64,000 nucleotides of DNA from Halarcobacter sp. (GTDB lineage Bacteria > Campylobacterota > Campylobacteria > Campylobacterales > Arcobacteraceae), in contig OY781089.1 of the NCBI GenBank assembly GCA_963676565.1, forward strand, positions 768,001-832,000, written 5' to 3'. The notes below the pieces were generated by a model. The model had not been told where the DNA came from and made no database searches. It saw nothing but the letters and a program-made list of their open reading frames with translations. Both the position numbers and the translations under genes were made by a program. Shown here piece after piece: positions 1 to 64,000 of the stretch (its first letter is position 1; every line of letters starts with the position of its first letter).

Positions 1-1882
1 CATATGTAGAAACTTTTTGCTTACAATTGTAGTTTTTGAATATCTTTATATCATTTGTTTCAAGGGATAGTTTTATGATATTTAATGATTTATCAGCTAA
101 CTCTTCAAAGGAAACCGTTGTTTCTTCTTTTTCTGCTTTGAAAAAGTTTCTAAAGTCATCTATAGTAGAAGATAAGTGATTTGTATATGTAGATATTAAG
201 TTAAGTTCATCGTTAAGTTCTTTTGAATTTATCTCTTTCCCTACCATATTTTTAAGTAATAAAGCATTTGTAGTAGCTGATAAGGCAGTAAGAGGTTGTC
301 TCCACTGATGTGCTATCATACTTAACATTTCTCCTTGTTGCGCTAGTTTTTGTTGGTGCATTATTAGTAATTGTTGATTTTCAAGTTTTTTTTGTGCAAG
401 AACTTTTTCTGTTCTATTAATAATATATCCATTTATATGATTTAGGTTATTTTCATTGTCATAAGAGTATTGCCAATGAATAGATATGAATTTTAGTTTT
501 GTTATGTCTGAATCAAGGATTAATCTAAATTCAAATTTACTAATATCTTGTTTTAAAAGTGCTTGTTCTTTTATTTTCAACATATCTTCTCTATCCTCTG
601 GATGGACAAGATTAAAAAAATGTTCAAAACTAATTACATCTTCATCAACTTCATATATCTTTTTTGCAGGTTCATCTAAGTGTATAGTGTCATTATGCAT
701 ATCGTATGTCCATATACCCATTTTTGCTAGGATTTGCATCTCCTTTAGTTTTTGAGCATACTCTTTACTTTTGTTCTTTTCTGTATTGATACGATTATAA
801 ATACGAAACAAGATTAAAGAAAGAAAAGCAAAAGATTCTATTATTGAACCAATTTGCATACTTACAAGTCCATAACTAGTATCAATAATTCCCGTAAAAT
901 ATAAAGCACAATACATAGAGGTATTGATAAAAGTGAACATTCCAATAAAAATAAATAAACTATATTTTACTTTTTTAATAATCATATATAGTACAAATAA
1001 AAATAGAGATATCAATCCAAAATTTATTACCACTAGTTCAATAAAAAGATCAACATAATAACTAAAATTAAAAAGTAGTAAGATGATTCCTAATGAGCAC
1101 ATTGCTATTATTGCATGAAATAAATATTTTGTGAAACTGTATTTATTGACTTGTTTTTTAAAAAAGTTTTTAATAAATAAAGTAGTACCAATCAATGCTG
1201 CAAGTGCAAGAATCTCAGCATATTTAACTAAATTGGGGATATCTACGTACATTAAGATGTAACCAGAATGATATATCTGAAAAATCATAGTTATAAATAT
1301 AAAATAAATATAATAGATAAATAGTTTCTCTCTAAATATAAAAAATATGATTATGGCACTAGTTAAAATCAATGTCATTATAGAAAGATATATCATAAAA
1401 ACATTTTCATAAAAATCATTATATTTATCTACTTCATTATATGATTTAAAAATATCAAAGGCATAAGTTGCATTGTATTTAGGTAATATTTTTACAAAGA
1501 CTGTTTTAGTACTATTTTGTTCAAGTTCTACTTTAAAAGTATCTGTTACATATGGAAGTTGTTTGTTTTTAAATGAAACGCTTGAACCGCCTTTTAGAAT
1601 ATTGTTTTCATCATAGAGTTCTATTTTATAAAGAAAGGCTTCTCTAAATCTAATATATTGGGAGGAAGCATATTTTAAGTCATTTTCCAAAGTGATACTT
1701 AGCCAGATTACAGATTGTGTTGCTGCAAAACTTGGTCTATTTGTTTTCTTAAAAATTGAATGTTGGTTTTTTTTGATATAGTCTAATGTTTTATTTCCAT
1801 TTATATCTTCATATACTAAATATTCTGCATTTAAAAAAGAGAAAAAAAATAAAAGTATTAATAGTTTAAATTTCAAGTTCAT
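1..1882 (-). CDS. Sensor histidine kinase with 7TM-DISM-like extracellular/membrane input region, PAS-like segment and HisKA; 3' end runs off the window
   Basis: Absent from the ORF track because it has no stop in the window. Manual translation from ATG at 1882 gives a signal peptide MNLKFKLLILLFFFSFLNAEYLVYED, a hydrophobic multi-TM block (~820-1400) and an in-frame H-box GEMLSMIAHQWRQPL at ~290-335. Confidence 0.85.
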   Translation of the reverse strand, partial: MNLKFKLLILLFFFSFLNAEYLVYEDINGNKTLDYIKKNQHSIFKKTNRPSFAATQSVIWLSITLENDLKYASSQYIRFREAFLYKIELYDENNILKGGSSVSFKNKQLPYVTDTFKVELEQNSTKTVFVKILPKYNATYAFDIFKSYNEVDKYNDFYENVFMIYLSIMTLILTSAIIIFFIFREKLFIYYIYFIFITMIFQIYHSGYILMYVDIPNLVKYAEILALAALIGTTLFIKNFFKKQVNKYSFTKYLFHAIIAMCSLGIILLLFNFSYYVDLFIELVVINFGLISLFLFVLYMIIKKVKYSLFIFIGMFTFINTSMYCALYFTGIIDTSYGLVSMQIGSIIESFAFLSLILFRIYNRINTEKNKSKEYAQKLKEMQILAKMGIWTYDMHNDTIHLDEPAKKIYEVDEDVISFEHFFNLVHPEDREDMLKIKEQALLKQDISKFEFRLILDSDITKLKFISIHWQYSYDNENNLNHINGYIINRTEKVLAQKKLENQQLLIMHQQKLAQQGEMLSMIAHQWRQPLTALSATTNALLLKNMVGKEINSKELNDELNLISTYTNHLSSTIDDFRNFFKAEKEETTVSFEELADKSLNIIKLSLETNDIKIFKNYNCKQKVSTY

Positions 1883-2076
1883 AATCCGGAGTAATCAAAG
1901 GGTAAAGTTTTATAAGGGGAATATTACCATAAATAGGTTTATAGGAATAAATACTTAATTGATATCTAAATATGAAAAATAATATTAGTCAACAATTATT
2001 GCACCATGTTAAAATTTAAACATAGCATGTATAAAAAATAGGTATATTAAATGTACAATTAATGTTAAAAAATATC

Positions 2077-2105
2077 TTTACAAAAAAATCTCCAAGTTAT
2101 AAAAT
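2077..2105 (+). promoter_or_regulatory. Putative sigma70 promoter for the TRAP operon
   Basis: TTTACA (2077-2082), 17-nt spacer, TAAAAT (2100-2105). Confidence 0.45.
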
Positions 2106-2391
2106 ACTTTTACGAAACACATGAGGTACTAAACAATACTAAAATTACTAAACTTTAGTATCTGTAGTTCCCTAACTTTTGATTTCATAGATTTTTAGAA
2201 AAATGTTTATTTATCTAAAAAATAAAAGTACCTCACTTTATGTTTTATACTCTATTTTGAAGAAAATGAGTTTAAATAATTGTTCAAAAATAAAATGAAC
2301 TAAAAAAAATAATATTTTAAAGCTTATTTTCAAAAGAAAAGTCATGGTGGATTCATTTTGAATCTTAATTATGAAGGACTAAGGAAAAAAA

Positions 2392-3492
2392 ATGACTAAG
2401 AACAGAAGAGATTTTATAAAGAAAACAGGTTTAGCAGGAATAGGTGCAGCAATAGCAGCTCCATCATTAGCAAACGCAGCAGTATCAGAAAAAAAATTTA
2501 GATGGAAGATGACAAACTGTTATGGAGCAGGGGCACCATTTTATTCTACTGGTCCTGGAAGTGCAAGTTACTTTTGTGATAGAGTTGAAGAATTATCTAG
2601 TGGTAGATTAAGAATTAAACATTATCCAGCAGGTGAACTAATCCCAGCAATGGAAGGGTTTGATGCAGTTTCTAAAGGAACTATTCAAATGAACTGGGGT
2701 AACTCATTTTTCTGGGCAGGTAAAACTTTCGCAGCTCAATACTTTACAGCAGTACCATTTGGTATGAACTTCCAAGGAACAAACGCTTGGTTACAATTTG
2801 GTGGAGGTCAAGAGCTTTGGGATGAGGTATATAAACCATTTAATGTTATTGGTCTAGCAGCAGGTAACACAGGTGTTCAAATGACAGGATGGTTTAAAAA
2901 AGAGATAAATTCTGTTGAAGATTTAAAAGGTCTTAGAATGAGAGTACCAGGTCTTGCTGGTAAAGTTTTAGAACAGCTTGGAGTGGGAGTTAAACTTCTT
3001 CCTGGTGGAGAGATTTTCCCAGCTTTAGAAAGAGGAGTTATTGATGCAGCAGAATTTGTAGGGCCTTTCCAAGATAGAAGAATGGGATTACATAAAGCTG
3101 CAAAAAACTACTATACAACAGGATGGGGAGAACCAAGTAATACAAGTGAGTGTTTAATCAACAAAGATGCATGGGATTCTTTACCAAAAGATTTACAAGT
3201 TATTGTAAAAGCAGTTGCTGCAGAGTGTAATCTTATGGGATTATCTTGGTCTGAAGCAAACAACTCAGAAGCATTAAAAGATTTAGTTGAAAATGAAGGG
3301 GTAATAGCTAGAACTTTACCTGATGAAGTAATAGAAAAACTAAGAGAAACTACCTTTGCTACATATGATAAATTAACAGCAAAAGATCCTTTAGTAAAAA
3401 AAGTTCACGACAGTTACTTTGCTTTTAAAGCGATGCATGATGATTGGCAAAATAAAAGTGAAGAAGTTGTGATGACTAAGTTATCATCATGA
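2392..3492 (+). CDS. dctP: TRAP transporter substrate-binding protein (DctP/TakP-like), Tat-exported
   Basis: Twin-arginine signal NRRDFIK; GNTGVQMTGWF, LKGLRMRVPG, ALERGVIDAAEFVGP motifs of TakP-like proteins. Confidence 0.92.
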   Translation: MTKNRRDFIKKTGLAGIGAAIAAPSLANAAVSEKKFRWKMTNCYGAGAPFYSTGPGSASYFCDRVEELSSGRLRIKHYPAGELIPAMEGFDAVSKGTIQMNWGNSFFWAGKTFAAQYFTAVPFGMNFQGTNAWLQFGGGQELWDEVYKPFNVIGLAAGNTGVQMTGWFKKEINSVEDLKGLRMRVPGLAGKVLEQLGVGVKLLPGGEIFPALERGVIDAAEFVGPFQDRRMGLHKAAKNYYTTGWGEPSNTSECLINKDAWDSLPKDLQVIVKAVAAECNLMGLSWSEANNSEALKDLVENEGVIARTLPDEVIEKLRETTFATYDKLTAKDPLVKKVHDSYFAFKAMHDDWQNKSEEVVMTKLSS

Positions 3493-3998
3493 AAAACCTG
3501 GCTGTAATTTCAAATAAACTCGATGCGTTCGTTGAACGCATCGGTCAGATTAGTTCATGGTTAATATTTATTTTAGTTTTGATGGTTGCAGGAGATGTTC
3601 TTTTTAGATATTTTTTTCATATAAGTTCTATTGCAGAACAAGAACTTCAATGGCATATCTTAGCTGCTATTGCAATGTTTGGCTCAGCTTTTACTTTCCA
3701 ACAAAAAGAACATGTTCGAGTTGACCTTTTTTATCATCACTACAGTGAAAAAGTAAAACAAATGATGGATATCTTAATTCCTCTTTTTATAATAATTCCT
3801 TTTTCAATTTTTATAATTTATTTATCAAGTGACTATGTAATGCAGTCATATCATAATGGTGAAGTTTCTCCTGATCCTGGTGGACTACCATATAGATATT
3901 TAGTTAAATCATTAATTCCAATTGGATTTACTTTGATTTTTATTCAAGCTTTAGCTGTTTTATTTAAAGCAGTCTCAAGATTTATAGGGGAGAGATAA
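3489..3998 (+). CDS. dctQ: TRAP transporter small permease
   Basis: 4 TM segments, EHVRVDLFY and SPDPGGLP motifs, position between dctP and dctM. Confidence 0.92.
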   Translation: MKNLAVISNKLDAFVERIGQISSWLIFILVLMVAGDVLFRYFFHISSIAEQELQWHILAAIAMFGSAFTFQQKEHVRVDLFYHHYSEKVKQMMDILIPLFIIIPFSIFIIYLSSDYVMQSYHNGEVSPDPGGLPYRYLVKSLIPIGFTLIFIQALAVLFKAVSRFIGER

Positions 3999-4001
3999 TT
4001 A

Positions 4002-5327
4002 ATGGATCCACAAATTTTAGCAATTATGATGGTTGTATCTTTGTTTACCCTAATTATATTAGGAGTTCCTGTTGCCTTTGCTATTGCAGGTGCTGGACTT
4101 CTATTTGGAGTTATTGGTGTAGATTTAAATCTATTTAATCTTCTCCCTTCAAGAATTTTTGGAGTACTTACAAACTATACTCTTTTAGCAATTCCTCTTT
4201 TTGTTTTTATGGGAATACTTTTAGAAAAATCCCGTTTAGCTGAAAAGATGTTAGATGTTTTAGGACTTTTATCTGGTAAAAAACCTGGCGGGATGGCAAT
4301 TGCAATTATTGTTGTAGGTATTCTTATGGGTGCTTCAACAGGTATCGTTGGAGCAACAGTTGTAACTCTTACAATGATTGCCTTACCAACACTTTTAAAA
4401 AGAAATTATTCTCATAGTGTTTCTTGTGGGACAATTTGTGCCTCTGGAACATTGGGGCAAATTTTACCTCCAAGTTTAGTGTTGATTTTACTTGCAGACA
4501 TTAGTGGTGAAGCTATTGGCCCATTGTTCGCAGCAGCACTTATGCCAGGACTTTTATTGGCAACTTGCTACATTGTGTATATTATTATTTTAAGTAAGTT
4601 TGCACCACACCATGTGCCACCAATTGATGAAGAGGAAAGAAATACTTACACAAAAAAAGAGTTATGGATAGAGTTTTTTAAATCAGTTGCACCTCCATTT
4701 TTACTTATTTTTGCAGTATTAGGTTCTATTATTGGAGGACTTGCAGCCCCTACTGAGGCTGCTTCGATGGGAGCAATTGGTTCTTTGATAATTGTATTTT
4801 TAAGTAAAAGACTAAGTTTAGAAATTTTAAAAGAAACTTTATATGAAACTATGAAAGTGACTGGTATGATTATGTTTGTCCTTATCGCCTCTCAAGTTTT
4901 CGGATTAAGTTTTAGAGGATTAGATGGGGATTATTTAGTTGAAGATCTTTTTGATGCAATACCAGGGGGAATGTGGGGAGCAATTCTATTTATGATGGTG
5001 GTTTTATTTATTTTAGGGTTTTTCTTAGAATGGATTGAAATATCATATATTGTATTGCCATTAGTGTTACCTATATTTCATGCTTTGGATGTAAATATGA
5101 TTTGGTTAGGGATTTTAATCGCACTAAATCTCCAATCATCATTTTTAACTCCGCCCTTTGGTTGGTCACTCTTTTTCCTAAAAGGTGTAGCACCAAAAGA
5201 GATTAAAACAATGGAAATATATAAGGGAGTTCTTCCATTTATTGCAATTCAAATTATAGTAATTGCACTTGTGATGGTCTTCCCAGAAATAGCCCTTTGG
5301 CTACCAAAAGCAATAGGATGGATGTAA
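4002..5327 (+). CDS. dctM: TRAP transporter large permease
   Basis: LLAIPLFVFMG, SGTLGQILPPS, SFLTPPFG motifs. Confidence 0.95.
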   Translation: MDPQILAIMMVVSLFTLIILGVPVAFAIAGAGLLFGVIGVDLNLFNLLPSRIFGVLTNYTLLAIPLFVFMGILLEKSRLAEKMLDVLGLLSGKKPGGMAIAIIVVGILMGASTGIVGATVVTLTMIALPTLLKRNYSHSVSCGTICASGTLGQILPPSLVLILLADISGEAIGPLFAAALMPGLLLATCYIVYIIILSKFAPHHVPPIDEEERNTYTKKELWIEFFKSVAPPFLLIFAVLGSIIGGLAAPTEAASMGAIGSLIIVFLSKRLSLEILKETLYETMKVTGMIMFVLIASQVFGLSFRGLDGDYLVEDLFDAIPGGMWGAILFMMVVLFILGFFLEWIEISYIVLPLVLPIFHALDVNMIWLGILIALNLQSSFLTPPFGWSLFFLKGVAPKEIKTMEIYKGVLPFIAIQIIVIALVMVFPEIALWLPKAIGWM

Positions 5328-5328
5328 T

Positions 5329-6927
5329 ATGAATATAAGTTTACCAAAAACTCAAACTTCAAAAAATGGGATGGTAGTTTCACCTCATTTCGCAGCTTCA
5401 GATGCTGGATTAGATATTTTAAAGCAGGGTGGAAATGCCCTTGAAGCAACAATTGCAGTTGCCTCTTCTTTGGCAATTCATTACCCACATATGACAGGGA
5501 TTGGTGGAGATGCCTTTTGGTTAGTTTATGACCCACAAGAGGGTGTTAGTTTTATTGAAGCTTCTGGATACTCTGGGTTTGATGTGAATATGAGTTATTA
5601 TGAAGGTTTAAAAACAATCCCTTTTAGGGGAAGATTGGCAGCAAATACTGCTGCTGGTGCAGTTTCTGCTTGGGATTTAGCTTACAAAAAAAGTAAAGAT
5701 GAATGGGCTGGGAAAATCCCAGAATCAAAGCTTGTAGAAGAAGCAGTGAATTCTGCTAAAAATGGAATAGTTGTAACAAAATCTTTAAGTGAAACTTTAG
5801 AAGAGAAAAAAGAAGAATTAAGTGTTGATGAATATTTTGCAAAGGTTTATTACCCAAATGGAAATACTCCAAAAGAGGGTGAAAAACTTGTTCAAGAAAA
5901 ACTTGGAAATACTTTAGAAACTCTTGGGACTAATGGTTTTGATGATTTTTATAGGGGTGAGTTAGCAAAAGAGATATCAAGTGATTTTGAAAAAAGAGAT
6001 GCCTTATTAACAAGTAAGGATTTAAACGAACACAAGGCATCTTGGAACAAACCTTTGGAAATGAATATGAGCAAAGGAAAACTTTTTAATGCTTCTGCTC
6101 CAACGCAAGGTATTGCTTCCCTTATGATTTTAGGGCTTTTTGATAGATGGTGTGAAAAACTTCCATCAAAAGATTCTACAAACCATGTGCATCTTTTAGT
6201 AGAAGCTACAAAAATAGCTTTTAAACATAGAGACAAGATGGATACAAGTGCAAGTCCAGAAGAGCTACAAAAATGGATAGAACCAGAATACTTAGACAAA
6301 CTAAGTTTAGAGCTTGATTTAGAAAAAGCATTTCCTTGGGGAGAAAACGCAGCTCCTGGTGATACAACTTGGTTTGGTGTAATAGATAGTGAAGGTAGAG
6401 TTGTAAGTGCCATACAAAGTATTTACCATGAGTTTGGAAGTGGTTTAACTCTTCCAAATACTGGTATTGTTTGGCAAAATAGAGGTTGTAGTTTCGCCCT
6501 TGATTCAACTCATATACAATCTTTAGAGCCACATAAAAAACCATTTCATACTTTAAATCCTGCAATTGCATTATTTGATGATGGAAGAGTTATGGCCTAT
6601 GGAACTATGGGTGGAGATGGTCAACCTCAAACACAAGCAGCAGTTTTTTCTAGATATGCTTATTATGATGAAGATTTGTCAGCTTGTATAAATAACCCTA
6701 GATGGTTATTAGGAAGAACATGGGGAAATTCATCTCAAAGTTTAAAATTAGAGTCACGATTTGATAAAGAGTTAATTAATGAGTTAAAACAAAAAGGTCA
6801 TGATGTTGAGATATTAAAAGATTTAGATTCTGCAGTTGGCCATGCTGGAGCATTGGTTTATCATCCTTCTAAAACGATAGAAGGGGCATTTGACCCAAGA
6901 AGTGATGGAAAAGCTTCAAGCTTTTAA
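5329..6927 (+). CDS. Gamma-glutamyltransferase family Ntn-hydrolase, cytoplasmic, HpxW/oxamate amidohydrolase-like
   Basis: GGNALEA, PHMTGIGGDAF, autoprocessing site GDTT, QSIYHEFGSG, PFHTLNPA, GTMGGDGQPQ, DPRSDG; no signal peptide. Confidence 0.88.
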   Translation: MNISLPKTQTSKNGMVVSPHFAASDAGLDILKQGGNALEATIAVASSLAIHYPHMTGIGGDAFWLVYDPQEGVSFIEASGYSGFDVNMSYYEGLKTIPFRGRLAANTAAGAVSAWDLAYKKSKDEWAGKIPESKLVEEAVNSAKNGIVVTKSLSETLEEKKEELSVDEYFAKVYYPNGNTPKEGEKLVQEKLGNTLETLGTNGFDDFYRGELAKEISSDFEKRDALLTSKDLNEHKASWNKPLEMNMSKGKLFNASAPTQGIASLMILGLFDRWCEKLPSKDSTNHVHLLVEATKIAFKHRDKMDTSASPEELQKWIEPEYLDKLSLELDLEKAFPWGENAAPGDTTWFGVIDSEGRVVSAIQSIYHEFGSGLTLPNTGIVWQNRGCSFALDSTHIQSLEPHKKPFHTLNPAIALFDDGRVMAYGTMGGDGQPQTQAAVFSRYAYYDEDLSACINNPRWLLGRTWGNSSQSLKLESRFDKELINELKQKGHDVEILKDLDSAVGHAGALVYHPSKTIEGAFDPRSDGKASSF

Positions 6928-6939
6928 GGATGTATATTT

Positions 6940-7746
6940 ATGAATGAATTATTGATTTTAATCCCTATTTTACTTGCAAGTGGAGTAGTTGCTGGCTTGC
7001 TTGCAGGCTTACTTGGTGTTGGTGGAGGGATTGTAATAGTTCCGATGTTATATCATATTTTTATATATATGAATATTGATATCTCTATTGCTATGCCTTT
7101 AGCTATTGGAACATCACTTTCAACTATAGTTGTAACTTCAATTATCTCTGCACGTTCTCACCATAAAAAAGGTGGAATTGATTGGGAGTTAGCAAAAAGA
7201 TGGATACCTTTTGTGATATTTGGAGTATTACTTGGAGCATCCTCTTCAAAGTTTATTGATGGGACAAATTTAAAATTTATGTTTGGTATTTTGCTTTTAG
7301 TTGTATCTTTACATATGATTGTTAGTAGCTTCAAAAGTTTAGTTATTGCCCAATCTTTACCTGGTAAATTTGGTCAATCGATTTTTGCAGTACTTCTTGG
7401 TGGCTTTGCCTCATTACTTGGAATTGGAGGAGGGACACTTATGGTTCCACTTCTTTCACTATTTTCATTTCCAATTCATAGAGCTGTTAGTACGGCTTCT
7501 TTGTTTGGGCTTATTATTAGTATCCCTGCAACAATTGGTTATATAATCGTTGGATGGGATGTTGAAAATCTTCCTTTAGCTTCAACAGGTTATGTAAACT
7601 GGTTAGCTTTTGCAGTACTTGTTCCCATGACAATGTTTTTTGCTCCTTATGGAGTAAAGTTAGCATATAAATTAAATGTAAAGCAGTTGAAACTAGCTTT
7701 TGCTATATTTTTATTATGTGTTGGAATAAAGATGGTTTTTGTATAA
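6940..7746 (+). CDS. TauE/SafE family anion exporter
   Basis: Duplicated GLLGVGGG / LLGIGGG motifs, AIGTSL, about 8 TM segments. Confidence 0.9.
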   Translation: MNELLILIPILLASGVVAGLLAGLLGVGGGIVIVPMLYHIFIYMNIDISIAMPLAIGTSLSTIVVTSIISARSHHKKGGIDWELAKRWIPFVIFGVLLGASSSKFIDGTNLKFMFGILLLVVSLHMIVSSFKSLVIAQSLPGKFGQSIFAVLLGGFASLLGIGGGTLMVPLLSLFSFPIHRAVSTASLFGLIISIPATIGYIIVGWDVENLPLASTGYVNWLAFAVLVPMTMFFAPYGVKLAYKLNVKQLKLAFAIFLLCVGIKMVFV

Positions 7747-7756
7747 AACCATCTTT
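7728..7756 (+). terminator. Hairpin at the end of the TRAP-GGT-TauE operon
   Basis: AAAGATGGTTTT / AAAACCATCTTT 12-bp inverted repeat spanning the stop codon. Confidence 0.6.
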
Positions 7757-7830
7757 ATCACTCTTCTTACCACTAGATTTTTTAATTATAAACATAGTAT
7801 CTTTTTAACTTCTAATAAATAGGAGATAAA

Positions 7831-8112
7831 ATGAAAAAATTAATTTTACTATTTACCTTAGCTATTTTTACTATCTCAGCAAATGCTGTTAGTTTTTCAT
7901 GGCTTGAAGGAAAGTTCAAAAATGGTGGAACAATCGATTCAGTGATGAATGAAGTTGATGCCGCTGGATGGGATTTTAGAACTTATACTTGGATTGATGC
8001 TGCAGGTAGAGTTTGTACGGTTGTTTTTACAGAAAACAAAGGTGGAAATCCTGATTGTGATTTTCCTCCAAAAGATTTTGATTATGATGCTTTTTATAAA
8101 AAAATGAAATAA
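7831..8112 (+). CDS. Small secreted hypothetical protein with two cysteines
   Basis: AGGAG RBS, signal peptide ending ANA, 93 aa. Confidence 0.75.
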   Translation: MKKLILLFTLAIFTISANAVSFSWLEGKFKNGGTIDSVMNEVDAAGWDFRTYTWIDAAGRVCTVVFTENKGGNPDCDFPPKDFDYDAFYKKMK

Positions 8113-8128
8113 GAACTTAGGATAGATT

Positions 8129-9088
8129 ATGAATATAGTTGTAATTGGAGCAGGTGGAATTGGTGCTTTTTATGGGATGATTTTAGAAAAGTTAGGTTGT
8201 AATCTAACTTTCGTGGCTAGAAATGAAACCCTTGAGTTTTTAAAAAACAACAAGATGAAAGTAACTTATCAAAATGAAGTTCTTGAAAAGAAGATAGATA
8301 CTTACTCAATTGATGAATTAACCCAAAAATTTAGACCAGAAGATTTTGATGCAGTTTTTATAGCAACAAAGGCAATGAGTACAGAACAAATCTCAAAGAA
8401 ACTTGGTACTTGGACAAAAGATAGTACTAAGATTCCATATTATATCTCTTTACAAAATGGTGTTGAAAATGAAGATATAATGGAAAAATATTACAAAAAA
8501 GAGTATGTAATAGGTGGATTAACTAGACTTATTGTATCCCATACAATCTCTTTAGGTCATGTTCATTGTGAAGGTGAGGTTCAAACTTTAATTGGGGCAT
8601 TAAACCACACAAATGAAAATAAAAAATTTCTTGATGAATTAAAATTGATTCTTGATAAAACAGGAACAACAACTTTTATTTGTGAAGATATTAGACTAGA
8701 ACTTTGGAATAAACTTATAATAAACAATGGTGTTAATGCTATTTGCGCTTTAGTTCAAGAAGAATCTGGACCATTAATAAGAGATGAAAAAACATCAAAA
8801 TTAATATATGGACTTATGAGTGAAGCGGCAAAGGCTTCAAATGCTGTCGGGGTAAACCTTACTCAAGATGATGCAAAAAAGATGTTTGAACTTATGACAA
8901 ATTTCCAATCTGTAAAACCTTCTATGTGGGTTGATACTGAAAATAATAGAGATTTAGAACTTGATGAGATTTGTGGAGTTGTTATTAGAAACTGCGAGAA
9001 ACAAGGCTTTGATGCACCATATACAAGAACTATTTCTACACTTTTAGAGTTTACATATAATAAAAGAAGAGCTAAAATTAAGGCATAA
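8129..9088 (+). CDS. panE: 2-dehydropantoate 2-reductase (ketopantoate reductase family)
   Basis: GAGGIG Rossmann motif, SLQNGV, LWNKLIIN, PSMWVD, ELDEICG. Confidence 0.88.
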   Translation: MNIVVIGAGGIGAFYGMILEKLGCNLTFVARNETLEFLKNNKMKVTYQNEVLEKKIDTYSIDELTQKFRPEDFDAVFIATKAMSTEQISKKLGTWTKDSTKIPYYISLQNGVENEDIMEKYYKKEYVIGGLTRLIVSHTISLGHVHCEGEVQTLIGALNHTNENKKFLDELKLILDKTGTTTFICEDIRLELWNKLIINNGVNAICALVQEESGPLIRDEKTSKLIYGLMSEAAKASNAVGVNLTQDDAKKMFELMTNFQSVKPSMWVDTENNRDLELDEICGVVIRNCEKQGFDAPYTRTISTLLEFTYNKRRAKIKA

Positions 9089-9190
9089 AAAAAGGCTCCT
9101 TTTGGAGCCTTCCCTGATTTTTCGGAGAAATGATATTAATTCGCTTTTTAATATTTAAGATAGGAGTTCGCGGTTCCCTCTCAACCAATA
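9087..9190 (-). ncRNA. Putative small RNA, paralog 1
   Basis: Minus-strand TATAAT at 9196-9201, 5' hairpin TTGAGAGGGA...TCCTATCTTAA, intrinsic terminator AAGGCTCC-AAAA-GGAGCCTT followed by a U-tract; 29-nt core identical to paralog 2. Confidence 0.65.
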
Positions 9191-9258
9191 CTTATATTAT
9201 AATGGATGAGAATTAATCATTTAGTAATGTTTAATTAATAAAAGGTTAACAAACTTAC

Positions 9259-9459
9259 TTATTTGTAATTTTCTTCTAAATCTCTCCATGTTAAATCTTT
9301 TTCAATTTTCATTTGATAAATATGTTTTGGAGCTGGAAATTTAAGTTCAACTGGTAAAGAAGCCCACTCTTGTACACTCATATCATTAAAATGATCCATT
9401 AATTGATGTTCTAATTCATTTGAAATTTCAACCATTTTTACTGATTCAACTCTTTTCAT
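9259..9459 (-). CDS. Small hypothetical protein (66 aa) between the two sRNA units
   Basis: AAGGAG RBS about 7 nt upstream of ATG; not overlapped by other genes. Confidence 0.65.
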   Translation of the reverse strand: MKRVESVKMVEISNELEHQLMDHFNDMSVQEWASLPVELKFPAPKHIYQMKIEKDLTWRDLEENYK

Positions 9460-9580
9460 TTTAAACTCCTTGTTTATTTTTATATGAAATTGTATTAGTT
9501 CAAAATGATATTAAAGTGATGTTTTGAACATATGCTCAAAACTTAAGTAAAAGTTTATTATTTTAAGGGATTTTTTAGGC

Positions 9581-9682
9581 AAAAAAAAAGGTTCCTATTG
9601 GAACCTTCAAATTTTGGAGAGTTTTAAATTCGCACATTAAACTTTATTTGAGATAGGAGTTCGCGGTTCCCTCTCAACCCAT
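9581..9682 (-). ncRNA. Putative small RNA, paralog 2
   Basis: Minus-strand TATAAT at 9689-9694, 5' hairpin TTGAGAGGGA...TCCTATCTCAA, terminator AAGGTTCC-AATA-GGAACCTT followed by a U-tract. Confidence 0.65.
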
Positions 9683-9722
9683 AAGAAAATTATAATAGAT
9701 GAGAATTAATCATTAAGTAATA

Positions 9723-9747
9723 AATTGTTAATCAAAGGTTAACAATT
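9723..9747. promoter_or_regulatory. Inverted repeat upstream of sRNA paralog 2, candidate regulator site
   Basis: AATTGTTAA-N7-TTAACAATT perfect 9-bp arms; right half AAAGGTTAACAA conserved at 9241-9252 in paralog 1. Confidence 0.5.
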
Positions 9748-9815
9748 GAATTTACTAAGAAAATAAGAGTAGATTTTTTATTTACATATATATAATAAAT
9801 AGAAAAAGGAAAATA

Positions 9816-10175
9816 ATGCAAACAAATTTATATGATGAACCACTAGCTGTATGCTCAACTTCTCCAATGACTGGTTTTTTTAGAGATGGTACATGTAGAG
9901 TATCATTTGATGATCAAGGAAGTCATAGTATTTGTGCTGTTATGACTGATGAGTTTTTAGAGTTTTCAAAATCTAGGGGAAATGATTTATCAACACCTAT
10001 GCCGATTTATGGTTTTCAAGGATTAAAAGCAGGGGATAAATGGTGTTTATGTGCTTTAAGATGGAAAGAAGCTTATGAAGCTAATTGTGCACCAAAAATT
10101 GATGCTAAGGCTACATCTAACCAAGCAACTAAATTTATCCCTAAAGAGATTCTTTTAAAGTTTAGTATAAATTAA
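9816..10175 (+). CDS. DUF2237 family protein
   Basis: PMTGFFRDG.C, GNDLSTP, GDKWCLCALRW motifs. Confidence 0.9.
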   Translation: MQTNLYDEPLAVCSTSPMTGFFRDGTCRVSFDDQGSHSICAVMTDEFLEFSKSRGNDLSTPMPIYGFQGLKAGDKWCLCALRWKEAYEANCAPKIDAKATSNQATKFIPKEILLKFSIN

Positions 10176-10177
10176 AC

Positions 10178-10762
10178 CTAGTTTGATTTTTCTAAATACT
10201 TTATAATCTCTTTATTTGCTCTATTTGATAGAAAATATTGGTATAACATTTTATCCACATCAAAAAGTAGCTTACTTGTGTTTTGGATTTGAGTTGCAAC
10301 ATTATTTGAATCAACAGCAAGTTGAAGATACAACTCTTTATCTTCACTAATCCAAGTATTAACTACCTTTGAATAAGTCAGGGATTTTAGTGAAATATGT
10401 TCAGCAAACTTCTTTATATCTTTATCAAACACTTTAGGATTGTCTAGTTTTTCAGTATAGGCTTTATATAATTTACCTGTTTTAGAATAAATTCTTTTTA
10501 GTAGATTATTACTTGCAACAATAAGTGCCTTTTGTTTATAAAAATTTAGGTTTTCCTCTTTTACATCTTTTACAAAACCAATTGATGTGATATTATTTTT
10601 TATTTTAATATCAATTAACCATGCTGGAGAATTTGAAGGTATCTCAATCTCCTCTTTTTCTATCTTTTTTTTGGAGTCAGAAAAAGGATTGATTGAACTT
10701 AGTGAAAAACATCCAGTAAGCAAAAATGTCGAAATTAGAATAAAAAATATATTTTTTTTCAT
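10178..10762 (-). CDS. Lipoprotein, LPP20-like
   Basis: Start trimmed to MKKNIFF; lipobox LTGC; PAW motif after the linker. Confidence 0.65.
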   Translation of the reverse strand: MKKNIFFILISTFLLTGCFSLSSINPFSDSKKKIEKEEIEIPSNSPAWLIDIKIKNNITSIGFVKDVKEENLNFYKQKALIVASNNLLKRIYSKTGKLYKAYTEKLDNPKVFDKDIKKFAEHISLKSLTYSKVVNTWISEDKELYLQLAVDSNNVATQIQNTSKLLFDVDKMLYQYFLSNRANKEIIKYLEKSN

Positions 10763-10776
10763 AAGTTTATAATTAC

Positions 10777-11946
10777 CTAACAATCTGAAAATTTAGAGAT
10801 AATCTCTTTTGATGCTTCAAGGGCTTTTTGGCTTGAGTCTTTATCAAAAGTTAATGCAACTGCCATTCTTCTTCCAACATGAGATTGTGGTTTTCCAAAC
10901 ACTCTTACAAAACTATTTTTTGTAAAAGCATCTTCTTCAATCTCTACAATTGGGTTAAAAGTATCATCTTTTGCTTTATAAGCAGCACTTGCTCCACATC
11001 CATAATCAATATAATCTAAAGGCAATCCTAAAACAGCTCTTACATGAAGGGCAAATTCACTTTGAGATTGAGTAATCATAGTAACCATTCCTGTATCATG
11101 AGGTCTAGGACTTACTTCACTAAAGAATACTTCATCACCTTGAACAAACATTTCAACACCAAAAATACCTCGTCCACCTAAACCATCAGTTACAGTTTTA
11201 GCAATTTTTTGTGCATTTTCTTTGGCTTTTTCACTCATATCCATTGGTTGCCATGAGAAGATATAGTCACCATCTTGTTGAATATGTCCAATTGGTTCAC
11301 AAAATACTGTTTGTTTTTCATTTCTTACCGTAAGCATTGTAATCTCATAATCAAATTTTATAAATGCTTCAACTATTAATTCACTTGCATCACCTCTAGC
11401 TTCTTTAGCAATTTCCCAAGAAGATTCTAAATCAGCCTCACTTTTTGCAACACTTTGACCATGTCCTGATGAACTCATTACAGGTTTAATTACACAAGGA
11501 AATCCCATATTTGAAGCTGCTCTTTGAAGCTCTTCAAAAGTACTTACAAATTCATATGGACCAGTTTTTACCTTTAATTCTTCTGCTGCAAATTGTCTGA
11601 TGTTTTTTCTATTCATTGTTTTATTAACTGCATCAGCATTTGGGATTACATGAAACCCTTCATTCTCTGCATCAAATAAAGCTTGGATATTAATAGCTTC
11701 AACCTCAGGTAAAATATATGTAGGTTTTTCTCTTCTAATTACATCTAATACTTCATTTTTATTTTTCATATTTATAGTATATGCTTTATTTGCAACTAAT
11801 TGAGCGGGTGCATTATTATAACTATCAACAGCAATTGTTTCAATACCTAATCTTTGTGCCTCAATTACAACCTCTTTTCCAAGTTCTCCACTTCCAAGAA
11901 GCATGATTTTTGTTGAATTAGATTTAATAGGTGCAGTAAATTTCAT
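10777..11946 (-). CDS. purT: Formate-dependent phosphoribosylglycinamide formyltransferase
   Basis: [38 protein letters not shown]. Confidence 0.97.
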
Positions 11947-11955
11947 TGTTTTCCT

Positions 11956-12705
11956 TTAGTGTAAATTTAACATTTTGTCGTTTCTTATCATGATAAAAAA
12001 CTCTTTGTCATAATGTGCTAGGTGGTTTTTTCTAATAATTGATTGTAGAATTTTAACATAGTCGTGACCAATTCCAGAGTATTTTGTCATAGTTTTTGCT
12101 AGTTTCATACCATCAATAAACTCTTTTTTTAATCTCATTACTCTTCTTTTTGCCCTAAACTCATAATAAGCCTCTGTTCTATTTAGGTTTTTCATATATG
12201 CAGAAATAGAGTCTTGTAAAGTTGGAAAAATTCTAATAAAATGTTTTTTCCCTGTTTGTCTTTGAAGAGGAAGCATTCCAATTTTTGGATTATATGTCCA
12301 ATGACCAAATATATTGTTCGCTTCTTTAAAAAATCTACTTGTTCCCCAACCACTTTCTGTTGCAGCTTGTGCTAAGGCTAGTGATGGAGGAACTATATCA
12401 ATTCTTCTTAAAAACTCAGTATAATCATAGATATCTGAAACCTTATATTTTATTTGTAGTTCTTGAAGTCTTTTATACTCAAAAGAGTCTTCAATAAGAT
12501 TTTTTCTACCTAATAATGATTTAATAAATTCTCTTTCTTTTAAAATCTTTCTATTTTCTAATTCTATCTCTCCAATAAAATACTCAAAGAAATATTTTTT
12601 CTTTTTAGCCAATGGAAGCTTATAGTAATTAGGTGGAAAACCAGTGGCTTTTAGTGAAACCAAAAGCAAACTAAAAACAAAAACTATTTTTAAAAATATA
12701 TTCAT
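11956..12705 (-). CDS. Glucosaminidase-domain (Bax-like) protein
   Basis: PSLALAQAATESGWGTSRF..ANNIFG, YMKNLN; signal peptide. Confidence 0.88.
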   Translation of the reverse strand: MNIFLKIVFVFSLLLVSLKATGFPPNYYKLPLAKKKKYFFEYFIGEIELENRKILKEREFIKSLLGRKNLIEDSFEYKRLQELQIKYKVSDIYDYTEFLRRIDIVPPSLALAQAATESGWGTSRFFKEANNIFGHWTYNPKIGMLPLQRQTGKKHFIRIFPTLQDSISAYMKNLNRTEAYYEFRAKRRVMRLKKEFIDGMKLAKTMTKYSGIGHDYVKILQSIIRKNHLAHYDKEFFIMIRNDKMLNLH

Positions 12706-13454
12706 TAAATAGTAGCCGTAAATACTTTTTTAACGGCACCTTTAAAATATAATTTGCCATTTGTTTTAGAGATAGTTAACTCTTCACCACTTTTTGGATA
12801 TACAAAGGTTCTATCTTCAACAAGATTAAGATTATTTGCTCTTATAAAACATGCTACCATACCAGTTCCGCAAGCTAAAGTTTCACCTTCAACACCTCTT
12901 TCATAAGTTCTAACTTTAAGTACTTTACCATTTTGACCATTTTCTACTTTTGCAAAGTTTACATTTGCATTGTGAGCATATCTCATTTTTGCACATAAAT
13001 CATGGTCATAATTATCTAAGTTATCAGTTAATGTAACTAAATGGGGAACTCCTGTATCTATTAAGTACCAAGTTAAACCATTCTCTTCAAACTCTTCTTT
13101 TATAACTTTTGGTTCAGTCATTTGTGTTTCAACAATATTTCCATCAACTTTTGACTCTATAATTCCAGCTTCAGTTAAAAACTTCATATGTGAAGGTGCT
13201 AAGTTATTGTTATATGCATAGTGTGCAACTGCTCTTGTGGCATTCCCACACATAGCTGCATCACTTCCATCACTATTATAAAACATCCATTTAAAATCAG
13301 CATCATTACATGGTAAAAGGGCAACAAGCCCATCTGCTCCAATCCCTTCTGTTCTATTGCAAAGTTCTATTGCATCTTTTGTGAAATCTCTTTCAACAAA
13401 AGAGTGAAAGATAACAAAGTCATTTCCACTTGCGCTATATTTTGTATATGTCAT
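12705..13454 (-). CDS. dapF: Diaminopimelate epimerase
   Basis: GNDF, GIGADG, NSDGS..MCGN, RTYERGVEGETLACGTG. Confidence 0.97.
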   Translation of the reverse strand: MTYTKYSASGNDFVIFHSFVERDFTKDAIELCNRTEGIGADGLVALLPCNDADFKWMFYNSDGSDAAMCGNATRAVAHYAYNNNLAPSHMKFLTEAGIIESKVDGNIVETQMTEPKVIKEEFEENGLTWYLIDTGVPHLVTLTDNLDNYDHDLCAKMRYAHNANVNFAKVENGQNGKVLKVRTYERGVEGETLACGTGMVACFIRANNLNLVEDRTFVYPKSGEELTISKTNGKLYFKGAVKKVFTATI

Positions 13455-14041
13455 AAAATCTCCCCGATAACTTTTTTAACTTCTTCTTCAAGATTTTCAA
13501 GACTTGATGAGTTATCAATAATTAAATCTGCTAATTGTTTTTTTTCTTCAATATCCATTTGATTTGAAATCTTTAATTTCGCTTCTTCTTCATTTATATT
13601 GTCTCTATCCATAAGCCTTTTTATTTGTAAATTTCTAGGTATATAAACTACTAATGACTTTGGAATTGGATAATGCATTTTTTCAAAAAATAAAGGGATA
13701 TCAATAAAATAAGGTTTCCCTTGCTCTTCAAGTTCTCTTGATTCTTTGTAAATTTCATCTTTGATTAAAGGATGAAGTAATGCTTCAAGTTTAAGTTTGT
13801 TTTCCTCATTTGAAAATATTATTTTTCCTAATTTTTTTCTTATGACTTTTCCGTTTTCAACATACTCTTCACCAAACATAGTGGCAATTTTTCCACTATT
13901 TTCATCAAGGAGTCTATGTGCGATTTTATCTGCATCAATTATCAAAAAACCATGAAGTTTAAAAAGGTTACAAACAGTACTCTTACCTGTTGCAATTCCA
14001 CCTGTTAAGGCTATTGCGTGTTTAAAAAATTCATTATTCAT
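13451..14041 (-). CDS. coaE: Dephospho-CoA kinase
   Basis: LTGGIATGKSTV, IDAD, DIPLFFE. Confidence 0.96.
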   Translation of the reverse strand: MNNEFFKHAIALTGGIATGKSTVCNLFKLHGFLIIDADKIAHRLLDENSGKIATMFGEEYVENGKVIRKKLGKIIFSNEENKLKLEALLHPLIKDEIYKESRELEEQGKPYFIDIPLFFEKMHYPIPKSLVVYIPRNLQIKRLMDRDNINEEEAKLKISNQMDIEEKKQLADLIIDNSSSLENLEEEVKKVIGEIL

Positions 14042-14157
14042 ATAAAAGATTTTACTATAATAATGATTTATTTAAGGTTTAAGAGGATAATTCATCTATA
14101 TCTTTGTCAGTTTTCGATACAATATCTCAAAAATTTTAAATAACAATAAGGAAAAAA

Positions 14158-15153
14158 ATGTCAACAGTTAGTTATAAAGACGCTGGTGTAGATATTGATG
14201 CTGGTAATCAGTTTGTAGAAAATATTAAACCACACGTAAAATCAACTTTAATTCCAGGAGTTTTAGGTGGAATTGGTTCTTTTGCAGGTGCTTTTGAGTT
14301 ACCAACTGGATACAAAAACCCAGTATTACTTTCAGGGACTGACGGGGTTGGAACAAAATTAAAATTAGCAATTGATTCAAAAAAATATGATACTGTTGGT
14401 ATCGATTTAGTTGCTATGTGTACAAACGATTTATTATGTAATTTTGGTGAGCCACTATTTTTCCTAGACTATTATGCAACTGCAAAACTTGAAGTTGATG
14501 AAGCAACAGATGTTGTAAAAGGGATTGCTGAAGGTTGTATTCAATCTGAGTGTGCATTAGTTGGTGGTGAAACTGCTGAGATGCCAGGGATGTACAAAGA
14601 GGGTGATTTTGATTTAGCTGGTTTTTGTGTTGGAATAGCTGAAAAAGAAGAGCTAAATAGAATTGAAAAAGTTAATGCAGGTGATGTATTAATTGCACTT
14701 CCATCTTCAGGAATTCACTCAAATGGTTTTTCATTAGTTAGAAAATTACTTTTAGAAAAATTAGGAATGAGCTTAGATGATGATTTCCAAGGAAAACCAC
14801 TTAAAGATGTTTTATTAGAACCAACTAGAATTTATGTAAAAGAGTTTAAATCAAACAAAGAAAATATCAATGCTTTAGCTCATATAACAGGTGGTGGGAT
14901 TACTGAAAATTTACCAAGAGTTTTACCTGATAATTTAAAAGCAGTTATTAAAAGAGATTCAGTAAAAGTGCTTCCAATTTTTGAATTTATGGGTGAGCAT
15001 GTTGAACTAGAAGAGATGTATAGAACTTTTAATATGGGTGTTGGAATGATTTTAGTTGTAAACCCTGATAAAGTTGATGCAGTATTAGCTAACACTGATG
15101 GTTATGTTATTGGTGAGCTAGCTGATGGTGAAAAAGGTGTAGAGTACATCTAG
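14158..15153 (+). CDS. purM: Phosphoribosylformylglycinamidine cyclo-ligase
   Basis: [45 protein letters not shown]. Confidence 0.98.
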
Positions 15154-15175
15154 ATTTTCACTCATCTTCTTCGTT

Positions 15176-15202
15176 AAAGATCAATTGTTAAAATTGATCT
15201 TT
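15176..15202. terminator. Hairpin between convergent purM and GAPDH-family genes
   Basis: AAAGATCAATT / AATTGATCTTT inverted repeat. Confidence 0.55.
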
Positions 15203-15241
15203 GCCTTGAATCTAAATAAAACTCTAAATGTTTTCTTTTTT

Positions 15242-16264
15242 CTAATTATTTGAATAATATTTCATAATATCAGTAACTTTTGATGCATATCCCCATTCAT
15301 TATCATACCAAACTAAAAGTTTAATCATCTTGCCATTTTTTACATCGGTATATCGATGGTCTATTATTGTAGTTTTATTCTCTTTTTTGAAATCACTTGA
15401 TACAAGAGGGTCAAAATTGTTTAGAACAATATTAAATTTTTGATTCTTTTCATACTCATTAAAAATCTCAATTATCTCATCTTTTGTACAACTTTTTTCT
15501 ACAAAAAGTGTAACATTTATTGCTCCCACTGTATCCGTTGGAACTCTTAAAGAGTTTGAAGAGATTAGTTCATGATTAAATTTTGAATCAACAAAAGAAC
15601 ATGCTTTTATAGTTGTTGTTTTATTTGGAATTATATTTTGTGTTGAAGATCGACCAAACTCAAAATTGTATTCAACATCTCTTGTTGAACTTCCAACAAA
15701 ATGACCATCTAAAACCCTTTGGTGGTTTAATAATGGGTGAATTGTAACAATATCACCACAGGTAATTTTTTTTTCTTTATCAATAATTTTTAAAGCAGGT
15801 AATAAAGCAGTGGCATTGCATGAGCTTGTAGAGATTATTTTGTGTTTTTGTTTATCTAATTCATTTTCATTTACACCAAGAATTAAGTTTATATCTGCTT
15901 GAATATTTGGATGGGTTAAAAATACAGCTTTAACAGGTAAATTTCTAAGTTTTTCTATATTTGTTTTTACTCCACTTGAATCCACAATAATATCAATATC
16001 ATTCAAATCTAAATCAAACAAACTAGAATGGTTTGTGATTTTTATCTTTGTTTGAGTATTTTGAATAAAGCTTTCTTCTACAACTTTAAATTTATCTTCT
16101 AAACTTCCATATGTTGAGTCATAATTTATTGAATAAACTATATTTTCTATATATGGATTTATCTCGTTTATTATAACAATTTCATATTCTTTTTTTTGAA
16201 GAAGTTGGATTAGAATAGACTTACCAATTCTTCCTATGCCATTTATAAGTACTTTTTCTTTCAT
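15242..16264 (-). CDS. Glyceraldehyde-3-phosphate / erythrose-4-phosphate dehydrogenase family protein (divergent)
   Basis: INGIGRIG, YDSTYG, SSCNATAL, LRVPT, WYDNEWGY. Confidence 0.85.
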   Translation of the reverse strand: MKEKVLINGIGRIGKSILIQLLQKKEYEIVIINEINPYIENIVYSINYDSTYGSLEDKFKVVEESFIQNTQTKIKITNHSSLFDLDLNDIDIIVDSSGVKTNIEKLRNLPVKAVFLTHPNIQADINLILGVNENELDKQKHKIISTSSCNATALLPALKIIDKEKKITCGDIVTIHPLLNHQRVLDGHFVGSSTRDVEYNFEFGRSSTQNIIPNKTTTIKACSFVDSKFNHELISSNSLRVPTDTVGAINVTLFVEKSCTKDEIIEIFNEYEKNQKFNIVLNNFDPLVSSDFKKENKTTIIDHRYTDVKNGKMIKLLVWYDNEWGYASKVTDIMKYYSNN

Positions 16265-16504
16265 AGGCGTATTGTATCATAGATTATATATATTATTTAT
16301 AACTATTTAATAATCCATACTAAATCTATTTGCTTAATAAAAAATCCCTTTTAAAACCTTTTATTAGATTAATTTAGAATCTTGATTAATTTAATATATA
16401 ATTATTACTTAAAGTATATTGAACTTTTTTATTAAACTAAATATTGTAATTTATAGTTTAATACCTTGATGATATGATTGATTAAATTAAAAATAGGAGA
16501 TAGC

Positions 16505-16978
16505 ATGAAATTTTTTAATTTAAAATTTTTACTAAGTACACTGTTGATATTGGGTACATTTGGATTTGCAAATGCCCAAACAGTAAAACAAAAAGTTGTT
16601 TATCATATCAACTATGATAATCCAAAACAACAAGAAGGTGCATTAAGAAATATTCAAAATCATATTAATGCAGTTGGAAAAGAGAATCTTGACATAAAAG
16701 TTGTTTTACATGGAAATGGTCTAAGTTTACTTCTTGACCCAGAATCATTGGCAAAAACAAAATTAAAGTATGGAAATGCAAATGAGCAAATGCAAGCAAA
16801 AATCTCTGGTTTAAAAGATCAAGGTATTAAATTCAATGTTTGTGCAAATACTTTAAAAGGTAAAAATATTAACTTTGAAGATGACCTTTATGATGTTACT
16901 GAAGGGGATATAGTTACAAGTGGAGTTGCCGAACTTGCTGTATTACAATCTCAAGGTTATGCATATATTAAACCTTGA
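16505..16978 (+). CDS. Periplasmic DsrE family protein
   Basis: Start after AGGAG RBS; signal peptide; KVVYHIN, ALRNIQNH, VVLHGNG, VCANT, GYAYIKP. Confidence 0.88.
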   Translation: MKFFNLKFLLSTLLILGTFGFANAQTVKQKVVYHINYDNPKQQEGALRNIQNHINAVGKENLDIKVVLHGNGLSLLLDPESLAKTKLKYGNANEQMQAKISGLKDQGIKFNVCANTLKGKNINFEDDLYDVTEGDIVTSGVAELAVLQSQGYAYIKP

Positions 16979-16983
16979 TTTTT

Positions 16984-17010
16984 AGAACTGTATATTCTGT
17001 ATACAGTTCT
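16984..17010 (+). terminator. Hairpin after the DsrE gene
   Basis: AGAACTGTATA / TATACAGTTCT 11-bp inverted repeat. Confidence 0.6.
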
Positions 17011-17089
17011 TCCCTTGAAGAAATTGTAAGTTTACATTACAATTTAAACAACAAAACATATTAGAGGCTAGGCCTCATTTAACAAACTG

Positions 17090-17187
17090 CAAAAGCCGGC
17101 TAGGGTTCCGATCTATTTTTAGATGTCTGGTCCGAGAGCTAGCGACTCATGATTAGAGTTACACGGAGGGATAAAAGCCCGGGAGGT
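17090..17187 (+). promoter_or_regulatory. Guanidine-I (ykkC-yxkD) riboswitch
   Basis: GCTAGGGTTCCG...CTGGTCCGAGAGCTAGC and ACACGGAGGGATAAAAGCCCGGGAG consensus segments upstream of a guanidine catabolic operon. Confidence 0.95.
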
Positions 17188-17232
17188 TTAAGCCTCTTGA
17201 TGTGTTTTAAATTCTAATTAGGAGAATCAAAG

Positions 17233-18312
17233 ATGAAATCATCTTCTTTCACAAAACTTTTCAAAGTACTGACACTGTCTGTTCTATTTTTAGGACTAAC
17301 TACAAGTTCACTTTTTGCTGATACTAAAAAAGATTTTAAAGTTGCATGGAGCATTTATGTTGGTTGGATGCCATGGGATGTTATAGAATCACAAAAAATC
17401 ATGGACAAATGGGCAAATAAATATGGTATCAATGTAGAGATTGTTCAAATCAATGATTATATTGAATCAATCAATCAATTTAGTGCTGGTGAATTTGATG
17501 GATGTACAATGGCTAATACAGATGCATTAGGAATCCCTGCAGCTGGGGGAGTTGATTCTACTTCATTGATTATTGGTGACTTTTCAAATGGTAACGATGT
17601 TGTTATTTCAAAAGATGCTAAATCTATTAAAGAGTTAAAAGGTACAAATGTAAACTTAGTTGAATTATCAATTTCTCACTATCTACTTGCTCGTGGATTA
17701 GAAAAAAATGGTATGAGTGAAAAAGATATTACTGTTGTAAATACATCTGATGCTGATATGGTTTCAGCTTATACAACTGCTGATGTATCTTCTGTTGTAA
17801 CTTGGAAACCACAAGTAAGTGAAATACTAGCTATGCCAAAGGCAAATAATCTATTTAACTCTTCAAATATCCCTGGTGAAATCATTGACTTAATGGTTGT
17901 AAATACTCAAACTTTAAAAGATAATCCAGCATTTGGTAAAGCATTAGTTGGAGCATGGTATGAGATGATGGCTTTAATGAATACTGATACAAAAGAAGCG
18001 AAAGATGCTAAAACAATTATGGCAAAAGCATCGGGTACTGATTTAGCTGGTTTTGAAGACCAATTAAAAACTACAAATATGTATTACAATCCTGCAGATG
18101 CAGTTAAATTTAACAACTCTGAAGATATTGTAAAAACTATGGAGTTTGTAGCTAAATTCTCATTTGATCATGGATTATATGGTGAGGGTGCAAGTGATTA
18201 CGGTTTTGTAGGAATTGAATTCCCTAATGGAAAAGTGGTTGGAGATAAAGGAAATATCAAATTAAGATTTGATGATACATATATGAAAATGGCAGCTGAC
18301 GGAAAGCTGTAA
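17233..18312 (+). CDS. Guanidine/urea-carboxylase-associated ABC transporter substrate-binding protein
   Basis: AWSIYVGWMPW, NDYIESINQ, DFSNGND, IPGEIIDL; signal peptide; riboswitch context. Confidence 0.9.
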   Translation: MKSSSFTKLFKVLTLSVLFLGLTTSSLFADTKKDFKVAWSIYVGWMPWDVIESQKIMDKWANKYGINVEIVQINDYIESINQFSAGEFDGCTMANTDALGIPAAGGVDSTSLIIGDFSNGNDVVISKDAKSIKELKGTNVNLVELSISHYLLARGLEKNGMSEKDITVVNTSDADMVSAYTTADVSSVVTWKPQVSEILAMPKANNLFNSSNIPGEIIDLMVVNTQTLKDNPAFGKALVGAWYEMMALMNTDTKEAKDAKTIMAKASGTDLAGFEDQLKTTNMYYNPADAVKFNNSEDIVKTMEFVAKFSFDHGLYGEGASDYGFVGIEFPNGKVVGDKGNIKLRFDDTYMKMAADGKL

Positions 18313-18324
18313 TTAGGATAATCA

Positions 18325-19137
18325 ATGAAAAGGTTAATTAATCAAGTCCCTTCAAAAACAACAAATTTGTTTTTGGGGCTTTTGCCTTTTCTTTTGATTG
18401 CGGTGGTTTATATTGGAGCATCCAATGCAAGATTGGCTGAAAATCCAAATGATAAACTGCTACCTTCTATTGAAAAGTGCATCGATTCTATGAGTAAAAT
18501 GGCTTTTGAAAAGAGCAAAAGAAGTGGTGAATATATACTTTTAAATGACACACTATCTAGTTTAAAAAGACTTGCAATGGGTGTAATTATAAGTGCTATG
18601 TTTGCTTTAGCAGTTGGTATTGCAATAGGAACTATTCCTTATGTGACTTCAACGGTATCGCCACTGATATGGTTTTTTTCTTTAATCCCAACAATGGCAA
18701 TGTTGCCAATACTATTTATTGTATTTGGATTAGGTGAGGTTTCAAAAGTTGTTCTTATTATACTTGGAGTTGCTCCAATTATGACAAGGGAAATTTACCA
18801 AAGAGTAAAAGAGATTCCAAGTGAGCAAATTATAAAAGTTCAAACACTAGGTGCAAATACATGGCATATTATTTTAAGAGTTATAACTCCGCAAATATTG
18901 CCAAGATTGATTGATGCAATTAGAATTACACTTGGAACTGCATGGATATTTCTTATTTCAGCGGAAGCGATTGCTGCAACTGAAGGTTTAGGGTATAGAA
19001 TCTTTTTAGTAAGACGTTATCTTGCTATGGATGTGATTTTACCTTATGTTATATGGATTACACTATTAGCATTTTTAATAGATTTTATCCTAAGACAATT
19101 TAACCAAAGACTATTTCCTTGGTTTGGTAAGGAGTAA
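18325..19137 (+). CDS. ABC transporter permease (guanidine)
   Basis: NPNDKLLP, WIFLISAEAIA..GLGYRIFLVRRY. Confidence 0.9.
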   Translation: MKRLINQVPSKTTNLFLGLLPFLLIAVVYIGASNARLAENPNDKLLPSIEKCIDSMSKMAFEKSKRSGEYILLNDTLSSLKRLAMGVIISAMFALAVGIAIGTIPYVTSTVSPLIWFFSLIPTMAMLPILFIVFGLGEVSKVVLIILGVAPIMTREIYQRVKEIPSEQIIKVQTLGANTWHIILRVITPQILPRLIDAIRITLGTAWIFLISAEAIAATEGLGYRIFLVRRYLAMDVILPYVIWITLLAFLIDFILRQFNQRLFPWFGKE

Positions 19138-19139
19138 TT

Positions 19140-19874
19140 ATGAGTTTGGTTAAAGCAAAGAATCTATGGAAAATCTATGGTGATAATATCATCTTAGAAA
19201 ACGTGAATTTTTCAATGGAAGAGGGTGAGTTCTGCGCTCTTGTAGGACCTTCTGGATGTGGTAAAACTACATTTTTAAGAATGCTTTTAGGTGTTGAAGA
19301 ACCATCAAAAGGTCAACTTTATTTTGAGAATAAAGATTACCCAAAGGAACCTAGTGATGAAAGGGGTATTGTATTCCAGCGATACTCAACACTTAGTCAC
19401 TTAAATGTGATTGATAATGTAGTTATTGGTTTAGAGTTTGAAAAGTCAAAATTTTTTGGAAAACTCTTTGGAAATGAAAAGAAAAAAGCAATGGAAACAG
19501 CTGATGAGATATTAGAAGCTGTAGGTTTAAAAGATGCAAGAAAAAAGTTTCCCCATGAATTAAGTGGTGGAATGAAACAAAGATTGTCAATTGCGCAATC
19601 ACTAGTAAAAAAACCAAAACTTTTACTTCTTGATGAACCCTTTGGTGCATTAGATCCTGGTATTAGTTTAGATATGCATGAGTTACTTTTAGATATTCAC
19701 TCGAAGTTAAATTTTGGAGTTGTAATGGTAACACATGATATCTCTGAAGCTTTTAAATTAGGCTCAAGAGTATTAGTATTTGACAAGGTAAAAGTTGATA
19801 AAGATTACCCAAATAGATTTGGTTCAACAATTGTTAGTGATGCAGATGCAAGTAATAAAAGAGGAAGAAAATAA
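19140..19874 (+). CDS. ABC transporter ATP-binding protein (guanidine)
   Basis: GPSGCGKT, LSGGMKQR, LLLDEPFGALD. Confidence 0.92.
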   Translation: MSLVKAKNLWKIYGDNIILENVNFSMEEGEFCALVGPSGCGKTTFLRMLLGVEEPSKGQLYFENKDYPKEPSDERGIVFQRYSTLSHLNVIDNVVIGLEFEKSKFFGKLFGNEKKKAMETADEILEAVGLKDARKKFPHELSGGMKQRLSIAQSLVKKPKLLLLDEPFGALDPGISLDMHELLLDIHSKLNFGVVMVTHDISEAFKLGSRVLVFDKVKVDKDYPNRFGSTIVSDADASNKRGRK

Positions 19875-20596
19875 TGATTAAAAGTGAAAAAATTGTATTA
19901 AATGAAATTTTATATTCAAGTGTGAAATGGTCGAAAATTATAAAAAGAGGACAAACTATTCAATTAAAAGCATTAGGAGATAATGCAAGTTTAAGTGCTA
20001 TGTTTTACAACGCTTCAAACTCATATGAGAGATTTAATAGTGCCGATACAGTAAAGATTCAATGGAATGCCTTTTTAGGAAAAGAAAAATGTCTTTTTTC
20101 TGAAATGGGAAGGGTTTTATTTGCAATTAGTGATGATACAACTGATGGTTTACTTGATGCTTTAGGTGGGATTTCAAATCCTAGAATTATAAAAGAAAAT
20201 TTTGGTGGTGAGGCAACTTATGATAGTTGTAGAAATGGTTACCATAAATCTGATAGAGAAAACTTTTTAATTGAACTTGGAAAATATGGTATGGGTAAGA
20301 AAGATATGATTCCAGCTCTTAATTTATTTAGAAAAGTAGATGTAAAAGAGGGGTCAAATTTAGTTTTAAGTGATAGAAGAGCCGTAAAGGGTGATTATAT
20401 TGAATTAACTGCACATATGGATGTTTTATTAGTACTTTCAAATACACCACATGCTATGGATAAAAGTGGAACTTATAATCCAAGTGATGTTGAGATTACT
20501 ATTTTTGATTCGGTTGAATTTAAAGATGAAGACTACGCAAGTTATTCAGAGGAAGCTAAAAGAGGTTTCCAAAATACTAATAGATATTTTGTATAA
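19874..20596 (+). CDS. cgdA: Carboxyguanidine deiminase subunit A (DUF1989, urea-carboxylase-associated protein)
   Basis: ERFNSADTVKIQ, SEMGRVL, LSNTPH; first of a DUF1989 pair before the carboxylase. Confidence 0.82.
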   Translation: MIKSEKIVLNEILYSSVKWSKIIKRGQTIQLKALGDNASLSAMFYNASNSYERFNSADTVKIQWNAFLGKEKCLFSEMGRVLFAISDDTTDGLLDALGGISNPRIIKENFGGEATYDSCRNGYHKSDRENFLIELGKYGMGKKDMIPALNLFRKVDVKEGSNLVLSDRRAVKGDYIELTAHMDVLLVLSNTPHAMDKSGTYNPSDVEITIFDSVEFKDEDYASYSEEAKRGFQNTNRYFV

Positions 20597-20606
20597 GGAT
20601 AAAAAG

Positions 20607-21227
20607 ATGTCAAAAAATATTGAAACTGCAATTTATAATGAAAAACTACTTTCAGGACTTCCATGGTCAGGTGTGATTAAAAAAGGTCAAAGATTTAGAA
20701 TAGTTGATTTAGAAGGTTGTCAAGCTGTTGATACACTTTTTTACAATAATAATGATTATTCAGATAGATACAGTGCAACAGATACAATTAGAGAACAAGG
20801 TTCTATTTTTATAACAACAGGAACAAAACTAATTTCAAATGATGACAATGTTTTAATGGAAGTTGTAGAGGATACTTGTGGAAACCACGATACTTTAGGT
20901 GGACATTGTAGTGCTGAGAGTAACTCAGTTAGATTTGGACTTGATAAAAAGTATATGCACTCTTGTAGAGACAACTATTTAACTTTGGTTGGTGAGCTTG
21001 AAATGAGCCCAAAAGATATTACAAATAATATTAACTTTTTTATGAATGTTCCTGTTGAAGAGGATGGACACTTAGCAATTGTTGATGGTATTTCAAAGCC
21101 AGGTGATTATGTAGAAATGGTTGCAATGATGGATACACTTGTGATGATTTCAAATTGTCCACAGTTAAATAACCCTTGTAATGGATATAACCCAACTCCT
21201 ATTCAATTACTTATTTGGGAAGATTAA
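20607..21227 (+). CDS. cgdB: Carboxyguanidine deiminase subunit B (DUF1989)
   Basis: Start trimmed to MSKNIE; DLEGCQAVD, HDTLGGHCS.ESN, NINFFMNVP, SNCPQLNNPCN. Confidence 0.85.
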   Translation: MSKNIETAIYNEKLLSGLPWSGVIKKGQRFRIVDLEGCQAVDTLFYNNNDYSDRYSATDTIREQGSIFITTGTKLISNDDNVLMEVVEDTCGNHDTLGGHCSAESNSVRFGLDKKYMHSCRDNYLTLVGELEMSPKDITNNINFFMNVPVEEDGHLAIVDGISKPGDYVEMVAMMDTLVMISNCPQLNNPCNGYNPTPIQLLIWED

Positions 21228-21260
21228 AAAAAATATGGTTTAAAAGAGCCTTATCTTTTT

Positions 21261-21306
21261 ATTTTGTGGGACGACCTACAAAATATAACTCACTTGGGAC
21301 GGCCCG
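21261..21306 (+). promoter_or_regulatory. Guanidine-II (mini-ykkC) riboswitch
   Basis: Two hairpins with ACGR tetraloops, ATTTTGTGGG-ACGA-CCTACAAAAT and TTGGG-ACGG-CCCGA, short linker, about 30 nt before the carboxylase start. Confidence 0.88.
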
Positions 21307-21335
21307 ATATATAAACTAAAACTTAAGGATATAAA

Positions 21336-24300
21336 GTGTTTAAAAAAGTTTTAATAGCAAACCGTGCAGAAATAGCAAATAGAATTATAAAAACTTTAAA
21401 AAAAATGGGTATTGAATCAGTTGCTATTTATAGTGAAGCTGATAAACATGCTTCATTTGTGATGAATGCAGATATTTCAATCCCTTTAAATGGAACATCA
21501 TTAAATGAAACATATTTAGACTATGAAAAGATTATAAAAATCTGTAAAGATAATGGTGTAGATGCAATTCACCCTGGATATGGTTTTTTAAGTGAAAATG
21601 TTGAGTTTGTAAAAAAATGTGAAGAGAATAATATAGTTTTTATTGGTCCAAACTCAAAACATATTGAAGAATTTGGTTTAAAACACACAGCAAGAGCTAT
21701 TGCAAAAAATAGTGGTGTTCCTCTACTTGAAGGGAGCGAATTATTAGATTCACTAGAAATTGCTAAAAAAACTGCTTTAAATATTGGATATCCTGTTATG
21801 TTAAAAAGTACTGCCGGAGGAGGTGGTATTGGTATGAAGCTTTGTTTTAGTGAGGATGAATTAGTTGATGCTTTTGATTCAGTTATTAAATTAGCTGGCT
21901 CAAACTTTAGTAATAGTGGAGTTTTTTTAGAAAAGTATATCCAAACTGCTAGACACATAGAGGTTCAAATTTTTGGTGATGGAAAAGGTAATGTTAAAAC
22001 TTTAGGTGAAAGGGATTGTTCTATTCAAAGAAGAAACCAAAAGGTTATAGAAGAAACTCCAGCACCTCTAATTTCAGATGAATTAAGAGAACAACTTTTT
22101 GAAGCTTCTTTTAAACTAGCAAAGGCAGTTGATTATAAAAGTGCTGGTACTGTTGAATATATCTTTGATACAAAAACAAATAAGTTTTACTTTTTAGAAG
22201 TTAATACAAGATTACAAGTTGAACATGGGATTACTGAAGAGGTTTGTGGTGTTGATTTAGTTGAATGGATGATAAAAATAGCAGCAGGTGATAATACTCC
22301 ACTTATAAACTATGAACATAAGCCAAAAGGACATGCAATTGAGGTTAGGGTTTATGCAGAAGATGCAAGTAAAAATTTCCAGCCTAGTACTGGACTAATC
22401 ACAAAAGTTGAATTACCAAATGATGTTAGAGTTGATACTTGGATAGAAGATGGATGTGAAGTTAGCTCTTTTTATGATCCTTTGCTAGCAAAAGTTATAA
22501 CTGTAAGTGAAACTAGAGAAGAGAATATTTTAAAACTACAAGAGCTTTTAAATACAAGTAGAATTTATGGAATTGAATCTAACCTTTCATATTTAGAAGC
22601 TATTTCTAAAGAAGACTTTTTTATTAACTCAAAATTTTATACAAAGGTTTTAGATGGTTTTGATTATAAACCTTCAAAAGTGGATATTCTAAAATCTGGA
22701 ACCTTAACAACTATTCAAGATTATCCAAGTAGACTTGGCTTTTGGGCAGTTGGTATTCCACCATCAGGAGCTATGGATAGTTTAACTCCAAGATTACTAA
22801 ATCAACTTTTAGGAAATAGTGAAAATGCGCCATTTATTGAGATGACTTTTATGGGTGCAAGTTATAAGTTTAGAGCTAAAACAACTATTGCCATTGGTGG
22901 AGCTAATATGCAAGCCAAGCTAAATGGGCAAGATATAGATATGTTTAAAGCAATAGATGTAAAAGCTGATGATATATTAGAGTTTAAAAAAGTAGTTGGA
23001 GATGGAAATAGAACATACTTAGCTATTTTAGGTGGTTTTGATACTGCAAAATATCTTGGAAGTGCTTCAACTTTCACCTTAGGTGAGTTTGGGGGACATG
23101 GAGGAAGAGCTTTAAAAGCTGGTGATGTTTTAAGTTTTAATGAAATTAAAAATAAAGAGATTGTAGATTTAAAAGATACTCCAAGTTTAAGTAATGAATG
23201 GGAAATAGGTGTTGTTTATGGACCCCATGGAGCACCTGATTTTTTCACAAAAGAGGATATAGAAACTTTTCTAGATACTTCATGGGAAGTTCACTTTAAT
23301 TCAAGTAGAACAGGGGTAAGACTTATTGGACCATCTCCAAAATGGGCTAGGGAAGATGGAGGGGAAGCTGGTCTACACCCTTCAAATATCCATGACAATG
23401 CTTATGCTTTTGGTACTATTGATTTTACAGGTGACCAACCTGTAATACTTGGACCTGATGGGCCAAGCCTTGGGGGATTTGTTTGTCCTGTTACAATTAT
23501 TTCTTGTGAGTTATATAAAGTAGGACAATTAAAAGCAGGTGATAAAATCAAATTCAAGCCTGTTAGTTTAAAAAATGCAGACTTAATGAATAAAGCCTAT
23601 GAAGAGGCAATTTCAACAAATGGATATTTACCAAAATTAAAAGAGTATATTATTGATTTTAATGTTGAAAAACAAACACCAATTATTGAGAGTATGAAGT
23701 TTAAAGAACTTGATATCGATATTACAATTAGAGCTGCTGGAAATGAGTTTATTTTAATTGAAGCAGGGGAGTTAAAACTTGATATTGAGTTAAGATTTTT
23801 TATTCATGCCCTTATGAATCGTTTTGAAGAGTCTAATTTAGATGGAATTATTGATTTAACTCCAGGAATTAGAAGTTTACAAATACACTTTAATTCACAA
23901 ATAATTAGCCGTGAAAAGATTTTAAAAACTGTAATTCACACAGTAAACTCATTAAAAGATATTGAAAATTTAGAAGTTGATTCAAGAACAGTATGGTTAC
24001 CACTTTCATGGAATGATCCATCAATTCAAAAAGCAATTGATAAATATCAACAGGGTGTAAGACCAAATGCTCCTTGGTGCCCTTCAAATATCGATTTTAT
24101 AAAAAGAATAAATGGTTTAGAAAATAAAGATGATGTTAAAAATATTGTTTTTGAAGCTGATTATTTAGTTTTAGGACTTGGTGATGTTTATCTTGGAGCT
24201 CCTGTTGCAACTCCCCTTGATCCATCACATAGAGTAGTTACCACAAAATATAATCCAGCTCGTACATGGACAGCACAAAACTCTGTTGGTATTGGTGGGG

Positions 24301-24932
24301 CATATATGTGTGTTTATGGTATGGAAGGCCCTGGAGGGTATCAACTTTTTGGTAGAACTTTACAAATGTGGAACAAATTTAGAGCTACAAAAGAGTTTGA
24401 AAAACCATGGTTATTAAGATTTTTTGATCAAGTAAAATTTTATCCTGTAACAAATGAAGAGTTAGAAGATATTAGAGATAAGTTTTTATATGGAAAATTT
24501 TCTTTGACAATTGAAGAAAAAAGTTTTAAATTAAAAGAGTATAAAGAGTTTCTTGAGAAAAACAAAGAGAAATCAGATACTTTTCAAATAAAAAGACAAA
24601 AAGCATTTGAAGAAGAAAGACAAATGTGGAAAGAGAAAGGTTTAGATAGTTTTGACACTTCTATTGAAGCAGTTATGGATAAAGATGAGATTACCTTAGC
24701 TGATGATGAAGAGGCAGTAGAATCAATTATGGCTGGAAATATTTGGAAAATAGAAGTAAAAGTTGGAGATAAAATTAAATCAGGAGATGTTTTAGTTATC
24801 TTAGAATCTATGAAAATGGAAGTTGAAATAGAAGCTGAAGTATCTGGGACAGTATCGCAAATTCTTTATAAAGAGGGCGATAATATCAATAGTGGTGATG
24901 TACTAGTTGTTATAAAAAAGGATGAAAAATGA
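21336..24932 (+). CDS. uca: Urea/guanidine carboxylase (biotin-dependent)
   Basis: Biotin carboxylase domain (IANRAEIA, HPGYGFLSEN, EVNTRLQVEH), carboxyltransferase (GLHPSNIHD, TTKYNPARTW), biotinyl motif ESMKME. Confidence 0.96.
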   Translation: MFKKVLIANRAEIANRIIKTLKKMGIESVAIYSEADKHASFVMNADISIPLNGTSLNETYLDYEKIIKICKDNGVDAIHPGYGFLSENVEFVKKCEENNIVFIGPNSKHIEEFGLKHTARAIAKNSGVPLLEGSELLDSLEIAKKTALNIGYPVMLKSTAGGGGIGMKLCFSEDELVDAFDSVIKLAGSNFSNSGVFLEKYIQTARHIEVQIFGDGKGNVKTLGERDCSIQRRNQKVIEETPAPLISDELREQLFEASFKLAKAVDYKSAGTVEYIFDTKTNKFYFLEVNTRLQVEHGITEEVCGVDLVEWMIKIAAGDNTPLINYEHKPKGHAIEVRVYAEDASKNFQPSTGLITKVELPNDVRVDTWIEDGCEVSSFYDPLLAKVITVSETREENILKLQELLNTSRIYGIESNLSYLEAISKEDFFINSKFYTKVLDGFDYKPSKVDILKSGTLTTIQDYPSRLGFWAVGIPPSGAMDSLTPRLLNQLLGNSENAPFIEMTFMGASYKFRAKTTIAIGGANMQAKLNGQDIDMFKAIDVKADDILEFKKVVGDGNRTYLAILGGFDTAKYLGSASTFTLGEFGGHGGRALKAGDVLSFNEIKNKEIVDLKDTPSLSNEWEIGVVYGPHGAPDFFTKEDIETFLDTSWEVHFNSSRTGVRLIGPSPKWAREDGGEAGLHPSNIHDNAYAFGTIDFTGDQPVILGPDGPSLGGFVCPVTIISCELYKVGQLKAGDKIKFKPVSLKNADLMNKAYEEAISTNGYLPKLKEYIIDFNVEKQTPIIESMKFKELDIDITIRAAGNEFILIEAGELKLDIELRFFIHALMNRFEESNLDGIIDLTPGIRSLQIHFNSQIISREKILKTVIHTVNSLKDIENLEVDSRTVWLPLSWNDPSIQKAIDKYQQGVRPNAPWCPSNIDFIKRINGLENKDDVKNIVFEADYLVLGLGDVYLGAPVATPLDPSHRVVTTKYNPARTWTAQNSVGIGGAYMCVYGMEGPGGYQLFGRTLQMWNKFRATKEFEKPWLLRFFDQVKFYPVTNEELEDIRDKFLYGKFSLTIEEKSFKLKEYKEFLEKNKEKSDTFQIKRQKAFEEERQMWKEKGLDSFDTSIEAVMDKDEITLADDEEAVESIMAGNIWKIEVKVGDKIKSGDVLVILESMKMEVEIEAEVSGTVSQILYKEGDNINSGDVLVVIKKDEK

Positions 24933-26257
24933 ATTTAAATATAAATGAGTTAAGGTCTAAATATTTAAGTGGTGAGATTACAGTAAAAGAAGTAATCTCA
25001 TCAATAAAAGAAAAAATAGAAGAGTATGAAAATCATAATATATGGATTTATACTTTAAGTGATGAACAATTAGAAACTTACATCAAAAATTTAGAAGATA
25101 AAGATATTGAAGATTATCCACTATATGGAATCCCTTTTGCCATAAAAGATAATATAGATTTAGAAAATATTCCCACAACTGCAGCTTGTAAAGAGTATGA
25201 ATATGTTCCTACAAAATCAGCTTTTGTTGTACAAAGATTGATTGATGCTGGAGCAATTCCTATTGGAAAAACAAACCTTGACCAATTTGCTACAGGATTA
25301 GTTGGGACTAGAAGTCCATATGGGGAGTGTAAAAACTCAATTAATCCTGAATATATTTCAGGGGGCTCAAGTTCAGGAAGTGCAGTTTCAGTTGCCTTAG
25401 AAATGGCAAGTTTCTCCCTTGGAACAGATACTGCTGGAAGTGGTAGAGTTCCTGCTGCTTTTAATAATCTAATAGGATTAAAGGCAACAAAAGGAGTTGT
25501 TAGTACAAGTGGTGTTGTGCCTGCTTGTAGAAGTTTAGATTGCGTAACTGTTTTTTCTAAAGAGTTAGATTCTGTAAAAACTGTATTTGAGATAATTAAT
25601 AAATATGATGAAGAAGATATATATAGTAGAGTTTACGAAGCTAAAGAAAATGGTGTAAAAGAGAAGTTTAAATTCGCAATTCCTAAAAAAGAGCAACTAA
25701 TGTTTTTTGGTGATGGAGAGGCTAGAGTTTTATTTGAAAAAGCAGTTGAAAAATTTGAATCTTTAGGTGGGAAAGCTGTAGAGATAGATTATGAACCATT
25801 TAATGAGAGTGCAAATTTACTTTATAGTGGACCTTGGGTAACTGAGCGATATATCGCTATTAAAGAGATTATTACAAAAACTGCTGAAGTTGTAGAACCA
25901 ACTGTTAGAAAAATCATTTCAGGTGGAGATAAAATAGATGCTATTAACTATTTTGAATCAGAATATACTCTAAAGAAAAATAGAAAATATGCGGATAAAG
26001 TTTTTTTAGATTATGACTTTTTATTAACCCCAACAACTGGAACTATTTATAAGATTGATGAGGTAAATTCTGATCCTATTGCTTTAAATACAAATCTTGG
26101 GTATTACACAAATTATATGAATCTTCTTGATTTATGTGCAGTTGCAGTACCTGCTGGCTTTAGAAAAAATGGTTTACCTTTTGGAGTAACAATAGTTTCA
26201 GATAAGTTTGAAGAAGAAAAACTTCTAGATTACTGTGAAACATATTTAAAGGACTAA
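24929..26257 (+). CDS. atzF: Allophanate hydrolase, amidase domain
   Basis: KDNID, GKTNLDQFATGLVGTRSPYG, GGSSSGS, GTDTAGSGRVPA, NLGYYTN. Confidence 0.94.
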   Translation: MNLNINELRSKYLSGEITVKEVISSIKEKIEEYENHNIWIYTLSDEQLETYIKNLEDKDIEDYPLYGIPFAIKDNIDLENIPTTAACKEYEYVPTKSAFVVQRLIDAGAIPIGKTNLDQFATGLVGTRSPYGECKNSINPEYISGGSSSGSAVSVALEMASFSLGTDTAGSGRVPAAFNNLIGLKATKGVVSTSGVVPACRSLDCVTVFSKELDSVKTVFEIINKYDEEDIYSRVYEAKENGVKEKFKFAIPKKEQLMFFGDGEARVLFEKAVEKFESLGGKAVEIDYEPFNESANLLYSGPWVTERYIAIKEIITKTAEVVEPTVRKIISGGDKIDAINYFESEYTLKKNRKYADKVFLDYDFLLTPTTGTIYKIDEVNSDPIALNTNLGYYTNYMNLLDLCAVAVPAGFRKNGLPFGVTIVSDKFEEEKLLDYCETYLKD

Positions 26258-26258
26258 A

Positions 26259-26645
26259 ATGAGTGAAAATGAAATATTAGTGGGAGTTTGTGGCGCACAT
26301 ATGAGTGATTTACCATTAAACTGGCAATTAACTGAATTAAATAGTACATTTGTAAAAAAAACTAAAACAAAAAAAGGTTATAGACTATATGTACTTGAAA
26401 ATAAAGACCCAATTAGACCTGGGATGATTTATGATAGCTCTGTTTCAACTCAAATTGAAGTTGAAGTTTGGTCAATGCCCGTTGAGAATTTTGGAAAATT
26501 TATGAAAATGATTGCAAGTCCACTTGGAATAGGAAGTGTTTATTTAGAAGATGAGTCTTTTGTTTATGGCTTTTTATGTGAAGCAGATTTTGTAAAAGGT
26601 GCAAAAGAAATCTCTAATTTAGGTAGTTGGAGAGCCTTTGTATGA
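26259..26645 (+). CDS. Allophanate hydrolase C-terminal domain as a separate protein
   Basis: VCGAHMSDLPLNWQL, RPGM, IEVEVW, PLGIG, GFLCE, GSWRAF match the AtzF C-domain. Confidence 0.88.
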   Translation: MSENEILVGVCGAHMSDLPLNWQLTELNSTFVKKTKTKKGYRLYVLENKDPIRPGMIYDSSVSTQIEVEVWSMPVENFGKFMKMIASPLGIGSVYLEDESFVYGFLCEADFVKGAKEISNLGSWRAFV

Positions 26646-26971
26646 CAAGTGCTAATTTAGCTTGGGGTTTTCTTGTTATTGCAGGATTACTTGAAGCTTT
26701 ATGGGCAATGGGGTTAAAGTTTAGTGAAGGATTTACTAAACCCTTGCCTACTTTTTTTACATTGATTTTAGTATTAAGTAGTTTTTTCTTACTTTCAAAA
26801 TCAATGAAAGTATTACCCGTTGGAGTTGCTTATTCTGTTTGGTGCGCAATAGGTATCTCAACCCTTGTTATTATTGAATATTTTTATTTAGGCACCTCTT
26901 TTAATATACCAAAGGTGATCTCTATTTTATTAATAGTTTTAGGAATAGTAGGCTTAAAACTTTTCTCTTAA
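26642..26971 (+). CDS. gdx: SMR family guanidinium exporter (Gdx/SugE-like)
   Basis: Start trimmed to MTSANL; AW..L.IAGLLE..WA.GLKFSEGFT, LPVGVAYSVW, GIVGLKL. Confidence 0.85.
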   Translation: MTSANLAWGFLVIAGLLEALWAMGLKFSEGFTKPLPTFFTLILVLSSFFLLSKSMKVLPVGVAYSVWCAIGISTLVIIEYFYLGTSFNIPKVISILLIVLGIVGLKLFS

Positions 26972-26987
26972 AAATGGAAGAAAGATT

Positions 26988-27692
26988 TTATCTTGCTTCC
27001 ATTTCAATAAATAGAAAATGAGAGTTTTCTATTGCTTTTATTTTTAATAAGTTTTCTTCTGTAATTTCGCAGGCATCACCATTTTCTAAAACTATTTCGT
27101 TTACAGTAGAACTTCCCTCAATTTGGACAAAATATATTTGTCTATTTGGGGCAATCTCATAGTTTAACTCTTTAGAATCATTTAATTCACTAACATAAAA
27201 ACTCACATCTTGGTATAGCTTTATTGGAGCATTACCATTTTTAGAAGAGACTATATTTAAAAGTTTATTTTCACGCTCTTCTTTTTTAAATCTATGGGAA
27301 CCATATAATCTTTCTAAACCTTTTTTAGGAGGTATTATCCAAATTTGAAGTAGTTTTAAATCTTCTGTTTTATTTAGGTTATGCTCACTATGAAATATAC
27401 CATTTCCAGCACTTAAATATTGAACTTCACCCCTTGTTAAAGTTTCTTCATTTCCCATGGAATCTTTATGGGTTAATTCCCCTTGGGTTATATAGGTTAC
27501 TATTTCCATGTTTTCATGGGGATGTGTGTCAAATCCAGAATCTGGGTGAATGATATCATCATTTAAAACCCTTAAACATCCAAAATGGATGTTTTTAGGG
27601 TTATAGTATTGAGCAAAACTAAAATGGAAACGGCTTTCAAGCCAACCAAGATTGGATGTTCCCATATTTTCTTTATTTAATTTTTTTATCAT
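26988..27692 (-). CDS. Pirin family protein (YhhW-like)
   Basis: GWLESRFHFSF, GFDTHPHENMEI, HKDSMGN, HSEHN, QIWI. Confidence 0.93.
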   Translation of the reverse strand: MIKKLNKENMGTSNLGWLESRFHFSFAQYYNPKNIHFGCLRVLNDDIIHPDSGFDTHPHENMEIVTYITQGELTHKDSMGNEETLTRGEVQYLSAGNGIFHSEHNLNKTEDLKLLQIWIIPPKKGLERLYGSHRFKKEERENKLLNIVSSKNGNAPIKLYQDVSFYVSELNDSKELNYEIAPNRQIYFVQIEGSSTVNEIVLENGDACEITEENLLKIKAIENSHFLFIEMEAR

Positions 27693-27695
27693 GAT

Positions 27696-28199
27696 TTACT
27701 CTTTTAATAATAAATAGTATTGGTCTAAAATTTTTTCTAAACTTTCATTTCCCATTGTAACTGTATAGCTTGTGACAATATCCCTAGGCATTACAATGGC
27801 ACCTAGTCTTGTTAATTGGTTTCTAAATGTATTTAGAAAATCAACTCCATTACTTCCTGAGTGAGTTGCAAGTTGGATTTTTTTAAGGGCAAATAATGCT
27901 CTAAAATTATCACCTATTCTTGAAATCCAAGCTATCATATTTAATAAAACAGGGGGTGCACTAAAGTTATACTCAGGAGAAACAAAAATATAACCTTGTG
28001 CTTCTTCCATCTCCTTTGCTAAATCAAGGGCTTTTTGTGGTATTCCTTCATTTTGCTCTTTATTAGTATCATACATTGGTAAATCTAATTCAACTAAGTT
28101 AACAATCTTAGTATCATAATTTTTTCCATTTAATTCTTTTTCAATTCTTTTTGCAAGTTTTACATTTTCATTTAAACTTGATACAAATATCATAATCAT
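27696..28199 (-). CDS. NAD(P)H-dependent FMN reductase family protein
   Basis: LDLPMYD, FVSPEYNFS.PPVLLN.IAWISR. Confidence 0.88.
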   Translation of the reverse strand: MIMIFVSSLNENVKLAKRIEKELNGKNYDTKIVNLVELDLPMYDTNKEQNEGIPQKALDLAKEMEEAQGYIFVSPEYNFSAPPVLLNMIAWISRIGDNFRALFALKKIQLATHSGSNGVDFLNTFRNQLTRLGAIVMPRDIVTSYTVTMGNESLEKILDQYYLLLKE

Positions 28200-28224
28200 T
28201 TTTTATCCTTATTAATACGATAAT

Positions 28225-29295
28225 TTATATTTGACTAGCAAGTTCATCTGCTAGTTTTAACAATTCATCTTTTTCATTTAATCCATCAATAAATCTTTGA
28301 GGAATATTTTGAAAACCTACTTGTGCCCCAACTAAAGCACCTGTTAAGATAGATCTAGCTTGGTTTTGTCCTCCACCATTTAGAGCATGTAATATCGCAG
28401 ATTCAAAATCATTTTTAAATCTTGCTGCTAAATAATAACAAGCAGGAAGCATATGATAAATAGCACAAGGCATACCATATACAAGTGAAACTTTCCAAGC
28501 TGGTTCTATTTTTATATCTTCATCTTGTGCAGCTTGTGCCATATATGATGGAGATAAAAGTGCATCAGGTGAAGCAAAAAGTCCAATATTTGAAGGGGCT
28601 TTGCTTCCAGGTTTTGGTGCTTGTAAATTATCAGATGTTACAGCGTGAAAGGGAAGGTCACCACTTTTTACCATCTTCATAAGTTTTGTTGAAATATTTT
28701 TGTCTAATACTTCACCTTTTATAAGTTGGGCTAAAACTGCTCCAAAAGCCACTGTCATTGAACCAACAATATCATCAACTTGTGTTAAAAATGTATTATG
28801 TGAAATTGTTTTTGCTAACATTTTTGGTTCATATGCATATCTAATTGCTAAGGCTAAAGTTCGCTCAATAGCTTCTGTTGTATCAGCACGACTACCAACT
28901 TCATCCCATGAGAGTTTTTGCTCTACTCTTTGTCTGTAAACTTCTCTTATTGATTGAGAAGTATATCCTCCAGGGCCACTCATTGGATTTCCATCTATTT
29001 TTGTAAATAATTCAGTATCTAGTTTTTTACAGAAATCCTCTTGGTTATAACCATTATTATCAATTATTGATTTAATCATCAATTTTAAAATATATCCTGA
29101 TTGAGAAAGGTTACCTTTTTTTTCATTTTCATGGTATCTTCCTTTTTTAGGACTAGTAAAATCTGTTATCCATTTTCCATAATCTTTATATTGTTCTTCT
29201 AAATCATAATACCAGTGACATCCAAGTGCTATTGCATCACCAATAAAGGCACCTAGAATAGCACCTTTTGCTCTATCTTTTGTTGAGATTTCCAT
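28225..29295 (-). CDS. ADP-ribosylglycohydrolase / crystallin J1 family protein
   Basis: GAILGAFIGDAIA.G.HWYYD, FESAIL..LNGGG.N.AR...GALVGA..G...IP. Confidence 0.85.
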   Translation of the reverse strand: MEISTKDRAKGAILGAFIGDAIALGCHWYYDLEEQYKDYGKWITDFTSPKKGRYHENEKKGNLSQSGYILKLMIKSIIDNNGYNQEDFCKKLDTELFTKIDGNPMSGPGGYTSQSIREVYRQRVEQKLSWDEVGSRADTTEAIERTLALAIRYAYEPKMLAKTISHNTFLTQVDDIVGSMTVAFGAVLAQLIKGEVLDKNISTKLMKMVKSGDLPFHAVTSDNLQAPKPGSKAPSNIGLFASPDALLSPSYMAQAAQDEDIKIEPAWKVSLVYGMPCAIYHMLPACYYLAARFKNDFESAILHALNGGGQNQARSILTGALVGAQVGFQNIPQRFIDGLNEKDELLKLADELASQI

Positions 29296-29298
29296 TTC

Positions 29299-30066
29299 TC
29301 ATCCTTTAAATATTATACTATCCATAGATAAATTTCCATGCATATAAACGTTATTTGCACTTTCTCCAATTTTATCTTTAGAACTACCAATATTTATAAG
29401 TAATGGCAAAAAGTGTTCTAAAGTAGGGTGATTTTGTTTTAAGAGTGGTACCCGCTCAATTAGATTTTGATAATTTCCTACTTTTAAATTTTCTACAATA
29501 AAATCATGAAATTTTATTGAATAATCTTTTATATTTTTTGTATATTCATCTCTATGTCTATCCATAAGATTATGGGTTAATGTGCCACTTCCTATAATCA
29601 AGGTATCTTCTCTTAATGTTTGTAAGGTCTCACCCATTTTTAGATAATCTTCTTCAGTGAAATTTTGTGGAATTGATAATTGAAGAACTGGAATATCAGC
29701 ATTAGGGTACATAAATCTTAAAACTGACCAAACTCCATGATCATATCCACCTCTTGTGGTGTCTTTTTCAATATTTATCCCATTTTGTTCAAAGAGTGAA
29801 ATAATCTCATCACTCTTTTTTATATCATTTTTTGCTTCATATTTTAAACTATATAACTCATTTGGGAAACCATAAAAGTCATAGATTAAAGAGGGTGACT
29901 CTTCATATAATATCTTCAAATTTTTTGTCACCCAATGGGCAGATATTACCAAGATAAATTTAGGTTTTTTAAATGTTGATGGTAGGTTTTTAAAAAATTC
30001 TGTAGTACTATTATCTCTTAGCATCAACATTGGTGAACCATGTGACATAAATATACTTGGTAACAT
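29299..30066 (-). CDS. DODA-type extradiol ring-cleavage dioxygenase (YgiD/LigB family)
   Basis: FMSHGSPM, ISAHW, IYDFYGFP, GYDHG.W, GSGTLTHN, HPTLEHFLPL. Confidence 0.92.
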   Translation of the reverse strand: MLPSIFMSHGSPMLMLRDNSTTEFFKNLPSTFKKPKFILVISAHWVTKNLKILYEESPSLIYDFYGFPNELYSLKYEAKNDIKKSDEIISLFEQNGINIEKDTTRGGYDHGVWSVLRFMYPNADIPVLQLSIPQNFTEEDYLKMGETLQTLREDTLIIGSGTLTHNLMDRHRDEYTKNIKDYSIKFHDFIVENLKVGNYQNLIERVPLLKQNHPTLEHFLPLLINIGSSKDKIGESANNVYMHGNLSMDSIIFKG

Positions 30067-30093
30067 ATTTAATAAACCCCTTTCTTAAGAAAA

Positions 30094-30663
30094 TTAGTTA
30101 GATTGGATACCTTCTAAATCAATCATAATTTTTACATTTTCACTAACTACAACACCACCAGCTTCTAAAGCTTTGTTCCAGTTAACGCCATAATCTTTTC
30201 TATTGATTTCTCCAGTTATTGTTAAACCAGTTCTAACATTTCCCCATGGATCTGTAATTGTTGCCCCAGCTGTTTCTAAATCAAAAGCAACATCTTTAGT
30301 TACCCCTCTCATTGTAAATTTACCATAAGCTTTATTACCTTTTACCTCAGTTAATTCAAAAGTAATTGATGGGTATTTTTCTACAGCAAAAAAATCATCA
30401 GATTTTAAGTGTTTATCTCTTTTTTCATTGTCAGTATCTATTGAAGAAACATCTACTTTACCACTTAGTGCTTTAAGAGTATTCGTTTTTTCGTCATATT
30501 CAAACTTCCCTTCAAATTGATTAAAGCTTCCTGTAACATTTGAAATCATTAAGTGTTTAACTTTAAATTTTACATTTGAGTGACTTGGGTCAACAGTATA
30601 GCTTCCTGCATATAATGCACCTGCTGCTAAAATCGATGCCATTCCTAGTTTTATTAGTTTCAT
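30094..30663 (-). CDS. YceI family periplasmic polyisoprenoid-binding protein
   Basis: Signal peptide; VDPSHS.V.F.VKHLMIS.V.G.F, RDKHLKS.DFF, DPWGN.R. Confidence 0.94.
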   Translation of the reverse strand: MKLIKLGMASILAAGALYAGSYTVDPSHSNVKFKVKHLMISNVTGSFNQFEGKFEYDEKTNTLKALSGKVDVSSIDTDNEKRDKHLKSDDFFAVEKYPSITFELTEVKGNKAYGKFTMRGVTKDVAFDLETAGATITDPWGNVRTGLTITGEINRKDYGVNWNKALEAGGVVVSENVKIMIDLEGIQSN

Positions 30664-30683
30664 AATATATCTCCTTATTTTAA

Positions 30684-30699
30684 ATTACTAATTAGTAAT
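30684..30699. promoter_or_regulatory. Palindromic operator upstream of yceI (probable MarR site)
   Basis: ATTACTAATTAGTAAT perfect palindrome; core TACTAATTAGTA also occurs twice upstream of marR. Confidence 0.7.
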
Positions 30700-30720
30700 A
30701 TTAAGTTAAAAAAAAGTTTA

Positions 30721-31170
30721 CTAAGCTTTGTAAACTTTTCTCAACAAGCTGTATAAAGTATCTAACTCTTCCTCATCTAAAACATCCATATAATCATGGA
30801 TATTTTTTGCATGTTGGGGGAAAAGTGATTTCATTTTATCTTTACCTTTTTGGCTAATAGATAAAATACTTGCCCTTTTATCTTCAGGGTTTGGAAGTGA
30901 TGTAATCCATCCATCTCTTTTTAGGTTTTTTACAACAACTGTAATATTACCTGGTGTACTCATTGTAAATTTGGTAATAGCCCCAATAGATAAATCACCC
31001 CTATGATAAAGAACTTCAAGTACTTTAAACTGAATAAACGTCAAGTTATTTTCTGAAAAATATTTAATCTCTTGTGTAGCAAATCTATTATAAGTCTTTA
31101 CTATTTGAACCCATGTTTTCATTGCTTGGTCGGTTTTTTTACCGTAACTGATTAAACTTCTTTTTTCCAT
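30721..31170 (-). CDS. MarR family transcriptional regulator
   Basis: LTFIQF.VLE.LY, GNITVVVKNL..GWI, DKRA..SI..G winged helix. Confidence 0.92.
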   Translation of the reverse strand: MEKRSLISYGKKTDQAMKTWVQIVKTYNRFATQEIKYFSENNLTFIQFKVLEVLYHRGDLSIGAITKFTMSTPGNITVVVKNLKRDGWITSLPNPEDKRASILSISQKGKDKMKSLFPQHAKNIHDYMDVLDEEELDTLYSLLRKVYKA

Positions 31171-31188
31171 TTGATAACTCCTGCTGAA

Positions 31189-31248
31189 ATTATAATACTA
31201 ATTAGTAGTATTTGTCAAGGGCTTTTAGAATTATAGTACTAATTAGTA
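31189..31248 (-). promoter_or_regulatory. marR promoter with two palindromic operators
   Basis: Minus-strand TTGACA (31218-31213), 18-nt spacer, TATAAT (31194-31189); TACTAATTAGTA at 31196-31207 (inside the spacer) and 31237-31248. Confidence 0.7.
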
Positions 31249-31313
31249 TTAAAATGAAAGTGAAGAAGTCCCATTATAAGAGACTTCTAGAAATTTTAAA
31301 ATTTTTTAAAAAT

Positions 31314-31937
31314 TTAAGCTTTTTTTGCTGTAGACATAAAAATAGCTGCTAAAATTAAAAAAGAACCAGTAATTCTATTTTGAATTTTCATCGCTTTTAC
31401 ATCTTTTATTAAGAATTTCAATTTAGAAGCCATAGATGAATAACCTGTCATTACAAATATGTCAATAATGCATAAAGTTGTAACAATGATGAAAAACTGT
31501 AACCACAAAGATTCATTTGGATTTAAAAACTGAGGAATGAAAGCCACTAAAAAAACTGTAGCTTTTGCATTTGTTAAGTTTATTAAAGTTGAGGCCAAAA
31601 ATGATTTTTTAGCACTATAAGCTTTTAGTTGTTCACCCTCATCAACCATTTCAACTTTTTCAAAAATCTTTGAAAGTCCCAGATAAACTAAATAAATCAC
31701 TCCAATCCATTTGATTATATTAAAAAGCATAACTGATTTTAAAATAAGTGCACCAAGACCAATCACAACCACAAAAGTTTGTATAAATAGTCCAAGTTGT
31801 AAACCAAAAATTGCAGCATAAGATTTCTTTAACCCATATTTAATTCCATGATTCATTGAAACAACTGCACCAGCTCCTGGTGAAATTGAGATTGCTAAAG
31901 AAGCTAAGAAAAGAGTTATCCAAACATCAAATTCCAT
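31314..31937 (-). CDS. LysE/RhtB family amino acid exporter
   Basis: SISPGAG, IKWIG..YLVYLG, NLTN.KA..F..AFIPQF. Confidence 0.92.
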   Translation of the reverse strand: MEFDVWITLFLASLAISISPGAGAVVSMNHGIKYGLKKSYAAIFGLQLGLFIQTFVVVIGLGALILKSVMLFNIIKWIGVIYLVYLGLSKIFEKVEMVDEGEQLKAYSAKKSFLASTLINLTNAKATVFLVAFIPQFLNPNESLWLQFFIIVTTLCIIDIFVMTGYSSMASKLKFLIKDVKAMKIQNRITGSFLILAAIFMSTAKKA

Positions 31938-32080
31938 AAAAAACCTTTATTAATTATTTAGGAAATTATATTTTAAATAGAATAAAAAGACAAAAAAAGT
32001 GTTTAACCTCTTCGTAATAAAATTTTAGCTAATATATCATGCTTTACTAAAATGAGATTTAATTATAGAGGATAGAAGAT

Positions 32081-33184
32081 ATGCTTTTAACACCAGGACC
32101 AACTCCTGTACCAGAGTTTGTTAGAAAGGCAATGGCTGATGTAACAATCCATCACAGAACACCAGAGTTTGAAAAAATATTTGAAGAAACTAGAAATTTA
32201 TTATTAGAATTATTTGATATGCCTGAAGTAGTTATGCTTGCATCAAGTGGAACAGGAGCTATGGAAGCTTGTGTTACTAACTTAACAGCAAAAAAAGCTA
32301 TAACTGTAAATTCAGGAAAATTTGGGGACAGATTTGGGAAAATCTGTGATGCCCATGGAATTGAAAAAATTGAAATTAAAAATGAATGGGATACTCCCGT
32401 ATCTGTTGAAGCAGTTGTAGAAGCTGTAAAAAATGACAATGATATTGATGCAATATTTATTCAAATTTGTGAAAGTGCAGGGGGATTAAGACATCCTGTT
32501 GAGCAAATCGCTTCAGAAGTTAAAAAAATCAATCCTGATATCATGATTATTGCTGATGGAATTACTGCTATTGGTGTCGAAAAAGTTGATACTACATATT
32601 TAGATGCTGTAATTACTGGAAGTCAAAAGGCTTTAATGTTACCTCCAGGATTAGCAATTGTTGGTTTATCAAATAAAGCAGTAGAAAAAATTGAAGCTAC
32701 AAGCAAAGGTTATTATTTTAATCTTGCAACAGAAATTAAAAAACAAAGAACAAATACTACAGCATGGACAGCAGCTACTACTTTAACAATTGGACTTAGA
32801 GCAATTTTAAAAGAATTAAAGTCAATTGGATTTGAAAATTTATATGCTAATACAGCTAAAAGAGCTGAAGCTACAAGAAAAGCTTTAGAAGCAATTGGAT
32901 GTGAAATTTATCCAACAACTCCTGCAAATGCTATGACAACAATTTATACTGAGCATGCACCAGCAATTAGAAATATTTTAAAAACAAAATATGATGTAAA
33001 TATTGCAGGTGGACAAGACCATATTAAAAAATTAATTTTTAGAATCAATCATATGGGATTAGTAGAAGATTTTGAAGCTTCTTGGGCAGTAAATGCTATT
33101 GAGTTAGCATACGATGAATTAGGTTTAAGAAAATATGATGGAACAGCAAATAAAGTTTTTGCAGAAAAAATGTTTTTAGGGTAA
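32081..33184 (+). CDS. Class V PLP aminotransferase (alanine/serine-glyoxylate family)
   Basis: LLTPGPTPVP, SGTGAMEA, GSQKALMLPPG, FRINHMG. Confidence 0.92.
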   Translation: MLLTPGPTPVPEFVRKAMADVTIHHRTPEFEKIFEETRNLLLELFDMPEVVMLASSGTGAMEACVTNLTAKKAITVNSGKFGDRFGKICDAHGIEKIEIKNEWDTPVSVEAVVEAVKNDNDIDAIFIQICESAGGLRHPVEQIASEVKKINPDIMIIADGITAIGVEKVDTTYLDAVITGSQKALMLPPGLAIVGLSNKAVEKIEATSKGYYFNLATEIKKQRTNTTAWTAATTLTIGLRAILKELKSIGFENLYANTAKRAEATRKALEAIGCEIYPTTPANAMTTIYTEHAPAIRNILKTKYDVNIAGGQDHIKKLIFRINHMGLVEDFEASWAVNAIELAYDELGLRKYDGTANKVFAEKMFLG

Positions 33185-33186
33185 AT

Positions 33187-35285
<2,099 letters not shown>

Positions 35286-35289
35286 GCCA

Positions 35290-35841
35290 ATGAGAATGAA
35301 GTTACATCACACACCATATATCTCTAGAAGAATATCAAGAGATTTGGTAAACTGTGATCTAGTAGAAGTTAGAAAAACTAGAGAAGAAATTGCAGACGAA
35401 ATAGAGAAAATATTAGATCAAGATATTGAAAAAGAGCATGAATTAGATGAAAAAGTTGCGGATGTTTTAGAAGAGCAACAAGAAGAGATTGAGTATTTAA
35501 ATGCTGATTACAGACAACTTTTTTGGCTTGCTAAAAAAAGAATGGCTAATGAGTTTGGAGTTATATTAAATAATGAAGACAGATATTCTGATATTGCACA
35601 TAAAATATTAGATTATTTATGGGAAGAGGATTATATCCATTATACATGTTCAGATAATAAAATTAAAAATGTAATTTTTGAATCAATTGATGAGTTTTTA
35701 AAAGGCTTTGAAAGAGCTGATGATAAAGTTATGGAAAAGATTAAAAATTATAAAAGAAAACTTATTCCAGGAACAGATGAATACGATATTGTTTATCATA
35801 GATTATATGAAGAAGAACTAATTAAACGAGGGTTAATGTAA
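35290..35841 (+). CDS. DUF507 family protein
   Basis: Acidic helical protein with YKRKLIPGTDEY..VY.RLYEEEL..RGL tail, between purA and carA. Confidence 0.75.
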   Translation: MRMKLHHTPYISRRISRDLVNCDLVEVRKTREEIADEIEKILDQDIEKEHELDEKVADVLEEQQEEIEYLNADYRQLFWLAKKRMANEFGVILNNEDRYSDIAHKILDYLWEEDYIHYTCSDNKIKNVIFESIDEFLKGFERADDKVMEKIKNYKRKLIPGTDEYDIVYHRLYEEELIKRGLM

Positions 35842-35842
35842 A

Positions 35843-36961
35843 ATGCAAAAAGTATGGATTTATATTGAGAATGGTACGTTTTTAGAGGCTAACTCTTTTG
35901 GTGCTACTGGGACAACAGTGGGTGAGATTGTATTTAATACATCATTAACTGGTTATCAGGAGATAATAACAGATCCAAGTTATGCTGGACAATTTGTAAC
36001 TTTTACAATGCCAGAAATTGGAAATGTTGGAGTAAATGCTGATGATATGGAAAGTAAAACTGCATACTGTAAAGGTATTTTAGTTAGAAATTATCACCAT
36101 GAATACTCAAATTATAGAGCCGAAGGTGACTTAGATACATTATTAAAAGATAATAACGTTCTTGGAATTTGTAATATTGATACTAGATATTTAACTAAAA
36201 TGTTAAGAGATGAAGGAGCAATGATGATGATTGCTTCAACTGAAATTAGTGACAAAGATGAGTTAGCTAAAAAATTAAGTGAATCTCCAAGAATTGAAGA
36301 TATCAATTATATTAAAGAGGTTTCTACTAAAGAGGTTTATATCCATAAAAATGGAGCTTGGAATCATGAAGTTCAAGCTTACAATAAAGCAGTTATGAGT
36401 GATAAAAAAGTTGTAGTTGTTGATTTTGGTGTAAAAAGAAATATCTTAAATGAACTTGTTGAGTCAGGTCTTGAAGTTGAAGTAGTTCCATCTACATTTA
36501 AAGCAGAAGATTTAATTACAAGATTTGAAGCTGGTGAGATTGGAGGAATTTTCCTATCAAATGGCCCTGGTGATCCACTAACTTTAACAGAAGAGAAAAA
36601 AGAGGTTCAAAAACTTATTGATAAAAATATCCCAATGTTTGCAATTTGTTTAGGACATCAAATGCTTTCAATTGCACATGGTTTTGACACATATAAATTG
36701 AAATTTGGACAACATGGTGGTAACCATCCAGTTGCTAATAATGGAATTGTTGAAATCACTGCACAAAATCATAACTATAATGTTCCAGATAACATTACAG
36801 AAATTGCAGATATAACACATATAAATCTATTTGATAATACAATTGAAGGTGTTAAATATAAGAATAAACCAATATTCTCAGTTCAACATCACCCTGAAGC
36901 AAGTCCAGGTCCTCACGAATCAAAATATATTTTTAATGAATTCGCAAAAATAGTAAAATAA
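35843..36961 (+). CDS. carA: Carbamoyl-phosphate synthase small subunit
   Basis: GEIVFNT..TGYQE..TDPSY, SNGPGDP, ICLGHQ, QHHPEASPGP. Confidence 0.97.
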   Translation: MQKVWIYIENGTFLEANSFGATGTTVGEIVFNTSLTGYQEIITDPSYAGQFVTFTMPEIGNVGVNADDMESKTAYCKGILVRNYHHEYSNYRAEGDLDTLLKDNNVLGICNIDTRYLTKMLRDEGAMMMIASTEISDKDELAKKLSESPRIEDINYIKEVSTKEVYIHKNGAWNHEVQAYNKAVMSDKKVVVVDFGVKRNILNELVESGLEVEVVPSTFKAEDLITRFEAGEIGGIFLSNGPGDPLTLTEEKKEVQKLIDKNIPMFAICLGHQMLSIAHGFDTYKLKFGQHGGNHPVANNGIVEITAQNHNYNVPDNITEIADITHINLFDNTIEGVKYKNKPIFSVQHHPEASPGPHESKYIFNEFAKIVK

Positions 36962-36981
36962 GTTAACTTATTTTACTATTT
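36948..36981 (+). terminator. Palindromic hairpin at the end of carA
   Basis: AAATAGTAAAATAAG-TTAA-CTTATTTTACTATTT. Confidence 0.6.
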
Positions 36982-37005
36982 ATCATAAATACTCTAATCT
37001 AAATT

Positions 37006-37881
37006 TTGGAAACTAAAAAAGCTATATTTATTTTTTTATTACTTGGGATTGTTTGGGGAAGTAATTTTATATATATGAAATTAGCTACTGTTTATATAAG
37101 TGATTTACAAGTTGTATTCTTAAGAGTTTTATTTGGTTTTATCCCAGTTTTAATCTATACAATATATAAAAAAACCATGAGAATAGAACACTTTAAATAT
37201 GCTTTTCATTTTTTTATCATGTCCTTGCTTGGAGCATCTGTTTATTATTACTATTTTGTAAAAGCATCTTCATTACTTCTGTCAGGGATTACTGGTGCAC
37301 TTAGTGCTTCAGTTCCTTTATTCGCTTTTATTTTAGCCGTAATCTTTTTAAAAGATGAAAAGCTAGATAAAAGACTATTTGGAATATTAATTGGCTTAGT
37401 AGGGGTTATTTTAATTGCAAAACCCTATGAGTTTAATGTTTTTGAATCAAATATAGAAGGGATTAAAGCTATTATACTAGGTTCACTAGTTGTTGGTTCA
37501 TCTTTTGTATATGCAAAGAAGTTTATAAGTCCATTGAAAATACACTTTTCAGCACTTACAACTTATCAACTAGCTTTTGCTACTCTTACTTTATCTTTGT
37601 TTGTTGATTATAATGGAATATCTAATATTACTTCAAGTATGAATGTCTTATTAGGAACAATTATTGGATTAGGCTTGTTAGGGACTGGCTTAGCATTTAT
37701 ACTGTATTATTACCTAATTGAACATTTAGGTGCAGTTAGAGCTTCATCTGCTACTTATTTACCTCCAATTGTTGCATTGTTAATTGGTTATTTCATTGTG
37801 GGTGAAGATATAGATTTGATAGATTTAATGGGAACTGTTTTAATTTTATTTGGGGTTTATATGATAAATAGAAAAGTTTAA
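37006..37881 (+). CDS. DMT/EamA family transporter
   Basis: VWGSNF, about 10 TM segments, GTGLAFILYY.LI..LGA.RAS; TTG start uncertain. Confidence 0.88.
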   Translation: METKKAIFIFLLLGIVWGSNFIYMKLATVYISDLQVVFLRVLFGFIPVLIYTIYKKTMRIEHFKYAFHFFIMSLLGASVYYYYFVKASSLLLSGITGALSASVPLFAFILAVIFLKDEKLDKRLFGILIGLVGVILIAKPYEFNVFESNIEGIKAIILGSLVVGSSFVYAKKFISPLKIHFSALTTYQLAFATLTLSLFVDYNGISNITSSMNVLLGTIIGLGLLGTGLAFILYYYLIEHLGAVRASSATYLPPIVALLIGYFIVGEDIDLIDLMGTVLILFGVYMINRKV

Positions 37882-38348
37882 ATTAAAAACTTTTCTATTA
37901 ATTGATAAGTTCCTGCTGTAGCAATACCTGCTGCAATACCAGCTACAACATCATCTCCCATAACTCCCCAGCCACCTTCTACTTTTTCATCAATTCTTCC
38001 AATTATAGATGGTTTCCAAATATCAAATATTCTAAAGAAAATAAATGCTAAAGCAGCCATAATATAAAAGTTTTCTTCATTTATACCACAAATTGAAAGG
38101 GCAATCCACATACCAGCAAGTTCATCGATAACAATCTCTTTACTATCATGAACTCCTACTTCTTCTTCATAAATATTAATCTGTTTTACAGCAATAACAG
38201 TAATTAAAATTGCCAATAAAAAAAGTGTAGAAACATCAATTATTTGAAGTAGGGCTATACCTAAAATAAGAGCAAGAAAGCTTCCAACTGTTCCAGGTGC
38301 TTTTGGACTTAGTCCACTGTAAAATAAAGTTAAAAATAGTTTTCTCAT
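37878..38348 (-). CDS. pgpA: Phosphatidylglycerophosphatase A
   Basis: PKAPGT.GS, EIVIDE..GM, FRIFDIWKP, GVMGDD..AG. Confidence 0.95.
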   Translation of the reverse strand: MRKLFLTLFYSGLSPKAPGTVGSFLALILGIALLQIIDVSTLFLLAILITVIAVKQINIYEEEVGVHDSKEIVIDELAGMWIALSICGINEENFYIMAALAFIFFRIFDIWKPSIIGRIDEKVEGGWGVMGDDVVAGIAAGIATAGTYQLIEKFLI

Positions 38349-38356
38349 TAGTTCTC

Positions 38357-39241
38357 TTATTTCTTTTTTTCTATACTAAGTTTTTTTCTTTTTTCCCAAA
38401 GAGACTTTCTTGAGATACCAAGTTTTTTTGATAGTTCTGTATCAGGGTATTTAGTTTGATAAGATAATACCATCATTTTTACATAATCGTTGATTGTCAT
38501 AATAGAGTTTGTTGGCATCATATTGTCTTCTTTTTGGAAGTCAACTTTTGAATAAGGAAAATCTTCTTCTTTTTCCATTGAAACAATTACACACTTTTTA
38601 TCTTCAACAAGTCTATTTAGACTCTCTTTCGCACTTCTTTTTAATGTTTGATATTCTGTTAAGTATAAAATACCATTGAATTTATCATTTAAATGTTTTT
38701 GCCAATTTTCATCGCTAAGTGAAATAAACTTCATATGTAAGTTTAGTTTTCTCGATAATTCAAAAGTTAGTTTATCCGCAGCAATTTGCGAGTTTGTTTC
38801 AATTAATATAGGAAAAGATGTTGGAAGTATAGTACCAGCTGTATCTACATCTTTAAATTGAAAATCAAGATATTCCCTTAACGTAAATAACTCTTTTCTA
38901 AGTGATTTGCATTCTCTATAGTGATAAATTTTTCTAATAAGCTCATCCATAATAAATGGCTTCATAATATAATCTTTTGCACCCTCTTTAATTGGGTCAG
39001 TTACAGTTTCATCTGAAATATATGAAACTAATAAAAGGATAATTGAATCATTGTATCTTCTAATAATTGTTTTACATAATGCAGCTGGTAGAGATGTTGA
39101 TAAAAGGATAATATCATAATCCTTTGTTAAATTTTCAATGTTTGGTGATTCAACAAAATCACAATTATGACCATCATCTAATAATCTAGACACAACTTTT
39201 TGTGCTAAATAAATCTCACTCTCTATAATTAATATATTCAT
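38357..39241 (-). CDS. Atypical response regulator (receiver + degenerate central domain + Fis-like HTH)
   Basis: Start trimmed to MNILIIE; GAKDYIMKPF; C-terminal DTELSKKLGISRKSLWEK. Confidence 0.82.
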   Translation of the reverse strand: MNILIIESEIYLAQKVVSRLLDDGHNCDFVESPNIENLTKDYDIILLSTSLPAALCKTIIRRYNDSIILLLVSYISDETVTDPIKEGAKDYIMKPFIMDELIRKIYHYRECKSLRKELFTLREYLDFQFKDVDTAGTILPTSFPILIETNSQIAADKLTFELSRKLNLHMKFISLSDENWQKHLNDKFNGILYLTEYQTLKRSAKESLNRLVEDKKCVIVSMEKEEDFPYSKVDFQKEDNMMPTNSIMTINDYVKMMVLSYQTKYPDTELSKKLGISRKSLWEKRKKLSIEKKK

Positions 39242-40362
39242 TTTCTTTCCCACTCATAATATTTTAACGTTGCAATACTTTGCACTGCAACCCCCTCACT
39301 TCTACCAATAAATCCTAATTTTTCTGCTGTAGTTGCTTTAATATTTACAAATTGTTTTTCTAAATTTAAAAGTTCTGACATAGTAGATTTAATTTGATTT
39401 TTATATGGATTTATTTTTGGTTTTTGAGCTATTATTGTCAAATCAACATTTACAATTTCATATCCCACATTATAAATAAATTTAACAATATGCTTTAATA
39501 ACTCTTTTGAATCTACACCTTTATATCTTTCATCGGTATCTGGGAAAAATTCTCCAATATCCCCAGCACCACACGCCCCTAAAAGTGCATCTATAACTGA
39601 ATGTATTAGTACATCACCATCACTATGTGCTTTAAAACCATAGTCTACATCTATATTGACTCCACCAAGCCACATTTTTTTATTATTTTCAAATGGATGT
39701 ATATCAAAACCTGTTCCTGTGAAGAAGTTTTTTGATGGTGGTTTTATACATTCAATTGCTTGAATATCCTCTTCAAAAGTTAGTTTTTTACTTTTTAAAC
39801 TACCCTGTACGTAATAAACACTACCGCCTATATTTTTAATAGCACTACTATCATCTGTAAACTCTTCGTTTGTATTAAGAGCATTTTTTAAAATATCTGT
39901 ACGTGAGAGTTGTGGTGTTTGGATAAGTTTTACTTCATCTCGATTTATAGTGTCATTTTTAAAAACAACTGTGTCACTTACATTTAGTATTGGGACTATA
40001 CAGTCTGCATTGTTTTTAGCATCTATTAAGTTTGAGATAACATCTTTTGGTATGCAAGCCCTTGCAACATCAGTTACCATCACATAGTTAGTAGTAACCT
40101 CTTTTAGCGCATTTTTCATAGAAGATTGTCTAGTCTCTCCACCCTTTACGAAAGTTACATCATCCGTAAAGTTTCTCATATAGTTTAATTCATCTTCATG
40201 GGAAGCAATTATGATTTTATTAAAAGAGTAAAAACTTGAAAGTCTTTTTGTAACAAATAACCACAATGGAGAGTTTTCAGTTCTTAACCATTGTTTTTTT
40301 GAAGAAAGCTCGAATCTTGTGGAGTTTCCTGCACAAAGTAATATTAATGAAATATCTGACAC
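39238..40362 (-). CDS. ispDF: Bifunctional IspD/IspF
   Basis: LCAGNSTRF, GGETRQ.S, DVARA, QTPQ, TDDSS followed by GFDIH, HSDGDV..H...DALLGA, KATTAEKLG. Confidence 0.96.
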   Translation of the reverse strand: MSDISLILLCAGNSTRFELSSKKQWLRTENSPLWLFVTKRLSSFYSFNKIIIASHEDELNYMRNFTDDVTFVKGGETRQSSMKNALKEVTTNYVMVTDVARACIPKDVISNLIDAKNNADCIVPILNVSDTVVFKNDTINRDEVKLIQTPQLSRTDILKNALNTNEEFTDDSSAIKNIGGSVYYVQGSLKSKKLTFEEDIQAIECIKPPSKNFFTGTGFDIHPFENNKKMWLGGVNIDVDYGFKAHSDGDVLIHSVIDALLGACGAGDIGEFFPDTDERYKGVDSKELLKHIVKFIYNVGYEIVNVDLTIIAQKPKINPYKNQIKSTMSELLNLEKQFVNIKATTAEKLGFIGRSEGVAVQSIATLKYYEWERK

Positions 40363-40418
40363 AAAGACCCTTTGAGTAAAATAGTTACATATTATACTAA
40401 ATTGTAACTTATGAAACC

Positions 40419-41240
40419 TTAAAGGTCATTTTCTAATTTAAATTTAATAGTATCTATAGATTGTAATAAAAGGTCAACATCAAAGCCATATTCACTTGCT
40501 TTAGTTAATGCTCTTTGAACATTGTAGTCAGATAATGGGTTTTTAATATCTGTAAGTATTTTTATAATCTCTAAAATTTTAGCTTTTTCTACATAATCCT
40601 TTGGACAATGTTCTAAATCTTCAACAAAACCAATTGAAAAGATTAGGTTATGGCTTAAGTTCCAGTGTTTGAAAATATTAGCTGTAATTCTAGCACAAGA
40701 AAAACCTAAAAACTCTTTTTCAACTGCTGTTACATTTTTTGTAATTTTAACTTGCTCAATAAATTCTTCAGTTCTTCCACTTTCAGAAATAATATCAGCA
40801 ATAATAAATTTCCCAACTTCTTGTAAAAATGCAGGGATTAGTAAATCCTCTTTTAAATCAAAACTAATTTTTGAAACCCATGAGTTAATTAATGCACTTG
40901 AAAGGTTTGCAGAAAACATAAAGTCATCAGTTGTTGCTTCATAACAAGATAGGTTAGTATCAACAAGGTTTTGAATAACAGTTCCTAATGCAATAGAGAT
41001 AGTAAAGTTTATACCTAATAAAGAGATTGCTCTACTTGGCGTTTCAACTTCACTTACAAAACCAAACATAGCTGAGTTTGCAACCCTTAATACAGTAGTA
41101 ATAATCAATGGATCTTGCTCAATGATTTTTAATAAATCTAAAGGTTCTTTATGTGACATTTTCCTAAACTCTTCAAGTTCTAAAACACTTTTAGGAAGAG
41201 GTGGTAATGTATCGATTTTTTCTACTATTAGTTTTTTCAT
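40419..41240 (-). CDS. HDOD domain protein
   Basis: LPPLP, DPLI...LRVANSA.FG, AISLLG, QEVGK, HWNL. Confidence 0.9.
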   Translation of the reverse strand: MKKLIVEKIDTLPPLPKSVLELEEFRKMSHKEPLDLLKIIEQDPLIITTVLRVANSAMFGFVSEVETPSRAISLLGINFTISIALGTVIQNLVDTNLSCYEATTDDFMFSANLSSALINSWVSKISFDLKEDLLIPAFLQEVGKFIIADIISESGRTEEFIEQVKITKNVTAVEKEFLGFSCARITANIFKHWNLSHNLIFSIGFVEDLEHCPKDYVEKAKILEIIKILTDIKNPLSDYNVQRALTKASEYGFDVDLLLQSIDTIKFKLENDL

Positions 41241-41243
41241 TAT

Positions 41244-42182
41244 TTATCCTGCATTATCAACATTAATCTTGCTTGATATAATATCAATTAATTGTTTATA
41301 CTCATCTGTATTAAGTTGTAATAATTCAATTTTTTCATCTGTAATACCAATTCCATTTGCTTCTAGGTACTTAGAAGTTTTTATAAACTCTTGAAGTAAA
41401 AGCTTTTCAAAATTTTTTTCTTGAAAACTGCCTAAATCTTTTAAATTTGTAGTTTCATAAAAAAAATCAATAATTTTTTTGTAATATGGATTATTGTTAA
41501 ATTTGAGTTTTGGGTTAAAATATTTTATTTTATAGTGCATTTGTAGAAGTAAAAAAGTAAAATTATTAATAAAGATATTTTTCTCTAGCCTTTTATCGCT
41601 ATTCATATAACTCAAAAATGAACTATCCTTTGAAAGCTCAAATCCATGGACAATCTTTTCACATCTAGATTGATAATATTCAAAAACATAATTTATATCT
41701 TTTTTGCCAATTTCAAAATATGAAAGATGGGAAAATTTATATCTTGCTTGTCCTATATGATTGTTTAAGATATTGATTTTCTCTTGGCTTAATTGAAGTT
41801 TGATTTTTAAAAAAGTTTTTGATTCTATTAAAGCTTCTATTATAGGCTCTACAAGCTTTCTTTTAGAATCATTTTTTGAATAGATTTTACATAATTGATT
41901 AAATAAATCAATTAAATAAATATATAGTTTAAATTTAATCTCAAATAATTCTTCATCTATTAATAGTAACTTGCTTAGGGTATCTTCATTGGATCTAAAT
42001 ATTTGTAAAATCTGTTCTTCTTCAATACTATTTTTATTTATAGTTTTAATAGCTTGATTCATATTTATTTTAATAATAAGATTTATAATCTCTTGTTCCG
42101 ATTGAATTTCACTAATTTTAATAGTATTTAATTCTTCAAATATTTCATAATATGATTTTTTTAGATTTTTATTATTTTCCAT
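41244..42182 (-). CDS. Hypothetical protein
   Basis: 312-aa ORF, co-directional and adjacent to the HDOD gene; no recognisable motif. Confidence 0.65.
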   Translation of the reverse strand: MENNKNLKKSYYEIFEELNTIKISEIQSEQEIINLIIKINMNQAIKTINKNSIEEEQILQIFRSNEDTLSKLLLIDEELFEIKFKLYIYLIDLFNQLCKIYSKNDSKRKLVEPIIEALIESKTFLKIKLQLSQEKINILNNHIGQARYKFSHLSYFEIGKKDINYVFEYYQSRCEKIVHGFELSKDSSFLSYMNSDKRLEKNIFINNFTFLLLQMHYKIKYFNPKLKFNNNPYYKKIIDFFYETTNLKDLGSFQEKNFEKLLLQEFIKTSKYLEANGIGITDEKIELLQLNTDEYKQLIDIISSKINVDNAG

Positions 42183-42236
42183 TATTTTGTCATCCCTAGT
42201 AGGACATTATAACCTATACATATAATAAAATCAAAT

Positions 42237-42908
42237 TTACTCAGCTCTCAGATTTTCTATTGTTTTCTTAATATCCTTCGATTTTGTAATAGCAGAAATA
42301 ACAGCAACACCATCACAATTATTTTTTAAGATATCCTTTGCTTTTAATTCATCTATTCCACCAATGGCAACTAATGGTTTTAAAATATTTTTATCTCTTA
42401 TGTTTTTTATTAAATCTAAACCAACACTTTGTTTTGCGTCATTTTTTGAAGTGGTCTCATATATTGGCCCCACCCCAAAATAATCAATACCTTGTATACC
42501 TTTTGCTTTGATTGCTTGATCTAAAGTATTAATAGATAAACCTAGTAATAGTTTTCCATCAATGATTTTTATGACCTCTTTTACTTCTTTATCATCTTGC
42601 CCTATATGAATACCTGTGGTATTTAACTTCAAAGCAAGATCAATGTCATCATTTATAAAAAAAGGTACATTATATTTTTTACAAAGTTCTTGAGCCTTTT
42701 TTGCTAAATTAAAAATCTCCTCTTTATTTTGTAAAGAGTTTCTCCCTTTTTCTCTAAATTGAAAACAAGTAATCCCTTTTTTTAATGCCTCTTCTAAAAT
42801 GAAAAGTAGATTTTCTTGTGGATTAGTTCCTAAATGAAGACAATCTTGCGTTCCTGCTATAAAATAGACTTGAAGCATATTTTTAATATTAAATATCTCT
42901 TTATTCAA
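42237..42908 (-). CDS. thiE: Thiamine-phosphate synthase
   Basis: QFREK, INDD, HIGQDD, GVGPIY.T.SK, VAIGGI, GVAVISAI. Confidence 0.96.
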   Translation of the reverse strand: MNKEIFNIKNMLQVYFIAGTQDCLHLGTNPQENLLFILEEALKKGITCFQFREKGRNSLQNKEEIFNLAKKAQELCKKYNVPFFINDDIDLALKLNTTGIHIGQDDKEVKEVIKIIDGKLLLGLSINTLDQAIKAKGIQGIDYFGVGPIYETTSKNDAKQSVGLDLIKNIRDKNILKPLVAIGGIDELKAKDILKNNCDGVAVISAITKSKDIKKTIENLRAE

Positions 42909-43695
42909 AACTTACCTTTGCATATTCTTCTGTCATTTTGTCATCTATTATTGCTAAATTATCAAGTAGGTTAATATAAAAATGTCCAGTTTGATTATTC
43001 TGTAAATTTTTTTGAGCAATCTCTCCTGCAATGGCATAAGATGTACAAGCATTTAAAGTTAGATCAAAAGCATTTCCATCTAAAGTTAAAAATGCTCCAC
43101 AAACTGCACTTAAAAGGCAACCTGATCCTGTGATTTTTGGAAAAAGTTCGCATCCATTTTCTATTTTTGCTACTTTAGTTCCATCACTTATATAGTCGGT
43201 TTCACCACTAATAGAAACAATACAGTCATATTTTAAGGCTACATCTTTAGCTATTTTGGATAAATTAGCTTCTCCACTTCCTGCATCTACACCTTTTGCA
43301 CTCCAATTAACTTGGGCAAGATAGGCAATTTCACCTGCATTCCCTCTTATTAAATCAAATTTTATTTCATTTAAAAGAGTTTTCACAGTCTCTTGTCTAA
43401 ATGTTGTTGCACCAACTCCAACTGGATCTAAAACAACGGGTGTTTTATTTTTATTTGCACATTTGCCTGCTTTAATCATAGCTTCTATTTGATCACATGT
43501 TAGTGTTCCTATATTTATAACTAAAGCTTGACAAATAACTGGAAGCTCATCCATCTCTTCAATAGCATTTGACATAATAGGAGAACATCCAATACTTAAT
43601 AATCCATTTGCCACATAATTAGATACAACTATATTTGTAATATTAAGTACTAAGGGACTTTTTTCCCTTAGCTTTTCTAAATTATTTGTTTGCAT
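42901..43695 (-). CDS. thiM: Hydroxyethylthiazole kinase
   Basis: PLV.NITN.V, INIGTL, LDPVGVGAT.FR, IRGNAGEI, ITGSGC.L. Confidence 0.96.
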   Translation of the reverse strand: MQTNNLEKLREKSPLVLNITNIVVSNYVANGLLSIGCSPIMSNAIEEMDELPVICQALVINIGTLTCDQIEAMIKAGKCANKNKTPVVLDPVGVGATTFRQETVKTLLNEIKFDLIRGNAGEIAYLAQVNWSAKGVDAGSGEANLSKIAKDVALKYDCIVSISGETDYISDGTKVAKIENGCELFPKITGSGCLLSAVCGAFLTLDGNAFDLTLNACTSYAIAGEIAQKNLQNNQTGHFYINLLDNLAIIDDKMTEEYAKVSFE

Positions 43696-43717
43696 TTGAT
43701 GCCTTTACTTTATCTCT

Positions 43718-44665
43718 TTATTTTATTATCTCTTGAGCATACTCTTCTAGATTTGGTAAACTTTTAATAAGCCCATTATTTTTCATAAAAGTAGCCATAT
43801 CTTCATAAACTTTTTTATCAAAAGTAGCAGGGGTATTTGATAAATAAGGTAATGTATCGCTCCATGCCATACGATTTAATTCATTATCTAATTCTTTTGG
43901 TTTATAACTTACAAAAGCTTCCCAAGATTTTTTAGGATTTTCTTTTAGGTATTTTGTAGCTTCCTCTAAAGCTTTTACGAAGTTTTTATATTTTTGGCTA
44001 TCTGCATTCTCTTTGTTTGCTACAACTATTAGTTCATCATACTTTGGAACACCATATTTCTCAGGGAAAAATGCTTTTCCTCTCTCTTTTTCTATTTTTA
44101 ATTGATTTAATTCAAAGTTTCTAAAAGCACCAATTACAGCGTCAACTTGTTTACTCATAAGAGAAGGAGATAATGACCAGTTTACATTTACAAGTTCAAC
44201 ATCTTTTACTGATAAATTTACAGATTTTAACATAGAGTCTAATAATGCTGTTTCAAAACCACTTACAGAATATCCTATTTTTTTACCTTTTAAATCTTCT
44301 ATTTTTTCTATACCACTATTTTCTAAAACTACTAAACTATTTAGTGGAGAGTTTACAAGTGTAGCTATTCTAACTAAAGGTAGACCCTCCGCTACTTGCA
44401 TTTGAAGTTGTGGTTGATAATCAACTGCCAAATCAGCTTTTTTAGCTGCTACAAGTTTTGGTGGCATTGATGGATCAGCTGGTTCTATGACTTCTACTTC
44501 AAGATTATTCTTTTCAAAGAAACCTTTTTGTTGTGCTATTATGATAGCTGCATGATCTGGATTTACAAACCAGTCTAAAAGTAGACTCAATTTTTCAGTT
44601 TGTGCAAAAGCACTTGAACCTAATAGCATTAAGCTAAGCGTTATTTTTGATATTATTTTTTTCAT
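43718..44665 (-). CDS. thiY: NMT1/THI5-like ABC substrate-binding protein (HMP/FAMP)
   Basis: LLLDWFVNPDHA, PADPS.PP, YQPQ, GAFRNFE, GVP.YDEL. Confidence 0.85.
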   Translation of the reverse strand: MKKIISKITLSLMLLGSSAFAQTEKLSLLLDWFVNPDHAAIIIAQQKGFFEKNNLEVEVIEPADPSMPPKLVAAKKADLAVDYQPQLQMQVAEGLPLVRIATLVNSPLNSLVVLENSGIEKIEDLKGKKIGYSVSGFETALLDSMLKSVNLSVKDVELVNVNWSLSPSLMSKQVDAVIGAFRNFELNQLKIEKERGKAFFPEKYGVPKYDELIVVANKENADSQKYKNFVKALEEATKYLKENPKKSWEAFVSYKPKELDNELNRMAWSDTLPYLSNTPATFDKKVYEDMATFMKNNGLIKSLPNLEEYAQEIIK

Positions 44666-44710
44666 AATTTCCCTTATTAAATTTTTTATGTTTTATATTT
44701 TTTTAATCTT

Positions 44711-45364
44711 TTATGATAGGTCTAAACCCATTTGCCAAAAAGATATTTCCATTCTAGTTGCTGTTGTAAAAATATCTTGTATCTTTTGCATTTGTTTTTC
44801 GCTAAAATCTTCACAAAGTCCTTCAAAAAACTCTGTTGCACTTTTAGCTGCATCTTGGTACTCTTTTGAAGAGTACATATCTATCCATGATTGATATGGA
44901 TTGTTTTCAACGCTTAAATTGTTTTGGGTAATATAATTAGCCACTTTAGCATAACCTAAAAAACAAGGTATTAAACCTGCGTAAAGTTCACTTAAATTTC
45001 CATTCATCCCACAATCAAGTACATATCTAGTGTAAGCAACACAAGCAGGGGATTCTTTTTGTTTATAAATAGACTTCTCATCTATTCCAAACTCTTTGCA
45101 ATAGTTTATATGTAATTGAATCTCATCTAATGTAGCATTTAAAGCTTGTTGTGAAAAATTCATTTGCTCAAAATTTTCACTTTTATACATTGCAAGGGCA
45201 AAAGCTCTACAATAATGAAAAAGATAAATATAATCTTGCATCAAATAGTGTTGAAAGTTTTGAAGCCCTAGTGTTCCATTTGCTAATTTTTGTACAAATT
45301 CATGTTTGATATAGTTATCCCAATGTGGTTGAGAATTTTGAATAAGCTTTTGTGTGATTGTCAT
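44711..45364 (-). CDS. tenA: Thiaminase II / aminopyrimidine aminohydrolase
   Basis: HEFV..L..GTL, Y..QDY.YL, AYTRY, PC..GY, Y..WI.MY, E..FW. Confidence 0.94.
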   Translation of the reverse strand: MTITQKLIQNSQPHWDNYIKHEFVQKLANGTLGLQNFQHYLMQDYIYLFHYCRAFALAMYKSENFEQMNFSQQALNATLDEIQLHINYCKEFGIDEKSIYKQKESPACVAYTRYVLDCGMNGNLSELYAGLIPCFLGYAKVANYITQNNLSVENNPYQSWIDMYSSKEYQDAAKSATEFFEGLCEDFSEKQMQKIQDIFTTATRMEISFWQMGLDLS

Positions 45365-45452
45365 ATCTCCCCTTTTGTTTTTAAATATATAGGAAGAGAA
45401 GTGTTTTATTATAAAGATATACTAAACTTGAAGTATAAAATACATTTGTAAA

Positions 45453-45545
45453 AACAAATCCCTACGTTAGAATTACCTAAATCAGGTTCAAAGGTCGAAG
45501 TTTTGAACTTCCTCTCAGCCTATAATATAAGCTCCCTATGTATTA
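45453..45545 (-). promoter_or_regulatory. TPP riboswitch
   Basis: Minus strand AGGGAGC...GGCTGAGAGG...GACCTTTGAACCTGATTTAGGTAATTCTAACGTAGGGA matches the THI-box, upstream of tenA-thiY-thiM-thiE. Confidence 0.94.
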
Positions 45546-45593
45546 AAAATAAAATTCTATCGGAATAAACAATTTAAGTCAATTTAATACAGA

Positions 45594-46340
45594 TTAATGT
45601 AAGTGCGAAGCCCAAGGGATAAGTTTTTTTGTTAGAAAATCAGTTAAAAAATAAATACTTAAAGTAAGAATAATTAGTATAAATAGTGCTGAAAACATCA
45701 AATCAATTTGCATCCTAGCATTTGCATGAAGCATCAAATACCCAAGTCCTTTGGAAGAACCAACCCATTCACCAATAACAGCTCCAATAGGTGCAATACA
45801 AACAGCTATTTTAAGTCCTGAAGCCAAAGATGGCAAACTTGCTTTAAACCTTACTTTATATAAAATTTGAAAAGCAGATAGTTTATAGGTGTGTGCTAGT
45901 TGAAGCCACTGTTTTGGTGTATTTTTAAGTCCATCATAACAAGCTGTAGTTATTGGAAAATATATGATAATTACAGTCATAGCTATTTTAGAAGCTAAGC
46001 CATAACCAAACCATAAAACCAAAAGAGGTGCTATTGCAAATACCGGAATTGCTTGAGATATTACAAGTATAGGAAGTAAGTATTTCTCAAGTTTTTTAAA
46101 ATAAAGTAGGGCAAAAGCTGAACTTAGACCAAAAAAACAACCAAGAATTATACCTATGATTATCTCTAATAGAGTAACTTGTGTATGCTCCCAAAGTAAA
46201 TCATAATTATTCAAAAGTTTAGAAAATACATCAATTGGTTCAGGTAACATATAGTGAGGCAAATCAAAAACTATAATAATACTTTGCCATAAAAGGAATA
46301 AAAATATAATAGGAAGTAATACTTTAAAGATTTTTTTCAT
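45594..46340 (-). CDS. thiX: ABC permease (HMP/FAMP transport)
   Basis: SQAIPVFAIAPLLVLWFGYG, APIGAVIGEWVGSS.GLG. Confidence 0.85.
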   Translation of the reverse strand: MKKIFKVLLPIIFLFLLWQSIIIVFDLPHYMLPEPIDVFSKLLNNYDLLWEHTQVTLLEIIIGIILGCFFGLSSAFALLYFKKLEKYLLPILVISQAIPVFAIAPLLVLWFGYGLASKIAMTVIIIYFPITTACYDGLKNTPKQWLQLAHTYKLSAFQILYKVRFKASLPSLASGLKIAVCIAPIGAVIGEWVGSSKGLGYLMLHANARMQIDLMFSALFILIILTLSIYFLTDFLTKKLIPWASHLH

Positions 46341-47068
46341 AGATTATTTTCTTTTAATTTTGATATTAAATTTTCTTGTAAATCCCATAATTTATTATTT
46401 GATAGTTTATGGGGTAGAACACCATCTAGTGAAGCAACTTTATTTATTTTTACTGGCTGATTTTCTAAAATATAAATATGATTTGTTAGCTTTATAGCCT
46501 CTTGGGGGTCATGGGTTACAAGAACTACAGTTTTATTTTTTAGCAATTGGCAAGTTAAATCTTGAAGTTGTATTTTTGTAATTGCATCCAATGCTGAAAA
46601 AGGTTCATCCATTAAAATAAGATTAGCATCACTCATAAGTGTCCTAGCTAGTGCTACTCTTTGTTTTTGACCGCCAGAGAGTTCATAGGTTTTTTTATCA
46701 AGGTGTTTTGACATATTAACTTGCTCTAAAAGTTTTTTTGCTTTTTCTAAAGTTTGTTTTGTTTTTTTCCCTTTTAGATGATTATATAGCTGAACATTAT
46801 CCAAAATACTAAGCCAAGGGTACAATGAGTTTTCTTGACTAAGCCATGCTATATGTGTATCTTTTTTTAATATGATTTGGCCATTTGTGATATTTTCATT
46901 TTCAAGATTGGCAATACATCTAAGTAAGGTTGATTTTCCAACTCCTGAACTTCCAATTAAAGCACTGCTTGTATTTTCCAATATATCAAAGTTTAGATTT
47001 TCAAATAGTTTTTTACCTTTATAATCAAGGTCTAAGTTTTGTATTTTGGCAATAAAGTTATTATTCAT
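46337..47068 (-). CDS. thiZ: ABC ATP-binding protein (HMP/FAMP transport)
   Basis: GSSGVGKST, LSGGQKQR, LMDEPFSALD, VTHD. Confidence 0.82.
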   Translation of the reverse strand: MNNNFIAKIQNLDLDYKGKKLFENLNFDILENTSSALIGSSGVGKSTLLRCIANLENENITNGQIILKKDTHIAWLSQENSLYPWLSILDNVQLYNHLKGKKTKQTLEKAKKLLEQVNMSKHLDKKTYELSGGQKQRVALARTLMSDANLILMDEPFSALDAITKIQLQDLTCQLLKNKTVVLVTHDPQEAIKLTNHIYILENQPVKINKVASLDGVLPHKLSNNKLWDLQENLISKLKENNL

Positions 47069-47244
47069 GGTTTGAATAATATAATAAAAAAACTAAAAAC
47101 AAAGGATTTATGTAATTTATATATCTTAAGGATATTTTTAATCATTTTTATAAACTTCAACTTGTAAAAAGCATAATTAAGACTAAAATTATCCTATATT
47201 AAATATAATACGTAAATTTTGAAACTTTATAAGGAAAAATTATT

Positions 47245-48357
47245 ATGGCAAGTATCGCTGAAATAAAAAATGAATTAGGAAAAGTTTTATATCCGGGATT
47301 TCAAAAATCAATCGTTGAGTTTGGTTTTTTAAAGGATGTAGAGCTTGATGGAGATAAGTGCACTATACATTTAGATATAACTTCAAGTGCACCTGAAGTT
47401 GAAGAGGAATTAAAGAAAAGTATTTCAACAGTATTAGGTTCAATTGGAGTTTCAAATTTAGCATTTAATATTAAAAAGCCAGAAGCACCAAAACAACATA
47501 GCAACTCTCAAAGTGGACAAAATATTGCGCCACAGATTAAAAACTTTGTAATGGTTAGTTCAGGAAAAGGTGGAGTTGGTAAATCAACAACTACTGTAAA
47601 CTTAGCTGTTGCAGCAGCAATGCAAGGTAAAAAAGTTGGTATTTTAGATGCTGATATTTATGGACCAAATATTCCTAGAATGATGGGATTAATAGGTCAA
47701 GAAGTTGAAATTGTTGGAAATAAAGCTAAACCATTTTCAATCTATGGTGTTGATGTAATGTCTATGGGTTCACTTATGGAAGAGGGGCAATCTCTTATTT
47801 GGAGAGGTGCTATGATTATGAAAGCTATTCAACAATTATTAAGAGATATTTTATGGGAAGATTTAGATATTCTTTTCATTGATATGCCTCCAGGAACTGG
47901 TGATGCACAATTAACACTTGCTCAAAGTGTTCCTGTAACATGTGGTATTAATGTAACTACTCCTCAACATGTAGCACTTGATGATTCAAGAAGATCACTT
48001 GATATGTTTGCAAAACTTCATATTCCAATTGCTGGAATTGTTGAAAACATGAGTGGATTTATTTGTCCAAAATGTGGTGAAGAGTCTGATATCTTTGGGA
48101 TGGGAACATGTGATGATTTAGCTGATCAGTTTAATACACAAGTATTAGGAATGTTGCCAATTGAACCAGCTATTAGAGAGGGTGGAGATGCTGGAAAACC
48201 AGTTGTTTACTTCCAACCTGAATCTGAATCAGCAAAAAGATATATGCAAGCTACTGCTAAACTTGTAGCTTTTGTAGATGAAGTTAGTGAAAAAGCAGAG
48301 AATGCTTCAATTCAACCTACAACACCTCCAGGTGTATCTGCTTGTTCTTCTAAATAA
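47245..48357 (+). CDS. mrp: Mrp/ApbC (NBP35 family) Fe-S cluster carrier ATPase
   Basis: SGKGGVGKSTT, DADIYGP, DMPPGTGD, ENMSGFICPKC. Confidence 0.95.
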   Translation: MASIAEIKNELGKVLYPGFQKSIVEFGFLKDVELDGDKCTIHLDITSSAPEVEEELKKSISTVLGSIGVSNLAFNIKKPEAPKQHSNSQSGQNIAPQIKNFVMVSSGKGGVGKSTTTVNLAVAAAMQGKKVGILDADIYGPNIPRMMGLIGQEVEIVGNKAKPFSIYGVDVMSMGSLMEEGQSLIWRGAMIMKAIQQLLRDILWEDLDILFIDMPPGTGDAQLTLAQSVPVTCGINVTTPQHVALDDSRRSLDMFAKLHIPIAGIVENMSGFICPKCGEESDIFGMGTCDDLADQFNTQVLGMLPIEPAIREGGDAGKPVVYFQPESESAKRYMQATAKLVAFVDEVSEKAENASIQPTTPPGVSACSSK

Positions 48358-48386
48358 TAGATGCTAGGTTAGCATAACGATAATAA

Positions 48387-48424
48387 ATTTGTTAGAAAGG
48401 AGATTATTTTTCTTTCTAACAAAT
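48387..48424 (+). terminator. Hairpin after mrp
   Basis: ATTTGTTAGAAAG / CTTTCTAACAAAT 13-bp inverted repeat. Confidence 0.55.
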
Positions 48425-48642
48425 AACTATAATTTTACTCAAAAAATAGAGCAAAATTAACTATCTAATTCATCTTTCAAATTGTAAAATAATACTAAAT
48501 AATCAAAAAAAAGCCTAAAAACAACATTATCTTTATAAAAACATCAAGAAAGTATCATTCTGAAATTCTAAAGATACTTTTTCAATACACTCTTTACCTA
48601 TAATTTTTTTATAACGAGAAAAGTAAAAAATAATAAGGGGAT

Positions 48643-50610
48643 GTGATGAAAATAAAAAAAGCGATTTTGTTGTCTACTGTTACAGCAATTGTTTTAGCAG
48701 GATGTAGTGTAAAACCACAAATTATTAAAAAAGATGTTATTCAAGAAGATGCAAAAGTTACATTGAATGCATTAAACAAAATTTTACAACCAGTAACTAA
48801 ACCTATAACTTTAGATGAAGCAATTCAAAGAGCAGTCGATCATAATTTAAATAGGAGAGTTGATATTTTAAATAGTGCTCTATCGGAGCAAAAAATAGAT
48901 GTAATTGCATATGAATCATTGCCAAGTTTAACAACAAAAGCTGGCTACTCACAAAGAGATAGTTATGCAGCATCTCAAAGTACAACTTATGATGCGCAAA
49001 CAGATACAACTGGAGCATTAAATAATTCATATTCAATTTCATCAAATAAAATTGATAAAACTGCAGGTATTTCATTTTCATGGAATATTTTAGATTTTGG
49101 ATTATCTTATGTTAGAGCTAATCAACAAGCAAATAGATACCTAATTTCAAAAGAGAAAGAAAAAAAGTCTATTCATAATATAAAACAAGAAGTTAGAAAT
49201 GCATACTACAAAGCAGTGAGTGCTGATGAGTTATTAAAAAGATTAGAGCCAATTTCACTTGAAGCAAAAAAAGCTTTTGAAGATTCTAAAAAAATCAATG
49301 CTTTAAAAATTGATTCACCAATTAAAACATTAACTTATCAAAGAGAGTTATTAGAGGTAATTAGATCATTAAATACTTTAGAAGAGAGTCTTATTAAATC
49401 TAAAACTGAATTGTCTCAATTAATGGGATTAAAACCTGGTACAAAGTTTGAACTTTCTGAAAAAATTAAAGAAAAATATCAACTTCCATCAGTAGATTTA
49501 TCTATTGATAAGTTAGAAACTCTTGCTTTAGAAAATAGACCAGAATTACAAGAAACTAGATATCAAATTAAAATTTCACAAGATGAGATTCGAACAAATA
49601 TGCTAAAAATGCTTCCAGGGTTAACATTCAATGTAGGATATGACTATAGTAATAGTGATTATTTAGCAAATAACCAATGGTTAAGTTATGGTGGTGTTGT
49701 TTCATGGAATCTTTTAAATGTGTTTAATGCTCCTTTACATAATAAATTAGCAAAAACACAAATTGAATTGGCAAAACAACAAAAACTTGCTTTATCAATG
49801 GCTGTTGTATCTCAAGTTCATCTATCTTTATTAGACTTAGCTCAAGCAAAGAAAGAATATAAGTTGTCAGAAACATATCACGGAGTTGCAAAAGAGATTT
49901 ATGACATAATCAAAAATGAAAATGCTTTAGATGTAAATGGACAATTGTCTTTGATAAAAGAAAAACTAAATTTCTTAATTTCAAATTTAAGATTATCATC
50001 ATCTTTCGCAAAAGTACAAAATGCATATGGAAAAGTTATATCTTCAGTTGGAAATGAAAAAGTATTTAAGAAAAAAGAGGCTCTAGAAAAGAAAGTTGAA
50101 AATGAACCTTTATTAAAAATTATTGAACCAAAAGAGGAAGTAAAAGAGACACAAGTTAACAAAGATGAAATTAAAACTGAAAATAGCTTTGATCCTTCAA
50201 AACCAGCAATCGAAATTATAAGAACTGCAAAATTAGTAGATAAAGCTGGAGGAGATTATACGATTATAAAAACAATTGAAGTGGGAACAAAATTAAATTA
50301 TACAGATAAAACATACACTCATAATGGAGACTACTGGTATGAGATTGAAAATGGAGGATTTATTTATATTGGTAAAGCTATAGAGATAAATGAGAAAAAA
50401 CCATTTGATGAAAGTCTTGATTCTATTGAGATTGTTAGTGAGGCAAAATTAGTTAATATGGCAGGTGGAAATTACCATGTTATTGAAACAATTCCAGTAG
50501 GGGAAAAGTTTAACTATATTACTAAAGTTACAAATGATGGTGAAAATTATTGGTATGAACTTACAAATGGTGGATTTATCCACGAATACAGAGCAAATAA
50601 AATCAACTAG
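48643..50610 (+). CDS. TolC family outer-membrane lipoprotein with two C-terminal SH3-like repeats
   Basis: Lipobox LAGC; ITLDEAI.RA..HNL, SWNILDFG, ALENRPEL, SWNLL; tandem ~62-aa repeat at the C-terminus. Confidence 0.88.
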   Translation: MMKIKKAILLSTVTAIVLAGCSVKPQIIKKDVIQEDAKVTLNALNKILQPVTKPITLDEAIQRAVDHNLNRRVDILNSALSEQKIDVIAYESLPSLTTKAGYSQRDSYAASQSTTYDAQTDTTGALNNSYSISSNKIDKTAGISFSWNILDFGLSYVRANQQANRYLISKEKEKKSIHNIKQEVRNAYYKAVSADELLKRLEPISLEAKKAFEDSKKINALKIDSPIKTLTYQRELLEVIRSLNTLEESLIKSKTELSQLMGLKPGTKFELSEKIKEKYQLPSVDLSIDKLETLALENRPELQETRYQIKISQDEIRTNMLKMLPGLTFNVGYDYSNSDYLANNQWLSYGGVVSWNLLNVFNAPLHNKLAKTQIELAKQQKLALSMAVVSQVHLSLLDLAQAKKEYKLSETYHGVAKEIYDIIKNENALDVNGQLSLIKEKLNFLISNLRLSSSFAKVQNAYGKVISSVGNEKVFKKKEALEKKVENEPLLKIIEPKEEVKETQVNKDEIKTENSFDPSKPAIEIIRTAKLVDKAGGDYTIIKTIEVGTKLNYTDKTYTHNGDYWYEIENGGFIYIGKAIEINEKKPFDESLDSIEIVSEAKLVNMAGGNYHVIETIPVGEKFNYITKVTNDGENYWYELTNGGFIHEYRANKIN

Positions 50611-50618
50611 GCAAAACA

Positions 50619-51344
50619 ATGTTAAAAATATTTTTATCATTGACATTTTTGTCATTAAGTATTTTTGCTAATGAAACGCCACAAGCTAGAGCAGTAATAG
50701 AATCTACTGATAGAACTGTACTTTCAAGTGAAATTGGAGGGAAGATTTTATATTTAGAAAAAAATACTGGTGATAGTTTTAAAAAAGGTGAAACATTAGT
50801 AAATATAGAGTGTGATGTATATAAAGCTGAGAGAGATAAAATCGGTGTAAAAGTAGCACTTGCTAGAACTAAATTGAAAAAGAATAAACAGTTAAGTCAG
50901 TATAACTCAGTAGGAAAATTTGATGTCGAAAACTCAGAATTAGAATTAAGAGAACAACAATTATCTTATAAAATTGCATCAATAAATGTAAAAAGATGCA
51001 ATGTTAAGGCTCCTTTTACAGGGAAAATTGTCACTAGGCTTGCAAATAAATATCAAACTATAAAACCTCAAGAAGAACTATTTGAAATAATTAATAGTGA
51101 TTCTTTAGAAATTAAAACAGTTGTTCCTGCAACTTGGCTAAAGTGGCTTGCAGTAGGTCAAAAAATTGTCTTAAAAGTTGATGAAATAGGAAAAGAGATT
51201 AAAAGTGAAATACTACAAATTGATTCTGTAGTAGATCCAAAAAGTCAGACAGTTACATTAAGAGCAAAAGTAACTGATTCAAAAGATATTATAGCTGGAA
51301 TGAGTGGAACTGTATTTTTCATTCCATCTTCACAGAATAAATAG
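50619..51344 (+). CDS. Periplasmic adaptor (membrane fusion / HlyD-like) protein
   Basis: LSSEIGG.I, GDSFKKG..L, APFTG.I, VDPKSQT, AGMSG. Confidence 0.9.
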   Translation: MLKIFLSLTFLSLSIFANETPQARAVIESTDRTVLSSEIGGKILYLEKNTGDSFKKGETLVNIECDVYKAERDKIGVKVALARTKLKKNKQLSQYNSVGKFDVENSELELREQQLSYKIASINVKRCNVKAPFTGKIVTRLANKYQTIKPQEELFEIINSDSLEIKTVVPATWLKWLAVGQKIVLKVDEIGKEIKSEILQIDSVVDPKSQTVTLRAKVTDSKDIIAGMSGTVFFIPSSQNK

Positions 51345-51353
51345 GGATAAAGT

Positions 51354-54300
51354 ATGGCAAAGAGAAGATCACAAAAAAGAAAACCACTAATTAGTGCATT
51401 AGAACCTAGAATCTTATTTGATGGAGCTGCTATTGCTACAGCAGTTGATGTATTAGATAATACAAGTTTTACAAATGATAATACAGATACTTCAATTGCA
51501 AATGATGCAACTCAAGATACAGTAGAAGTTCCAGCAACGCAAACTTTTGAAAGAGATAGAAAAGAAGTAGCGTTTGTAGATACTACAGTTGCTGATTATG
51601 AAACATTAGTTGAGGGAATTGATTCAAATATTGAAGTATTTGAAATAAGTTCAACAAATGAAATAGAAACAATTTTAAAAAATCTTGAAGATGTTGATGC
51701 TGTGCATATTTTATCACATGGTAATACGGGAGAGATTACTATTGGTGATGAGGTTATTAGTTCAGATACATTATCACAATTTGAAGATGTAATGAATTTA
51801 TTAAAAACGTCTTTAACTCAAAATGGTGATTTATTATTATATGGATGTAATGTAGCAAGTGATGGTGAAGGTCAAGAGTTTATTGATGAGATTGCATCTT
51901 TGACACAGGCAGATGTAGCAGCTTCTGATGATATTACTGGTTCAGCACAGCTTAATGGAGATTGGGATTTAGAGGTTGAGTCTGGAGAAATCGAAACTGA
52001 TGAGATTGTAATTGAGAATTATGATAATAAATTAGCATCTGTTTCAACATTTACTGTTGTTGATGGACCATCAAGCACACCATTAACTATTGCTGATTCT
52101 AGTAGTCTTAAAATAGGAATTATGGGAACTTATACATCCCCTTTAGCTACTTTTTATACAGATGAAGGTTTTGATGTTACATCATTTAGTACATCAACTG
52201 CACTAGATCAAATAACTTTAACTGATTATGATTTTTTTGTAATAGATTTACCAATTGATGAATTCACATCAGCAGAAGTAACTGCTGGAACAAACTTCTT
52301 AAATACGGGAGGAAGATTTCTTTTAATAGGTGAACATAGTGGATTTGCAGATCAAAATACTAGAATTTCAAATTTTGTTGCTAATTTAGGTGGTGCTTTA
52401 AGTATTACAAGCGCATCATTTGCAGGCTTGGCAGATGATACAGTTGGAAATTTGAACTTTACTGATTCAAACATAAATGCAGGTGTAGATCAAATGGATT
52501 ATAATGCAGCATCTTATGTTAATATTGACCCAGATATTTCTGAGGCAGTTGTTGTTGATGAGTCAAATAATATTTTAGTTGGTGATCAAGCAATTGGATT
52601 AGGTAGAATTACTTTAATGGCAGATGTAAACCCTTATGCATCAGAATTGAATGATGGTGATAATAAAATTTGGTTTAGAAATATTGCAATTGATTCTGCA
52701 ACAAATAGAGATATAGTAACAAATGGTGGTAACCCAAATGATGGCTTTGGTATTAATGCTGCTGCATCAATTGCTGAAGATACTGATAAAGCTGATTTTG
52801 TAGCAAGTGATTTTAGTGTAAGTGGTTCAACTGCAAATGCAATTCAAATCACAAGTGCTCCAACAAATGGTATACTTTTATATAGTGGAAGTGCACTAAT
52901 ATATACAAGTGGTATTGCAACTATTACATCTTTTGATGCAACACTTTTAACATATACTCCTGATGCAAATTACAATGGAACTGATTCCTTTTCTTGGGCG
53001 GGTTCAACTGATGGTGGGACAAACTACACTGCATCCTCTGCAACAGTTAGTATAACTATTGATCCTGTAAATGATAAACCAACTGCTTCAAATAATACAC
53101 TTACTGTTTATGAAGAACACCCTTATACTTTTAGTGCAAGTAATTTTGGATTTAGTGATATTGATGGAGATACTTTAAGTAGTGTTTTAATAGCAAATAC
53201 AAATATTAGTAATGGTACTTTAGAACTAACTGGTGGAGTAAATACTGGTGTAATTACTTCAACAGAAGTATCTGTATCAAAAGCTGATATTGATGCAGGA
53301 TATTTAGTATTTACTTCTAATACAGATTACCATGGAACAGGAGATTACTTTAGATTTAAAGTAAATGATGGAACGGAAAACTCTGGTTCATATTATAATA
53401 TGTTCTTAAATGTTACAAATACAAATGATGCCCCAAGTATTATAAATACAGATACAACTCCAACTTTTATTGAAGATAGTAATAAAACTACAATTACAAG
53501 TACTCCTGTAAATATTGTAAATACATCTGATTTTGTTTTAAGTGATTATGAAAATGATGGTATCTCTACAATTAAAATCCAAGTAGAGAATATTAGTGAT
53601 AGTGGTGAAGAGTATTTAAATATTGATGGAAGTAAGATTGATATTACTACTGCATCAAGTTCTACAACAGCTACAAATGGATATTCATATTCAGTGACAA
53701 TTAGTGGAACAACTGCAACTTTAACTTTAACAACAGCACCAAGTGTTCTTTTAGCTAATGCAACAGGATTTATAAAATCTGTAACATATCAAAATGATGC
53801 AGATGTTCCAACAACAAATCTTGATAGAGTAGTTTCTTTATCATTAGTTGATGATGGAGGAGTTGCAAACTCTGGAAATAATACATCAGCATTTGAAAAA
53901 GTTTCTGATATTACAATTTCTGCATCTGATGATAATCCTGAAGCTTACAATATGACTGCGCAAATTGGACCAAACTCTCAAAGAACATTTGCAGAGTTTG
54001 TCCCTCAATTTGATGATGTTGATGGTGTAAATATGGTAGGACATCCAAATTATGATTCAAATGGTGATCAACCTTATCAGATGGAAATTCTTTCATTACC
54101 TACTACAGGTACATTTGAAGTATATGATTATGCAAATGGAAGCGGAGTTGATGATAAAACAGACCCATCTAATTGGATAACTATTTCAGATATTTCAGCT
54201 ATGACTACAACTTCAACATATACTTTGGTTGATGGAAGATTTGTTATTTCAATGGCTGATTTAGATAACTATAGATATAACGCAGGAAATAACTCAAATA

Positions 54301-57300
54301 CTACTACAAGCATCTCTTGGAGAGTTATGACTTCTGGAGATACAAATGATTCAACAGGTTGGTCAAACAGCGCAAGTGGATTAATCACTATTATTGATAG
54401 TGCAAGTAATGCTGCTCCAAGTGTTGTTTCTTTTGTTGATACAGCTAATACAACTATTAGTGATGGTGGAACTTTTACAATTCCAGAAAATGGAACAGCA
54501 AATGATTTAACGAAGTTAACAATGGTATTTAGTGATGATTATACACCTGAAGATTATATTGATGTTGTAATTACTTCAAGTGATAATAGTATTATCGACC
54601 CGGCTAATATAGTTGAAAATAAATCAACAACAACTACTAGTGGAGATACTAGAACATTTAATATAGTTCCTGTATCAGATGCAACAGGAACTGTTACTCT
54701 TACATTTACTATGAGTGATGGTGATAAAACTACAACTTATGATGTTGATGTAGTTGTAAATGAAAACCCAGAAATCTATAACCCAGGAAGTGTATTAACA
54801 GTTCCTGATATTAACTCTTATGTTGAAATAGCCAATAGTGCTGAACTTCAGGTTCAAACTTATACATACTCTATTTGGGTAAAACCAGATACTATTTCAT
54901 CTCAATGGCAACCTTTAATTATGAAAGCTAGTGATTCAGGTTTAGTTGCAACAAGAAACTTCTCTATGTGGATTAGACCAGATAGTTTACAACTTCATAA
55001 TACATTTTTTAATACGCAAACAAATAGTCAAGTACACATTGATACAGATTCTTCTCATCAGCTAACGCAAAATGAGTGGAATCTTATCACAGCAACTTAT
55101 GATGGAGCGACTTTAAAAACATATATCAATGGTGATTTAGCAGCTTCAATTGCAACAACTGGAACGCCTATAAATGACAGTAGCTCTCTTTTCATTGGAG
55201 GATTACCAAATGGATATAGTACTCTTGGTGCATTTTCAGGGGATATTGCAGAAGTTAGTATTTATAATGATGCCTTAACTGATGTTGAAATTAAAGATAC
55301 AATGAAAACTCAATTGACAGGAAGTGAAGATAACCTTGTTTACTATACAAGATTTACAACTGATTCAAATGGAGATATTGTTGATTTAACTGCTACAAAT
55401 AACAGCGGAGTATTAAATGGAAATGCTGATGTTTCAAAACAAGTAGACCTTGATAAAAATACATCTTATAGTACTTTTACTTCAACTGATTTTAGTACAA
55501 ATTTCTTATATACTGATGCTGAAAATGATTCTTTTGCAGGTGTAAAAGTAGTAACTATTCCATCAAATGGAACATTAGAATTAAGTGGTGTTGCTGTTAG
55601 TGCAGCTGATGTTATTAGTTCAGCTGATATTGCAAACTTAGTTTATACTCCTGATGTAGATTTTTATGGAACAGATTCATTCTCTTATCAAGCACAAGAT
55701 GATGTTGGTGGTTTTTCAAATACAGCACTATTTGATTTAACAGTTAATTATGTTGATACAGACCCAAAAATTATGGGTACTACAACACTAAGTGTAGATG
55801 AAGATAGTGGAGCAACTACAATTAGCGGGTTTACAGTAACTGATTATTATGGATCAAATGGTTTAGGTGATCATACATTAACAGCTAAAGTTGTTGCTAC
55901 GAATGGAGTTTTAGCTATTGCAACTGCAGGTAGTACAACTGTTGTTGGAAATGGAACAAATACTGTAACAATTACTGGAACTGCTGCTCAAATTCAAAGT
56001 GCAGTAAATACTTTATCATATACTCCAGATGCTGAATATTCAGGAACTGATCCTTTAGATATCTCTATTAAAGATGATACAATTGGAGGAGATTGGAAGT
56101 CTTATTTTGCAAGCGAAACTGGTAAGTTTTATAATCCAAATAATGGACACTACTATGAGTATGTTTCGGTTTCTAGTGGAATTAGTTGGACTGATGCAAA
56201 AATCGCAGCAGAAAAAAGTACTTTATATGGATTACAAGGTTACTTAGCAAATGTTTCTACTCAAGCTGAAAATGATTATGTTAAATCATTATTAGGTGGC
56301 ACTGGTTGGTTTGGTGCAAATGACCTTGAAACTGAAGGAAGCTGGGTTTGGGCTGGTGGTCCTGAAGAGGGACTTGCAGTTCCATTAAATCCAGATGTTT
56401 CATGGGATCCATGGAATAGTGGAGAACCAAATGACCATGGAAGTGGTGAAGATGCAGGTCAGTATAGAGATGATGGTACTTGGAATGATTTGCCAACAAG
56501 TTATAAATTAAATGGTTATGTTGTTGAATATGGTGGATTTAAAAATGATACTGCTTTAGAAGCTGCTCAATTAATAGTAACTGTAAATGGTGTAAATGAC
56601 GCTCCAATAATCACTGCAACAGGTGTTGATGGAGGGGCAAATCCTGAGTATATTGAAAATGATGACCCAATTACTCTTTTAGACAATGTTGTAATAACTG
56701 ATGCAGATAATACAACACTAAAAAATGCAACTGTAAGTATTAGTAATAACTTTACTCCTGGAGATATATTATCATTTACAAATGATGGTTCAACAATGGG
56801 TAATATTGAAGGTTCTTATGATGCAACAACTGGAGAATTAACACTAGTATCACCTTCTTATGGGGATAGTTTTGTATTTGATGGAAATGATGATTATATA
56901 GATATTGGAACGATTGATAATCTTTCAGGTTCATTTTCTATGGAAGCATCAGTTAAAGTAAGTGATAACACTCAAAACTGGGCTAGAATCTTTGATTTAG
57001 GACAAGGAAGTGAAAACGATAATATATTCTTTGGTTTTGCAGGAAGTACTGGAAAAATTACAATTGCAATTTATGATGATCAAAATGGTAATTTCAATGG
57101 AATTGAAACAGTTAATACTTTAGATGAAAATGCATGGGTTCATGTAGCAGGTGTTAGTAATGGTGATGGAACTTTCTCTATTTATTTTGATGGTGTAGAG
57201 CAAGATGTAACTATTAAAAGTGGTTCAACAACATCTTTAGTTTCAAACTCTGTTAGTAGAGATTCAAGTTATATTGGAAAAAGTAACTGGTCAGCAGATG

Positions 57301-60300
57301 CTGATTTTGCTGGAGAAATTAAAGAAGCTAGAATATGGAATGATGTTAGAAGTGAAGCTGAAATTAAAGCTAATATGAACCAAGCTTTAGATTTAAATGA
57401 TTCATCAAATGATAATTTATTAGGATACTGGACTACAAGTACAAATGGAAACACAGTTTTAGACCTTTCTGGAAATTCAAATGATGGAACACTACAAGGT
57501 GATACTTCAATTTCATATAATGGAACAGGAACAGCTACGATACAAGAGTGGGAAAATGCTTTAAAATCTATTGAATTCTCATCAACAAGTTTCAATCCTG
57601 GAACTCAAAAAGATATTTCTTGGAGTGTTGATGATGGTCAAACAGTTGATAATGTAAGTAATGTTGAAACAACAACAATTGATATCAAAGAGCTTTATTC
57701 TGAACAAGAAACAAACTATTTAGCTATTGATAGTACTATCGATTTAAGTTCATTTAGTGGTAATTACGCTGGGGAATATATTGATTTTAAAATTAGTGAT
57801 GAAACTTCAACTGAGAGTTTAGGATTCTTAACTTCTTCAACACCTAGTACAGTAAATGGTGATGTAACAATTGTAGGAAATAGTGTTTATTTAGGGAATG
57901 GGTCTAGTGCAAATGTTATTGGTCAAGTTGATAATACTTTAAATGGTCAAAATGGAAACAATCTAAGAATCAATTTTGCAGTGGATTTTGTAAATGGAGA
58001 TTTTAACTCTACTACAACTTCAAGTGGATTATTAAGTTCAACAAAAGGTCAAACAATCACAATTGATGGATGGAATATCTATAATGGTAGAGTTGATTTT
58101 GGTAGTGATACAATTGCTGGACTTGCTATTCCTGAAGATAATGTATGGCCAAGTACAACACAAGGAACAGATGTAGGTAGAGATAGTAATACTATCACTG
58201 AAGATAAAGGTTGGCAAACATACTTAAATGAAGATGCAAATGGTGATACATCTATAAAAATGTACTCAAAAATGGTTACTCAAGATGGATATACAATTAT
58301 CAGAGGACCATATATCTATTCTGATACATCAGTAAGTTTACAAGCAGGTGATTCTGTTCAGTTTGATTGGAAAGCTGAGGGTGGAGATGATGCTTATGAT
58401 GTATTTGGATATATTGTAAATGTAAATGATGACACTGATTATCAAATCATTTTAAATGAAACAGGTGCAAGGGCTAGTTCTAGTACATCTTGGGCAACCG
58501 AAAATGTAACTGTTGATAGTGCAGGTGAATACAAATTTGTATTTGTATCTGGTTCTTGGGATGCAACAGGTGGAACATGGTTAGGTGCACAATTATATAT
58601 TGATGATGTAAAAGTTACTCAACAAGCTCCAAGTTCAGGGCTTGATTATACAGTATTAGAATCAATTGCACAAAAAGTAACTTATACAGATAGTTCAGAT
58701 TTAACTTATGAAAATGCATTAGGAAATAGAACTATAGAAATTACGGCACCAAAAGTTGCAACTTCTTTTGATACAGATAAACCAGTTGCTTCATTTAGTA
58801 GTGATAGTGGAGTTGTTACAATTACATTTGATGAGGCATTAAATGCTGGGGATGAGTTAAGTGAATCAGATATATCAGTTGCAAATGGAACTCTAAGTAA
58901 CTTCACAAAAGTTTCAAATACGCAGTATACAGTTGAAGTAACAAAAGATAGTGGTTATACAGGAGATTTAACTTTAGTATTAGCTGCAAACAGTGTTACA
59001 GATACAGATAGTTCTCCTTTACAAAATGTTCAACAAACTTTTGTAATCAAAGACAATATTGATTTAACTAGTGATGCAAACTGGGTAAAACTTCTTTATG
59101 GTAACCAGTATGACTACTTTGATGATGTTCAAGCAAATAGAACAGGAACAGATTTAGTTGGTGATGATGACCATGTATTACTTTCAACTCAATATAATTC
59201 TTCAACTGATGAGTTAGCATTTAGATTTAGACAAGAATCATCAAGTGATGCTGGTGGAATATTCTATTTATTAGGTGTTGATGGAACTGGAAATGGTGCA
59301 TTAGATTTTTTTGTTGGTGTAGATATAGATAACAAAGGTGTTGCAACAGTTGATTTCTATGAAGCAGGAAATGGTGGAAATTATTCTCCTAGTACTACTT
59401 CTTTTTCAAAATACTCAACACCAACTACATACGAAGTAGATGTATCAGCTGCAAGTGATGGTGATGATATTGATGGTGATGGAAATGTAGATGGTATTAT
59501 TAGTTTTAAACTTGATGGTACATCATTTGTAAACTTTGCAAATGGTGCAGGTGGACTAACTGGGTACACGATTAATGACCAAGTTAACTTTATGTTATTA
59601 ACAGCTACTCAAACAAACTCTATAAATGGAGATATTGGTGGAGTTGATGGAAATAGTAGTAAAATTAGTTATGCAGATATGGGAGCATTTAAACCTATTG
59701 TATTTAGTGGTGATAGTTCAGGTGAGAATAAAGCTACATTTACATTTGATAAAATGGAAGTAAATGACCAAATCTCTTTAGATGCAGTTTCTTCAATCAA
59801 TTATGTTGATACTGATGGTGTTGATAACTTCACATCTCAAGGTGGAACAATAACTTCTAGTGATGTAGATGCTAATACTACACCTGTTTATAGTGTAGAT
59901 GGTGGAACAGTAAACGGTACAACATTTACAAAAGTTGGAGATTATGGAACTTTAACTTTAGATAGTAGTACAGGCGTTTACACTTATGAGCCAAATGATA
60001 GTGTAATTGATGCCTTATCTGAATCAACATCTGAAAGCTTTACTTTAAGAGTATCAGATGATAATCCAAATGGACTTTCAACAGTTGATACAAAAACATT
60101 AACTATAAATATCACTGCAGTAAATGATTCTCCACTTTTAGGTGGAAATTCAAACTCTGTAACATTTACTGAAAATGGTTCAAAAGTTTTAATTGATTCT
60201 ACAATTACAATTAGTGATCAAGAGGGTGAAAGCTATGATGGTGGATATTTATTTATTAAAAACCTTACAAATGGTGAAAATTCTGATCAGTTAGTTGTAA

Positions 60301-63300
60301 CTGAGATTGGTGGTATCACTTTAAGTGGAAGTGATATTTTATATGCTGGTACTGTTATTGGTACAATTGATTCAACATATAATGGTGTTGATGGAAAAGA
60401 TTTAAAAATCAATTTTAATACTGATGCTTATTCTGTTCAAGTTCAAGCTTTAGCTCAAGCAATTGCCTTTGATAATGCAACAGATGATATTAGCTCAGAT
60501 GCTAGAACATACCAAATTCAAGTAAATGATGGTGGAGAGCCAACTCCTAGATATAGTACAAAAGATATTACAGTAAATATTGATGCAATCAATGACTTAC
60601 CAGTAATTAGTTTAGATTCAAATGTTTATGAAGTGGAAAAAGTAATCTCTACAAATCCAGATGGAACTATGAATTTATCAGGAATATCTTTATCTGATGC
60701 AGACCATTCAACACTTACTGTTACATTTGAAACTTCGAATTATGGAACACTAACATTTAATGAAAGTGCAAGTGGAGGTATTACGACAGGTGATATTACA
60801 AACAATGGTACAAGTAGTGTAACTGTTACAAGTACAATTGCAAAAATAAATGCAACTTTAGCAAATGCTCAAGGTTTAACTTTTATAGCTGGAACAACAA
60901 ATGATATTATAACTCCTGGTGCAACTTCACTTCAAATCACAGCAGTAGATGCAGAAAGTGGTCAAGATGTTTCTACAAAACAAATCATAGTACTTCCTGC
61001 TGTACCAAATGCATATAGTGGTAATATTATTGAAAATGAAGATACTGAAGTTTCAGTAAACTTAGAAAGTTTAATTGATGATGTAAATGGAACAAACAGA
61101 GGTATTACTATTGGAACTGGAACTGCAGATGTTGATCTAAATTTAGATGGAGATACTCTTGATACAAATGAAGTAGCTGGAAGTATTACTCCATTAGATG
61201 TATCAAAAGAGATTTTAGATAACAATGGAAAATTGATTGGATATCAATTAACAAATGGAAGACTAGTAGTTACTGAGGCTACTTTAGAGGATGCAAACCC
61301 ATCATTTAACTTTATTTATACTCCTGATACTGCTGGATGGTCTGGAACTGAAAACTTTGTTTATCAATATAGTTCTGATGGTAAAACAAGTTTAATTGCT
61401 GAAATTAATATTGTAGTATTAGCTGTAAATGATGCACCAACAATCACTTTATCAAATGGAAATGCTGAAGCAATTGATGAAGATACAACTTTAGTATTTG
61501 AAGGTTCAAAAGCTATAACTTTAGCAGACCTTGATGATACAGGAAGTGAGACATTTGATTTAACATTAAGTGTGTCAAATGGTAAGTTAGACTTAACTCA
61601 AACTACTGGATTAACATTTATTCAAGGAAATGACGGAACTGGAAAAATCAAAGTTACTGGAACACTATCAGATTTACAAGCAGCTATTGATACTTTATCT
61701 TATACTCCAAATGCAGAGTATAATGGAAGTGATAATCTAGTAATTACATTTAATGATAAAGGAAATATTGGACAAGGTGATGTTTTAGAAGATACTCAAA
61801 CTATTGCTATTACTATAAATCCAATTAATGATGCACCAACTATTCAGTCTTATGTTGATATAAATATCACTGATGGAAGTGGTGCGAGTATTATTGATGA
61901 TACATATGTTAACTATTTAAAAGTTTCTGATGTTGATACTGCAAATTTAACATATAAAATTGATAATGATGGAAGCGAAGATGTTGATGTAAATGGTGAT
62001 GTTACTAATAACTCTAACTTAGTTGATTCAAAAGTTGGAACTTACGGAACTTTAGAGATTGACCCAACAACTGGAAAATATACATTTACACCTGATAAAA
62101 CTGCAATATCAGCTTTAAGCGATGATGCAGTTGAAAGTTTTGTACTAGATGTATTTGATGGAACAACTCACAAACAAGTTACTATAAATATCAATATTAC
62201 AGCTGATGCACAAACTGCTTCAACTTATACAGAACAAGACCCTGCAACTTTAGTTTTACAAGATACTACTATTGATACAAATGAGTCTTATGGTGGTGGA
62301 TTTATAGAGTTTGAAGTAAGCTCTCCTGAAGCTACTGAGATTATAAGTTTAGAAAAAGTTACAACTGCTGATACTACTGATGGAGTAATTAGTATTGTTG
62401 GTTCAACTATTTTCTTAGGTGATGGAACAACAGCTGCTGCGATTGGTCAAATTGATGGAACATATAATGGTGAAGATGGAGAGAAATTAAGAATTAACTT
62501 CTCTGTTGATTTTACAAATGGTGATTTTAATGCAACTACAACTTCAAATGGATTATTAAGTTCAACAAAAGGTCAAACAGTATCAATTGATGGATGGAAT
62601 ATCTATAATGGTAGAGTTGACTTTGGAAGTGATACAATTGCTGGACTTACAATTCCTGAAGATACAGTTTGGCCAAGTACAACTCAAGGAAGTGATGTAG
62701 GAAGAGATAGTAACACTATCACTCAAGATAAAGGTTGGATGACATATTTAAATCCAGATACTTCAACTGATAGTTCTATTAAAATGTATTCAAAAATGGT
62801 TACTCAAGATGGATATACAATCGTTAGAGGACCATATATTTATTCTGACTCATCTGTTAGTTTACAAGCAGGTGATAGTATATCGTTTGATTGGAAAGCT
62901 GAAGGTGGAGATGATGCATATGATGTATTTGGATACATTGTAAATGTAAATGATGATACAGATTATCAAGTGATTTTAAATGAAACAGGAGCAAATGCAA
63001 GTTCTGAAACTAACTGGGCAACTGTATCTCAAACTGTAGATTCAGCAGGTGAATATAAATTTGTGTTTGTATCTGGTTCTTGGGATGCAACAGGTGGAAC
63101 TTGGTTAGGTGCTCAATTATATATTGATGATGTAAAAGTTACTCAAGCAAATCCATCAAGTGGAATTGATTCAAGTGTATTAGAAAAAATAGCTCAAAAA
63201 GTTACTTATGAAAACATTGGTGATTTAACAGCTACTAATGATGTTCAAAATAAAACTATCACTATAACAACTTCTTCAGGAGATAATACTCCAGTTGTTC

Positions 63301-64000
63301 ATAGTGATACAAAAGCTCTTGATATTCAAGAAGTAAATGATGACCCAACTATGGTTCAACCAGCTACAATTTACTATACCGATACTCCTACAGTAGATGA
63401 TTTTAGTGATGAGAGCGGAACTTTAATTGCAAATGATGTAGATACAAATACCACATTTACTTATGATATCACAGGTTCAACTGACAACGGTAATGGAACA
63501 GTATCTTTAGTTGGGGATAATGGAATATTAACTTTAAATAAAACTACTGGAGCTTATACATTTACTGTGAACGATAATGCAATAAATGCTTTAGGTGAAA
63601 GTATAATTGAGACATTTACTGTAACTGCATCTGATGGTGATGGTGGAGTTGTTACTAAAACAGTAATTGTAGATATAACAGCAGTTAATGATGGACCTAT
63701 TTTAGGTGGAGCAAAACCAGGTGATACAAGTGGTGATACATATGGTGCTTACACTCCAGTTTCATATACAGAAAACTCTTCTGCTGTTGCAATTGATCCA
63801 ACAATAACTGTAACTGACCCAGAGAGTAAAAGTTATGCTGATGGGCAATTAAAAATTAGTGTAATAGGAAATAAAAGTGCAGGAGATATGTTATCTTTAG
63901 TCTCTACTGGTGGAATTAGTGTTGATGGTACAGATGTACTTTATGGTGCTTCTGTAATTGGTTCAATTGATTCAAATTATGATGGAACAAATGGAACTGA
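51354..64000 (+). CDS. Giant repetitive adhesin-like protein (>4200 aa, incomplete): LEPR-XLL motif, DUF4347, cadherin/Ig-like and VCBS-like repeats, two LamG domains, C-type lectin domain
   Basis: ATG at 51354 gives MAKRRSQKRKPLISALEPRILFDG; DUF4347 motifs HILSHG, LLLYGCNVA, ADVAASDDITG, GDWDLE; many VNDAP repeats; frame spot-checked at 56142, 57921, 58620, 60360; missing from the ORF track, consistent with no stop in the window. Confidence 0.92.
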   Translation, partial: MAKRRSQKRKPLISALEPRILFDGAAIATAVDVLDNTSFTNDNTDTSIANDATQDTVEVPATQTFERDRKEVAFVDTTVADYETLVEGIDSNIEVFEISSTNEIETILKNLEDVDAVHILSHGNTGEITIGDEVISSDTLSQFEDVMNLLKTSLTQNGDLLLYGCNVASDGEGQEFIDEIASLTQADVAASDDITGSAQLNGDWDLEVESGEIETDEIVIENYDNKLASVSTFTVVDGPSSTPLTIADSSSLKIGIMGTYTSPLATFYTDEGFDVTSFSTSTALDQITLTDYDFFVIDLPIDEFTSAEVTAGTNFLNTGGRFLLIGEHSGFADQNTRISNFVANLGGALSITSASFAGLADDTVGNLNFTDSNINAGVDQMDYNAASYVNIDPDISEAVVVDESNNILVGDQAIGLGRITLMADVNPYASELNDGDNKIWFRNIAIDSATNRDIVTNGGNPNDGFGINAAASIAEDTDKADFVASDFSVSGSTANAIQITSAPTNGILLYSGSALIYTSGIATITSFDATLLTYTPDANYNGTDSFSWAGSTDGGTNYTASSATVSITIDPVNDKPTASNNTLTVYEEHPYTFSASNFGFSDIDGDTLSSVLIANTNISNGTLELTGGVNTGVITSTEVSVSKADIDAGYLVFTSNTDYHGTGDYFRFKVNDGTENSGSYYNMFLNVTNTNDAPSIINTDTTPTFIEDSNKTTITSTPVNIVNTSDFVLSDYENDGISTIKIQVENISDSGEEYLNIDGSKIDITTASSSTTATNGYSYSVTISGTTATLTLTTAPSVLLANATGFIKSVTYQNDADVPTTNLDRVVSLSLVDDGGVANSGNNTSAFEKVSDITISASDDNPEAYNMTAQIGPNSQRTFAEFVPQFDDVDGVNMVGHPNYDSNGDQPYQMEILSLPTTGTFEVYDYANGSGVDDKTDPSNWITISDISAMTTTSTYTLVDGRFVISMADLDNYRYNAGNNSNTTTSISWRVMTSGDTNDSTGWSNSASGLITIIDSASNAAPSVVSFVDTANTTISDGGTFTIPENGTANDLTKLTMVFSDDYTPEDYIDVVITSSDNSIIDPANIVENKSTTTTSGDTRTFNIVPVSDATGTVTLTFTMSDGDKTTTYDVDVVVNENPEIYNPGSVLTVPDINSYVEIANSAELQVQTYTYSIWVKPDTISSQWQPLIMKASDSGLVATRNFSMWIRPDSLQLHNTFFNTQTNSQVHIDTDSSHQLTQNEWNLITATYDGATLKTYINGDLAASIATTGTPINDSSSLFIGGLPNGYSTLGAFSGDIAEVSIYNDALTDVEIKDTMKTQLTGSEDNLVYYTRFTTDSNGDIVDLTATNNSGVLNGNADVSKQVDLDKNTSYSTFTSTDFSTNFLYTDAENDSFAGVKVVTIPSNGTLELSGVAVSAADVISSADIANLVYTPDVDFYGTDSFSYQAQDDVGGFSNTALFDLTVNYVDTDPKIMGTTTLSVDEDSGATTISGFTVTDYYGSNGLGDHTLTAKVVATNGVLAIATAGSTTVVGNGTNTVTITGTAAQIQSAVNTLSYTPDAEYSGTDPLDISIKDDTIGGDWKSYFASETGKFYNPNNGHYYEYVSVSSGISWTDAKIAAEKSTLYGLQGYLANVSTQAENDYVKSLLGGTGWFGANDLETEGSWVWAGGPEEGLAVPLNPDVSWDPWNSGEPNDHGSGEDAGQYRDDGTWNDLPTSYKLNGYVVEYGGFKNDTALEAAQLIVTVNGVNDAPIITATGVDGGANPEYIENDDPITLLDNVVITDADNTTLKNATVSISNNFTPGDILSFTNDGSTMGNIEGSYDATTGELTLVSPSYGDSFVFDGNDDYIDIGTIDNLSGSFSMEASVKVSDNTQNWARIFDLGQGSENDNIFFGFAGSTGKITIAIYDDQNGNFNGIETVNTLDENAWVHVAGVSNGDGTFSIYFDGVEQDVTIKSGSTTSLVSNSVSRDSSYIGKSNWSADADFAGEIKEARIWNDVRSEAEIKANMNQALDLNDSSNDNLLGYWTTSTNGNTVLDLSGNSNDGTLQGDTSISYNGTGTATIQEWENALKSIEFSSTSFNPGTQKDISWSVDDGQTVDNVSNVETTTIDIKELYSEQETNYLAIDSTIDLSSFSGNYAGEYIDFKISDETSTESLGFLTSSTPSTVNGDVTIVGNSVYLGNGSSANVIGQVDNTLNGQNGNNLRINFAVDFVNGDFNSTTTSSGLLSSTKGQTITIDGWNIYNGRVDFGSDTIAGLAIPEDNVWPSTTQGTDVGRDSNTITEDKGWQTYLNEDANGDTSIKMYSKMVTQDGYTIIRGPYIYSDTSVSLQAGDSVQFDWKAEGGDDAYDVFGYIVNVNDDTDYQIILNETGARASSSTSWATENVTVDSAGEYKFVFVSGSWDATGGTWLGAQLYIDDVKVTQQAPSSGLDYTVLESIAQKVTYTDSSDLTYENALGNRTIEITAPKVATSFDTDKPVASFSSDSGVVTITFDEALNAGDELSESDISVANGTLSNFTKVSNTQYTVEVTKDSGYTGDLTLVLAANSVTDTDSSPLQNVQQTFVIKDNIDLTSDANWVKLLYGNQYDYFDDVQANRTGTDLVGDDDHVLLSTQYNSSTDELAFRFRQESSSDAGGIFYLLGVDGTGNGALDFFVGVDIDNKGVATVDFYEAGNGGNYSPSTTSFSKYSTPTTYEVDVSAASDGDDIDGDGNVDGIISFKLDGTSFVNFANGAGGLTGYTINDQVNFMLLTATQTNSINGDIGGVDGNSSKISYADMGAFKPIVFSGDSSGENKATFTFDKMEVNDQISLDAVSSINYVDTDGVDNFTSQGGTITSSDVDANTTPVYSVDGGTVNGTTFTKVGDYGTLTLDSSTGVYTYEPNDSVIDALSESTSESFTLRVSDDNPNGLSTVDTKTLTINITAVNDSPLLGGNSNSVTFTENGSKVLIDSTITISDQEGESYDGGYLFIKNLTNGENSDQLVVTEIGGITLSGSDILYAGTVIGTIDSTYNGVDGKDLKINFNTDAYSVQVQALAQAIAFDNATDDISSDARTYQIQVNDGGEPTPRYSTKDITVNIDAINDLPVISLDSNVYEVEKVISTNPDGTMNLSGISLSDADHSTLTVTFETSNYGTLTFNESASGGITTGDITNNGTSSVTVTSTIAKINATLANAQGLTFIAGTTNDIITPGATSLQITAVDAESGQDVSTKQIIVLPAVPNAYSGNIIENEDTEVSVNLESLIDDVNGTNRGITIGTGTADVDLNLDGDTLDTNEVAGSITPLDVSKEILDNNGKLIGYQLTNGRLVVTEATLEDANPSFNFIYTPDTAGWSGTENFVYQYSSDGKTSLIAEINIVVLAVNDAPTITLSNGNAEAIDEDTTLVFEGSKAITLADLDDTGSETFDLTLSVSNGKLDLTQTTGLTFIQGNDGTGKIKVTGTLSDLQAAIDTLSYTPNAEYNGSDNLVITFNDKGNIGQGDVLEDTQTIAITINPINDAPTIQSYVDINITDGSGASIIDDTYVNYLKVSDVDTANLTYKIDNDGSEDVDVNGDVTNNSNLVDSKVGTYGTLEIDPTTGKYTFTPDKTAISALSDDAVESFVLDVFDGTTHKQVTININITADAQTASTYTEQDPATLVLQDTTIDTNESYGGGFIEFEVSSPEATEIISLEKVTTADTTDGVISIVGSTIFLGDGTTAAAIGQIDGTYNGEDGEKLRINFSVDFTNGDFNATTTSNGLLSSTKGQTVSIDGWNIYNGRVDFGSDTIAGLTIPEDTVWPSTTQGSDVGRDSNTITQDKGWMTYLNPDTSTDSSIKMYSKMVTQDGYTIVRGPYIYSDSSVSLQAGDSISFDWKAEGGDDAYDVFGYIVNVNDDTDYQVILNETGANASSETNWATVSQTVDSAGEYKFVFVSGSWDATGGTWLGAQLYIDDVKVTQANPSSGIDSSVLEKIAQKVTYENIGDLTATNDVQNKTITITTSSGDNTPVVHSDTKALDIQEVNDDPTMVQPATIYYTDTPTVDDFSDESGTLIANDVDTNTTFTYDITGSTDNGNGTVSLVGDNGILTLNKTTGAYTFTVNDNAINALGESIIETFTVTASDGDGGVVTKTVIVDITAVNDGPILGGAKPGDTSGDTYGAYTPVSYTENSSAVAIDPTITVTDPESKSYADGQLKISVIGNKSAGDMLSLVSTGGISVDGTDVLYGASVIGSIDSNYDGTNGT
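57975..58690 (+). repeat. Intragenic direct repeat, copy A
   Basis: Close nucleotide match to 62499-63214 at constant offset 4524 (e.g. GGATTATTAAGTTCAACAAAAGGTCAAACA at 58026 and 62550). Confidence 0.9.
62499..63214 (+). repeat. Intragenic direct repeat, copy B
   Basis: Paralog of 57975-58690. Confidence 0.9.

Follow-up and report, generated by a model that had tools for sequence, protein, structure and literature searches.

Two minus-strand units in the window (the whole 64,000-nucleotide stretch of DNA analysed here) have the make-up of sibling small RNA (sRNA) genes, referred to below as copies A and B, and comparative sequence analysis indicates that both belong to a previously undescribed sRNA family spread among Arcobacter relatives. 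We consider it somewhat likely that they are response-regulator-activated, base-pairing sRNAs that would lower the synthesis of the single major porin (MOMP) of the host.

Two sibling units and their predicted RNA folds

The initial annotation described two sRNA genes in tandem and assigned a separate promoter, operator and terminator to each. Comparison with related genomes supports two independent sibling genes of sRNA type equipped in this way. They are siblings as proposed, but they do not stand alone: the pair is one lineage's duplication within a much larger family. The observation at the centre of that annotation, an identical 29-nt core on the minus strand of both units, was borne out, with 9158-9186 identical to 9651-9679. 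A search allowing up to three mismatches returned these two matches and none of 100 shuffles gave any; they are the only copies of the core in the 3.34-Mb host genome. The TATAAT hexamer, said to lie about 10 nt before the core, precedes it by 9 nt in both copies. When the two 231-nt units are aligned, the mean column identity is 83%; conservation sets in about 55 nt upstream of the −10 end and extends as far as the terminator, the middle part having diverged.

The remaining structural claims were also confirmed. The 5′ hairpin keeps its pairing through a change of the closing pair (Table 1), and the terminator stems carry a compensatory change (GGTTCC/GGAACC versus GGCTCC/GGAGCC). Besides the GCGAA in the loop of hairpin 1 (9664-9660 in A, 9171-9167 in B), both copies retain in their diverged middle a second GCGAA (9633-9629 and 9144-9140) and a UCUCC (9620-9616 and 9128-9124). 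The 5′ end of sRNA A was placed about 7 nt past the −10 box and its 3′ end at the T-run.

Table 1. Coordinates of the two predicted sRNA genes, their parts and the intervening reading frame
Feature	Position	Strand	Basis
Operator of A: GTTAAC, ATTAAC, ATTACT, ATTAAT, 11-bp spacing	9705..9743	-	sequence, family consensus
−10 box TATAAT of A	9689..9694	-	sequence
Predicted sRNA A, ~100 nt	9581..9684	-	covariance model match, 97.1 bits
Hairpin 1 of A: 10-bp stem, one bulge, 9-nt loop ACCGCGAAC	9648..9677	-	fold
Hairpin 2 of A: A/U stem, second GCGAA in loop	9620..9643	-	folds
Predicted single-stranded CUCUCCAAAAUUU of A with anti-Shine-Dalgarno UCUCC	9609..9622	-	fold, sequence
Intrinsic terminator of A	9581..9608	-	terminator scan, covariation
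66-aa ORF between the copies, AAGGAG ribosome site	9259..9459	-	context, outside the RNAs
Operator of B: GTTAAC, ATTAAT, ATTACT, ATTAAT, 11-bp spacing	9212..9250	-	sequence, family consensus
−10 box TATAAT of B	9196..9201	-	sequence
Predicted sRNA B, ~105 nt	9087..9191	-	covariance model match, 101.1 bits
Hairpin 1 of B, closing G-U where A has G-C	9155..9184	-	fold, covariation
Hairpin 2 of B: AUAUUAA/UUAAUAU stem, loop AAAGCGAA	9133..9154	-	folds
Predicted single-stranded CAUUUCUCCGAAAAA of B: anti-start-codon CAU and anti-Shine-Dalgarno UCUCC	9118..9132	-	sequence
Intrinsic terminator of B	9087..9113	-	sequence, scan, covariation

A terminator scan of the region gave two sites against 0.2 expected: one is that of copy A, read on the minus strand, and the other is the copy B stem in the plus-strand reading; read on the minus strand, the copy B terminator has a tail of seven T. 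It may act in both directions, because its stem is common to the end of the plus-strand gene. The terminator of sRNA B overlaps the stop codon of this convergent PanE/ApbA-like gene (8129-9088, plus strand).

The stems were assessed in an alignment of 53 matches at E ≤ 1e-5 from 43 loci. Three matches that have no operator (L050, L063 and L024:1433-1532) were left out as false or decayed members, as was L040, whose operator is degenerate. Changes on both sides occur at 7 of the 7 modelled pairs of helix 1 and at 6 of the 8 of helix 2, all 6 pairs of the terminator stem covary, and over all stems both partners have changed in 19 of 21 pairs. Paired cells amount to 90.5%, compared with 77.6% in shuffles, and the covariation score is 0.437, compared with 0.208 in shuffles (none of 500 reached it) and 0.095-0.212 for slid partners. 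Two interpretations of the loop were rejected. A GNRA (GCGA) tetraloop closed by a U-A pair does not fit, the preceding base varying with no matching change in its partner. Mimicry of a tRNA-Arg anticodon loop, which the loop C-U-GCG-A-A resembles, was dropped because the only tRNA-Arg species of the host are UCG and UCU and no conserved U precedes GCGAA.

Distribution of the family and its operator

The check for copies of the core in relatives, proposed in the initial annotation, came out in favour of a family: with covariance model R1, every one of the 25 genomes of the genus yields 1-4 members, frequently arranged in tandem. A BLAST-type search by itself recovered only 8 of 41 relatives, so the covariance model was needed; R1 in its turn misses diverged members of other genera (g30 at 28 bits, for example). 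The annotation had not recognised the family, and no Rfam family reached threshold. At gathering thresholds, Rfam 15 places only the Guanidine-I and TPP riboswitches in the window, both elsewhere; an E-value scan of 8950-9900 gave at best 25.1 bits (Atu_C8, gathering score 50), driven by the terminator, and the best score for the third copy of the host (L051) was 31.7 bits against a gathering score of 55. This third copy, at C1:1388577-1388694 of the genome, is predicted to give an RNA of roughly 118 nt. A full-text literature search returned no sRNA of this kind described in Arcobacter and relatives, and the supplementary table of the one genome-wide ncRNA survey of an Arcobacter has no named motif that we could match to it.

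This distribution bears on two other origins of the units. Copy numbers of 1-4 with frequent tandem duplication would suit a non-transcribed repeat or the remnant of a mobile element, but the host genome contains only three good copies, one copy is syntenic across most of the genus, flanked by a chemoreceptor gene on one side and a UvrD-like helicase gene on the other, conservation extends to the promoter, the covarying stems and the terminator, and neither a transposase nor terminal repeats were seen; we regard such an origin as hardly conceivable. Four RNA runs of the apparent host organism had 0 reads at 8000-11000, which weighs neither for nor against transcription. It is also very improbable, if a little less so, that the units are cis-acting leaders or attenuators, copy A controlling the 66-aa ORF by its terminator and copy B being a relic. 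Copy A does lie about 120 nt upstream of this ORF on the same strand; copy B, however, faces a convergent neighbour and so lies upstream of no gene on its own strand, and members of the family occupy many unrelated contexts as well as tandem arrays. Rfam returned no riboswitch or leader family for the units. The ORF is confined to few close relatives (six homologues only, 80-97% identical), whereas the RNA family is genus- and family-wide. The ORF has no match in Pfam, and one of its homologues is labelled by its source as a hypothetical protein of Arcobacter arenosus.

Within the host genome, the operator singles out the sRNA genes. In copy A, the last of its four hexamers ends 10 nt before the −10 box, and the consensus of 49 distinct family promoters consists of four repeats of nRTTAACTnTTn, the last hexamer standing 10 nt before a nearly invariant TATAAT. 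A position weight matrix (PWM) scan of the host genome scores the three sRNA promoters at 40.9, 38.0 (copy A) and 28.4 (copy B), with the next site at 13.8, and the strict operator pattern has three matches, all of them sRNA promoters. Across the family, 117 of 151 genomes, from 20 of 22 genera, contain the operator-promoter pattern (a reversed control gave 2 matches), with 1-8 matches per genome among those 117 and at most six in all but one. Downstream of the operator, the loci that were read encode a short RNA with a hairpin, a UCUCC-type stretch and a terminator. The exceptions are genus g29, in which 4 of 5 operator matches precede an apparent coding sequence, and locus L158, where the match is a simple repeat.

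As at promoters of the OmpR/PhoB type, direct repeats with a period of 10-11 bp take the place of the −35 element and end about 10 bp before the −10 box. The operator thus looks like a phased direct-repeat activator site to which a regulator would bind; this activator reading is drawn solely from phasing and position, because the RTTAAY hexamers, taken one by one, are palindromic. A Fur box and an iron regulon were considered and set aside. The two-hexamer ATTAAC-N5-ATTAACA sites number nine, as many as we calculate from base composition, and their flanks are unlike the sRNA operator; they precede genes that, judging by their N-termini, we take to be TonB-receptor-like and ExbB-like.

The major porin mRNA as candidate target

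In the mechanism that we favour, an OmpR/PhoB-type response regulator would bind the four 11-bp-phased RTTAAC sites in place of a −35 box and switch on a sigma-70 promoter with a perfect TATAAT. The product would be an RNA of about 100 nt with two 5′ hairpins displaying GCGAA loops, followed by a single-stranded UCUCC and the terminator. The UCUCC and its flanks would pair with the Shine-Dalgarno-to-AUG stretch of the MOMP mRNA and the loop of hairpin 2 with codons 3-5 (AAAUUCGCA), and for the loop of hairpin 1 the partner may be GUUCGCG (−49..−43) at the leader start. Jointly, the contacts would block ribosome binding, leaving less porin when the regulator is active. The fold is deduced from sequence, folding and covariation, and the pairing steps from complementarity and co-variation across genera. 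Domain searches of the genome found no Hfq (positive controls were found in 5 of 14 genomes), CsrA or ProQ, so that the exposed loops would stand in for a chaperone.

The host has one MOMP gene (Pfam PF05538, E 2.7e-20). Across the genus, the start region of this gene hardly varies, even though the identity of the proteins is 32-72%. UUCGCA is found at +10..+15 in 26 of 29 porin start regions, 22 of the 29 having the upstream GUUCGCG leader as well. The GCGAA loops are complementary to these UUCGC sites. For copy A, UGCGAAUUU of hairpin 2 is complementary to porin mRNA positions +7..+15, the predicted loop 2 duplex comprises 9 bp (−10.1 kcal/mol), and CUCUCC-A-AAAUUU can pair with porin AAAUUU-A-GGAGA. 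Two features temper this correspondence. A −10-like hexamer directly adjoins GUUCGCG in the porin leader, so that transcription may start within or after GUUCGCG, which the mRNA would then lack (many upstream TTCGC sites directly follow −10 boxes), and the TTC and GCA codons of the porin may be conserved through the codon bias of a highly expressed gene. TTCGC showed no general enrichment near start codons in a positional test; recR also has two TTCGC near its start.

Ranked by summed duplex energy among the 3327 genes of the host, MOMP is 4th for copy A, 25th for copy B and 35th for the third copy; by loop 2 only, it is 4th, 6th and 2nd, respectively. In cofolding against 300 random genes, only 8, 9 and 5 do as well as MOMP for the three copies. 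The rank of its anti-Shine-Dalgarno pairing is unremarkable (150th, 332nd and 1014th of 3327), and MOMP is not the top-ranked target of any of the three copies within the host genome. Full-length duplex folding of the sRNAs against all start regions gave long gapped duplexes and was uninformative. The most widespread subtype of the family, type 2, has an invariant UUUCCUUGUGUGU stretch whose best complements in the host genome are genes other than MOMP; 14-nt complements of this seed across the genus showed no excess over control, and exact matches were mostly sRNA genes.

An alternative is that of genuine regulator-controlled, base-pairing sRNAs whose main target is not the porin, UCUCC acting on another regulon as a general anti-Shine-Dalgarno seed and the GCGAA loops having some other use, such as stability or another mRNA. 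MOMP ranking 4th to 35th, the many genes that pair better with the anti-Shine-Dalgarno stretch, the type-2 results and a porin start region that is conserved even where the loops are absent all point that way. Against it stand the occurrence of AGGAGAACAAATGA only once in the host genome and the behaviour of loop and target across genera described next, and we judge this alternative to be rather unlikely.

Three states of the loop are matched by three states of the target. In the genus of the host (g1), the loop is UGCGAA and the porin target UUCGCA; in g27, loop UGCGAU faces target AUCGCA in 6 of 6 genomes; in g34, the loop is UACGAA in 4 of 5 genomes and the target UUCGUA in 5 of 5. The best duplex energy falls on the target of the sRNA's own genus for 5 of 5 sRNAs in g1, 6 of 6 in g27 and 4 of 7 in g34, where the three copies with UGCGAA fit the g1 target better than their own. 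The g34 sRNAs also carry UCAUUUGUUCUCCUAAA, 17 nt that are perfectly complementary to the form of the porin start region found in g1 and g27; against the form of g34 itself, they leave one mismatch and one bulge. In the six genomes of g19 the porin start region is conserved and the sRNAs have no loop motif, and a g35 genome (G077) combines a GCGAA loop with AUCGCA, leaving one mismatch. With these exceptions in g19, g35 and g34, the sequences display the target complementarity with compensatory change that is expected of trans-acting base-pairing sRNAs: the loop turns into GCGAU or UACGAA where the porin codons change too, as pairing between two RNAs would lead one to expect.

The same series weighs against protein-sequestering RNAs, in which the two GCGAA loops would capture an RNA-binding protein that acts as a dimer, in the manner of CsrB/RsmZ, whose GGA loops bind CsrA. 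Conservation that is sharply confined to (Y)GCGAA in the two loops, with stems and flanks varying freely, would suit such a role, and a regulator dedicated to sRNAs resembles GacA, which drives RsmY/Z. But the loops follow the porin codons, related sRNAs under the same operator lack any such loop, and no CsrA, Hfq or ProQ domain was found in the genome; with two GCGAA loops per RNA and no GGA array, the RNAs also differ from sponges of the CsrB/RsmZ type. We consider sequestration improbable. The initial annotation had offered either pairing through CUCC or titration of a protein through GCGAA. Base pairing is now favoured for both motifs, because UCUCC is anti-Shine-Dalgarno, the GCGAA loops change with porin UUCGC, CsrA, Hfq and ProQ were not found and each RNA has just two motifs; titration is unsupported.

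More tentatively, the porin mechanism can be extended to the family as a whole. One two-component regulator may have a regulon consisting almost wholly of 1-8 fast-diversifying sRNAs per genome. With exposed hairpin loops that co-evolve with the signal-peptide codons of the porin, these sRNAs would clamp the mRNA of the single major porin at no more than three sites (the 5′ end of the leader, the stretch from Shine-Dalgarno to AUG, and codons 3-5) in a chaperone-free manner.

Comparison with known systems and significance

MicF, MicC and MicA exemplify stress-induced, Hfq-dependent sRNAs that occlude the ribosome binding site on the mRNA of an abundant porin. The occlusion proposed here is alike, but the sequences are unrelated, and one contiguous pairing region there contrasts with loop plus linker here. 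PrrF sRNAs are repressed by Fur, whose box consists of contiguous 6-bp repeats, and Qrr sRNAs are driven by sigma-54 with LuxO. The layout of PrrF1/PrrF2 and Qrr, to which the two units had been likened, holds as far as siblings with a common core and their own promoters and terminators, some of them in tandem, are concerned. The type of control appears to differ: four hexamers of the RTTAAC type in 11-bp phase stand upstream of the −10 box, unlike a Fur box, and the promoter has a canonical TATAAT and lacks the −24/−12 element (GG-N10-GC) of sigma-54. Neither unit gave an Rfam match to the PrrF or Qrr families.

Streptococcal csRNAs carry anti-Shine-Dalgarno and anti-AUG stretches, and the CiaR repeat that controls them is TTTAAG-N5-TTTAAG. 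The resemblance to the units described here is one of architecture only (a phased-repeat promoter, a 5′ hairpin, an unpaired UCUCC-type stretch and a terminator); phylum and operator sequence differ, and the units are not members of that family, since the RF02379 model gives 22.9 bits (E 2.1) where its gathering score is 57. According to PMC3091779, the csRNAs of the CiaR regulon number 2-6 short sRNAs per genome and have very varied bodies; their defining trait is a response-regulator promoter with a terminator behind it, which makes them findable by promoter search. OmrA and OmrB of Enterobacterales are described in PMC2588501 as adjacent paralogous sRNAs with a common 5′ part that are activated by OmpR and repress outer-membrane proteins by short pairing near translation starts. 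Adjacent siblings with a common 5′ core are the shared trait, the regulator and the pairing being deduced in the present case. OmrA/OmrB differ in having no relationship to the units by sequence or Rfam and in depending on Hfq, which was not found here; the contacts proposed here would combine loops and an anti-Shine-Dalgarno stretch on one porin mRNA, under four phased hexamers.

Very little is known about sRNA regulation in Arcobacter and relatives. The highly specific four-site operator offers a handle on a putative two-component system, and by searching for the promoter first, the full sRNA set of each genome in the family can be listed with little effort. The major porin sets outer-membrane permeability and is a main surface antigen in related pathogens, and the mechanism proposed here makes a testable link from envelope signalling to it. 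The natural series of loop and target co-variation may show how base-pairing sRNAs find their targets without Hfq or ProQ. If true, this would be the first sRNA control of porins of the MOMP/PorA type, and it would operate chaperone-free in a phylum that lacks Hfq, ProQ and, in the present case, CsrA.

Paired predicted small RNA genes and their family

The initial annotation described two minus-strand units, here copy A and copy B, offset by 493 nt and sharing an identical 29-nt core, and this arrangement is borne out. A match to the core arose in none of 100 shuffles, and a genome search found the core nowhere else in the 3.34-Mb genome. A perfect TATAAT lies 9 nt before each core, and near-identical sequence continues 45 nt upstream of it. 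Each unit is closed by a G+C stem and a T-run, with a double compensatory change between the two terminator stems, and the shift from G-C to G-U pairing in the 5′ hairpin was confirmed in both sequence and folds. The second GCGAA and the UCUCC preceding the terminator, also claimed at the outset, are present in both units. The 66-aa ORF between them matches no Pfam family and has just six close homologues; one is named by its source as a hypothetical protein of Arcobacter arenosus, placing the organism close to this species.

Features in the window and in the rest of the genome (prefix C1)
Feature	Location	Strand	Remarks
Copy A, predicted sRNA	9581-9684	-	core 9651-9679; TATAAT 9694-9689
Copy B, predicted sRNA	9087-9191	-	core 9158-9186; TATAAT 9201-9196
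66-aa ORF	9259-9459	-	between the units; good ribosome site
Inverted repeat GTTTTGAGCATATGTTCAAAAC	about 9516-9537	-	between copy-A terminator and 66-aa ORF; retained with small changes in two relatives having the tandem pair
DUF2237 gene	9816-10175	+	divergent, upstream of the units
PanE/ApbA-like gene			convergent on copy B; stop codon within copy-B terminator
Guanidine-I riboswitch	17089-17187	+	86.7 bits, above Rfam gathering score
TPP riboswitch	45442-45548	-	69.1 bits, above Rfam gathering score
Third predicted sRNA copy, type 2	C1:1388577-1388694		locus L051; 80 bits
Extended -10 region	L051:2100-2190 = C1:1388676-1388766		same place in relatives
MOMP porin gene	C1:1058908-1059987		single gene; Pfam Campylo_MOMP, E 2.7e-20
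MOMP leader	C1:1058908-1060040	-	locus L064
Best non-sRNA operator match	C1:3081525-3081570	+	between two divergent genes
ATTAAC-N5-RTTAACA pair	C1:1599281	+
ATTAAC-N5-RTTAACA pair	C1:2304045	-
ATTAAC-N5-RTTAACA pair	C1:2295342	-
-10 with TCGC(C/G)	C1:2116021		before recR

In a BLAST-type search of 41 genomes, two relatives proved to share the tandem pair and five further genomes had diverged copies. Thirteen copies aligned to a common plan, and the covariance model R1 was built from that alignment. R1 matched all 25 genomes of the window's genus (g1), one to four times each, and 26 of the 151 sampled genomes of the Arcobacter family, five of these outside g1. Elsewhere in the window's own genome it located a third, strong copy and one weak match that lacks the promoter and is regarded as false. 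Since two copies lie within about 1 kb in at least 10 of the 25 g1 genomes, tandem duplication recurs. Two subtypes exist: type 1 (about 100 nt, UCUCC before the terminator), which includes the window copies, and type 2 (about 118 nt, a conserved UUUGUUUCCUUGUGUGU stretch), flanked in most g1 genomes by a chemoreceptor gene and a UvrD-like helicase gene. No Rfam family reached threshold for either subtype, and sub-threshold matches were driven by the terminator.

The stretch that separates the type-2 terminator from the helicase gene has a conserved extended -10 (TGCTAATAT), then TCGCC, then a tiny upstream ORF (e.g. MKKLSKNIN) that runs up to or into the start of the helicase gene. The type-2 sRNA on a 1278-nt contig of one genome of another family genus, g27 (G150, L047), is identical to the one in g1 genome G008 (L035), which could be contamination or transfer.

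In single-sequence folds the first GCGAA lies in the loop of a 7-10-bp hairpin (loop 1) and the second, in most members, in that of an A/U-rich hairpin whose loop measures 7-10 nt (loop 2). Pairs were counted in a 53-sequence R1 alignment (E<=1e-5), from which four matches without a proper promoter were left out; it was fitted to R1 for hairpin 1 and the terminator, and its hairpin-2 columns were chosen to maximise pairing. Pairing cells amounted to 90.5% versus 77.6% in shuffles, and the covariation score of 0.437 (0.208 in shuffles) was reached by 0/500 shuffles and compares with 0.095-0.212 for slid partners. Changes on both sides occurred in 7/7 pairs of hairpin 1, 6/8 of hairpin 2 and 6/6 of the terminator.

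Promoters and the phased operator

TAnAAT stands 10-17 nt before 51 of the 57 R1 matches, and the 49 distinct promoters among these have in common four hexamers in 11-bp phase (consensus nRTTAACTnTTn RTTAACTTTTn RTTAnnnTnTn RTTAAT), the fourth ending 10 nt before TATAAT. A 40-nt weight matrix of this operator scores the three sRNA promoters of the genome at 40.9, 38.0 and 28.4 and the next site at 13.8; the strict pattern occurs at those three promoters only. Operator plus TATAAT (<=2 mismatches) is found in 117/151 family genomes and 20/22 genera, with 1-8 matches per positive genome (<=6 in all but one), compared with two matches in total for the reversed control.

The sequence behind 29 + 29 operator sites was inspected in eight genera. 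In seven (g19, g20, g23, g27, g30, g34, g35) a short RNA-like unit comes after every site except L158, a simple-repeat match; these units comprise a 5′ hairpin, then UCUCC, CUCCUCC or UUUCCUUGUGU, and a terminator. Matches in g29 lack such a unit, and 4/5 precede apparent protein-coding sequence. Phased direct repeats in place of a -35 element are the hallmark of OmpR/PhoB-type activators, and an activator binding phased repeats probably drives the sRNA genes. The window units are very likely conserved, independently promoted sRNA genes.

The best non-sRNA match, at 13.8, has four hexamers in 11-bp phase, three of them TGTTAA/TGTTAT and one a weaker TCTTAA, and is possibly the site of a related regulator. 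Of the three listed ATTAAC-N5-RTTAACA pairs, two precede TonB-dependent-receptor-like genes and one an ExbB-like gene, all identified solely by their N-termini; the total number of such pairs equals the chance prediction.

The porin mRNA as a candidate target

GCGAA/TTCGC is rare in the genome (895 occurrences on both strands). TTCGC falls between -60 and +45 in 37 predicted genes, and does so twice only in recR and in the gene of the single major outer-membrane porin (MOMP). The MOMP 5′ region (GUUCGCGCGUCCGG, about 30 nt, UUUAGGAGAACAA AUG AAA AAA UUC GCA AAA AUG) is almost invariant in g1, where the proteins are only 32-72% identical; UUCGCA is present in 26/29 start regions and the leader is also kept in 22/29. 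In many genera the leader hardly varies; just before the ribosome site it carries a small hairpin whose stem covaries (AAAUUUCGAAAUUU versus ACAAAUUUGU). Many promoters of the genome have a TATAAT-type -10 followed directly by TCGC(C/G), in some with ATG only about 7-9 nt later, which may reflect G+C-rich discriminators or leaderless mRNAs.

UGCGAAUUU of copy A (loop 2 and its 3′ stem) is predicted to pair with +7..+15 of MOMP over 9 bp (-10.1 kcal/mol), and its CUCUCC-A-AAAUUU is complementary to AAAUUU-A-GGAGA. Copy B offers GCGAAUU, with CAUUU and UCUCC on either side of a 3-nt bulge, and the type-2 copy GCGAAUUUUU, with AUUUGUU-UCCU facing AGGA(G)AACAAAU. GUUCGCG at -49..-43 has its complement in loop 1 (CGCGAAC). 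By summed duplex energy MOMP ranks 4th, 25th and 35th of 3327 genes for the three sRNAs, and on cofolding 8, 9 and 5 of 300 random genes equal it; within one genome these figures are suggestive, not decisive. Hfq, CsrA and ProQ domains were not found in the genome, with positive controls detected.

Comparison across genera bears on the same pairing. The porin start region (<=3 mismatches) occurs in 65/151 family genomes and varies at codons 4-5; in three genera three loop states match three target states: UGCGAA or CGCGAA with UUCGCA in g1, UUGCGAUG with AUCGCA in six g27 genomes (target 6/6), and AAUACGAA (4/5 genomes) with UUCGUA (5/5) in g34, whose second, tandem copy has UGCGAA and would pair through one G-U. 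The own-genus target gives the best duplex for 5/5 sRNAs in g1, 6/6 in g27 and 4/7 in g34. The g34 sRNAs carry UCAUUUGUUCUCCUAAA, the perfect 17-nt complement of UUUAGGAGAACAAAUGA; against the g34 target itself, GGAGAUCAAAUG, there is one mismatch and one bulge. CGCGAA recurs in the terminator loop of these sRNAs and matches UUCGCG of the leader. Some genomes do not fit: in g19 (six genomes) the porin start region is retained but the loop motif is missing from the sRNAs; in one g35 genome GCGAA stands opposite AUCGCA; and the butzleri-like g27 sRNAs are without such a loop. Allowing for the relatedness of these genomes reduces the co-variation to two evolutionary events rather than dozens.

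A literature search found no earlier description of the family; in the main-text passages and supplementary table 1 of the Arcobacter sp. L survey the motifs are unnamed or differently placed, though its PDF supplements could hold a drawing of this one. The closest known systems work similarly and are unrelated. These are OmrA/OmrB, tandem OmpR-activated sRNAs that repress outer-membrane proteins (PMC2588501), and the streptococcal csRNAs, which number 2-6 per genome and form a variable set defined by their promoter (PMC3091779). On balance, the porin mRNA is slightly more likely than not a direct target of the sRNAs described here, and the position of the predicted pairing implies that they would repress it by occluding the ribosome site.
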